A stretch of 39,414 bases of DNA from Thermodesulfovibrionales bacterium (GTDB taxonomy: Bacteria; Nitrospirota; Thermodesulfovibrionia; Thermodesulfovibrionales; UBA9159), in the NCBI GenBank assembly GCA_919901585.1, contig CAKKPH010000052.1, positions 1 to 39,414 on the forward strand, read 5' to 3'. Positions 1 through 39,414 of this stretch are shown here, piece after piece. The notes below the pieces were generated by a model. It did not search any database and was not told the DNA's origin. It worked only from the letters and a program-made list of their open reading frames with translations. Positions within the stretch are counted from its first letter, which is position 1; each line of letters starts with the position of its first letter. Position numbers and translations under genes: made by a program.

Positions 1-57
1 ATTTTGCTCTGGTGAATAACAATGCGGTTGTCCATATAGCAGCGTTTGCAGGTGATG

Positions 58-63
58 TATAAT
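58..63 (+). promoter_or_regulatory. TATAAT -10-like hexamer 5 nt upstream of the ATG of the radical SAM gene, suggesting a possible leaderless transcript
   Basis: A perfect TATAAT lies at 58-63 and the ATG at 69, with no Shine-Dalgarno between them. The -35 region is poor (TATAGC). Only 68 nt of upstream context is visible. Confidence 0.25.
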
Positions 64-68
64 ACTAC

Positions 69-977
69 ATGCATACCCTACCGGTCCGTTTTAATCTATC
101 CAAAGAGAAAATCTGGAAAAAGGTCAGGATTGCTGAAGATATACTCAAAAACTGCACTCTATGCCCTCACGAATGCAAGGTTGACAGGACATCAGGCAAG
201 ACCGGCATCTGTAAAGTCGGCGAGAAGCCTTATGTCAATAGCTGGGGCCCGCACTTTGGCGAGGAGCGGCCGCTTGTCGGCAGGTTCGGTTCAGGTACGA
301 TATTCTTCAGCCAGTGCAACCTTAGATGCTTGTTCTGCCAGAACTGGAGAATAAGCCATCTTGGCGAGGGCGATTTAATCACTGTCGAAAGGCTTGCGCA
401 GATAATGATGGAGGTGCAGGGGATGGGATGCCATAATATAAACCTCGTGACACCGACCCACCAGATGCCGATGATAATCCACGCAATCGCCATCGCTGCA
501 GATATGGGATTAGACATACCAATTGTTTATAATTGCGGTGGCTATGAGTCAATCGAGGCACTAAAAATCCTTGATGGAGTCGTAGATATCTACATGCCTG
601 ACTTCAAGTATTCTGATCCGGAGATGTCTCTAAAATACTCAAAGGCAAAAGACTATCCGGAGAAGGCTATGGCTGCAATCAGGGAGATGCACAGGCAGGT
701 CGGGGACCTGATTATTGATAAAAGAGGTATTGGTGTGCAGGGCCTGCTTGTGAGGCATCTTGTGCTTCCTGATGGTGTTGCTGGGACAGGAGAGGTTGTG
801 CGGTTCATTGCAGAGGAGATTTCAAAAGACACCTGCATTAACATCATGGACCAGTACCATCCATGCTATAAGGCATTAGAACATCCGCCCCTTGACAGGA
901 GGATAACGGACAGGGAATATGCCGGGGCGATAAAGATGGCGCTTGATGAGAGGCTTGCGGCCCATGCGAGTGGGTGA
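69..977 (+). CDS. Radical SAM protein, PflX-like (related to pyruvate formate-lyase activating enzymes)
   Basis: 302-aa ORF with the canonical CxxxCxxC motif (CNLRCLFC) and an N-terminal Cys cluster (CTLCPHECKVDR...GICK) typical of the PflX group. Confidence 0.85.
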   Translation: MHTLPVRFNLSKEKIWKKVRIAEDILKNCTLCPHECKVDRTSGKTGICKVGEKPYVNSWGPHFGEERPLVGRFGSGTIFFSQCNLRCLFCQNWRISHLGEGDLITVERLAQIMMEVQGMGCHNINLVTPTHQMPMIIHAIAIAADMGLDIPIVYNCGGYESIEALKILDGVVDIYMPDFKYSDPEMSLKYSKAKDYPEKAMAAIREMHRQVGDLIIDKRGIGVQGLLVRHLVLPDGVAGTGEVVRFIAEEISKDTCINIMDQYHPCYKALEHPPLDRRITDREYAGAIKMALDERLAAHASG

Positions 978-1120
978 GGTCTTTAATCTTGCTGTCAAGA
1001 TGGTATCAGAGACGATGTCTTTATGTGAGAAGGAGGGTTTGTCATTTGAGAATAGTCATCAATGCAAAAAAAGAAAAGGACATTAATAACCTAAAGCAAT
1101 ACCCATAAGCGATACCTGAC

Positions 1121-1149
1121 TTTACAGTAAATGCGATTTTCCTTATAAT
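1121..1149 (+). promoter_or_regulatory. Sigma70-type promoter for the gsp operon (TTTACA-N17-TATAAT)
   Basis: TTTACA at 1121-1126, a 17-nt spacer, then TATAAT at 1144-1149. It sits about 30 nt upstream of the gspG ATG, which has an AAGGAG SD at 1172-1177. Confidence 0.55.
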
Positions 1150-1180
1150 CATATAAACAAAATCGGCGATTAAGGAGAAT

Positions 1181-1615
1181 ATGGGAAGATCAGACAGCAG
1201 GGGTTTTACTCTCCTCGAGATATTAGTGGTAGTATTTATCCTCAGTCTCCTTGTTGCTATTGTTGCCCCGAGGATTATAGGACGGACTGACGATGCGCGC
1301 ATTGTAGAGGCAAAGGTGCAGATAAGGAATTTTGAGACAGCCCTCAAGCTCTTCAGAATGGACAGCGGCTTCTATCCTGATACGCAGCAGGGGCTTGAGG
1401 CGCTTATAACAAAGCCTGCTGCCGGCAGGGTGCCTCAGAACTACAGGGAGGGAGGGTATCTCGAACAAAAAAAGATACCGCTTGACCCCTGGGGCAATCC
1501 TTATGTGTATGTATCACCGGGCCTTCAGGGTGATTATGACATCCTGAGTTATGGCGCAGACGGGAAAGAGGGCGGCAGCGGGAAGGACGCCGACATAAAG
1601 AGCTGGGAACTTTAG
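1181..1615 (+). CDS. gspG: Type II secretion major pseudopilin GspG
   Basis: Prepilin leader MGRSDSRG|FTLLEILVV with Glu+5 and a hydrophobic helix. The C-terminal region carries GspG-type motifs (PWGNPYVY, YGADGKEGG..DADI.SW). Confidence 0.93.
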   Translation: MGRSDSRGFTLLEILVVVFILSLLVAIVAPRIIGRTDDARIVEAKVQIRNFETALKLFRMDSGFYPDTQQGLEALITKPAAGRVPQNYREGGYLEQKKIPLDPWGNPYVYVSPGLQGDYDILSYGADGKEGGSGKDADIKSWEL

Positions 1616-2088
1616 TGATCGCTGACTATGGAAAAGGCAGGAGACTGTACAGAAACGGTTTTACGCTTATAGAGCTGATCGTCGTGATATTTGTGGTCTC
1701 GCTGCTGCTTGCTGTTTCCCTTCCTTCATTCACTTATATCGGCATGAATACACTAAAGTCAGATGCAAGGAGGGTTGCGTCCATCCTGAGATACCTCAAC
1801 GAGACGGCAATAACTACTAAAGAAAAATTATACCTAAGAATAATTTTTAAAGACAGGCTTTTTGTATACAACGATGGGGAAGGAGAAAAGAGAGAGGTTT
1901 TCAGAGACCTTTCAGGTGTTGAGCTTCAATCAAAAGGCAAGGCAGGGGATGGAGAGGTCACAATATTCTTCGGCACATCAGGCGCATTCGAAAGCTTCAG
2001 GATTTATCTCAAGGAGGGGAAAGATATCTGGACAATTGCCCTTAATAATTTGAGCGGAAGGGTCAGCGTTGTCAAAGATGAGAAATAA
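1615..2088 (+). CDS. gspH: Type II secretion minor pseudopilin, GspH-like
   Basis: GTG start overlaps the gspG stop (TAGTG). Prepilin motif NG|FTLIELIVVIFVV. Size (157 aa) and position after gspG fit GspH. Confidence 0.75.
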   Translation: MIADYGKGRRLYRNGFTLIELIVVIFVVSLLLAVSLPSFTYIGMNTLKSDARRVASILRYLNETAITTKEKLYLRIIFKDRLFVYNDGEGEKREVFRDLSGVELQSKGKAGDGEVTIFFGTSGAFESFRIYLKEGKDIWTIALNNLSGRVSVVKDEK

Positions 2089-2461
2089 AGAACCTGCAAT
2101 ATTCAGCCGGCACCCGGCACCCGGCGCCCAATCCGGTTTTACTCTCCTTGAGGTTATGATAAGTATAGCTATTATCGGCGCATTGCTTGTCACCCTCATA
2201 TATACGCTTAATTACCACCTCGGTATTGCTGAAAGGCATTCAACAGTCACCCTGGCAACAATTCTCGCAAAGGAAAAGATATACGAAATGGAGAACTCGC
2301 CTAAGGAGGGCAAGGGTTTTTTCCCTGAGCCCTATGCGGATTATTACTATGAAACGTCGGTGGCTTCTTCATCTTTTCCGGGCATGTCTGCAATAGATGT
2401 CATGGTTAGAAAAGGGAAAGAGGAAATAAGGCTCTCTGAGCTCATTCTGAAGGCACAATGA
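2069..2461 (+). CDS. gspI: Type II secretion minor pseudopilin, GspI-like
   Basis: Prepilin motif SG|FTLLEVMISIAIIG. About 130 aa, third in the pseudopilin series. The start is TTG at 2069 or ATG at 2078, and both overlap the end of gspH. The leader is unusually long, about 19-22 aa. Confidence 0.75.
   Translation: MSKMRNKEPAIFSRHPAPGAQSGFTLLEVMISIAIIGALLVTLIYTLNYHLGIAERHSTVTLATILAKEKIYEMENSPKEGKGFFPEPYADYYYETSVASSSFPGMSAIDVMVRKGKEEIRLSELILKAQ
2107..2127. repeat. Heptanucleotide tandem repeat (CCGGCAC x2 + CCGGCGC) inside the gspI leader-peptide codons
   Basis: Read directly: ccggcac ccggcac ccggcgc. It encodes RHPAPGA, immediately upstream of the G|FTLLE cleavage motif. Confidence 0.8.
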
Positions 2462-3123
2462 GCCCTGTCTGCGAACTGCGAACTGCGAACTGCGAACTGC
2501 GAAGCGGCGGTTTCACCCTCATAGAGGTCCTTACTGCGTTGGCGATTATTTCGATAGTATTAACAGCGCTTTACACGACGTTTCTGCTGTCACATAAGGC
2601 TGTTGATGCAATGGAGGATTCTGTGCTCAGGCTTCAGGAGATGCGAAATGTTATGGATATAATAAGAAAAGAGTTAGAATCATCGTACTATTCTGAAGAG
2701 AGTTCATACACCATTTTCAGGACTGAGGACAGGGACTCCTACGGGAGGCAGGCTTCCAGGCTCACCTTCACTTCATATTCGCCCTTAAGGCCGGCAATTT
2801 CGAGGATAACTTATATGGTCGAAGACGAGAAAGGAAGGCTTGTACTTAAAAAGGTAATGGGGTCGCCGCTTAATAAAAATCCGGAAGAGACCGCTCTTGA
2901 TCTGATCGAGGGCATTGGGTCCTTCAGCATTGAGGTAAGGCAGGACAACAAATGGCTTAAGACCTGGGATACAGGCCTTACAAAGAAGATGCCTGATGAG
3001 ATACGGGTCTCTCTGAGAATATCCATGAAAGGACTTGAGACAGGTAAAGGCAAGGCAGGGCTGAGTACGGACAGTGTTGTAATCTCAGAGATTATAAGGC
3101 CGATGATAGGCAAGGCATTATGA
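2458..3123 (+). CDS. gspJ: Type II secretion minor pseudopilin, GspJ-like
   Basis: ATGA overlap with the gspI stop. Prepilin motif GG|FTLIEVLTALAIISIVL. Size (221 aa) and position fit GspJ. The 17-aa leader contains a repeat. Confidence 0.75.
   Translation: MSPVCELRTANCELRSGGFTLIEVLTALAIISIVLTALYTTFLLSHKAVDAMEDSVLRLQEMRNVMDIIRKELESSYYSEESSYTIFRTEDRDSYGRQASRLTFTSYSPLRPAISRITYMVEDEKGRLVLKKVMGSPLNKNPEETALDLIEGIGSFSIEVRQDNKWLKTWDTGLTKKMPDEIRVSLRISMKGLETGKGKAGLSTDSVVISEIIRPMIGKAL
2470..2503. repeat. Heptanucleotide tandem repeat (TGCGAAC) x4.9 inside the gspJ leader-peptide codons
   Basis: Read directly: tgcgaac tgcgaac tgcgaac tgcgaac tgcgaa. It encodes CELRTANCELRS, just upstream of the GG|FTLIE cleavage motif. 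Confidence 0.95.
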
Positions 3124-4040
3124 TGAACAAGAGGCTGCTGAAAACAGAAAAGGGGATGGCGCTGGTTATTACACTTGTGATATTGGTGATACTCACTGCT
3201 ATGGTCACAGAGTTCTCCTATGGTGTTTACACCTCAACCGCATCACTCGGAAACTGGAAGGAATCACAGAGGCTTTCGCTGATTGCACGCTCAGGGGTGA
3301 GGCTTTCGGTAAAGACTGTCTCTGACCTTTATCAGCTTTACTCATACACATATCCGGGCAGGGTCGACCTGCCTGTTGAGAATATAGTCGGGGGCTTTGA
3401 CGGCAGTCTTGTGATTACTGTAGAGGATGAGAATTCGAGGTTCAATCTGAACTCACTCGTCTTCCAGAACGGCACTCTCAACAGCGAGGCATATACGGTA
3501 TTCAGGAGACTTTTAAGAAACCTCGGACTTGAGGAGAACATCTCAGACATACTGGCTGACTGGATGGACAGGGACAGCGCTCCGAGGGCCGGGGCTACAG
3601 AAGAATCAGCAAAGAACTCTCACATTGACAGTAGTGATGAGCTGCTGACGATCAGGGGGATAAGTCCTGATACATATGAGAGGCTCTTGCCTTACATAAC
3701 CGTTTACGGTTATCTCCGGAGGGATTCAGCCCTCATTAATGTCAATACAGCTACAATCCCTGTTATAATGTCAATCGACGACAGGATAACAACGGATCTT
3801 GCAGAGAGGGTCGTAAGGTACAGGGAGATAGAGCCATTTAGGAAGACGAGCGATCTGGTTAAGGTGGCAGGCTTCGAAGGTTCACTGGGTCAGTCGTTAA
3901 TGAGCAAGATTATTGTGAAGGCATCGAATTACCGTATAAGGGCGTCTGCAGAGAATAATAAGATTAAGAGGGTAATAGATGCTGTAGTAGAGATAAAAGG
4001 CAGCGATAATAATCTGGTAAGGTACTGGAAGGAGATATAA
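3120..4040 (+). CDS. gspK: Type II secretion minor pseudopilin GspK
   Basis: ATGA overlap with gspJ. N-terminal hydrophobic segment (GMALVITLVILVILTAM), 306 aa, and the GspK-typical LINVNTA helix-hairpin-helix-like motif. Confidence 0.85.
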   Translation: MMNKRLLKTEKGMALVITLVILVILTAMVTEFSYGVYTSTASLGNWKESQRLSLIARSGVRLSVKTVSDLYQLYSYTYPGRVDLPVENIVGGFDGSLVITVEDENSRFNLNSLVFQNGTLNSEAYTVFRRLLRNLGLEENISDILADWMDRDSAPRAGATEESAKNSHIDSSDELLTIRGISPDTYERLLPYITVYGYLRRDSALINVNTATIPVIMSIDDRITTDLAERVVRYREIEPFRKTSDLVKVAGFEGSLGQSLMSKIIVKASNYRIRASAENNKIKRVIDAVVEIKGSDNNLVRYWKEI

Positions 4041-4077
4041 CAGCACTGCAAACTCTCCGGGAAACGAGAATTGAGAT

Positions 4078-5145
4078 ATGAGAAAAATATGTTTTATTGA
4101 CATGCCTCAATCGTTGGATGCCGGATCTGAGACCCTCAGCTTCTATGTCTTCAGAAGAGAGGCCGGAGGTTTTGAGCTTGACAGGGAACTAAAGGAGATG
4201 ACTCCTGCCCTTTGCCGCTCCGAGCTTGCAGGCGTTGAGGAGTTCTATCTCAACATTCCCCTAAGCTCTCTCGGCTTCAGGATAGTGGAACTGCCCTTTA
4301 CGGACAAGGAGAAGATAAGGAAGGTCATACCAATTGAGCTTGAGGGTATGGTGCTGTCCGGTCAGGGAGAGCTCGTATTTGATGTCGTCATCCTTGACGG
4401 CCATCGCGTGCTTGTTGTCTTTCTCGAGGCAAAGAGATTGAAGGATGTGATAACAGAGTTTAATTCATTAGGCATTGATCCCTGTGTAATAACTTCATAT
4501 GGCTTAAGATCAGCTCTGAAAAGGGGGGGTAATGATATTGCCGGCTATCTCATGGCGCCGGATGAATTGAGCCGTGATGAGAGGCTGGATGCTATGAAGG
4601 AGGAGGTCAAGGCCCCTGCAATAAACCTCAGGACAGGGCCTCTTGCCTATACGAAAGATGCAGAAGGCATAAGGAAGAAGCTCAGGGTGACTGCATCTCT
4701 TGCCCTGATAGTTGCGCTTATGCTTAATGGGTTTCTGCTCTACAGGATTATGACCTACAAGAAAGAGGCATCAGCCATACGCAGTGAGATTAGGTCCATA
4801 TACACAGCCCTCTTCCCTGAGGACAAGAGGATCAGCGATGAGCTCTACCAGATGAGGTCCCATATAAAGAGCGCAAAAGAGAGGGCAGACACCTTTGGAG
4901 GGGTCCAGGCACTCCACTTCCTTAAGGAGGTTTCAAAGAGGATGGTGGGAGGCATTGTATTCAGCGAGATCAGCATCAGCAGCGAGACGGTAACAATGAA
5001 GGGTGAGACAGCATCTATGGAGAGCTTAGGCAAGGCCAAAGAGACCCTCTCTGCGCTTATGACTGATATAAATATAAGTGATCTGAAAAACTCTGTTGAA
5101 GGGAAGACAGTCTTCACGCTTACAGGAAGGCTGCGTATATCATGA
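4078..5145 (+). CDS. GspL-like type II secretion assembly protein (bitopic; assigned by topology and position)
   Basis: 355 aa: an approximately 200-aa cytoplasmic domain, a single TM (ASLALIVALMLNGFLLYRI) and an approximately 130-aa periplasmic domain. It follows gspK. No diagnostic motif was recognised. Confidence 0.6.
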   Translation: MRKICFIDMPQSLDAGSETLSFYVFRREAGGFELDRELKEMTPALCRSELAGVEEFYLNIPLSSLGFRIVELPFTDKEKIRKVIPIELEGMVLSGQGELVFDVVILDGHRVLVVFLEAKRLKDVITEFNSLGIDPCVITSYGLRSALKRGGNDIAGYLMAPDELSRDERLDAMKEEVKAPAINLRTGPLAYTKDAEGIRKKLRVTASLALIVALMLNGFLLYRIMTYKKEASAIRSEIRSIYTALFPEDKRISDELYQMRSHIKSAKERADTFGGVQALHFLKEVSKRMVGGIVFSEISISSETVTMKGETASMESLGKAKETLSALMTDINISDLKNSVEGKTVFTLTGRLRIS

Positions 5146-5672
5146 ACTCAGGCAGCATTATATCATGGATAAAAACCGGTGACCGGAAAAAGGGGCTTGT
5201 CTTCTCAGTATTGATACTTGCCCTGTTTATCCTCGCAGTCCCAGCATTTATGTTTGAGCGGAAGGCATTGAAAGATATGGAACTCCATAAGGCGCGTCTT
5301 AAGGAGGCGGGGCTATTAAGCATTGAATACAGGATACTTAAAGAACGCATTGACAGTTTTGAGAAGAGGAAGGCCATAACGAAAACAGAAGGGATAATGC
5401 AGGCAGCCGGTAACTTAATGTCTTTGTCCGGCATAAGGGATAAAGTCAAATCAGTCAAGACAGCAGGCAATAAAATGATAACCAACGGAACTGAAGAGAG
5501 AGCTGAAGTCCGTCTCGAAAAATTGAGCCTGAACGAGGTGGTTAATATACTCTACAGGGCAGAAAGCCCTGCCATGACACTCTCTGTCAAACAGATATCA
5601 ATAAAAAAATCATTCGAAAAGCCGGACCTCCTCGATCTAAATATGACACTGTCGCTATTCATGCTGAAATGA
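5142..5672 (+). CDS. GspM-like type II secretion protein (N-terminal TM anchor; assigned by topology and position)
   Basis: ATGA overlap with the preceding gene. 176 aa with one N-terminal TM (LVFSVLILALFILAVPAFMF). Confidence 0.55.
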   Translation: MNSGSIISWIKTGDRKKGLVFSVLILALFILAVPAFMFERKALKDMELHKARLKEAGLLSIEYRILKERIDSFEKRKAITKTEGIMQAAGNLMSLSGIRDKVKSVKTAGNKMITNGTEERAEVRLEKLSLNEVVNILYRAESPAMTLSVKQISIKKSFEKPDLLDLNMTLSLFMLK

Positions 5673-6487
5673 GAGTCCTTGCCGGCATCATCATACTGCT
5701 TGTACTGTTTTTCGGCGTATGGCATATCGTATTGCATGAGGGCCTTATTACCGGAACCATAGAGGATTCCCTGAGCAATGGAGGTATCAAGATCAGGCTT
5801 GAGGGTTTTAAAAAGGGGTTTCTCTATAGCCTTAAGGCTGAAAAGGCATATCTATACAAGAAACAAGGTCTCGGGTCCGGGAAGCAGCCGAATGCTGTTA
5901 CCAACAAGGGACACCTGCTCATGTTAGAGCAGGTTGATATTAGGCTCGATCTTTTATCCCTGCTCAAGCTGAGCCCTGAATTGTCCCTTAAGTGCCGCCT
6001 TAACAACGGTACGGTTGACGGCAGGTTGAGCCTGTCAGATACAAGCAGTTCCCTCATCTATTTCAACGGTGTCAGCATGAGCGGGCTGCCTCTGTTCGAG
6101 AAGAACGGCATCAGAGGAGACGGCAGTCTTTCCGCAAACCTCGTCTTCTCCGGTAACAGCGGGTTAATGAAGTTTTCAGTAGATAATGCAAAACTCCAGA
6201 GAACTACATTAGGGGTTGTTATGCTGCCCCTTGATATATTCAGCAAAATGCACGGCACTATGACGGCAGATAGTGAGATAGCAGATATCAAGTCTTTTAT
6301 ACTTGAAGGACAAGGGGTATATTCACGCATAAGCGGCAAGATAACGGGCAAGGAGCTTGATATCACAATTGAGCTGATGATCGATTCGGATTTTAAGACA
6401 GAAGAACCGTTGTTCAACCTGCTGGAGCAGTTCAAAACCTCGCCCGGATACTACACAATTCCGGTAAAGGCGCCGGTCAATCTCTGA
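5669..6487 (+). CDS. GspN-like type II secretion protein (N-terminal TM anchor; assigned by topology and position)
   Basis: ATGA overlap with the preceding gene. 272 aa with an N-terminal TM (VLAGIIILLVLFFGVWHIVL). It is the last gene of the co-oriented cluster. Confidence 0.5.
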   Translation: MRVLAGIIILLVLFFGVWHIVLHEGLITGTIEDSLSNGGIKIRLEGFKKGFLYSLKAEKAYLYKKQGLGSGKQPNAVTNKGHLLMLEQVDIRLDLLSLLKLSPELSLKCRLNNGTVDGRLSLSDTSSSLIYFNGVSMSGLPLFEKNGIRGDGSLSANLVFSGNSGLMKFSVDNAKLQRTTLGVVMLPLDIFSKMHGTMTADSEIADIKSFILEGQGVYSRISGKITGKELDITIELMIDSDFKTEEPLFNLLEQFKTSPGYYTIPVKAPVNL

Positions 6488-7190
6488 GCAGATATTTTGT
6501 AAGGATATCTGTATCGAGATGCCTTGACGCTGCCTCCCTTATATTCTCATAGTCCGGTGGTTCAAGGTGGGGGAATAGTCCGATGACAGGCACAGGGCTC
6601 ATCTGCCTTATTATTTCAGGGTTGGTCCTTTCAGCAATACTGTTATCAGGAGGCATGCAGAAGTTTATGGCTATCCCTGCAACCGCTAAGCCTTCCTTTA
6701 GTGCATATCTTACGGTAAGCAGGGAATGGTTTATAGCGCCGAGGGATGGTCTTGTTACCACGATTGCAGGAAGACCTAAATCCCTTATGAGGTCTGACAT
6801 AAAATAATTCCTCTTTACAGGAACGAGTATGCCGCCGGCCCCTTCAACAACCACTGCCCCGTATTTTACGGCGAGTCCTGTAAACGCTGATATCACAGTG
6901 CTTAGATCAATATCAATACCTTCCATTTCTGATGCAACAAGCGGTGCTGCAGGTGTCTCAAAGCAGTAGGGAGTAATATGGCTTATGTCCTCATCCATTT
7001 CTGAGATGCCCTTGATAAACAGGCCGTCTGCAGGGATTAGCCTGTCACCTTGCCTCCTGCATCCTGTCTCAAAAGGCTTCATGCCGCAAGTGTTTATCCC
7101 GCAGGCCTTCAATGCGCTTATTACGGCACCTGTTATGATAGTCTTGCCAACACCGGTGTCAGTGCCGGTTATAAAAAAACCCTTTGCCAT
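6477..7190 (-). CDS. bioD: Dethiobiotin synthetase
   Basis: N-terminal GFFITGTDTGVGKT P-loop typical of BioD. 237 aa. The ATG overlaps the stop of the upstream SDR gene (TAATG). Confidence 0.92.
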   Translation of the reverse strand: MAKGFFITGTDTGVGKTIITGAVISALKACGINTCGMKPFETGCRRQGDRLIPADGLFIKGISEMDEDISHITPYCFETPAAPLVASEMEGIDIDLSTVISAFTGLAVKYGAVVVEGAGGILVPVKRNYFMSDLIRDLGLPAIVVTRPSLGAINHSLLTVRYALKEGLAVAGIAINFCMPPDNSIAERTNPEIIRQMSPVPVIGLFPHLEPPDYENIREAASRHLDTDILTKYLLRD

Positions 7191-7900
7191 TATATCCTCC
7201 CATCGAGATTAAAGACCTGACCTGTAATGTTGGAGGTTGTGAGCAGGTATGATATGAATTGCGCAATGTCCTGAGGCTCTGAGAGCTTTTTGAGAAGGCT
7301 TTCTTCGGATGCCTTTTTCATTGCGTCCATAGCGTTCAAGCCCATATCTGTCGGCATATAGCCGGGCAGCAGTGCATTCACCCTGATATTGTATTCTGCG
7401 AGCTCCCTGGCCAGGGTATATGTAAGACCGAGCAGGGCTGCCTTTGATGCGCTGTAGGCAGACTGGCCTGCCTTGCCCTTCAGTCCTGAATAAGAGGATA
7501 TATTTACGATCTGTCCGCCGCCTGCCTTTATCATGAGAGGCACAAACGCCTTTGTTGTATTAAAACAGCCCTTGAGGTTTGTATTAACCACTTCGTCCCA
7601 ATCCTCCTCACGGTATTTAATCAGCAGCCCGTCTCTTGCTATGCCGGCATTGTTAATGACAGCATCTATCCTGCCCCACCTGTTCGAGATAATGCCTGCC
7701 ATTGTCTCGACCTCCCGCAGGATACCGACATCTGCCTTTAGTGCAATAGCCGGCTCACCCAAGGCGAGGACAACGTCTGAGGCCTCCTTTTCTGAATGGA
7801 TGTAATTGAGGGCTATCCTGTAGCCTTGCCTGCCGAGCGCAAGCGCTATCTCTCTGCCGAGCCCTCTTGAGGCTCCGGTAACAACCGCAACTCCATGCAT
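7190..7900 (-). CDS. fabG: Short-chain dehydrogenase/reductase, 3-oxoacyl-ACP reductase (FabG)-like
   Basis: Contains VTGASRGLG (TGxxxGxG), NNAG, and S...YxxxK (YSASKAA). The ORF extends to 7963, but the ATG at 7900 has a GGAGG SD 6 nt upstream and gives the normal SDR N-terminus. Confidence 0.85.
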   Translation of the reverse strand: MHGVAVVTGASRGLGREIALALGRQGYRIALNYIHSEKEASDVVLALGEPAIALKADVGILREVETMAGIISNRWGRIDAVINNAGIARDGLLIKYREEDWDEVVNTNLKGCFNTTKAFVPLMIKAGGGQIVNISSYSGLKGKAGQSAYSASKAALLGLTYTLARELAEYNIRVNALLPGYMPTDMGLNAMDAMKKASEESLLKKLSEPQDIAQFISYLLTTSNITGQVFNLDGRI

Positions 7901-8036
7901 AAGACCTCCATATATGGGCCTACCTATAATAACATACGTCAATTGCCTTGCTTTTTGAGTCAAAATTGCATTATTCTAAAACAAAATCAATTGCTGTTGG
8001 ACATTGAATGCCTAATGGCACCAAAGGAGGCTTGTT

Positions 8037-8360
8037 GTGATATCAATAACTGAGACAGCTGCCGAGAAGGCAAAGGAGATACTCAAGGCAGAAGGCAAAG
8101 ACGACTGGGGTTTGCGTATATATACCGCTGACAGCGGAGGCTGCGGCCCTTCGTACGGCATGGACCTGGATGAGAACCCTTCAACAGACGATGAGGTTGT
8201 AGAGAAAAGCGGACTCAAGGTCTTTTTTGACAAAAACACATCACAGAACCTTGACGGCATGGAGGTCGACTTTATTGATGAGGGAGACAGAAAGGGTTTT
8301 ATACTCACAGGTACTCCGCCGTCCTCATCGTGCGGTTCGGGCTGCAGCAGTTGCGGATAG
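8037..8360 (+). CDS. HesB/IscA-family A-type iron-sulfur cluster carrier
   Basis: 107 aa, GTG start with an AAGGAGG SD 6 nt upstream. It has the family Cys pattern (GGCGPSYG ... C-terminal GSGCSSCG). Confidence 0.88.
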   Translation: MISITETAAEKAKEILKAEGKDDWGLRIYTADSGGCGPSYGMDLDENPSTDDEVVEKSGLKVFFDKNTSQNLDGMEVDFIDEGDRKGFILTGTPPSSSCGSGCSSCG

Positions 8361-8375
8361 GCAATCACAGAGAAG

Positions 8376-9347
8376 ATGTTCCCTGTCAATAGGCCACGCA
8401 GGCTAAGAAAGAACAAGATCATCAGGAGGATGGTGAGCGAGACATCACTATCCCCTGACGACTTTATTTATCCCCTTTTTGTCACATTCGGCCGTAATGT
8501 TAAAAAAGAGATCTCTTCCATGCCCGGATGTTTTCAGGAGTCAGTAGATGAGATCGTTAAGAGCGCCAGAGAAGTTAAATCCCTGAATATACCGGCAGTG
8601 ATACTCTTCGGGATACCGGAGCACAAGGACGAGAAGGGCAGCGGCGCATATGATGATCAGGGCATTGTCCAGAATGCTGTGAGGGCGATAAAGGATGCCC
8701 TGCCTGAGCTTTATGTGATAACAGACGTATGCATGTGTGAGAACACGAGCCATGGTCACTGCGGCATTATAGAAAATGGCGACGTGGTCAACGACCCGAC
8801 AGTCGAGTTGCTCGCTATGGAGGCCGTATCACACGCAAAGGCAGGTGCTGACATGGTCGCACCTTCTGACATGATGGACGGCAGGGTCGAGGCCATTAGG
8901 GCTGAGCTTGACGATCATGGATTTCATGACCTGCCGATCATGTCATATGCTGCAAAGTATGCCTCAGGTTTTTATGGCCCTTTCAGAGAGGCTGCAGAAT
9001 CAACCCCTCAGTTCGGAGACAGGCGCTCATATCAGATGGACCCTTCCAACAGGAGGGAAGCCCTCAGAGAGGTCGCACTCGATATTGAAGAAGGGGCTGA
9101 CATAGTGATGGTAAAGCCTGCCCTTTCGTACCTCGATATAATTTCCGATATAAAGGACAGCTTTGACGTGCCGGTTGCTGCTTATAATGTGAGCGGCGAG
9201 TACTCAATGATAAAGGCAGCAGACAGGCTCGGCTGGATAGACGGGGACAGGGTTATGATGGAGGTGCTCACCTCAATAAAGCGTGCCGGTGCCGACCTTA
9301 TACTCACGTATTTTGCAAAGGACGCAGCCACGGTGCTAAACTCCTGA
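8376..9347 (+). CDS. hemB: Porphobilinogen synthase (delta-aminolevulinate dehydratase), Zn-type
   Basis: 323 aa with the Cys-rich metal site [14 protein letters not shown] and the Schiff-base lysine context MVKPAL. Confidence 0.95.
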
Positions 9348-9432
9348 CAGTCCCCCCTGATTTCTTATGATTTGCATCATGGAATCATTTAAAGGTTCTG
9401 TTTTATAGTTTTAACATAACGCATGGAGGTGC

Positions 9433-9666
9433 ATGGAAATGATAGAAAGGGAAAAAGTCGAGACCGCTTTAAATGTGATCAGGCCTGCATTACAGAGGGA
9501 TGGCGGAGATGTCCAGCTCGTTGAGATAACAGATGAAGGTATTGTTAAGGTCAAGCTCATGGGCGCATGCGGCACATGCCCGATGTCAATACTCACCCTG
9601 AAGCGCGGCATTGAGGCAACCCTTAAGCAGAGGGTTCCGGAGATAGTTTCTGTAGAGTCTGTTTAA
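9433..9666 (+). CDS. NifU C-terminal-domain (Nfu-like) Fe-S assembly protein
   Basis: 77 aa with GGDVQLVEI...VKLMGACGTCPMS (CxxC) typical of Nfu/NifU-C domains. An alternative ATG lies at 9439. Confidence 0.85.
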   Translation: MEMIEREKVETALNVIRPALQRDGGDVQLVEITDEGIVKVKLMGACGTCPMSILTLKRGIEATLKQRVPEIVSVESV

Positions 9667-9704
9667 TACAGGTTCTTTAAATAACGGCTGTCAGAGGGAA
9701 GGTT

Positions 9705-10745
9705 TTAAGGGCAGAGCGAGATTGCATTGAGGCCTGTCTTTTCGTCGAAACCCATCATGATGTTCATATTTTGCACAGCCTGTCCTGATGCACCCTTCAC
9801 AAGATTGTCTATAGCAGTGACTATAATCAGGGTCCCGGTCCGTTTGTTCATGGCAAGGCCTATCTCGCAGAGATTGGTCCCGCGCACATTCTTCACATTC
9901 GGGAGACTACCCTCTTCGAGCACCCTCACAAAAGGCTCTTTTGCATAAAGAGACCTGTAGATGGCATAGACCCTTCTAATATCATCGGCCTTTATTGCCT
10001 TAAGATAGATTGTACTCAGTATTCCCCTGTCGAGTGGTATTAGGTGCGGAGTGAAATCAACCTTTATATTACTTCCAGAAATAAAGGATAGTTCCTGTTC
10101 TATCTCCGGCGTGTGTCTGTGCCTGGCAATACCATAAGCCTTGAGGCCTTCATTGACCTCACAAAAAGAAAAGGCGGTATCTGCCTGTCTGCCTGCGCCT
10201 GAGGTGCCGGATTTTGAATCAATGACAATGAAGCCGGTTGACGCAATCCCTTTTTTAAGTGCAGGGTAGAGGCCTATTATAGCGCTTGTCGGGTAGCATC
10301 CGGGATTTGCTACGAGTGATGCCTTTGCGATCTTCTTCCTGTATAGTTCAGGCAGGCCATAGACAGCCTTCTTTAGGGTGTCGGTGAATTTGTGGGGTAC
10401 CTTATACCATTCTTCGTAGGTCTTTGCATCACGCAGCCTGTAATCGGCAGAGAGGTCTATAACCCTCTTCCCTTTCTTTATAAGGGAATCGACCGCCTCC
10501 TGCGAGGTCGCATGCGGCAGTGCCATGAAGAACAGGTCAGCCTTTGCGTGGATCTGTGAAATCTCTAATCTCTCGTATCTGAGATGGCTGTAGAAATGGA
10601 GATGAGGGAAGAGGTCTGTCACACGCTTGCCTTCAGATCTTTCTGAAGTGACAGAGGTGATTTCTGCCTCAGGATGTGAGGCTAATATCCTTAAGAGCTC
10701 TGCGCCAGCATAACCGCTGCCACCGCATATAGCTACTTTTATCAT
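9705..10745 (-). CDS. argC: N-acetyl-gamma-glutamyl-phosphate reductase
   Basis: 346 aa with an N-terminal GGSGYAGAELLR Rossmann motif and the active-site NPGCYPT. Confidence 0.95.
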   Translation of the reverse strand: MIKVAICGGSGYAGAELLRILASHPEAEITSVTSERSEGKRVTDLFPHLHFYSHLRYERLEISQIHAKADLFFMALPHATSQEAVDSLIKKGKRVIDLSADYRLRDAKTYEEWYKVPHKFTDTLKKAVYGLPELYRKKIAKASLVANPGCYPTSAIIGLYPALKKGIASTGFIVIDSKSGTSGAGRQADTAFSFCEVNEGLKAYGIARHRHTPEIEQELSFISGSNIKVDFTPHLIPLDRGILSTIYLKAIKADDIRRVYAIYRSLYAKEPFVRVLEEGSLPNVKNVRGTNLCEIGLAMNKRTGTLIIVTAIDNLVKGASGQAVQNMNIMMGFDEKTGLNAISLCP

Positions 10746-10755
10746 GGCTACTGTC

Positions 10756-11148
10756 TTATCTCTTCGAGAACTGGAATCTCTTCCTTGCGCCCTTCTGGCC
10801 GTACTTCTTTCTCTCTTTTTCCCTCGGGTCTCTTGTAATAAAACCTTCTTTTTTGAGTTTTGGCCGGAGGTCGCTGTCGAGTGAAGTGAGCGCCCTTGCT
10901 ATGCCGTGCCTGAGAGCACCTGCCTGTCCGGTGGGGCCTCCACCTTCTACCTTTGCACTCACATCGAGCTTCCCGGTCATGCCCGTAAGCTCAAGTGGCT
11001 GCCTGATTATCATCCTCAGGGTCTCCCTCGGGAAATAGGTGTCCACGGGCTTTTTATTGACAGTTATGAGGCCGTTGCCCTTTGAAAGGGTCACTCTCGC
11101 AGTTGATGTCTTCCTTCTGCCTATTGAACTGTATTTTATCTCTGCCAT
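10756..11148 (-). CDS. rpsI: 30S ribosomal protein S9
   Basis: 130 aa with GGG.TGQAGA.RHGI.RAL and the C-terminal ...[16 protein letters not shown] signature. Confidence 0.97.
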
Positions 11149-11170
11149 TCAAACTCCTTTATCCTGTATC

Positions 11171-11596
11171 TTATTGTATTATACCGGGTTTTTGTGCCGA
11201 GTGCGGATGCTCGGTCCCTCTGTAGACCTTGAGCTTTTTCAGCATTGCCCTGCCGAGCCTGCTCTTGGGCAGCATGCCCCATACGGCAGCCCTTATAATC
11301 TCTTCAGGCTTTTTGTTGAGGCGCTCTTTTGCGGTCTCGGCCTTAATGCCGCCCGGATATCCTGAATGGTGGTAATAGATCTTGTCCTCAAGCTTATTGC
11401 CTGTAAGCCTTATCTTCTCTGCATTAACCACTATGACAAAATCACCGGTATCTACATTCGGCGTAAATACAGGCTTATCTTTGCCGCGCAGGCGGGTGGC
11501 TATCCTTGTTGCGAGCCTTCCGAGCACAGCATCTTTTGCATCAATAAGATGCCACTTCCTCTCGGTTTCATTCTTTTTTGCAAACTGCGTCCTCAT
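11171..11596 (-). CDS. rplM: 50S ribosomal protein L13
   Basis: [20 protein letters not shown] matches the L13 N-terminus. The ORF extends to 11629, but the ATG at 11596 has an AAGGATGG SD. Confidence 0.95.
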
Positions 11597-11627
11597 AAAT
11601 ACCATCCTTGATAGAATTTGAATTAAC

Positions 11628-11657
11628 ACTATAATAAAGATTGACCTTAAATGTCAA
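11628..11657 (-). promoter_or_regulatory. Sigma70-type promoter for rplM-rpsI(-argC): TTGACA-N18-TATAGT
   Basis: On the minus strand, TTGACA lies at 11657-11652, followed by an 18-nt spacer and TATAGT at 11633-11628. This is about 32 nt upstream of the rplM ATG. Confidence 0.5.
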
Positions 11658-11701
11658 TACAGAAATTAATTAAGTTTATCAAAACCACTATCTGCACAAG
11701 T

Positions 11702-12466
11702 TTAAAATTTAGTGAACGCCCTTGTCTTTAAAGGCGTTGCTATTGTGAACTCTGCATGGTCGCTGAGGATCTCTGACAGTTCTGATATCAGAGGCTTTGA
11801 GGGCTTTATCCTGTTTATCTTCGTAATATCCCATTTCCTGAGAGTCCCGTAGAGCCTGACAGCCCCGGGAGATATCCTGAGGTGCGTCTCGCCGTCTCTG
11901 GCGCAATCCCCGCATATTATTGAGCCGTGTGATACATAGAAATTATATCCTGTCCTGCTGCATCTTGCGCAGCCCTCAAGGGATGGCCCGTATCCTGTTA
12001 TGTTCAGGAGCCTGATCTTGTAAAAGATTGCGACTAAATCGAGGAACTCCTTTGCCTCTTCACTATCTGCATTGCCGGGCAATATCCTGTCTTCTATTAT
12101 GCCGAGCGTGTCAAGGAACAACCTGAAAGCATCCCTGTTGGGGTCACGCTCCGGCATGAGGCTGATAGTGATTTCTATGAGTCCAGCGATTTTAATGAAA
12201 CTGTCGAGCCTCTCCCTGATCGGCTGGAACGGCCTTATTATGTCTGACTGTGTAAGCCTTGGGAGATTTGCGTCTTCCTTGCCCCAGAACGAGATCCTTG
12301 AGTTTGTAAGAGGCTCAAGGCTGCTCCCGAACCTGCTCCTTGTCTTTCTGGGGCTTTTTGCAAATGCCTTTAGTATGCCGTAATCATGTGTCAGGAATGT
12401 TACTATGAGGTCAGCTTCAGAATAAGGGAATGTCTTAAGGACAATGGCTTCGGTTCTTCTGAGCAT
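11702..12466 (-). CDS. recO: DNA repair protein RecO
   Basis: 254 aa: an OB-fold N-terminus (EAIVLKTFPYSEADLIV) followed by a CxxC...CxxC zinc motif (CARCSR...CGDCA). Confidence 0.9.
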   Translation of the reverse strand: MLRRTEAIVLKTFPYSEADLIVTFLTHDYGILKAFAKSPRKTRSRFGSSLEPLTNSRISFWGKEDANLPRLTQSDIIRPFQPIRERLDSFIKIAGLIEITISLMPERDPNRDAFRLFLDTLGIIEDRILPGNADSEEAKEFLDLVAIFYKIRLLNITGYGPSLEGCARCSRTGYNFYVSHGSIICGDCARDGETHLRISPGAVRLYGTLRKWDITKINRIKPSKPLISELSEILSDHAEFTIATPLKTRAFTKF

Positions 12467-12918
12467 TACATGACATTGCCGAAATCTTCGGGCTTGAGGT
12501 TCTTGAGCCAGTCCTCGAGTTCGTCGCCGCTCCTCTTTTCGAGGATGCTGTCTTCTACAAAGATCGGTGCATTCGCCCTCAGTGCAACGGCGACTGCATC
12601 ACTTGGCCTTGAATCTACAGGGACCTCTGCCTTGTCAGAGGCCAGATATATCAGGGCGTAGTATGTATTTTCGAATATCTCTGTGACGACAACCCGCGTC
12701 ACTTTTGCCTTAAGCCCGTTGCAGATATTCTTTATCAGGTCGTGGGTGAGGGGCCTCGGAGTGGCAACCTTTCCGAGTGCAAGGGCAATAGAATCTGCCT
12801 CGGGCTTGCCTATCCATATAGGCATGGTATTAATGCCGTCGACCTCTTTGAGAAGCATGATATACATATTGCTTCTCGGATCAAAGAGCAGACCTTCAAC
12901 CTTCATCTGGACGAGCAT
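12466..12918 (-). CDS. Bifunctional nuclease (BFN/DUF151) family protein
   Basis: 150 aa with the PIWIG...A..I...L......RPLTHDL pattern typical of DUF151. It abuts era and overlaps the recO start by 1 nt. Confidence 0.8.
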   Translation of the reverse strand: MLVQMKVEGLLFDPRSNMYIMLLKEVDGINTMPIWIGKPEADSIALALGKVATPRPLTHDLIKNICNGLKAKVTRVVVTEIFENTYYALIYLASDKAEVPVDSRPSDAVAVALRANAPIFVEDSILEKRSGDELEDWLKNLKPEDFGNVM

Positions 12919-13812
12919 CTACTTAAACCCCATCTCTTTCAATGCCCTTTCGTCAGTGCGCCAGCCCTCTTTCACCTTAACCCAGAGTTCCATGAAGACC
13001 TTTCTGCCGAGCATTTTTTCTATCTCCTCCCTGGCATAAGCAGCCACAGCCTTGAGCCTTTGGCCGCCCTTACCTATTATAATACCTTTCTGACCTGCCC
13101 TTTCAACATAAATGTTGCAGGATATACTTATGAGGCCGTCTTCGCGTTCAGACCATGTTAAGACTTCGACAGCGATAGAGTGAGGCACTTCCTCTTGAGT
13201 AGCCTCCATGAGCTGCTCCCTTATTATATCCGAGACGAGCTGCTTTTCGGTCTGGTCAGTCACCATGTCATCCGGGTAGTATTTGGGGCCGCAGGGCAGG
13301 CTCTTGGCAATCTTATCTGTTACAAGGACTACATCCTCGCTGTTCAGCGCTGATATCGGTATAATGGCGTCGAACCGGTACAGCTTGTTATATTCGTCTA
13401 TGAGAGGCAGGACCTCAGCCTTTTTTATCAGGTCTATCTTGTTTATGACGAGGTAGACCTGAGGCTTTTTTGGTATCTTCTTAAGCAGATCTATTAAGGC
13501 CTTGTCCTGATGGTCGGGCATATGCGGGAGTACCATTAAGAGTATGATATCCGTATGCTTAAGCGCCGCTGTCGCCTCTTTGACCATAAGCCTTCCGAGG
13601 AGGTGCCTTGGTTTGTGAATGCCCGGGGTATCGACAAACACGATCTGGTATGCTCCGGATGTGAGTATCCCGGTTATCTTCCTCCTTGTTGTCTGAGGCC
13701 TTGATGTGACAATGGATATCTTTTCGCCGAGGATGCTGTTCAGTAGGGTAGATTTGCCGGCATTCGGCCTGCCTATGATCGAGACGTATCCTGAGCGGAA
13801 ACCATTAGTCAT
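12919..13812 (-). CDS. era: GTPase Era
   Basis: Contains GRPNAGKSTLLN (G1), DTPG (G3), NKID (G4) and a C-terminal KH domain (...IIIGKGGQRLK...). Confidence 0.95.
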   Translation of the reverse strand: MTNGFRSGYVSIIGRPNAGKSTLLNSILGEKISIVTSRPQTTRRKITGILTSGAYQIVFVDTPGIHKPRHLLGRLMVKEATAALKHTDIILLMVLPHMPDHQDKALIDLLKKIPKKPQVYLVINKIDLIKKAEVLPLIDEYNKLYRFDAIIPISALNSEDVVLVTDKIAKSLPCGPKYYPDDMVTDQTEKQLVSDIIREQLMEATQEEVPHSIAVEVLTWSEREDGLISISCNIYVERAGQKGIIIGKGGQRLKAVAAYAREEIEKMLGRKVFMELWVKVKEGWRTDERALKEMGFK

Positions 13813-14999
13813 TTAAGCCTGTTGACAGCTTCCCTTATCCGGATAACGGCCCTCCTGATGTTTTCCATAGAGGTTGCGTATGAAAGCCTCACAAAGCCGT
13901 CATCGCCGAAGGCATTGCCCGGGACAACAGCGACGTGCGCATCCTCAAGGAGATAAACCGCCAGGTCGGACGATGACGCTATGGTCTTTCCGTTTGCAGA
14001 CCTGCCGTAAATGCCGGAGGTGTTCGGGAAGGCATAGAAGGCCCCTGTCGGCTTAAGGCAGGCTATGCCTGAAATTGTGTTAAGCTCAGACACGAGGAAC
14101 TCCCTCCTCTTGTTGAACTCCCTCACCATCATATCAGTGAAGTCCTGCGGTCCCTTAAGCGCCTCTATGGCTGCCATCTGTGCAATGGAATTCGGGTTGG
14201 ATGTGGACTGGCTCTGGATGTTCGTCATGGCCTTTATTATCTCCTTCGGGCCTGCTGCATAGCCGATCCTCCATCCTGTCATAGCGTGTGATTTCGAAAG
14301 TCCGTTGACCACAATGGTCTTTTCTTTTATCTCCCTTCCGAGTGATGCAATGCTTGTGTGGCTTGTGCCGTCGTACAGGAGTTTCTCGTATATCTCGTCT
14401 GATACTATATAGAGATTATGTCGCAACGCTATCTCTGCTATCTGTTCGAGGGCCTTTCGGGTGTATGTGAAACCGGTCGGGTTCGAAGGTGAGTTCAGGA
14501 TTATCGCCTTTGTCTTGTTAGTTATATTCGCCTCGAGCAGGCCGGGGCTGAGCATAAAACCGTCTTTTTCGTAAGTCTTTACGATAACGGGCACGGCATC
14601 ATTTACAACGACCTGATCAGGATATGAGACCCAGTACGGCGATGGGATTATGACCTTGTCGCCAGGCCCGTAGATTGCCTGTGCGATATTGTAAAGGCTG
14701 TGTTTCGCACCGCACGAGACCAGTATCTCTTCCCTCGTGTATTCAAGGCTGTTGTCCTTGCTGAATTTTTCGATGACAGCGTCCTTTAAGGGGTCAATGC
14801 CTCCTACCGCGGTATATTTTGTAAATCCGTCCTTTATCGCCTTTATAGCAGCCTCTTTTATATTGGCAGGCGTATCAAAGTCAGGCTCGCCGACCCCCAA
14901 GCTTATAACATCGGTCCCTGAAGCCTTCATTGCCTTTGCCTTCGCATCTATGGCGAGGGTAGGTGAAGGTTTTATCTTCCTTCCGCGTTCAGAAAGCAT
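13809..14999 (-). CDS. Aspartate/aromatic-family PLP-dependent aminotransferase (class I)
   Basis: 396 aa with the PLP-lysine context NGLSKSHAMTGWRIGY and SNPTG. GGAGGG SD. Confidence 0.9.
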   Translation of the reverse strand: MLSERGRKIKPSPTLAIDAKAKAMKASGTDVISLGVGEPDFDTPANIKEAAIKAIKDGFTKYTAVGGIDPLKDAVIEKFSKDNSLEYTREEILVSCGAKHSLYNIAQAIYGPGDKVIIPSPYWVSYPDQVVVNDAVPVIVKTYEKDGFMLSPGLLEANITNKTKAIILNSPSNPTGFTYTRKALEQIAEIALRHNLYIVSDEIYEKLLYDGTSHTSIASLGREIKEKTIVVNGLSKSHAMTGWRIGYAAGPKEIIKAMTNIQSQSTSNPNSIAQMAAIEALKGPQDFTDMMVREFNKRREFLVSELNTISGIACLKPTGAFYAFPNTSGIYGRSANGKTIASSSDLAVYLLEDAHVAVVPGNAFGDDGFVRLSYATSMENIRRAVIRIREAVNRLK

Positions 15000-15183
15000 G
15001 GATTTCCCTCCGTAGAATTTTACCTATTGTAAACCATTTGTCCTGTTTAAAAAAAGATGAGATTCAGAGACTGAAATATATCCGCCAAAAAGGTTGAATT
15101 TTTACTATAGGGTAGGTTACTCTATTTCGTTATAATAAAACGTTTTAGAAGTAAATCAATATTCTTTTCTGGAGGGGCTCTTT

Positions 15184-17907
15184 ATGGCGAAGAAGACAAA
15201 GAAATATGTCTATTTTTTTGGTAACGGAAAGGCTGACGGAAGCGCTGGTATGAAAAACCTCTTGGGCGGCAAGGGGGCTAATCTCGCTGAGATGACCAAC
15301 CTCGGCATACCGGTTCCTCCCGGATTCACTATAACTACCGAGATCTGCACCCTCTATTATAAAAATAACAGGAGATACCCCATTGAGCTTGCAAAGCAGG
15401 TGGATACCGCAATGGCAAAGGTAGAAAAGATAATGGGAAGGAAATTCGGAGACCCGTGGAACCCCCTTCTTGTGTCTGTCCGTTCAGGTGCGCGAAGCTC
15501 CATGCCGGGCATGATGGAGACTGTGTTGAATGTAGGGCTCACAACAAAGACGATTCCCGGCCTTATTAAGAGGACCAGCAATGAAAGGTTTGTTTACGAC
15601 GCATACAGGCGCCTCATGATGATGTACTCAGATGTTGTTATGGAAAAGGCTGCAGGCATCGAGACAGGGGATGGAGAAGGGATTAGGCAGAAACTCGAAC
15701 ATGGCATGGAGAGGGTGAAGAGATCTAAGGGATACAGGAACGATACTGACCTCACTGTCGGAGACCTGAAGACCCTCTGTGATGAGTTTAAGAAGATAAT
15801 AAGGGATACGCTTAAAAAGGACTTTCCTGATGACCCGAAAGAGCAACTACTGGGAGGTATAGGCGCTGTTTTCCAGTCCTGGATGGGGAAGCGCGCTGTT
15901 GCTTACAGGAGGATTGAGAAGATCCCAGTGGAGTGGGGGACTGCTGTAAACGTCCAGTCAATGGTGTTCGGCAATACAGGCGAGAATTCGGCCACAGGCG
16001 TTGCCTTTACCCGCAATCCTGCAACAGGCGAGAACGTCTTCTTCGGAGAGTGGCTATCCAATGCACAGGGCGAGGATGTTGTGGCAGGCATAAGGACACC
16101 AAATCCTGTTAACAAGGCGGGAAAGACCGCTGACACAAACCATCTTGTCTCGCTCGAAGAGGCGATGCCGAAGGTATACAAACAGCTATATTCTATACAG
16201 AAGAAACTTGAGAAGCATTACATGGACATGCAGGACATTGAGTTTACAATAGAGGACGGAAGGCTCTGGATGCTCCAGACAAGGGTCGGAAAACGTAACG
16301 GACAGGCGGCTATCCGCATGGCTGTAGAGATGGCAAAATCGAGGCTTGTAGATAAACAGACCGCTATATTAAGGGTTAAGCCTGAGCAGATAGACGAACT
16401 CCTCCATCCGAGCGTTGACCCTGCCGCAGAGAAAAAGGCTGTTGAGCTTGCAAAGGGTCTGCCTGCAGGCCCGGGCGGTGCAGTCGGAAGGGTGGTATTT
16501 ACTGCCGATGATGCCGAGGCATGGGCGAAGAGGGGCGAGAAAGTGATACTTGTAAGGAATGAGACCTCACCTGAGGATGTCCATGGCATGCACGCTGCAC
16601 AGGCTATACTCACTGCAAGGGGAGGCATGACCAGCCATGCAGCGCTCGTGGCAAGGGGATGGGGCAAATGCTGCATTGTCGGATGCTCCAGCCTCGATAT
16701 TGAGTTCCATAAGAAGGAGATACATGTAAATTCAAGGACACTGAGGGAGGGTGACTGGATCACCCTTAACGGAACAAAGGGGAGGGTGTATGAGGGGAGA
16801 CTCAGCCTTAGGCCTGCTGACCCTGGACACAACAAGTGGTACAAGGAGCTTATGAGATGGGCTGACGAATTCAGAAGGCTGAAGGTCAGGACGAATGCAG
16901 ATACCCCGAATGACGCATCTGCTGCGAGGGGCTTCGGTGCCGAAGGCATCGGCCTCTGCAGGACAGAGCATATGTTCTTCGAGAGTGACAGGATAAAGGC
17001 CGTGAGGGAGATGATCCTCTCTGATAAGGTCGAGGGAAGGAAGAGGGCTCTCGCAAAACTCCTCCCTATGCAGAAAGGGGACTTCACAGGCATATTCAGG
17101 GCAATGGCCGGCCTCCCTGTAACTATCAGACTGCTTGACCCTCCGCTCCATGAATTCCTGCCTCACAATGACAAAGACCTTATGGACCTTGCAAATGAGA
17201 TGGGTGAGTCATTTGACAGGCTTAATACAAAGAACAAGTCACTCCACGAGTTTAACCCGATGCTCGGGCACCGCGGATGCCGTCTCGGCATAACATTCCC
17301 TGAGATATACGAGATGCAGGTGCAGGCCATTATGGAGGCTGCTTGCGAGCTTGCAAAACAGAGGGTGAGGGTGATGCCTGAGATAATGATACCGCTTGTA
17401 GGACATGTTAAGGAATTCGAGATGATGAGGAACCTCACTGTCTCGACTGCTGAAAGGGTGCAGAAGGGATACAAGATCAAAGTTGCCTATACTGTGGGGA
17501 CTATGATAGAATTGCCCCGTGCATGTATAACCTCTGATGAGATAGCCGGCCACGCAGACTTCTACTCATTTGGTACCAATGACCTTACCCAATCAGTTTT
17601 TGGCCTCTCGAGGGATGATGCCGGAAAGTTCCTTCCGTTTTATGTTGAAAGCGGGATATTGAAAGAGGATCCGTTTATATCAATCGATACGCATGGGGTC
17701 GGCGCCTTTATGCGCCTTGCTGCTGAGAAGGGCAGGAAGGTAAAGAAAAACCTTAAGATAGGCATCTGCGGGGAGCACGGGGGCGAGCCGAAGTCTGTTG
17801 AGTTCTGCCATTCGATAGGCCTCGATTATGTGAGCTGTTCACCGTTCAGGGTCCCGATAGCGAGGTTTGCAGCAGCGCAAGCTGCGCTTAAGGATAAGAA
17901 GAAATGA
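15184..17907 (+). CDS. ppdK: Pyruvate, phosphate dikinase
   Basis: 907 aa: ATP-grasp N-terminus (LGGKGANLAEM), phospho-His domain GGMTSHAALVARG, and a PEP-utilising C-terminal domain (GLCRTEHMF, SFGTNDLTQ). Confidence 0.97.
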   Translation: MAKKTKKYVYFFGNGKADGSAGMKNLLGGKGANLAEMTNLGIPVPPGFTITTEICTLYYKNNRRYPIELAKQVDTAMAKVEKIMGRKFGDPWNPLLVSVRSGARSSMPGMMETVLNVGLTTKTIPGLIKRTSNERFVYDAYRRLMMMYSDVVMEKAAGIETGDGEGIRQKLEHGMERVKRSKGYRNDTDLTVGDLKTLCDEFKKIIRDTLKKDFPDDPKEQLLGGIGAVFQSWMGKRAVAYRRIEKIPVEWGTAVNVQSMVFGNTGENSATGVAFTRNPATGENVFFGEWLSNAQGEDVVAGIRTPNPVNKAGKTADTNHLVSLEEAMPKVYKQLYSIQKKLEKHYMDMQDIEFTIEDGRLWMLQTRVGKRNGQAAIRMAVEMAKSRLVDKQTAILRVKPEQIDELLHPSVDPAAEKKAVELAKGLPAGPGGAVGRVVFTADDAEAWAKRGEKVILVRNETSPEDVHGMHAAQAILTARGGMTSHAALVARGWGKCCIVGCSSLDIEFHKKEIHVNSRTLREGDWITLNGTKGRVYEGRLSLRPADPGHNKWYKELMRWADEFRRLKVRTNADTPNDASAARGFGAEGIGLCRTEHMFFESDRIKAVREMILSDKVEGRKRALAKLLPMQKGDFTGIFRAMAGLPVTIRLLDPPLHEFLPHNDKDLMDLANEMGESFDRLNTKNKSLHEFNPMLGHRGCRLGITFPEIYEMQVQAIMEAACELAKQRVRVMPEIMIPLVGHVKEFEMMRNLTVSTAERVQKGYKIKVAYTVGTMIELPRACITSDEIAGHADFYSFGTNDLTQSVFGLSRDDAGKFLPFYVESGILKEDPFISIDTHGVGAFMRLAAEKGRKVKKNLKIGICGEHGGEPKSVEFCHSIGLDYVSCSPFRVPIARFAAAQAALKDKKK

Positions 17908-17978
17908 TGTATGGAACGAATTCCTTATGCCGGATATGTTAGTATAGTCGACAACAAAAAAAGAAAGGTGGTGTTAAA

Positions 17979-18248
17979 ATGTCTCTCGACAAGGAAAGGA
18001 AACAGACTATAATAGGCGAATACAAGATTCACGATAATGATACAGGTTCTCCTGAGGTCCAGATAGCAATCCTGAGCGAAAGGATAAGTTATCTGACAGA
18101 CCATTTCAAGATACACAAGCAGGACCATCATTCCCGTCGCGGTCTCTTGAAACTCGTCAGCCAGAGGAGGAGTCTCCTCGGTTATCTGAAAGGCTCGAAC
18201 AAGAACCGTTATGAAAAGGTTGTTGAGCGTCTTGGTCTGAGGAAATAG
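17979..18248 (+). CDS. rpsO: 30S ribosomal protein S15
   Basis: 89 aa with [11 protein letters not shown]...I..L..H...HK.D.HSRRGLL..V..RR.LL.YL. Confidence 0.97.
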
Positions 18249-18282
18249 GAACACGAACAGGAACACAAACAGGAACAGGAGA
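18247..18282 (+). repeat. 12-nt periodic A/G-rich repeat (AGGAACACGAAC / AGGAACACAAAC / AGGAACAGGAGA) forming the rpsO-pnp leader
   Basis: Read directly. AGGAACA recurs at 18247, 18259 and 18271, and the last unit runs into the pnp SD (AGGAGA). Confidence 0.85.
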
Positions 18283-18288
18283 TACTGA

Positions 18289-20394
18289 TTGATGACTAAG
18301 GTTGTAGAAATTGAGATTAGAGGCAAAAAGCTTTACATTGAGACAGGCGAGATAGCAAGGCAGAGCGACGGTGCAGTTGTCCTGAAATACGGAGATACTG
18401 TTGTGCTTGCTACTGCGGTAGCAGACAAGAAGGTCAAGGAGGGCATTGATTTTTTCCCCCTGACTGTTGATTATCAGGAAAAGACTTATGCTGCAGGAAA
18501 GATACCCGGGGGATTTTTTAAGAGAGAAGGCAGACCTTCTGAAAAGGAGATATTGACATCACGTCTTGTAGACAGGCCTATAAGGCCGCTGTTCCCTGAC
18601 GGTTTTTATTCAGAGACACAGGGGATAGCCTCTGTGCTTTCCTATGGAGATGAAAATGTTTCGGACATTCTCGGGATAATAGGGATGTCTGCTGCATTAA
18701 TGATATCGGATATCCCCTTCAATGGCCCTGTAGGGGCAGTCAAGGTGGGGTTATTGGACGGCAATCTGATAATAAACCCCAACTTTGCTGAAATGGATAA
18801 ACTCGAGCTTAGCATTGTGGTCGCAGGCACAGAGGATGCTGTCCTCATGGTCGAGGGCGGCGCATCTGAGGTCTCGGAGAAGGTGCTGCTTGAGGCAATT
18901 GGCTTTGCGCATTCAGAGATCAAAAAAATCACAGCCATACAAAAGGAGTTGAGGTCTCTTGCCGGAAGAGAAAAAAGACCTCTTACCCCTAAGAAGACGG
19001 ATGAAGAACTGAAGAATAATATAAGCGACCATGTTATCGGTAAGATGAAGGATTTCATAACCATCCATGGTAAACAGAAAAGGCAGGAGGCGCTTGACGT
19101 CCTGCTTGCAGAGACAATCAAACATTTTAATACCGGAGGGAGCGACCTCACAAGGGAGATTGCAAATATCTTCTTTGATATAGAGAAAAACCTTGTCAGG
19201 AAGATGATCATAGATAACGGGATACGGTCTGACGGAAGGAGGCCTGATGAGATAAGGCAGATACGTTCTACGGTCGGGCTTCTCCCGAGGGCTCATGGCT
19301 CTGCGCTTTTTACGAGGGGTGAGACACAGGCAATAGTTGCTGCTACTCTCGGCACCGCAGACGATGAACAGAAGATAGATTCACTTGAGGGCGAAACATA
19401 CAAAACCTTTATGCTCCATTATAACTTCCCTCCGTTCAGTGTGGGCGAGGTGAAGTATCTGAGGTCTCCGGGAAGGCGTGAGATCGGCCACGGCGCACTC
19501 GCAGAAAGGGCGCTCAAGCCTGTTATCCCGCCAAAGGAGGTCTTCCCCTATACAATCAGGGTGGTTTCCGACATCCTCGAATCCAACGGCTCTTCTTCGA
19601 TGGCGAGCGTCTGCGGGTCGACACTCGCACTTATGGACGGGGGCGTGCCTATAAAGGCGCCTGTAGCTGGCATTGCGATGGGCCTTATTCAGGAGGGCGA
19701 AAAGACAGTTGTCCTGACGGATATCCTCGGGCTTGAGGACCATCTCGGTGATATGGACTTTAAGGTGACAGGCACAGAAAAGGGCATTACTGCATTTCAG
19801 ATGGACGTGAAGATCAGTGGCGTGAGCAAGGATATTATGGAGCGCGCGCTTGAGCAGGCAAGGCTCGGCAGGCTTTTCATAATCGGTAAGATCAAAGAGA
19901 CCCTGGCAGTGCCGAGGGAGAACATTGCGCCGCATGCGCCGAGGATCTATACCATGCAAATAAAGCAGGAGAAGATAAGGGATGTTATCGGTTCAGGCGG
20001 CAAGGTCATCAGGGGCATTATTGAGCAGACAGGGGTCAAGATAGACATAAATGATGCCGGGCTGATAAACATAGCCTCGCCGGACGAGTCGGCTGCCGCA
20101 AAGGCGATGGATATCATCCGGGGCCTTATTGCAGAGGCCGAGATCGGCAAGATATATTCCGGGAAGGTGAAGAGGATAGTTGATTTCGGTGCCTTTGTAG
20201 AGATCCTGCCCGGCACTGAAGGGCTGCTTCATATCTCCCAGATATCTGAAAAGAGGATTGCAAAAGTCAGCGATGAGTTGAGAGAGGGCGATGAGGTCCT
20301 CGTCAAGGTTATAGAGATCGACAGAGTCGGTAAGATAAGGCTGAGCAGGAAAGAGGCCATGAGGGACGAATCTGCAAGGAGAGGGGGGGATTAG
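18289..20394 (+). CDS. pnp: Polyribonucleotide nucleotidyltransferase (PNPase)
   Basis: 701 aa: two RNase PH domains, a KH domain (GSGGKVIRGI) and an S1 domain (GKVKRIVDFGAFVEI). The start is TTG at 18289 or ATG at 18292. Confidence 0.97.
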   Translation: MMTKVVEIEIRGKKLYIETGEIARQSDGAVVLKYGDTVVLATAVADKKVKEGIDFFPLTVDYQEKTYAAGKIPGGFFKREGRPSEKEILTSRLVDRPIRPLFPDGFYSETQGIASVLSYGDENVSDILGIIGMSAALMISDIPFNGPVGAVKVGLLDGNLIINPNFAEMDKLELSIVVAGTEDAVLMVEGGASEVSEKVLLEAIGFAHSEIKKITAIQKELRSLAGREKRPLTPKKTDEELKNNISDHVIGKMKDFITIHGKQKRQEALDVLLAETIKHFNTGGSDLTREIANIFFDIEKNLVRKMIIDNGIRSDGRRPDEIRQIRSTVGLLPRAHGSALFTRGETQAIVAATLGTADDEQKIDSLEGETYKTFMLHYNFPPFSVGEVKYLRSPGRREIGHGALAERALKPVIPPKEVFPYTIRVVSDILESNGSSSMASVCGSTLALMDGGVPIKAPVAGIAMGLIQEGEKTVVLTDILGLEDHLGDMDFKVTGTEKGITAFQMDVKISGVSKDIMERALEQARLGRLFIIGKIKETLAVPRENIAPHAPRIYTMQIKQEKIRDVIGSGGKVIRGIIEQTGVKIDINDAGLINIASPDESAAAKAMDIIRGLIAEAEIGKIYSGKVKRIVDFGAFVEILPGTEGLLHISQISEKRIAKVSDELREGDEVLVKVIEIDRVGKIRLSRKEAMRDESARRGGD

Positions 20395-20409
20395 CCCCTT
20401 TCCCTCGGT

Positions 20410-20805
20410 TTAGCGCTGGGCCTGCTTAAGCCGCTTGAATTCTTCGGGCAATCTCACAGGCTTCCAGTTTTTGTTTATACATGCGACAGTAACCAACGCC
20501 TCTGCAAGCGGAGTGCCGTCTCTTAAAATCCTGTGTTTTATTTTAAGGGAGGCATTCCTCATCTCTACTGTCTCCGTGGTCACAGAGATAATATCCCCGA
20601 GCCTCGCAGGCTGCATGTAACTAATGTCGACATGAGTTACTGCAAAGAAATAACCGGTGTCGTGGTAGTCTTTTATGCTTACGCCGATATCCGATAAAAG
20701 CTCTGTCCTGGCGCGTTCGAGGTACTTGAGGTAGTTGGCGTAATAAACTACACCGGCAGCATCTGTGTCTTCATAGTATATCTGTATCTTAAGCGGCTCT
20801 GTCAT
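20410..20805 (-). CDS. YbgC/4HBT-family acyl-CoA thioesterase
   Basis: 131 aa with the hot-dog fold signature YYEDTDAAGVVYYANYLKY. Confidence 0.85.
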   Translation of the reverse strand: MTEPLKIQIYYEDTDAAGVVYYANYLKYLERARTELLSDIGVSIKDYHDTGYFFAVTHVDISYMQPARLGDIISVTTETVEMRNASLKIKHRILRDGTPLAEALVTVACINKNWKPVRLPEEFKRLKQAQR

Positions 20806-20913
20806 CCTTTTATTATACTATTTTTAGACAGGCCTTATTCAACATCAGGGCCGAGCAATATTCTATAATACAAAGGCGTCATGATTGATTCCTGTTTTGA
20901 TGGAGGGTAAGGG

Positions 20914-22161
20914 ATGTTCAGAAAATACCAGCTTGAAAACGGCATACCGCTTGTTGTTGAGCGTATAGAAAATGTCCGTTCTGTGACCCTCGGCATATGG
21001 GTTAAGGTCGGTTCAAGAATCGAGCCTTCCGGCAAGAACGGCATATCACACTTCCTCGAGCATATGTTCTTCAAGGGCACAAAGAAGCGGAGCGCCAGGG
21101 ACATAGCAGTGGATATAGATTCTGTCGGAGGTGATCTTAACGCCTTTACTTCAAGGGAGACGACGACATTCTATGTCAAGGTGCTTGATGAGCACATAGA
21201 AAGGGGTATTGACCTCCTGACAGACATATTCCTCCATTCGACCTTCCCTGAAGACGACATCGAGAAGGAGAAGAACATTATAAAAGAAGAGATAAAGATG
21301 GTGGAGGACACTCCTGACGACTATATCCATGACCTTTTTTATCAGGATGTCTGGGGAGGTTCCGGCATAGGCCAGCCGATCCTCGGCAACAGGGATACAA
21401 TAAAGTCGTTCAACAGGGAAGACATCATGTCCCACATAAGAAAATACTACGGCACAAGGGACACTGTCATTGCATGCGCGGGCAACTTTAACCCTCAGAA
21501 ACTTCTCGACATGCTCAATCATTCACTCGGGAGCCTGAGAAGGGGGTCAGAGCCTGATATGGGGAGTTTCCCGTTATTCAGGCCGGTGACATCTGTTTAT
21601 ACAAAGGACCTTTCTGAGGTGCATGTATGCCTCGGTGTCGAGTCGATATCGCAGGTCAGCAAGGAGAGGTATGCGCTCTATATCCTGAATGCAATATTAG
21701 GAGCGAGCGTAAGCTCAAGGCTCTTTCAGGAAATAAGGGAGAAGAGGGGGCTTGCATATTCGATATATTCATTTGTAGCGTCCTATATCGATACAGGGCT
21801 ATGGGGCGTCTATGCAGGCACTGCAAAGAAGAGGGTGCCCGAGGTTATAGAGCTTATTGCAAGAGAGATCAAGGGCCTGAGCAACACTGTCACTGTTTCA
21901 GAGCTGAAAAAATCAAAGGATCAGATAAAGGGCAATCTCATAATGGCGCTCGAATCCACGAGCAGCAGGGTGCAGAACCTCGCGCGTCAGGAGATCTACC
22001 ATGGCAGGCATTTCTCGGCTGATGAGATCATAAGGGAGGTAGATGTAGTGACCCTTGAACAGGTAAAGGAGCTTCTCGAAAGGCTTGTTCATGAAAAGGC
22101 CTTCGCTTTAACCCTGCTCGGTCCTGTTAGTGAAAAGGATGTTAAGGGGATCTTCTCCTGA
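20914..22161 (+). CDS. M16-family (pitrilysin/insulinase-like) zinc peptidase
   Basis: 415 aa with the inverted zinc motif HFLEHMFFKGT (HxxEH) near the N-terminus. Confidence 0.88.
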   Translation: MFRKYQLENGIPLVVERIENVRSVTLGIWVKVGSRIEPSGKNGISHFLEHMFFKGTKKRSARDIAVDIDSVGGDLNAFTSRETTTFYVKVLDEHIERGIDLLTDIFLHSTFPEDDIEKEKNIIKEEIKMVEDTPDDYIHDLFYQDVWGGSGIGQPILGNRDTIKSFNREDIMSHIRKYYGTRDTVIACAGNFNPQKLLDMLNHSLGSLRRGSEPDMGSFPLFRPVTSVYTKDLSEVHVCLGVESISQVSKERYALYILNAILGASVSSRLFQEIREKRGLAYSIYSFVASYIDTGLWGVYAGTAKKRVPEVIELIAREIKGLSNTVTVSELKKSKDQIKGNLIMALESTSSRVQNLARQEIYHGRHFSADEIIREVDVVTLEQVKELLERLVHEKAFALTLLGPVSEKDVKGIFS

Positions 22162-23275
22162 GCGCTTCTATTGAAGCGGATATTATATCTATAGCTTCCA
22201 TTATCTCTTTTTCGGTATTGTCTTTGCCGGTGCTGAGCCTGATTGAAGACAGGGCATCCTGTTCTGAGATCCCCATTGACAGGAGTATTGAGGACGGCTT
22301 CCTGCTGCCGGCATGGCATGCAGAACCGGATGATGCTGCAACCCTTTCTCCGAGCCTCTCAAGCAGATCGGCTGCATCTACTCCCCGGACAGATATATTT
22401 ACAGTGTTCGGCAGCCTCAGGGTCTCATGGCCGTTTAATGTGATGCTGCCGGCCCTTTGCCTTAGGCCGTTATAGAGCATGGTTGTAAGGCTAAGGGTCT
22501 GCGAGGCCCATAAGCTGGTATATCTTGATGAAAGCTCACATGCCTTTCCAAGCCCTGCTATCGCGGGGACATTCTCTGTGCCGGGCCTGAGCCCTGACTC
22601 GTGTGCTGCACCGGACATGACCGGTTTTATAGTCAGACCTTTTCTTATGTAAAGCGCACCTATACCCTTTGGGCCATAGAACTTGTGGGCTGCTATTGTC
22701 AGCATGTCAATATTGAGTTCATCGGCCTTTACAGGTATCTTCCCTGCTGATTGAGCAGCGTCGGTATGGAATGGTATATTCCGCTGCCTTGTTATTCCTC
22801 CTATCTCTTTTAGCGGCTGAAGAACGCCTGTCTCATTGTTGGCATGCATTATTGTGACGAGGATGGTGTCATGCCTTATAGCCCTCTCGACATCCTCAGC
22901 GCTGACCCTGCCGTCCCTGCCCGCAGGGACATAGGTTATCTCGAAACCGTTTTCTTCAAGGTGCCGGCAGGTATTCATTACAGAAGGGTGCTCGATAATA
23001 GACGTTATTATATGCCCCCTTTTGTTTTTAGAAGCAATACCGGTTATGGCGAGGTTGTTCGATTCAGTTCCGCCTGATGTGAAGAATATCTCATGCGGTG
23101 ATGCATTAATGAGTGAGGCGACCATTTCCCGGGCAGTCTCAACAGCCTCTCTTGCGGTCCTTCCTGCCTTGTGGCTGCTTGATGGATTGCCGAAATTATT
23201 ACGAAGCGCAAAAATAACAGCCTCAGCTACCTCAGGATCGACAGGTGTAGAGGCATTGTTGTCAAGGTATATCAC
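22142..23275 (-). CDS. Cysteine desulfurase (NifS/IscS class)
   Basis: 377 aa with the PLP-lysine context AHKFYGPKG and the active-site Cys loop SSGSACHAG. It overlaps rapZ by 4 nt. Confidence 0.9.
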   Translation of the reverse strand: MIYLDNNASTPVDPEVAEAVIFALRNNFGNPSSSHKAGRTAREAVETAREMVASLINASPHEIFFTSGGTESNNLAITGIASKNKRGHIITSIIEHPSVMNTCRHLEENGFEITYVPAGRDGRVSAEDVERAIRHDTILVTIMHANNETGVLQPLKEIGGITRQRNIPFHTDAAQSAGKIPVKADELNIDMLTIAAHKFYGPKGIGALYIRKGLTIKPVMSGAAHESGLRPGTENVPAIAGLGKACELSSRYTSLWASQTLSLTTMLYNGLRQRAGSITLNGHETLRLPNTVNISVRGVDAADLLERLGERVAASSGSACHAGSRKPSSILLSMGISEQDALSSIRLSTGKDNTEKEIMEAIDIISASIEALRRRSP

Positions 23276-24132
23276 AGCCCGATATCCCTGTGGATGATAT
23301 CAGTATCGACATTATGTCTCATCTTTATAGCCTTTGCTATCGCCTCTGCTATTGCAGGCGAGCGGTGCTTGCCGCCGGTACAGCCAAAACCGACAGTAAG
23401 GTATGCCTTCCCCTCATTAACGTAATGAGGTATGAGGAAGTTCAGCAGATCAGCGGTCTTGTCCATGAACTCCTGCGTTGCCGCGGGTTTTAACACAAAG
23501 TCCTTTACAGCATTATCAGTACCGGTTAGCTCGCGTAATTCAGGCACGAAATGTGGATTCGGGATGAACCTCACATCAAAGAGGAGGTCAATGTTCTGGG
23601 GGATGCCGTATTTGAATCCAAATGAGATGACGGTTATCACCATGGTACTGTCCTGTCCCTGAGGCTTGTAAAAAGATGATATAGTATGCCTGAGCTGGTG
23701 GGGCGTATAGGCTGTGGTATCAAGTATCTTATCGGCCTCTTCCCGGAGTGGTGATAAGAGGTCTTTTTCCTTTGTGATCGCCTCGTCAAGGTGTATGCCT
23801 GTTGAGGTCAGGGGATGAGGCCTCCTCGTCTCCTTGAATCTCCTTATCAGTGCATCCCTGTCAGCCTCGAGGAATATTATCTCTACGTTGTATTTCTTTC
23901 TGAGGGCATTCAGCACGGCTTTTACAGAGGGGAGAAATTCCTTTTCCCTTATGTCAACTCCGATTCCGACCTTCCGTTTATGGTCGGCTGATGTTATTAT
24001 GGATGCAAACGGTTTTATAAACGTGACAGGAAGGTTGTCTACGCAATAAAACCCCTGATCCTCAAGCGCCCTCAGGGCGACTGTCTTTCCAGAGCCTGCA
24101 AGGCCGGAGATTATTACGATTGTAGGTTTCAC
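23272..24132 (-). CDS. rapZ: RNase adapter protein RapZ (YhbJ family)
   Basis: 286 aa with GLAGSGKTVALRALEDQGFYCVDNLP and a C-terminal CTGGKHRS motif. GTG start. Confidence 0.92.
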   Translation of the reverse strand: MKPTIVIISGLAGSGKTVALRALEDQGFYCVDNLPVTFIKPFASIITSADHKRKVGIGVDIREKEFLPSVKAVLNALRKKYNVEIIFLEADRDALIRRFKETRRPHPLTSTGIHLDEAITKEKDLLSPLREEADKILDTTAYTPHQLRHTISSFYKPQGQDSTMVITVISFGFKYGIPQNIDLLFDVRFIPNPHFVPELRELTGTDNAVKDFVLKPAATQEFMDKTADLLNFLIPHYVNEGKAYLTVGFGCTGGKHRSPAIAEAIAKAIKMRHNVDTDIIHRDIGL

Positions 24133-24205
24133 AATTAGCTGTCTGCTCTAAGCCGTCAGCTGTCATCTGCGAATAATTACCGGATGCTGACGCCGGCGGC
24201 TTGTA

Positions 24206-24727
24206 TTATCGTTTAACCGGCTCTATCAGCCCGTAATTGCCGTCTTTCCTCCTGTATATGACATTTATATCCCCGCTCGTATCGTTAGCGAATACGAAAA
24301 AGTCTTTGTCGAGAAGGTCCATCTGCATAACCGCTTCTTCAGGGCTCATAGGCTTCATATCAAACCGTTTCTTTTTGATTATCGTTCCTTCCTCGTAAAA
24401 AGGAGCTGCGGGTACTGCAGATGCTTTGTTTTCGCCTTTTCTGTGGGAGACGAGTTTCTCCTTGTATTTTTTTACCTGCTTTTCGAGCTTTTCTACGACC
24501 TCATCTATTGAGGAATATATCTCGCCCGTGATCCCCTCAGCCTGTATCATCACGCCGTTTGCCTTTAACAATACCTCGACCTTATGCCTGTATTTTTCGA
24601 CGCTGAGCGTGACGACCGCCTCTGTGATATTGGACAGGTATTTCTCAAATTTGCCTATCTTCTCTTCCGCATAGCTTTTGAGAGCAGGTGTGACTTCAAG
24701 GTGTCTTCCGTTTACTAGTATCTTCAT
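24206..24727 (-). CDS. hpf: Ribosome hibernation promoting factor, long form
   Basis: 173 aa: an N-terminal sigma-54-modulation/YfiA fold (MKILVNGRHLEVTPALKSYAEEK) plus a C-terminal dimerisation domain (KPMSPEEA..QMDLLDKDFFVF...INVIYRRKDGNYGLIEP). Confidence 0.92.
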   Translation of the reverse strand: MKILVNGRHLEVTPALKSYAEEKIGKFEKYLSNITEAVVTLSVEKYRHKVEVLLKANGVMIQAEGITGEIYSSIDEVVEKLEKQVKKYKEKLVSHRKGENKASAVPAAPFYEEGTIIKKKRFDMKPMSPEEAVMQMDLLDKDFFVFANDTSGDINVIYRRKDGNYGLIEPVKR

Positions 24728-24765
24728 CTCTCCTCCTATGGATTAAGTTAGTCTAAGGTGTTCGA

Positions 24766-26217
24766 CTAATATTCGATCTTTTTTCGTGACCCCTGCGAAG
24801 GGATCTTCAGTTCCTCCCTGTATTTGGCAACAGTCCTCCTTGCAATAGTTATATCCTTTGACTTAAGGACGTCGGCTATCCTCTGGTCGCTAAAAGGTTT
24901 TGCCTGGTCTTCTTCGGACACCAGTTTCCTGATGAGGTCTTTTACTAATGTCGATGATATTGTGCCGGCAGAGCCCTGAAGTGCACTGCTGAAAAAGAAC
25001 CTGAAACTGTATAGCCCGTGGCTGCAGGACAGGAATTTGTTTGAGGTGACCCTGCTGATGGTGCTCTCATGCATGCCAAGCTCCTGTGAGACATCCTTCA
25101 GGTTAAGGGGTTTGAGTACAGAAACTCCGATGTCAAAGAAGTCCCTCTGGAAGTTCAGTATACACTCAGTCACCCTGTAGATAGTCTTGTTCCTCTGGTC
25201 GAGACTCTTCAGAAGCCATATTGCAGAACGGATCTTCTCGTCGACAAACAGCCTTTCCTCTTTTGAGAGGGTGCCCTTAAGCATAAGCATGAGCTTCCTG
25301 TAATGATTGCTTAGCCTTACCCTCGGCAGGCCCTCGTCGTTAAGAAGGATCTGGTAGCCGTCCTCAGTCTTTGCTACGTAGACATCAGGCATTATATATA
25401 TTGTAGCTGAAGAAGAGAAGTTCCTTGCAGGTTTTGGTTCAAGCCCTTCAATTATGCCGATTGCAGCCATTATGTCATCGAGAGGGGCATTGTATTGGCG
25501 TGCGATCTGCTGGTATCTCTTCTTCTCGACATCCGGGAGGTTGTCAAGCACTATATGTTCAACAAGGCTGCCGGAGAGGTTGAGAGCCCTGAGCTGTATC
25601 AGAAGGCATTCCTTTAAGTCCCTTGCAGCAATCCCGGGCGGATCGAACCCCTGAACGAGCCTTATTGCATGGCGGACATCGCTTATGCCGGCATTTTCTG
25701 TCTGGACTATCTCTTCTTCTGTAGTGCGGAGGTATCCGTTTTCGTCAATATTGCCGATAACGACCTCGCCGATCCTCTTTATCTCCTCATCAGCATCAGA
25801 GAGCCCCAACTGCCAGAGCAGGTGTTCGCTCAGGTTGACTGATGTCTGGAGGAACTGCTCGTATGAGGGCTGTTCAACAAGGCCCGGATTAAAATACCCG
25901 AGGTCCCTGCCGTCACTGCCCCGTTCGTCAAAATACTCCTGAACACTGAAGCTGTTGAGATTTGTCATCAGCCTCTCTAAGGGAGCCTCTGTATCATCAG
26001 ATGCCTCAGGGGTCTCGATGTTCTCAATCTCTTCCTTTGTGAGGTTTTCCTTTTCCTCGACCACCTCTTCAAGAAAGGGGTTTTCTGTCAGCTCCATGTT
26101 TATAGCCTCCGACAACTCAAGCTGGGGCATCTGGAGGAGCTTTATCGCAAGCTGGAGCTGCGGCGTCAGGATAAGCTTCTGGGCTAATTTCAGTTCTAAT
26201 CTGTTTTCGAGTGCCAT
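24766..26217 (-). CDS. rpoN: RNA polymerase sigma-54 factor
   Basis: 483 aa: a Gln/Leu-rich N-terminus (LELKLAQKLILTPQLQLAIKLLQMP), an HTH and the RpoN box ARRTVAKYR. Confidence 0.96.
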   Translation of the reverse strand: MALENRLELKLAQKLILTPQLQLAIKLLQMPQLELSEAINMELTENPFLEEVVEEKENLTKEEIENIETPEASDDTEAPLERLMTNLNSFSVQEYFDERGSDGRDLGYFNPGLVEQPSYEQFLQTSVNLSEHLLWQLGLSDADEEIKRIGEVVIGNIDENGYLRTTEEEIVQTENAGISDVRHAIRLVQGFDPPGIAARDLKECLLIQLRALNLSGSLVEHIVLDNLPDVEKKRYQQIARQYNAPLDDIMAAIGIIEGLEPKPARNFSSSATIYIMPDVYVAKTEDGYQILLNDEGLPRVRLSNHYRKLMLMLKGTLSKEERLFVDEKIRSAIWLLKSLDQRNKTIYRVTECILNFQRDFFDIGVSVLKPLNLKDVSQELGMHESTISRVTSNKFLSCSHGLYSFRFFFSSALQGSAGTISSTLVKDLIRKLVSEEDQAKPFSDQRIADVLKSKDITIARRTVAKYREELKIPSQGSRKKIEY

Positions 26218-26939
26218 CAGAGCGTGAACCCGTCTCCCAGATAGGTCTCTTTAACTCTCGTGTTCGCTATGAGTCTTTCTGGGGCCCCTTCGTCGAGGAT
26301 GCTGCCGTTGCTTATTATATATGCCCTGTCTGTTATCGAGAGAGTTTCCCTCACGTTATGGTCTGTGACGAGTATGCCGAGGCCTTTTTGCTTCAGATAA
26401 AGCAGCATCTTTTTAAGCTCTATGATAGCGATGGGATCGATGCCGGCAAAAGGTTCATCAAATAATATGAATGTCGGGTTTGTGGCGATTGTCCTCGCAA
26501 TCTCAGCCCTCCTTCTTTCGCCGCCTGACAATTGATAAGCCTGTCTCTCTGAAAATTCCCTCAAATTAAACTCGTCCAGAAGCAGCTCGACCCTCTCGTC
26601 TATAGAAGATTGAGTATATCCCTTGATCTCGAGTATTGCCCTGAAATTATCCCGGACAGTGAGCTTTCTGAAGATGGAAGGCTCCTGCGGCAAGTAGCTG
26701 ATTCCCTTGAGCGCCCTCTTATACACCGGAAGCCTGCTGATATCCTCGTTATCGAGGCTGATGCTCCCGCTGTCAGGCCTTATCATGCCGACGATCATGT
26801 AAAAGGTTGTTGTCTTGCCTGCGCCGTTTGGACCTAAAAGGCCGACGATCTCGCCTGTCGAGACATAGACGTTCAGTCTTTCAACAGCCATTTTGCCCTT
26901 GTAACTTTTTGAGAGGTCTTTTGCCTGAAGAACGTGCAT
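26217..26939 (-). CDS. lptB: LPS export ABC transporter ATP-binding protein LptB
   Basis: 240 aa with Walker A GPNGAGKTT, signature LSGGERRR and Walker B ILFDEP. It sits between lptA and rpoN. Confidence 0.95.
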   Translation of the reverse strand: MHVLQAKDLSKSYKGKMAVERLNVYVSTGEIVGLLGPNGAGKTTTFYMIVGMIRPDSGSISLDNEDISRLPVYKRALKGISYLPQEPSIFRKLTVRDNFRAILEIKGYTQSSIDERVELLLDEFNLREFSERQAYQLSGGERRRAEIARTIATNPTFILFDEPFAGIDPIAIIELKKMLLYLKQKGLGILVTDHNVRETLSITDRAYIISNGSILDEGAPERLIANTRVKETYLGDGFTL

Positions 26940-27457
26940 TACTTATGGTCCCTGTTTTCGATGAAGGCCCTGCTGTTTTCTACGACAGAACGGTCCTCAT
27001 TTATATAGTATGTCATCTTTGTGCCGTGTATGACAGTGCCGCCCTCGGAAGCCCTCGGCTGCCCCGTGAACACAACCTTCTCTTCCCCTGCGAAATATAC
27101 TGCAGCCGCCGAAGTGATTATCCTGTCACCCTTTAAGACCTTCACATTTCCTTCAGCATCTATCTTTGTTATGTTGCCTCCGTCGCTGTAATGGACGAGC
27201 ATTTTGTCGGAGTGTATGGTCATGCTCTCTGTCTTCGCCGTTACATTGCCTTCGAAGAGAGCTGTGCGGGCCTTGTTGTCAGCAGTCAGGGTTGAAGACG
27301 TCACAACCACAGGCCCTTTGGATACAAAAGGTTTTTTGTCCTGAGCAAACACAGGAGATGAGAACAGGGAGAGTATAACTGAGCAAAAGACAAAGACGCC
27401 CCATCTCAGTATCCCCTTATTGCCGGAATTAGGCCTAAAAGAATGTGGCTTTAACAT
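26939..27457 (-). CDS. lptA: LPS transport periplasmic protein LptA (OstA-like)
   Basis: 172 aa with a signal peptide (VFVFCSVILSLFSSPVFA|QD) and repeated OstA-type strands (ALFEGNV...GNVKV). Positioned between lptC and lptB. Confidence 0.75.
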   Translation of the reverse strand: MLKPHSFRPNSGNKGILRWGVFVFCSVILSLFSSPVFAQDKKPFVSKGPVVVTSSTLTADNKARTALFEGNVTAKTESMTIHSDKMLVHYSDGGNITKIDAEGNVKVLKGDRIITSAAAVYFAGEEKVVFTGQPRASEGGTVIHGTKMTYYINEDRSVVENSRAFIENRDHK

Positions 27458-27935
27458 TTTTCATCAGTTTGACTTTCTGGTCTTCAGTTGCGGAGAACCC
27501 GTCTCCCTCGACCCTGAATCTTGAGCCTTCAACCCTGATAGAGCCGTCGGTCTTCAGGTCTCCGGTTGAAGAGTTCCACGATAAGCTGTTTGCTGAGATT
27601 ACAGAATCTTTTATATGGATCTTAATATTATTGTTCAGTTCTATGTCTCTGGTTGATGTATTATATGTCCCCTTATCGGCGTTAAGCACAATCCCTTCCT
27701 TGATTATGTTCACAGTGACTGATTCCATCCTCGCAATGGTCTCGTCCCTTGTGAAGTCTGCCCTCTTTGCATCGATCACAAATGAGTCAACGCCGTTTTT
27801 CTTGTTTACAATCCGCAGGCCCTCTATATATGAATGGGCCTTCACAGAAAGGTCTTTTTTGTAGTCCCTGTCTGTGTCTATCAGGAAGTAAGACATGAGC
27901 ATAAGAATAAAGGCAAAGGGAAACAAGAATTTCAT
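27435..27935 (-). CDS. lptC: LPS export protein LptC (membrane-anchored)
   Basis: 166 aa with an N-terminal TM anchor (FLFPFAFILMLMSYFLI) and a beta-rich periplasmic domain. It lies immediately upstream of lptA. Confidence 0.65.
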   Translation of the reverse strand: MKFLFPFAFILMLMSYFLIDTDRDYKKDLSVKAHSYIEGLRIVNKKNGVDSFVIDAKRADFTRDETIARMESVTVNIIKEGIVLNADKGTYNTSTRDIELNNNIKIHIKDSVISANSLSWNSSTGDLKTDGSIRVEGSRFRVEGDGFSATEDQKVKLMKNVKATFF

Positions 27936-27991
27936 ATAGAGATTTTATCACATAAGGAGGGCTTAGTAAAGCAAAAAATATACCATGTTGG

Positions 27992-28822
27992 TCATCTGTT
28001 GGACTTGCTGCCTTCGAGCGCATCACGCATTACGCTTATCGGAGGCTTTATCCCTGTCCATATCTTGAAGGCGAGCGCGCCCTGATGAAGGAGCATTCCT
28101 GAACCGTCGAGTGTTATGCATCCCTTGTCTGAGGCCATCCTCAAAAGTGTTGTTTTTTTGTATATAAGGTCGCATACAGCCGTCTTGGCAGTAATAAGAG
28201 AGATGTCAACAGGCATTAGGTCTGTCTCCTTAAGCCCAAGAGGCGTTGCGTTTATTAAGATGTCTATACCGTGCAGACTATCAGGCTTATCCATGACTGC
28301 GACATTTGGATGGACAGTGTTCAGGTCTGCTGCGAGTTTGCCGGCCTTTGTTTTGTCAATATCATAGATAAGTACTTGTGAGGCTTTTTTAGCGAGGTAA
28401 AATGAGGCCGCCCTTGAGGCGCCGCCGGCTCCGATTATCATAACCCTCTTCCCTTCAGGGTCTATGGCAGCTTCCTTGAGTGACTCCATGAATCCCCTGC
28501 CGTCAGTATTGTAGCCGATGAGGGTCCCGTCAGAGTTCTTTATGGTATTCACAGCGCCTATGAACAGGGCTTCTTCATCAACCCTGTCGAGAAAGGGTAT
28601 CACATTCTCCTTGTGGGGTATCGTGACATTGACGCCGGAAAGGCTGAGTGCCCTTATAGCATGGACAGCTTCACGCAGCAGCTCCGGCCTCACATTGAAA
28701 GTAACATAGCAGTAGTCGAGATTGAGATGGCTGAATGCAGCGTTGTGCATCGCAGGCGAGAGACTGTGCCCTACGGGATACCCGAAGAGGCCTGTGACCT
28801 TTGTCCTGCCGCTGATGGTCAA
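27992..28822 (-). CDS. aroE: Shikimate dehydrogenase
   Basis: 276 aa with G.PV.HS.SP.MHN at the N-terminus, N.T.P.K, and the NADP-binding site IGAGGASRA. Confidence 0.92.
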   Translation of the reverse strand: MTISGRTKVTGLFGYPVGHSLSPAMHNAAFSHLNLDYCYVTFNVRPELLREAVHAIRALSLSGVNVTIPHKENVIPFLDRVDEEALFIGAVNTIKNSDGTLIGYNTDGRGFMESLKEAAIDPEGKRVMIIGAGGASRAASFYLAKKASQVLIYDIDKTKAGKLAADLNTVHPNVAVMDKPDSLHGIDILINATPLGLKETDLMPVDISLITAKTAVCDLIYKKTTLLRMASDKGCITLDGSGMLLHQGALAFKIWTGIKPPISVMRDALEGSKSNR

Positions 28823-30192
28823 GCAGTTGCCCCTATGCCCTTCATAAGCCCTGCAGGTGTGGAGTCGACTACCCTAATTTCGACATTCAGGGCATCAGAG
28901 ATGTCCTTTACAGAGATGTCATCGAGGAGTATATGTTCTCCTGTCCTGAGGATTATATCAGGCATTAAGATTACAGGCCTGACCGGGTCATCGGGTTTTT
29001 TTGAAGGGAGGATGCCGGTGTTCTCTATTTTTTCAGAAAACGTGCTTATGATATCCCTGCCGGTCAGGAGTCCTGTAACAGTTACCGATTTTCCAAAAAA
29101 ATTATTTTCTACAGGTACTGCTGTTAGATTGACGTTCTCTCTCTCCTTCAGTTTGTCGGTGAATTTTTTGAGATACGGATAAAACGATAAACCTGTAAAG
29201 GTTATGAACGGCCTTGATTGAGGAACTGTTTTTGTTTGGGCTCCTGCCTTTTCACGCATTTTTCTTGTAAGTATTGACTTGGACTGGGACAAAAAAAGAG
29301 GGACCATACCGACGCCGTTTTCTATCTGCGGCAGCTCGCCGTATTCCCGCACGGGCGGAAACTCGATGCCTGCCTTTATGAACAGTTCATCAGCCCCGTA
29401 TACCATCGGGTCGCCATGTTTTTTCCTGAACCTCTTCTGAAACGAGTTTACTATCTCAATAGCCTTTAAGGCATCCTCTTTTAGTAAAGGCCTGAGCCTC
29501 GGGTCTGTTTTCCTGTGCGCTGTGAGCCCGACAGGCACAACAGCTATTGAGAGTATATATGGATAAAATTTGTACAGGTCCCTTATTGTCCTTTCGAGTT
29601 CCTTGTTGTCATTTATGCCGGGGCAGAGCACGATCTGGCAATGCATCCTGATCTTATGTGTCTTGAAGAAATTTAGCTCTTTGATTATGTCAACAGCCTT
29701 TGAATTGCCGAGTATCATTTTGCGTACGGCATTGTTTGTCGAATGGACTGATATATAGATAGGGCTGAGCCTCTGCTCCACTATCCTCTTCTTATCCTGA
29801 GGAGAGAGGTTAGTCAGGGTCACATAGTTACCGTAAAGGAACGACATCCTGTAGTCTTCGTCTTTTATATATAATGTCCTCCTCAACCCCTTCGGCAACT
29901 GGCCGACAAAACAGAATATGCATTTGTTGGTGCAGGTCTTTATCTTGAAGGGCTTTAGCGCTATGCCTGTGTCCTTGCCTTCTTCAGTCTGAAGCCTGAA
30001 GGACAATCTCTTGTCCTTCCTTCTGACAAGCATATCGAGAAACCCGTCACCGGCGAAAAACATGAAGTCTATAGTGTCATTCACCTTATGACCGTTTATC
30101 GATAATATGACATCGCCGGGGGCTATCCCTGATGCGTCTGCCTGACTGCCGGGGCGTATCTCTTCTATCTCAGCGCCGGTATTCTTATCCAC
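28819..30192 (-). CDS. PDZ domain + radical SAM protein of the DUF512 type, function unknown
   Basis: 457 aa: an N-terminal PDZ-like segment (GSQADASGIAPGDVILSINGHKV) followed by CTNKCIFC (CxxxCxxC). It overlaps pgsA by 8 nt and aroE by 4 nt. Confidence 0.8.
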   Translation of the reverse strand: MDKNTGAEIEEIRPGSQADASGIAPGDVILSINGHKVNDTIDFMFFAGDGFLDMLVRRKDKRLSFRLQTEEGKDTGIALKPFKIKTCTNKCIFCFVGQLPKGLRRTLYIKDEDYRMSFLYGNYVTLTNLSPQDKKRIVEQRLSPIYISVHSTNNAVRKMILGNSKAVDIIKELNFFKTHKIRMHCQIVLCPGINDNKELERTIRDLYKFYPYILSIAVVPVGLTAHRKTDPRLRPLLKEDALKAIEIVNSFQKRFRKKHGDPMVYGADELFIKAGIEFPPVREYGELPQIENGVGMVPLFLSQSKSILTRKMREKAGAQTKTVPQSRPFITFTGLSFYPYLKKFTDKLKERENVNLTAVPVENNFFGKSVTVTGLLTGRDIISTFSEKIENTGILPSKKPDDPVRPVILMPDIILRTGEHILLDDISVKDISDALNVEIRVVDSTPAGLMKGIGATA

Positions 30193-30721
30193 CTGTCTGT
30201 TTTAACCCCCTGTAGATATAATGCAGACCAGAGACTACCGTAAATATTGAAGTAAGCCATATCAGGTATATATGCAAATAGGGCAATGAAGGAGCATTTA
30301 TATGGAGAAGTATATAGCAAATAAGTACAAGTTGCAATGTTACGGCTATCTTGCCGAGCATTGTAGGCTCGACACGCGAGGTATGTGCGGTGAGATAGAT
30401 CAGCACCCATCCTGTTGTGACGATTATGTCCCTGCTGATGATTGTGATAGTGACCCATGTCGGGATTAATCCGTAAATAGAGAAAAGTATAAAGGAGGTA
30501 ACGAGGAGGAACTTGTCTGCAAGAGGGTCGAGGAATGTGCCGAGGGCTGTCTTCTGGCTCTTTATCCGCGCAATCAGGCCGTCAAAGATGTCTGTGAGCG
30601 CTGCTACGGCAAAGAGGTATAGGGCATAATCGTACCTGTTGTAAATTATCGACGAAACGAATACCGGGATGATGAGTATCCTTGTGATTGTGAGCATGTT
30701 CGGCAGATTCAGGACTTTCAA
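30185..30721 (-). CDS. pgsA: CDP-alcohol phosphatidyltransferase (phosphatidylglycerophosphate synthase-like)
   Basis: 178 aa with the motif DIFDGLIARIKSQKTALGTFLDPLADK (D-G-x2-A-R-x8-G-x3-D-x3-D). TTG start with an AAGGAG SD 7 nt upstream. Confidence 0.85.
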   Translation of the reverse strand: MKVLNLPNMLTITRILIIPVFVSSIIYNRYDYALYLFAVAALTDIFDGLIARIKSQKTALGTFLDPLADKFLLVTSFILFSIYGLIPTWVTITIISRDIIVTTGWVLIYLTAHTSRVEPTMLGKIAVTLQLVLICYILLHINAPSLPYLHIYLIWLTSIFTVVSGLHYIYRGLKQTGG

Positions 30722-30731
30722 ATCAAGCTCC

Positions 30732-31823
30732 TTAAGGTATATTAAAAGGTATTGCGTTGAACCTGAGATCTGACCCGAGCCTTTTATAACATCCGGATGA
30801 ATTTTTTACTCCGTTTATATAATTGAGCAGACTCTCTGAATGACATTGCTCTAACATGAACATTTTATCTGCTGAGAGCCTGAGGGCTTCTGTGGCAGCC
30901 CTTTTTGCTGCCTTTTTTTCGCCTCTTAAAAACATTAGCTCACCCGTTGCGAGTTTGAAATATATGCTGCCCCTGACATCTTCTGTCTTTGCGAACAGTG
31001 CCGCAGCCCTGCTCAGATATTTTTCCGCAGTCTTAAGCCTGCTGTTCATCATATGCAGCATCCCAAGACTCCAGACAGTGTAGGAATAGCTGACTATATC
31101 GCCGATGGATTTGTAAATCTGCTCGGCCTTGTTCAGGTGCTTTAAGGCGTTTCCATAGTCTCCCTTTATCCTAAAGGCATTTCCTATGCCGCAGTGCGAA
31201 TAGGCTGTCCCGAACCGGTCTTTTAATCTCCTGAATATTGCGTTCGCTTCCGTGTAGTATTTCATTGAAGCCTCCCATCCGGCGGCAATCCTCGAGGCTC
31301 CTCCGAGGCCGCAGAGGCAGTATCCCGAGCCTCTCATCCTTTCACCGGGTGTTCCTAATTCAGAAAAAATCTTTTTAGCATCTCTGAAAGCCCCTATCGC
31401 TTTTTTCAGGTCTCCTTTGACCCTGTATGCACCGCCTGCTGCCCACAAGGCAAATGCTGTTCCCTCTTTGTCCGAGTTTTTAGTGTATATCTTTTGTGCC
31501 TTATTAAATAAGATGAGCGCCTCTTTCCAGAACCCGAGAGCCCTCTTTGAGAGGCCGAGGCCGACGAAAGAGTCAGCGAGCAGGAGGCTGTCCTTCTTTT
31601 TTCTGCAGAGAGCTGCAGCTTCGTCATATGCAGAGCCTGCGGCCTTGAAATCTCCAGTCATCCTGAGGGTGTCGCCAATAGAGAGCAGACACTGGAGTTT
31701 TCCGTCGCTATCGCCCACAAGGGAATATTCAGCGAAAGCCTTTCTATAAAGTTTAAGGGCCTCTCTATACCTTGAGCCTTTCCGCCTCTCTTCAGCGCCA
31801 GCAAAAATGCTATCTGGTGTCAA
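30732..31823 (-). CDS. Tetratricopeptide (TPR) repeat protein
   Basis: 363 aa with recurrent 34-40-aa A/G/Y/L-patterned helical repeats (e.g. GDLKKAIGAFRDAKKIF, GDYGNALKHLNKAEQIY). Confidence 0.8.
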   Translation of the reverse strand: MTPDSIFAGAEERRKGSRYREALKLYRKAFAEYSLVGDSDGKLQCLLSIGDTLRMTGDFKAAGSAYDEAAALCRKKKDSLLLADSFVGLGLSKRALGFWKEALILFNKAQKIYTKNSDKEGTAFALWAAGGAYRVKGDLKKAIGAFRDAKKIFSELGTPGERMRGSGYCLCGLGGASRIAAGWEASMKYYTEANAIFRRLKDRFGTAYSHCGIGNAFRIKGDYGNALKHLNKAEQIYKSIGDIVSYSYTVWSLGMLHMMNSRLKTAEKYLSRAAALFAKTEDVRGSIYFKLATGELMFLRGEKKAAKRAATEALRLSADKMFMLEQCHSESLLNYINGVKNSSGCYKRLGSDLRFNAIPFNIP

Positions 31824-32469
31824 GTAGCTTCCTCATCTCGCCCATCAGGGCCTTGTAGTCTCCGGAACCAAAAAATGCGGCCCCCATAACAAGTATATCC
31901 GCGCCTGCACCGGCTATGTCTCTTGAGTTTTCGGGCCTTACACCGCCGTCAACCGCGATCAGTGTTTTTAAACCTCTTTTAGCGGCATTTTCCTTTATAG
32001 CCTTTATCTTGTCAAGCGAGCCGGATATAAACCCCTGTCCTCCGAATCCCGGATTCACTGACATCACAAGCACGAGGTCGACATCAGGGAGGATGAAGTC
32101 AAGGCTGCAGACAGGTGTTGCAGGGTTCAGAGAGACCCCCGGCTTAACACTATTTTCCCTTATAAGGCTGACAGTCCTGTTAAGGTGTATGGAGGCTTCG
32201 ACATGGACAGTGAGAAAGTCTGCCCCTGCTGCTGCAAAATCTTTTATATACCTGTCGGGTTCCTCGATCATGAGATGTACATCAAGCGGCAGTTTTGTCG
32301 TCTTCCTGACCGCCTCGACAATAAACGGCCCGATCGTTATATTTGGAACAAAATGGCCGTCCATCACATCGATATGCAGCATGTCAGCGCCTGCAGATTC
32401 AGCAGCACGGACCTCTTCGCCTAACCTTGTGAAATCTGACGACAGAAGCGACGGTGCGATCTTTATCAT
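31810..32469 (-). CDS. rpe: Ribulose-phosphate 3-epimerase
   Basis: 219 aa with IAPSLLS.DF..L, H.DVMDGHFVPN and VMSVNPGFGGQ.F. Confidence 0.95.
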   Translation of the reverse strand: MIKIAPSLLSSDFTRLGEEVRAAESAGADMLHIDVMDGHFVPNITIGPFIVEAVRKTTKLPLDVHLMIEEPDRYIKDFAAAGADFLTVHVEASIHLNRTVSLIRENSVKPGVSLNPATPVCSLDFILPDVDLVLVMSVNPGFGGQGFISGSLDKIKAIKENAAKRGLKTLIAVDGGVRPENSRDIAGAGADILVMGAAFFGSGDYKALMGEMRKLLDTR

Positions 32470-32473
32470 TGGT

Positions 32474-33193
32474 CTATTCTCCTTCCATGAACAACTGTAC
32501 GCTGTCCCCTGTCCTTATCAAAGAATTCGGTTTCGGCCTCTGCGATTTTACCCTCTCGCCGGAGCCCTTTAAATCGGCCTTCATGAAAAGCCTGCTTATG
32601 GTTGCGAGGGCATCATCCTTATATGTACCCGAAAAATCAGGGCACTTGTAAATTATATCATACGGCCCTGAACTTACAACGAGTATGAGTCCATAATAAT
32701 GTTTTGACCGGTAGCCATGCCGCAGGGTCTCGATTGAGTCGTCAGACCCCGGGTTCTGGGATATTATTCTGTCACGTTCAACAGTGCCGGAATGTACGCG
32801 GATTATCTTCTGAGCCTTTAACCCGCTCTTCTGAATGACTGATTCTGCCTCCTCAAGGCTGAGGTTTATGAGGTTTGGTATCGAAGATACCTTTGCCCCT
32901 TTGCTTATCACAACCCTGATAACACGCCTTTCCTTCACCTCGCTGCCCGGTGGTATGTCCTGACGCATTATACTGCCAGATGAGACAATAGGGTCAAAGT
33001 CCTCGCCGTCGACCTTTATGCGCAGGCTGTTTGCGCTCACTATGTTAGTCGCCTCAAGAATGGTATTGCCCCTGAGGTCAGGCACAGCAATGGTCCTGCT
33101 GAAGCTGAGCACCTTAAAGGTCAAGTAGGCGGATGCAAGCACCATCATTCCGAAGACAATGGTGTATATGGGTAAAAGGATTACTTTTCTCAA
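32474..33193 (-). CDS. Membrane-anchored PASTA-repeat protein with no kinase or transpeptidase domain
   Basis: 239 aa: an N-terminal TM (ILLPIYTIVFGMMVLASAYLTF) followed by about three PASTA-like units (VPDLRGNTILEATNIV..., IPNLINLSLEEAESVIQKSGL..., CPDFSGTYKDDALATI...). Confidence 0.8.
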   Translation of the reverse strand: MRKVILLPIYTIVFGMMVLASAYLTFKVLSFSRTIAVPDLRGNTILEATNIVSANSLRIKVDGEDFDPIVSSGSIMRQDIPPGSEVKERRVIRVVISKGAKVSSIPNLINLSLEEAESVIQKSGLKAQKIIRVHSGTVERDRIISQNPGSDDSIETLRHGYRSKHYYGLILVVSSGPYDIIYKCPDFSGTYKDDALATISRLFMKADLKGSGERVKSQRPKPNSLIRTGDSVQLFMEGE

Positions 33194-34503
33194 TTTTTCC
33201 TGCCGAGCCTCACTCCAAAGAAGCCGTCCATATCATCTCTGTGAGGGTAAGTCCTGAGGAACCCATTCCTCATAAATTCCCTGACAGGGTGCGGTGATGT
33301 CTCTATGATATAAAAATCCTCTGAATCCTTCAAGAATTCTTTTATGACGTCCTCCCCTTCTTCCGGTTCTGTCGAGCAAACAGAATATACAAGTATGCCG
33401 CCGGACTTCAAAAGGCCTGATACCTTGCGGAGCATGCTGATCTGCCTTGTCTTGAATGCAATAAGGTCTTTTTCATTATGTTTGTATTTAACATCAGGGT
33501 TCCTTCTAATAACTCCGAGGGCAGAGCATGGCGCATCAAGCAGTATCCTGTCGAACCTGTATTCAGGGGTGTAGTCTGCAATATCAGCATGGACAATTTT
33601 TATTGATGACAGGCCAAGGGTTGAGACATTGTTCCTGAGTCTTTTAAGCCTCTCTTCATCTCGGTCAACGGCTGTTATTTCTCCGTTATCGAGCATGAGC
33701 TGGGCGATATGTGTTGTCTTGCCTCCGGGCGCTGCAGACGCATCGAGTATCCTCTCGCCGGGCTGTGGGTCGAGGAGATATGTTATAAGCTGTGACGCCT
33801 CATCCTGAGCTATTACATCACCCTTAAAAGAAGAGAGTTCCTTGTATATGCGGAAACCACTGAGTTTTATGCCGTCAGGAGAATATGTTGTGGGTACTCC
33901 CTGAATGTCTGCCTCATTCAAACGGTTTATCACATGAGGCCTCTTTGTCCTTAAGGTATTAACCCTCAGGGTGAGCGGAGGTATCCTGTTGTTGGCCTCT
34001 GCGAGTTCGACTGCCTCTTTTTCTCCAAAGCGCTCCATATAACGTCTGATGAGCCATTGGGGGTGCGAGGTTACGAGCGATATATATTCCGGCCCCTTGC
34101 CCTCGCTTAATGACGTGAGCCTTGCCCTGATCTGATCAATATTGCGCAGCATATTCCTGAGCACTGCGTTTACAACTGCCGGTTTGCCTTTATCCTTTTC
34201 CATCTCTACAGCCTCATTGACTGCTGCCCATTCAGGCACCCTCATATAAAGTATTTGGTATGCAGATGCCTTGAGATTGTTAATAGTCCTGCTGCTTAGG
34301 GCTGACGGTTTCCTGAGCAGGCTGCTCAGGACCCAGTCTATTGTGATGCTATGCCTCAGCACCCCATAAACTATCTCCATCATGAATGCCCTGTCCCTGT
34401 CATCGAGAGGCATGTCAAGGCCTTCAAAAACATCCTTTGGCCTCTTTCCCTTTTGCAGGATCTGGTGCAGGGCCGAAACAGCGAATTCTCTCGCATTAGG
34501 CAT
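33190..34503 (-). CDS. rsmB: 16S rRNA (cytosine967-C5)-methyltransferase RsmB/Sun
   Basis: 437 aa: a NusB-like N-terminal domain, the SAM site DASAAPGGKT, and catalytic motifs DAPCS and YSVCS. Confidence 0.9.
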   Translation of the reverse strand: MPNAREFAVSALHQILQKGKRPKDVFEGLDMPLDDRDRAFMMEIVYGVLRHSITIDWVLSSLLRKPSALSSRTINNLKASAYQILYMRVPEWAAVNEAVEMEKDKGKPAVVNAVLRNMLRNIDQIRARLTSLSEGKGPEYISLVTSHPQWLIRRYMERFGEKEAVELAEANNRIPPLTLRVNTLRTKRPHVINRLNEADIQGVPTTYSPDGIKLSGFRIYKELSSFKGDVIAQDEASQLITYLLDPQPGERILDASAAPGGKTTHIAQLMLDNGEITAVDRDEERLKRLRNNVSTLGLSSIKIVHADIADYTPEYRFDRILLDAPCSALGVIRRNPDVKYKHNEKDLIAFKTRQISMLRKVSGLLKSGGILVYSVCSTEPEEGEDVIKEFLKDSEDFYIIETSPHPVREFMRNGFLRTYPHRDDMDGFFGVRLGRKN

Positions 34504-34515
34504 CTTATTGTCTTA

Positions 34516-35433
34516 TCAGAGGGGTCTGCCTGCAGTGATCCTCCTGCCCTGAATAAATGCAGCTGCAGGCATCGGTTTCTTGCCTGAGGGCTGGAGCTCT
34601 ATGACCGAAAGGAGATCTTTTCCCGTGCCTATGATCATTCCCTCGCTGCCGGTTTTTGCTATTACGCCGGGCATGCCTCTGCCTTCGGTATGCTCAGTCT
34701 TTATGAGTTTAACCAATTCGCTGTTTATGTAACAATAAGCACCAGGCCATGGCTGCATGCCCCTCACAAAATTAAATATGTCCATGGCGCTCTTTGACCA
34801 GTCTATCATGCCGTCCTTTTTTTTAATGATCGGGGCATAACTTGATTCACCTGCCTGTGGCTGAGGCCTCACAGAGCCGTCCCTTATGCCTTTGATCGTT
34901 TTGATCAGAAGTGATGCGCCGGTCGTGCTCAGCCTCTTGCCGAGGGTTTCAGAGGTATCATCATCTTTAATGACGGTCTCTTGCTGGAGCAGTATGCTCC
35001 CGGTGTCGAGCCCTTCGTCCATCAGCATAGTTGTGACGCCGGTCATCTCGTCGCCGTTAATGATCGACCATTGTATAGGTGCAGCCCCCCTGTATCTGGG
35101 AAGCAGGGATGCGTGTACATTAATGCAGCCCTTAAGAGGGATTGTGAGGACAGAAGGCGGCAAAACCTTCCCGTAGGCAACAACCACTATGAATTCAGGA
35201 CTTAGAGAAGAGATCTCGTCAGCGATGCCTTTGCCCCTGAGGCTCTCCGGCTGTATTATATTGAGGCCTGCCTCGAGTGCGGCGCCCTTTACAGGCGGAT
35301 GAGAAAGCCTGTGGCCCCTGCCGCTTACTCTGTCGGGTTGTGTAACAACGAGACAGACCTCCTCTCCTTCGGCTAATAATGTCTTTAGAGAAGGGACAGC
35401 GAATTCAGGAGTGCCGAAAAATACAATAGACAA
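34516..35433 (-). CDS. fmt: Methionyl-tRNA formyltransferase
   Basis: 305 aa with IVFFGTPEFAVPSL, INVHASLLPRYRGAAPI and the C-terminal OB-like domain. Confidence 0.95.
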   Translation of the reverse strand: MSIVFFGTPEFAVPSLKTLLAEGEEVCLVVTQPDRVSGRGHRLSHPPVKGAALEAGLNIIQPESLRGKGIADEISSLSPEFIVVVAYGKVLPPSVLTIPLKGCINVHASLLPRYRGAAPIQWSIINGDEMTGVTTMLMDEGLDTGSILLQQETVIKDDDTSETLGKRLSTTGASLLIKTIKGIRDGSVRPQPQAGESSYAPIIKKKDGMIDWSKSAMDIFNFVRGMQPWPGAYCYINSELVKLIKTEHTEGRGMPGVIAKTGSEGMIIGTGKDLLSVIELQPSGKKPMPAAAFIQGRRITAGRPL

Positions 35434-35434
35434 G

Positions 35435-35944
35435 TCAGTCCCTCAACAGGGACTTCTGAAACCTCTTTTTGAAGAACTCCCTCTTTATGCTGCTGATTCT
35501 ATCGATTATCAGCATGCCGTTTAAGTGGTCGATCTCGTGCTGCAACGTCCTTGACAGGAGCCCTGTGCCCTCTAACTCGACCGGGTTGCCCTCCCTGTCA
35601 AGCCCCTTGACAAAGACCCTTCCAGCCCTCTTAAGATGCGTAGTATAATCCGGCAGGCTCAGGCATCCCTCCTCACTGTCGATCTCTTCCTCAGAGCTTA
35701 TTATCTCAGGGTTTATCAGGACGATCAAAGGTGTTTTCTCCTCATCCTTAAGGCTTACATCAGCAACTATAAGCCTCTTGGAGACCCCTACCTGAGGGGC
35801 AGCAACACCTATTCCCGGCGCTGAGTACATGGTCTCGATCATATCGTCTATGAGTCTCTGCAGTTCATCGTCGATTTCCTGAACAGGCGAAGCACGTTCC
35901 TTCAGGATCTTTTCAGGGTATTTTTTGATTTCGAGCACTGCCAT
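35435..35944 (-). CDS. def: Peptide deformylase
   Basis: 169 aa containing all three motifs: GIGVAAPQVG, EGCLS and QHEIDHL. Confidence 0.96.
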   Translation of the reverse strand: MAVLEIKKYPEKILKERASPVQEIDDELQRLIDDMIETMYSAPGIGVAAPQVGVSKRLIVADVSLKDEEKTPLIVLINPEIISSEEEIDSEEGCLSLPDYTTHLKRAGRVFVKGLDREGNPVELEGTGLLSRTLQHEIDHLNGMLIIDRISSIKREFFKKRFQKSLLRD

Positions 35945-36026
35945 GAAGTATTATATCATAAATCCTGCATGGTCTTAACAGGTTAGGGGGATGGATTCAG
36001 GCAGAAAAATTGTATCCGGAGGTTGC

Positions 36027-36914
36027 ATGGGTTCGATAAATAATGTGGTGTTAAAGACAGAGATGCCTGATGTCGGTATCCCGAAACGGGGCAAGGTGAG
36101 GGATATCTATGACCTCGGCGACAGCATGCTTCTTATAGCCACTGACAGGATCTCTGCATTTGATGTCGTGCTTCCTAACGGCATACCAGGGAAGGGCAGG
36201 GTCCTGACCCAGATATCAATATACTGGTTCAGGCAGATGGAGGATATAGTTAAGAACCACCTGATAGCAACAGACGTGAACGACTTCCCTGATATCTTGA
36301 TGAAATACAGGGAGATGCTCGAAGGTAGGAGCATGCTTGTAAAAAAGGCGAGGCCTATGCCTGTAGAATGTATTGTGAGGGGTTACCTCACAGGAAGCGG
36401 CTGGAAGGAATATAAGGAAAGGAACACTGTCTGCGGCATCAGGCTCCGGAAGGGTCTTGTCGAATCAGAGAGGCTTGAAGAGCCGATCTTCGCACCTTCA
36501 ACCAAGGCAGAGGAAGGGCATGATATCGATATCTCGTTTGATGAGATGGCCGGGATAATCGGCATGGAGACAGCCGGGCGGCTTAGGGAGCTGAGCCTTA
36601 GGATATACAAGACTGCAAGGGAGATGGCTCTGAATAAAGGGATAATCGTCGCTGATACCAAGTTCGAGTTCGGCCTTTATAACGGAGAGCCTATACTCAT
36701 TGACGAGGTTCTTACCCCGGATTCTTCGAGGTTCTGGTCAGTAAAAGATTATTCTCCTGGCAGGGCGCAGGACAGCTTCGACAAGCAGATCGTGCGCGAT
36801 TATCTCCTTACCCTCGTCTGGGACAAAACCCCTCCGGGCCCTGTCCTCCCTGACGAGATAGTCAGAAAGACAGCAGAGAGATACAGGGAGATAATGGAGA
36901 TATTGACAAGCTGA
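36027..36914 (+). CDS. purC: Phosphoribosylaminoimidazole-succinocarboxamide (SAICAR) synthase
   Basis: Contains RGKVRDIYD...[12 protein letters not shown] and the rest of the long-form PurC pattern. The ORF opens at 35991, but the ATG at 36027 has a GGAGG SD 4 nt upstream and leaves room for the divergent def/purC promoters. Confidence 0.9.
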
Positions 36915-36970
36915 ACTCTGACGCTGGCAGTACTAAAGAACCGCCTCGCTTTCTTACATGTCCACAATGA

Positions 36971-37861
36971 TTATTTATAACTTATTTTCCATTTATCCTC
37001 GGAAACCTTCCATTTCCCATCTTCAATAATCATCTTGATCGAGCCTGTCGCCTTTTCCCTGGGAGTCTCCAGTCCTTCCACGGTAAAGGACGCTTTGTCG
37101 CCGGCGACAACAGGTTTGACTATCTTTATTTTTTCAGGGCGCATTTTCAAGATATCAATAACCGCTTCTCGCCTCCTTTTATCGTAAGAGTCGAACTCTT
37201 CCTGATTTTTGTATGTGAGAAAATCACGGATATTCTTGACATCACCTGCTATGCATGCCTCATGGTATTCAGCGTATGCCTTGGCCGGCGGGCTTGTATC
37301 TCCGCTTACAGAAATGTCTTGTATCGCTGATTTACCCGAGGGCTTATCTATTTTTTTTTTACCCAAGCTCACCTTAAACGATGCATCGAAAGAATAGGAC
37401 ACGTCTGAAAACCTTACCTGTTTCGGAGTTGAAATCTTTCCCTCAATCATAGTTGCATCAAACCGCGTAATAACGAGGGCCACTTTCCCATCCTCAACCC
37501 TTCCCATTCCCACTCCCATCTCCTCTCCCGGGTAATACACCTTGCCATAAGTATTTGTAAGTTTTTTGTCTTTACGGGAGATGCTAAAAGCAATGGCATG
37601 CACCTTCTGCTCCTTCACGAGCTTTTCGGGAAGAAAGGGAATAGCTTCGGTTGGAAGGGCCTTGTCGGAGAGGACCACAATCGGCTCGGCAGGATCAGTC
37701 TCGTCCACATATGCATGAACCAGATTAACCTTGGCTCCGTTCACATTCAAAGATCCGGAGACATCTTTTCCAGGGGATCCGGCAATCGCCGGCTGTACTC
37801 CGCCTGACAGCATAAGAACACAGAAGCAAGCATAGATAAAAAAAAGTGAATAGTCACGCAT
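36971..37861 (-). CDS. Secreted protein of unknown function, possibly with an NTF2/DUF4878-like C-terminal domain
   Basis: The ATG at 37861 has an AAGGAGG SD 7 nt upstream (the ORF track extends to a TTG at 37912). Signal peptide: MRDYSLFFIYACFCVLMLSGGVQPAIA|GS. The C-terminus (...GSIKMIIEDGKWKVSEDKWK) resembles small NTF2-like domains. Contains an A10 tract. Confidence 0.7.
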   Translation of the reverse strand: MRDYSLFFIYACFCVLMLSGGVQPAIAGSPGKDVSGSLNVNGAKVNLVHAYVDETDPAEPIVVLSDKALPTEAIPFLPEKLVKEQKVHAIAFSISRKDKKLTNTYGKVYYPGEEMGVGMGRVEDGKVALVITRFDATMIEGKISTPKQVRFSDVSYSFDASFKVSLGKKKIDKPSGKSAIQDISVSGDTSPPAKAYAEYHEACIAGDVKNIRDFLTYKNQEEFDSYDKRRREAVIDILKMRPEKIKIVKPVVAGDKASFTVEGLETPREKATGSIKMIIEDGKWKVSEDKWKISYK

Positions 37862-38005
37862 AGTAACCTCCTTGGTTTCTTTAGGAGACCCTGCTAATAG
37901 TATAGGATTCAATCAGCAGCTTTTTTCACAAAATTGCTTATAGAATTTTAAAAAATCGGGATAGCTCTATTTTTTCATTCATTCCTCATTTACCCGCAAT
38001 GAACG

Positions 38006-38122
38006 GCTTAACGTTCCGCGCACTGGCGATGTATGACGGCTGGCGCGAGACTTGCTTTTGCAAGGCTCATGACAGACGGCAAATGTTTCCATTTTGTTAA
38101 AACGCCTGTGCGCTTGTTATGT
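38006..38122 (-). repeat. attC-like imperfect palindrome (117 bp) downstream of the DUF4258/YgiT cassette
   Basis: On the minus strand: ACATAAC (R''-like) - AA - GCGCACAGGCG ... CGCCAGTGCGC - GGAAC - GTTAAGC (R', which fits GTTRRRY). The 11-nt arms pair at 10/11. The central part holds a CTTGC-TTTT-GCAAG hairpin. Confidence 0.5.
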
Positions 38123-38147
38123 GGAGTGGGGTGCGTGTATTCTTTCT

Positions 38148-38411
38148 CTAAGTATATTCAACAACAGGAACTGAGCGTTTAACCGCAAAGCTTTTCTTGT
38201 GCAACTTAATGCGCTCAATTTCATGCAGCGTTTCTGCTTCAAGATAACTTTCTCCACAGTGTGGACATGAAACGACAGGGACATTTTCTACAACCAAAAT
38301 ATCCTTGCCCTTCCCATAAGTCCGTGCAACCCTGCGGATGCGAGCACCCTGTTTTCCGCAATTATCACAAATCATTTCTCTCCCTGTTCCCATAGTCATA
38401 TTATGACACAT
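38148..38411 (-). CDS. YgiT-type zinc-finger protein (MqsA-family antitoxin N-domain only)
   Basis: CDNCG...(x27)...CPHCGESYL zinc ribbon, with no HTH domain following. The likely true start is the ATG at 38375 (MICDNCG, GGGAG upstream). It overlaps or abuts the DUF4258 gene. Confidence 0.8.
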   Translation of the reverse strand: MCHNMTMGTGREMICDNCGKQGARIRRVARTYGKGKDILVVENVPVVSCPHCGESYLEAETLHEIERIKLHKKSFAVKRSVPVVEYT

Positions 38412-38682
38412 ACATCGTAATGATAACCAACTTGCCTGTTGGACTCAATTTCGCAACAACTTCAACTTTGCCACCACCAAGAGATTGCCCGTTTAAACGG
38501 TATTTCCATTCGGCAGTGACTTTGTCTTTTTGTCTTTCAAAAATCTTTCCAGTCAGAATACAGTGTTCAACATCATAAATCGACAGGGAATCTTCATCCA
38601 TTTCCTCATTCCCATGAATCGACATGATGTATTCACGATTGCGGATTTTTTTCCGCATTATCTTTACAATTTGGTCAAACAT
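38401..38682 (-). CDS. DUF4258-family protein (putative toxin partner of the YgiT zinc-finger protein)
   Basis: 93 aa. The pattern ...IHGNEEMDEDSLSIYDVEHCILTGKI.E...........Y...G.....G..VEVV......LVIIT.Y matches my recollection of DUF4258. Confidence 0.75.
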   Translation of the reverse strand: MFDQIVKIMRKKIRNREYIMSIHGNEEMDEDSLSIYDVEHCILTGKIFERQKDKVTAEWKYRLNGQSLGGGKVEVVAKLSPTGKLVIITMYVS

Positions 38683-38719
38683 TTATAATCTACTCATTTT
38701 TTGTCTTTCTCACGCACCC

Positions 38720-38784
38720 CATTATCGTTCAAGCACAAACGAAACCGTCAGGTTTCTGAGATTCCGTTTGTGCCGTTGTTAGCA
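38720..38784 (-). repeat. attC-like imperfect palindrome (65 bp) downstream of the hicAB cassette
   Basis: On the minus strand: TGCTAAC (R''-like) - AACG - GCACAAACG ... CGTTTGTGC - TTGAAC - GATAATG (a degenerate R'). The arms pair at 9/9, and an inner GAAACC/GGTTTC hairpin is present. Confidence 0.55.
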
Positions 38785-38804
38785 AAAGTGTCAGTATCGA
38801 AATT

Positions 38805-39017
38805 TTATCTGATGGCAACATACTCTGCAAAGGAAGTCGACTGAGGGATAGACAGCCCATCTTCCTTCAGCCCTTGCAAGTGCAATTCAATGGCTTCATG
38901 CATATTTTGCTCTGCTTCTTCACGTGTAGTTCCTGTAGCTACACAACCGGGCAAGTCAGGTGAATATGCTGAATAGTTTCCATCTGCCTTTTCGATTACA
39001 ACAAGAAAACGATGCAT
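38805..39017 (-). CDS. hicB: HicB-family antitoxin (short form)
   Basis: 70 aa with the UPF0150/HicB fold signature (FLVVIEKADGNYSAYSPDLPGCVATGTTREEAEQNMHEAIELHL). The ATG overlaps the hicA stop (TAATG), and a GAAGGAGG SD is present. Confidence 0.88.
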   Translation of the reverse strand: MHRFLVVIEKADGNYSAYSPDLPGCVATGTTREEAEQNMHEAIELHLQGLKEDGLSIPQSTSFAEYVAIR

Positions 39018-39211
39018 TACTTTACCTCCTTCAGTTTCGCCTGTTTCAAAATGCTGTTCAGAGTTCCCGGCGCTAAGTTGTCATTAGGATGGCCGGCGAT
39101 TGTAACTCTGCCAGTCTTTGTTGCATGTTTGTACTGCCGGTGACTGCCACGAGTGTCTACTCGATACCAGCCATCAGCCTCTATCAATTTTATGATATCA
39201 CGAATCTTCAT
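39017..39211 (-). CDS. hicA: HicA-family mRNA interferase toxin
   Basis: 64 aa: MKIRDIIKLIEADGWYRVDTRGSHRQYKH....GRVTIAGHPNDNLAPGTLNSILKQA is the canonical HicA pattern. Confidence 0.92.
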   Translation of the reverse strand: MKIRDIIKLIEADGWYRVDTRGSHRQYKHATKTGRVTIAGHPNDNLAPGTLNSILKQAKLKEVK

Positions 39212-39236
39212 TATTGTCTTTCTATTCGGGCAGTTC

Positions 39237-39303
39237 CGCTAACGTTCAAGGCCAAAAGAAGTGCGATAGCATTTGATACTTAGTCTTTTGGGCTGTGTTA
39301 GGC
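39237..39303 (-). repeat. attC-like imperfect palindrome (67 bp) downstream of the truncated right-hand cassette ORF
   Basis: On the minus strand: GCCTAAC (a perfect RYYYAAC that overlaps the ORF stop codon) - ACAGC - CCAAAAGA ... TCTTTTGG - CCTTGAAC - GTTAGCG (R'-like). The arms pair at 8/8, with an offset G next to them. Confidence 0.6.
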
Positions 39304-39414
39304 GACGTGTGCCACCTTCTTAGTTTTTTTCAAATGCCCGAACTTCTGAGACAAAAGATCAAGCTGCTCTTTATCCGAGAGCTTAGATAACTTCTGTTCA
39401 GCTTCTTTTTGTAA
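39298..39414 (-). CDS. 3' end of an unidentified ORF running off the window (cassette-borne, function unknown)
   Basis: An open frame runs from the window edge to TAA at 39300-39298: ...LQKEAEQKLSKLSDKEQLDLLSQKFGHLKKTKKVAHVA*. No motif was recognised. Confidence 0.4.
   Translation of the reverse strand, partial: LQKEAEQKLSKLSDKEQLDLLSQKFGHLKKTKKVAHVA

Follow-up and report, generated by a model that had tools for sequence, protein, structure and literature searches.

The window analysed here is the whole of contig CAKKPH010000052.1 (Thermodesulfovibrionales), 39,414 bp, so that the gene array at its right-hand end is severed by the end of the contig. The array and its chromosomal flank comprise the following features.

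35991–36914, + strand: purC, a chromosomal gene, outer boundary marker of the array
36971–37912, − strand: secreted or lipoprotein-like ORF of up to 313 aa, between P1 and purC
37993–38005, − strand: extension beyond the R' box of P1, CGTTCATTGCGGG, the motif that opens cassettes of the site family
38006–38122, − strand: P1 (inverted repeat I1), last site of the array, 117 bp
38127–38137: TGGGGTGCGTG, left arm of the 11-bp inverted repeat of the DUF4258/YgiT module
38148–38411, − strand: YgiT/MqsA-like zinc-ribbon gene, 87 aa, putative antitoxin (weak Pfam matches)
38401–38682, − strand: DUF4258 gene, 93 aa, putative toxin (Pfam DUF4258, E 3e-11)
38711–38721: CACGCACCCCA, right arm of the same 11-bp inverted repeat
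38720–38784, − strand: P2 (inverted repeat I2), a variant or degenerate site
38805–39017, − strand: hicB antitoxin gene, 70 aa (Pfam HicB_lk_antitox, E 1e-12)
39017–39211, − strand: hicA toxin gene, 64 aa (Pfam HicA_toxin, E 1e-22)
39237–39303, − strand: P3 (inverted repeat I6), attC-like site of the P3/type-B family
39298–39414, − strand: truncated cassette ORF (translation), C-terminal 38 codons, cut by the contig end

The toxin-antitoxin cargo proposed in the initial annotation was supported by the Pfam matches of HicA, HicB and DUF4258 and by the weaker MqsA/YgiT-like antitoxin (MqsA_antitoxin, YokU and DUF7479, all below the cut-off). The YgiT/MqsA-like gene is invariably partnered with a DUF4258 gene in the related loci, and 374 DUF4258 homologues were retrieved at E≤1e-5, the majority from Nitrospirota and the majority on short contigs. 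The truncated ORF showed 79% DNA identity to a 52-aa ORF that lies behind a PIN-like 159-aa ORF in another locus (L118), and hence it probably stands second in a further two-gene cassette of toxin-antitoxin-like type. The ORFs are separated from their sites by gaps of 20–38 nt, with one stop codon inside an R'' box; this is the TAA of the truncated ORF (39300–39298), which sits within the P3 box GCCTAAC, an overlap already pointed out in that annotation. The foreign composition of the cassette genes was also confirmed, since their GC3 is 0.41 against 0.56 ± 0.04 for 14 housekeeping genes of the window, and their total GC is 43% against 46–51%.

The secreted or lipoprotein-like ORF (likely start, ATG at 37861) matched no Pfam family and, among the first 81 loci compared (L001 and 80 purC loci), had no homologue; its GC3 is 0.48 against the same 0.56 ± 0.04 of the housekeeping genes. 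Whether it belongs to the array is uncertain; a terminal cassette that lacks its own site would be one possibility. The neighbouring purC has at most 75% identity to Nitrospirota/Thermodesulfovibrionales MAGs (tblastn). No tyrosine recombinase is encoded in the 39,414-bp window (tblastn), as had been stated from the sequence.

Palindromic sites and their family in related arrays

The three imperfect palindromes were confirmed in the sequence and with a repeat finder, each directly 3' of a co-oriented minus-strand gene set. Their arms (repeat finder) and minus-strand layouts are as follows.

P1: arms 38018–38033 / 38098–38113; ACATAAC-AA-GCGCACAGGCG-long loop-CGCCAGTGCGC-GGAAC-GTTAAGC
P2: arms 38733–38744 / 38762–38773 (12 nt, 92% complementary); TGCTAAC-AACG-GCACAAACG-loop-CGTTTGTGC-TTGAAC-GATAATG
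P3: arms 39249–39259 / 39284–39294 (11 nt, 91% complementary); GCCTAAC-AC-AGCCCAAAAGA-loop-TCTTTTGGCCT-TGAAC-GTTAGCG

The stems are paired at 10/11 (P1), 9/9 (P2) and 10/11 (P3) positions, and the spacers measure 2/5, 4/6 and 2/5 nt, respectively (2/6 in type-B relatives), with no bulged base. The outer boxes TAAC and GTTA hold for P1 and P3, but P2 has GAT in place of GTT at the R' position. A scan of the 39.4 kb on both strands for AAC...GTT with a stem of at least 9 bp returned only P1, P3 and one weaker site (block-shuffled related loci gave about 0.4 sites per 10 kb), and no comparable sites were present in the other 38 kb of the window. When folded as single-stranded DNA, P1 reached −26.8 kcal/mol on the + strand (z −4.2) and −18.1 on the minus strand (z −1.0), and P3 reached −11.3 kcal/mol on the + strand (z −3.1) and −6.4 on the minus strand; each strand of P2 gave about −13 kcal/mol, with z about −4.5. 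The bottom strand, whose folding had been proposed earlier as a check, was thus the better-folding one in P1 and P3.

Complementarity between the two ends of each cassette had been described as well. TGGGGTGCGTG and CACGCACCCCA are exact complements, and the 10/13 match flanking hicAB is real. The 11-bp inverted repeat is kept with the DUF4258/YgiT module in L084–86, L093, L102 and others. This complementarity beyond the outer boxes proved to be a family trait, namely an R box extended up to ~19 bp (GCCCGCAAcgGCAGATAAC / GTTATCTGCtcaTTGCGGGC). At cassette starts in L175, L132 and L099, GyTCATTGCGGGC directly follows G|TTAnnn.

Sites of the P3/P2 type and of the P1 type recur as conserved families across dozens of metagenome contigs from Nitrospirota. 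In the related arrays they part small cassettes (toxin-antitoxin, defence or unknown genes) and are always co-oriented with the genes; cassettes other than toxin-antitoxin ones carry an HHH protein, GmrSD or unknown ORFs. The site plan (65–120 nt) runs from an nnnTAAC box through the first arm of a covarying 11-bp stem, a loop of variable sequence, the second arm and an (A/T)GAAC spacer to a GTTAnnn box. TAAC is near-invariant, and the usual GTTA gives way to GAT, ATT or AAT in some copies. Of the 31 P3/P2-like sites detected with nhmmer, 29 belong to 20 DUF4258 loci and share the orientation of the DUF4258 gene without exception; the remaining two lie, one each, in the window and in a purC control locus (L053). 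P3-homologous sites occur in about 20 loci. One locus (L102) holds four sites in 3.4 kb, which part hicAB, a DUF4258-like/YgiT-like pair, other ORFs and DUF4258/YgiT. Homologues of P1 lie 3' of the DUF4258/YgiT pair in L093, L087 and L106, and adjoin purC in L069. Two P2-like sites with a GAAC GATAGGC end were found in L110. The P2 junction has an identical copy in L001, and on comparison GTTATGT precedes GATAATGGGG in at least seven other loci.

The covariance model R2 matched P3 with 42.1 bits (E 9e-8, minus strand) and P2 with 11.4 bits (E 1.7), and gave nothing significant besides P3 in the 39-kb window. In 0.56 Mb of array loci there were 51 matches, all on the + strand, whereas 1.1 Mb of Nitrospirota control loci yielded 3. 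This indicates that the palindromes are not genome-dispersed repeats; dispersal would have spoken against the initial annotation. Two of the three control matches lie at or beyond the 3' end of purC, as in the window array: the one in L071 abuts purC, and the one in L047 lies ~590 nt past the purC 3' end and adjoins a fragment resembling that end. Arrays terminate at or near the 3' end of purC in at least four genomes (L069, L071, L047, L057), and the last site directly abuts purC in L069 and L071. In the structure test, 86.7% of cells were paired, against 71.3% after shuffling and 38–48% with slid partners. In the family alignment, which had been fitted to the model, 90.6% of stem cells were paired; both-sided changes were seen at 9 of the 11 stem pairs. 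The antisense strand was the more stable one in 38/46 family sites (p 8e-7), and in 12/16 class 1 attCs.

The neighbours of the DUF4258/YgiT pair differ among related loci: hicAB in the window, attI in L093, MazE-Fic in L087, proB in L084, PIN plus 52 aa in L118 and SIR2-like in L088. Conserved synteny, a second feature that would have told against the initial annotation, is not seen for the cassettes. Homology of the module starts at GTTATGT or GATAATG, whatever site type stands upstream. The DUF4258 cassette opens with GTTATGT in L093, L099, L102, L107, L113 and L138; this heptamer complements the terminal ACATAAC exactly and is missing at P2 in the window itself. Cassettes had been pictured as former circles cut at G|TT. 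Homology does start at G|TTATGT, but cassette homology breaks at both boxes and not at G|TT alone. Since the near-identical loci compared showed no excision or insertion polymorphism bounded by sites, it is the reassortment between diverged contigs that suggests cassette mobility.

The hairpin core behind ACATAAC varies among copies of the DUF4258/YgiT module (P1 type, P3 type or other), which is unpredicted by a single crossover point at G|TT.

Array heads and comparison with known systems

Array heads were analysed in six independent recombinase loci (L093, L175–178, L179, L180, L181, L182); these represent Nitrospirota, MAGs that carry the labels Acidobacteriota and Thermodesulfobacteriota, and a genome from a hot-spring metagenome. 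In all six, the recombinase gene is followed by a conserved attI-like region of ~115 nt and then by co-oriented accessory genes. The attI-like region is hairpin-rich and ends with (A/G)AAC(A/G)AG|TTRnnn. Sites are located behind the head cassettes in L093, L175, L180 and probably L182. Remnants of the recombinase gene were visible upstream of the arrays in six more loci, and none were found in the 1.1 Mb of controls. It is this adjacency that suggests a link between recombinase and sites.

The closest PDB sequence to the head recombinase is IntI4 (2A3V, 157.6 bits), followed by XerA (143) and XerD (95). The protein shares 32% identity with IntI1, the alignment gaps coinciding with ALERKYP...WxWxWVF, and it scored 222–230 bits on TIGR02249 (cut-off, 265), in two stretches. 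About 40 residues are missing over ALERKYP...WxW, and the protein lacks the IntI additional domain. The recombinase passes NF040815 ('site-specific tyrosine recombinase/integron integrase'); of the NCBI models, it passed the XerA-type one and failed the integron-integrase one. Its N-terminus is extended by ~110 aa that match no Pfam family. The gene is intact and its product about 80% identical across phyla (Nitrospirota, Acidobacteriota, Thermodesulfobacteriota and others), and therefore it is not a decaying gene. No IntI-type gene was found in ~1.7 Mb of related loci (tblastn, IntI1 query). The canonical IntI anticipated near the array is thus not what the related arrays point to, as their heads carry the domain-less IntI/XerA-like recombinase.

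The proxy attC covariance model R1, trained on 14 class 1 attC sites, matched only P3 in the window (39303–39238, minus strand, 9.0 bits, E about 3), leaving P1 and P2 unmatched, and the 98 kb of related arrays contained no match at E≤1; R1 is narrow, and held-out genuine attCs score just 17–22 bits. Placement in the canonical attC class is doubtful, given the weak R1 match of P3, the non-canonical geometry and the missing GTT of P2. At the positions of the canonical boxes RYYYAAC/GTTRRRY stand ACATAAC/GTTAAGC in P1, GCCTAAC/GTTAGCG in P3 and TGCTAAC/GATAATG in P2. All 14 class 1 attCs (alignment A4) have spacers of 5 and 5–6 nt and a bulged column 16. Whereas the canonical attC has spacers of 5 vs 6 nt, extra unpaired bases on the R'' arm and a bulged base in L'', the window sites have spacers of 2–4 vs 5–6 nt, the extra bases on the R' arm and no bulge in L''. 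The present sites resemble attC in their paired, covarying inner arms around a variable centre, and in a bottom strand that folds better, which is a folding bias only.

Sedentary chromosomal integrons and CALINs share several traits with the present arrays: small, co-oriented, mostly promoter-less cassettes, each with a terminal imperfect palindrome; RYYYAAC/GTTRRRY-like boxes, with sites homogeneous within an array; toxin-antitoxin cassettes of foreign composition; a fixed chromosomal spot (here beside purC) with varying content; and contig breaks within arrays. The differences are the R box extended to ~19 bp and the blindness of the class 1-trained attC model to the present family; unlike a complete integron, no related array has an IntI with the additional domain nearby. 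Treponema IntIs carry this domain, whereas the recombinase described here lacks it and has the N-terminal extension. The likeness to the Treponema group, whose 'inverted' integrase is co-oriented with the cassettes (PMC4889954), lies in an upstream, cassette-co-oriented recombinase with the insertion site directly after its stop codon. An 'integron-like' subgroup of simple tyrosine recombinases, together with XerA, has been defined (Smyshlyaev et al. 2021, PMC8138268), and the head recombinase resembles it in its best PDB matches and in passing NF040815. In the literature searched, no function or cassette-array association is described for insertion-less members of this subgroup.

Interpretation of the array and alternative explanations

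We consider it likely that positions 37993–39414 are the promoter-distal end of a chromosomal integron-type cassette array beside purC in Thermodesulfovibrionia (Nitrospirota), probably of a variant integron class. Taking the gene-sense (minus) strand as the top strand places the head of the array past the right-hand end of the contig; in this, and in the reading of the palindromes as cassette-boundary sites, the initial annotation was upheld. Inside the present contig the element is CALIN-like (integrase-less), with three sites within 1.3 kb and no integrase (IntegronFinder defines a CALIN by at least two attC less than 4 kb apart and no integron integrase close by). CALINs are clusters of attC sites without integrase (Cury et al. 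2016, PMC4889954). P2, without GTT, probably no longer recombines, and therefore hicAB and DUF4258/YgiT are probably fused into one unit.

Integrons are defined by an integrase whose additional domain reads the extrahelical (flipped-out) bases of the folded attC. In the proposed mechanism, the antisense strand of the sites would fold into single-strand hairpins, and a tyrosine recombinase would recombine the sites at G|TT. Circular cassettes would be inserted and excised at an attI-like site in the head of the array, to the right of the contig end, and the toxin-antitoxin cassettes would stabilise the array. A recombinase without the IntI additional domain would fit sites without the canonical extrahelical-base geometry. 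It is quite possible, although we propose it tentatively, that the arrays belong to an undescribed integron branch with non-canonical hairpin sites, a co-oriented IntI/XerA-related recombinase (without the additional domain and with the N-terminal extension) and a hairpin-shaped attI.

One important question is whether this could be an ordinary integron or CALIN, with divergent canonical attCs and a standard IntI off the contig or elsewhere, the domain-less recombinase being decayed or an unrelated neighbour. TAAC/GTTA boxes, palindromes, bottom-strand bias and toxin-antitoxin cargo all match integrons; R1 found P3 at its exact predicted ends and strand, though with E about 3; and genuine aacA4 and blaOXA-1 attCs likewise end in ...CAAAC GTTRRRY. 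Moreover, attC sites and CALINs are known in Nitrospirota (Nitrospira inopinata) from IntegronFinder-based work (PMC9668308, PMC9024848). Nevertheless, we judge this explanation unlikely, given the lack of any IntI-type gene in the ~1.7 Mb of related loci searched with IntI1, the intact and conserved domain-less recombinase with a conserved junction ending in G|TT at 6/6 heads, the failure of R1 in the related arrays, and the differing spacer geometry with its missing L'' bulge.

Far less probable still are two explanations that dispense with attC-type recombination. Acinetobacter pdif modules often carry toxin-antitoxin genes, and pdif sites are 28-bp duplexes (11-bp arms, 6-bp spacer), plasmid-borne and in alternating orientation. 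By analogy, an Xer-like recombinase could act here on duplex core sites, with no hairpin. The XerA-type affiliation of the head recombinase, the inverted repeats on both module sides and the breaks of homology at both boxes would agree with this, and both systems have discrete gene modules, inverted recombination boxes and Xer-family recombinases; resistance-gene modules flanked by Xer sites are among the subjects of PMC7399989. However, the present sites are covarying hairpins of 65–120 nt, co-oriented, chromosomal and arrayed with a dedicated head, instead of being dif-like and alternating. Their arms, 20–80 nt apart, covary (GGCGG/CCGCC, GGTGC/GCACC, GTTGC/GCAAC, AGCAC/GTGCT), and this free covariation favours base pairing over a fixed protein-binding sequence; the two strands also differ in folding in a consistent direction. 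We regard Xer-type modules as very improbable, and the same low probability is given to palindromes without any recombination role, whether terminators, mRNA-stabilising hairpins, toxin-antitoxin operators or REP/MITE-like repeats. Intergenic positions directly past stop codons, a P2 inner hairpin flagged as terminator-like and the lack of a direct excision product among near-identical loci would suit such a role. P1 and P3 lack a T tail, however, and were undetected as terminators, and the three terminator-like matches in the region are at chance level (2.1 ± 1.4 expected). The sites are not dispersed (R2, 3 matches in the 1.1 Mb of controls), and the same site family is present behind genes other than toxin-antitoxin ones. 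Furthermore, the end boxes complement the far cassette end and not each other alone, and the junction from which the arrays begin, downstream of a recombinase gene, is conserved.

Should the preferred integron-type array be merely a divergent CALIN, it would be a routine new member of a class already known in Nitrospirota. If the undescribed branch is real, tools requiring the intI_Cterm profile would label such arrays 'CALIN' or miss them. Cury et al. (PMC4889954) reported that for 95% of the integrase-less attC clusters no intI pseudogene could be recognised in the vicinity, and described the abundance of these clusters as surprising; arrays of the present type could explain part of this excess. 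Site geometry and integrase architecture would then co-vary (neither an extra domain nor canonical extrahelical bases), which would make the rules of strand choice directly testable. Integron-type gene capture would be broader, both phylogenetically and mechanistically, than detectors see, and the toxin-antitoxin and defence cassettes of uncultured anaerobes, a widespread reservoir, would have a mechanism of mobility.

The array end in the window

The window is the complete 39,414-bp contig, and its PurC shares at most 75% identity with those of Nitrospirota/Thermodesulfovibrionia MAGs. The three palindromes that the initial annotation had read as attC-like sites were all found again by a repeat finder, and they lie among minus-strand genes in the order listed below.

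Features at the right end of the window, in minus-strand order
39414-39298, minus: truncated ORF, the first in this order
39303-39237, minus: palindrome P3
between P3 and P2, minus: hicA and hicB (Pfam support for HicA and HicB)
38784-38720, minus: palindrome P2
between P2 and P1, minus: DUF4258 gene (supported by Pfam) and YgiT/MqsA-like gene (zinc-ribbon antitoxin, weakly supported)
38122-38006, minus: palindrome P1
37912-36971, minus: lipoprotein-like ORF (at most 313 aa, N-terminus resembling a signal peptide), between P1 and purC
beyond the lipoprotein-like ORF: purC, convergent with the minus-strand genes

Inspection of the sequence bore out the boundary details of that annotation: an 11-bp exact inverted repeat encloses the DUF4258/YgiT pair, a 10/13 repeat encloses hicAB and a TAA stop codon lies within the GCCTAAC of P3. 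The end boxes were also as described, with the exception of P2, which ends GATAATG and lacks the GTT. The foreign composition was confirmed, the GC3 of the cassette genes being 0.41 versus 0.56 ± 0.04 in the housekeeping genes of the same contig. The lipoprotein-like ORF likewise has a GC3 below that of the housekeeping genes, and it has no Pfam match.

A generic scan of the whole window for AAC...GTT boxes, both flanked by a stem of 9 bp or more, retained only P1, P3 and one weaker site, and on shuffled related sequence it returned ~0.4 sites per 10 kb. This scanner is specific but insensitive, because the GTT is degenerate in many family members. When folding as single-stranded DNA was compared with shuffles, the plus strands of P1 and P3 were far more stable (z -4.2 and -3.1), which was not so for their minus strands (z about -1), and both strands of P2 folded well. 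No match was obtained in an Rfam scan of the window (the attC family is absent from Rfam), and the outcome of a promoter and terminator scan was at chance level.

Exact-protein look-ups found no identical HicA or PurC elsewhere, and the one for the DUF4258 protein returned solely L001, a 1.4-kb contig from another sample. In this contig (L001:1-1429) the 5' part of thiC is joined to the last third of hicA, followed by hicB-P2-DUF4258-YgiT, and identity to the window rises from ~90% to 100% inside hicB. The thiC-hicA junction stems from chimeric assembly or else from a genuine rearrangement.

Site families, orientation and comparison with attC

The DUF4258 protein has 374 homologues, mostly in Nitrospirota and mostly on short contigs, and 80 metagenome loci around such genes formed the array-locus set. 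Using P3 as query, blastn and nhmmer recovered 31 related sites. Of these, 29 are spread over 20 DUF4258 loci and without exception share the strand of the DUF4258 gene; the other two are one site in the window and one in L053, a purC control locus. In the array of locus L102, four of these sites within 3.4 kb set apart hicAB, a gene pair resembling DUF4258 and YgiT, further ORFs and DUF4258/YgiT itself. Read in gene sense, the family has the consensus nnnTAAC-AC-[NNNNNAAAAGA]-loop-[TCTTTTNNNNN]-(A/T)(A/T)GAAC-GTTAnnn, and its five variable stem positions covary (GGCGG/CCGCC, GGTGC/GCACC, GTTGC/GCAAC, AGCAC/GTGCT and AGGCC/GGCCT). A covariance model of the family, R2, was trained with 11 'type-B' members. 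In the window it matched P3 with 42 bits (E 9e-8) and P2 weakly (11 bits, E 1.7), and no further significant site appeared. In the model-fitted alignment, standard pairs occupied 86.7% of the pair cells (71.3% after column shuffles and 38-48% with slid partners), with double changes in 9 of the 11 stem pairs.

The alternative that the palindromes are repeats dispersed independently of gene boundaries did not stand, since the 0.56 Mb of DUF4258 loci gave R2 51 sites, every one co-oriented, versus only 3 in 1.1 Mb of Nitrospirota control loci chosen by purC. Cassettes in these arrays are delimited by a structured, covarying and strand-biased site family. P1 belongs to a second, longer family with homologues downstream of the DUF4258/YgiT pair in L093, L087 and L106; its alignment indicates a conserved family of which few copies are intact. 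A separate palindrome family, GGATTCCyGC-N4-GCrGGAATGAC (L125:1840-2240 and L131:1560-1620), flanks a hicB-only insertion by which the otherwise near-identical contigs L125 and L131 differ.

The opposite orientation, with the plus strand as top, was also considered, since the longer arm would then correspond to the canonical R'' side. It was rejected on four grounds: P1-type sites accompany the gene pair on its downstream side; in gene sense the attI junction is ...AAACAAG|TTATGT; the family sites are all co-oriented with the genes; and folding is better for the antisense strand, which is also true of real attCs. The fold of this strand had the greater stability in 38 of 46 sites of the family (p 8e-7), and the same bias was present in 12 of 16 genuine class 1 attCs. 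The array of the window therefore runs from right to left, with its head past the contig end.

The comparison set consisted of 16 attCs extracted from class 1 integrons; the aadA1 attC was confirmed against 1,962 plasmids. In these attCs TAAC is followed by 5 nt of spacer, L'' has one bulged base and a second spacer, of 5-6 nt, precedes GTT; several end ...CAAAC GTT, akin to the GAAC GTT of the window sites. In the latter the R'' side instead has 2 nt (4 in P2), the R' side has 5-6 nt, and the bulge is absent. A second covariance model, R1, was built from 14 of the 16 attCs. It is a narrow model, which gave just 17-22 bits on the two genuine attCs held out. In the window R1 matched P3 alone and weakly, although with the exact ends and strand predicted (9 bits, E about 3), and 98 kb of related arrays yielded no match at E<=1.

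Two further sites were observed. In L180 (10950-11000) a near-perfect short palindromic site, CGCTAAC AGCGGCTATACGCC-loop-GGCGCATAGCCGCT GTTAGCG, in which the spacer asymmetry is wholly absent, follows a GmrSD cassette near a recombinase gene of the family described below. In a class 1 integron of a Pseudomonas aeruginosa plasmid (L171:2885-3330), a YoeB/Phd toxin-antitoxin cassette with a blaOXA-1-type attC is reversed between the aadB and catB3 cassettes.

Recombinase and attI-like region at the array heads

A tblastn search with IntI1 over 1.7 Mb of related loci found no integron integrase. It did reveal, in L093, a tyrosine recombinase gene that directly precedes the first cassette in the same orientation, and remnants of this gene in other loci. 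Such remnants lie upstream of arrays in six further loci and in none of the control loci.

Recombinase genes, remnants and attI-like regions in related loci
L093: recombinase 114-809; attI-like region 806-933
L175: recombinase 7718-8894; attI-like region 8890-9019
L179: recombinase 8001-9185; attI-like region 9182-9310
L180: recombinase 8001-9068; attI-like region 9065-9191
L181: recombinase 8001-9116; attI-like region 9124-9251
L182: recombinase 7386-8483; attI-like region 8480-8607
L087: attI-like region 10697-10813, without recombinase gene
L101 (148-568), L106 (504-788), L128 (684-1053), L119 (707-835): remnants upstream of the array, internally deleted or C-terminal
L144 (1794-1982): remnant upstream of the array, its stop codon directly adjoining the start codon of DUF4258
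L153 (2-310 and 1085-1200): remnants in two tandem units; stop codon abuts the DUF4258 start codon

The head recombinase (~390 aa) belongs to a family with thousands of members at E<=1e-30, and members ~80% identical occur across MAGs labelled Nitrospirota, Acidobacteriota, Thermodesulfobacteriota, Zixiibacteriota and others. It passes the NCBI XerA-type model 'site-specific tyrosine recombinase/integron integrase' and fails the integron-integrase model, which it matches in two stretches. Identity to IntI1 is 32%, with gaps exactly over the additional domain that is the hallmark of integron integrases. The closest solved structure is that of the Vibrio integron integrase IntI4 (2A3V), followed by XerA and XerD, and an N-terminal extension of ~110 aa has no Pfam match. 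In the integron-like subgroup the IntI insertion 'is not fully conserved' (Smyshlyaev et al., PMC8138268). In every case (L093, L175, L179, L180, L181 and L182) the recombinase gene is followed, in the same orientation, by accessory or cassette genes.

The arrays have a conserved head behind the IntI-like recombinase gene: in all six independent loci a conserved attI-like region of ~115 nt directly follows the recombinase stop codon. It comprises two small hairpins, TGACA/TGTCA and TTCTGG/CCAGA, and a long one of ~65 nt, formed by a pair of ATATCCGAA/TTCGGATAT palindromes with covariation between phyla. Its end, (A/G)AAC(A/G)AG|TTRnnn, coincides exactly with the start of the first cassette. 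Next come co-oriented accessory genes, among them toxin-antitoxin pairs, GmrSD, a gene for an HHH protein and ORFs of unknown function; sites of the P3 and P1 families separate them in L093, L175 and L180.

Cassette exchange, chromosomal address and standing of the arrays

Cassettes reassort between arrays, as the neighbours of the DUF4258/YgiT module illustrate.

Neighbours of the DUF4258/YgiT module
Window: hicAB
L093: attI-like region
L087: MazE-Fic
L084: proB
L118: PIN-like gene and 52-aa gene, the latter a homologue of the truncated ORF of the window
L088: SIR2-like gene

Cassette starts are complementary to cassette ends. Whichever site type precedes it, the module opens with GTTATGT GATAATGGGG in L093, L099, L102, L107, L113 and L138, and its end, ...CCCCACTyC ACATAAC, is the exact complement of the start; this is the signature that would be expected of a former circle opened at G|TT. 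Each cassette of L175 begins TTATCTGCTCATTGCGGGC and ends GCCCGCAACGGCAGATAAC. This extended R box explains the complementarity beyond the outer heptamers, which had been described correctly in the initial annotation, and also the motif CGTTCATTGCGGG after P1 in the window (37993-38005). The same gene module carries different hairpin cores behind ACATAAC (P1 type, P3 type and others), and thus homology breaks at both boxes, which is not predicted by a single G|TT crossover point. Either-strand recombination, or core replacement within a host, could account for these cores. Near-identical loci differed by three indels, none bounded by sites, and showed no insertion or excision polymorphism at sites.

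Sites at array tails beside purC
L071, 10868-10966, minus: R2 match; abuts the purC stop
L047, 3818-3918, minus: R2 match; ~590 nt past the real purC end, beside a purC-3'-end-like fragment
L069, 5150-5262, minus: P1-type; abuts the purC stop codon
L057, 12284-12362, minus: P1-type; 1.4 kb from purC

Two of the three R2 matches in control loci were at or just past the 3' end of purC (L071 and L047). PurC of the four listed loci is only 66-71% identical to that of the window, and thus the chromosomal address of the array tail is conserved in distant relatives with differing content; sedentary chromosomal integrons likewise combine a fixed address with varying content. Conserved synteny of the cassette genes themselves, the other alternative raised initially, is contradicted by the purC surroundings of 80 Nitrospirota genomes, where neither these genes nor the lipoprotein-like ORF had a homologue. 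This ORF may be a site-less terminal cassette; unlike the window, L069 and L071 have no ORF between the last site and purC.

In the mechanism that we propose, the antisense strand would fold and the recombinase would exchange strands at G|TT between the site and the hairpin-shaped attI-like region. The absence of the additional domain would go together with that of the canonical extrahelical bases; in IntI4 this domain is said, from work of MacDonald et al. in 2006, to bind such bases. The lack of GTT in P2 has probably frozen hicAB and DUF4258/YgiT into one unit, which is supported by the identical junction in the second sample (L001). The toxin-antitoxin cassettes probably stabilise the array, an effect that has been shown for Vibrio (PMC13108822).

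attC sites and CALINs, that is, attC clusters without integrase, have already been reported in Nitrospirota (PMC9668308, PMC9024848), and the supplement of the archaeal-integron paper records an attC match in Nitrospira inopinata with sequences not given; therefore, the window alone would add one more case of a known phenomenon. None of the papers retrieved by full-text searches describes non-canonical geometry combined with a co-oriented IntI-like recombinase devoid of the additional domain. It is conceivable, with a likelihood slightly short of even, that the array system constitutes a distinct branch of the integrons, one that the detectors now in use report as CALIN or overlook. What appears to be new here is the consistent association of a non-canonical site geometry with a co-oriented, IntI-like recombinase that lacks the additional domain.
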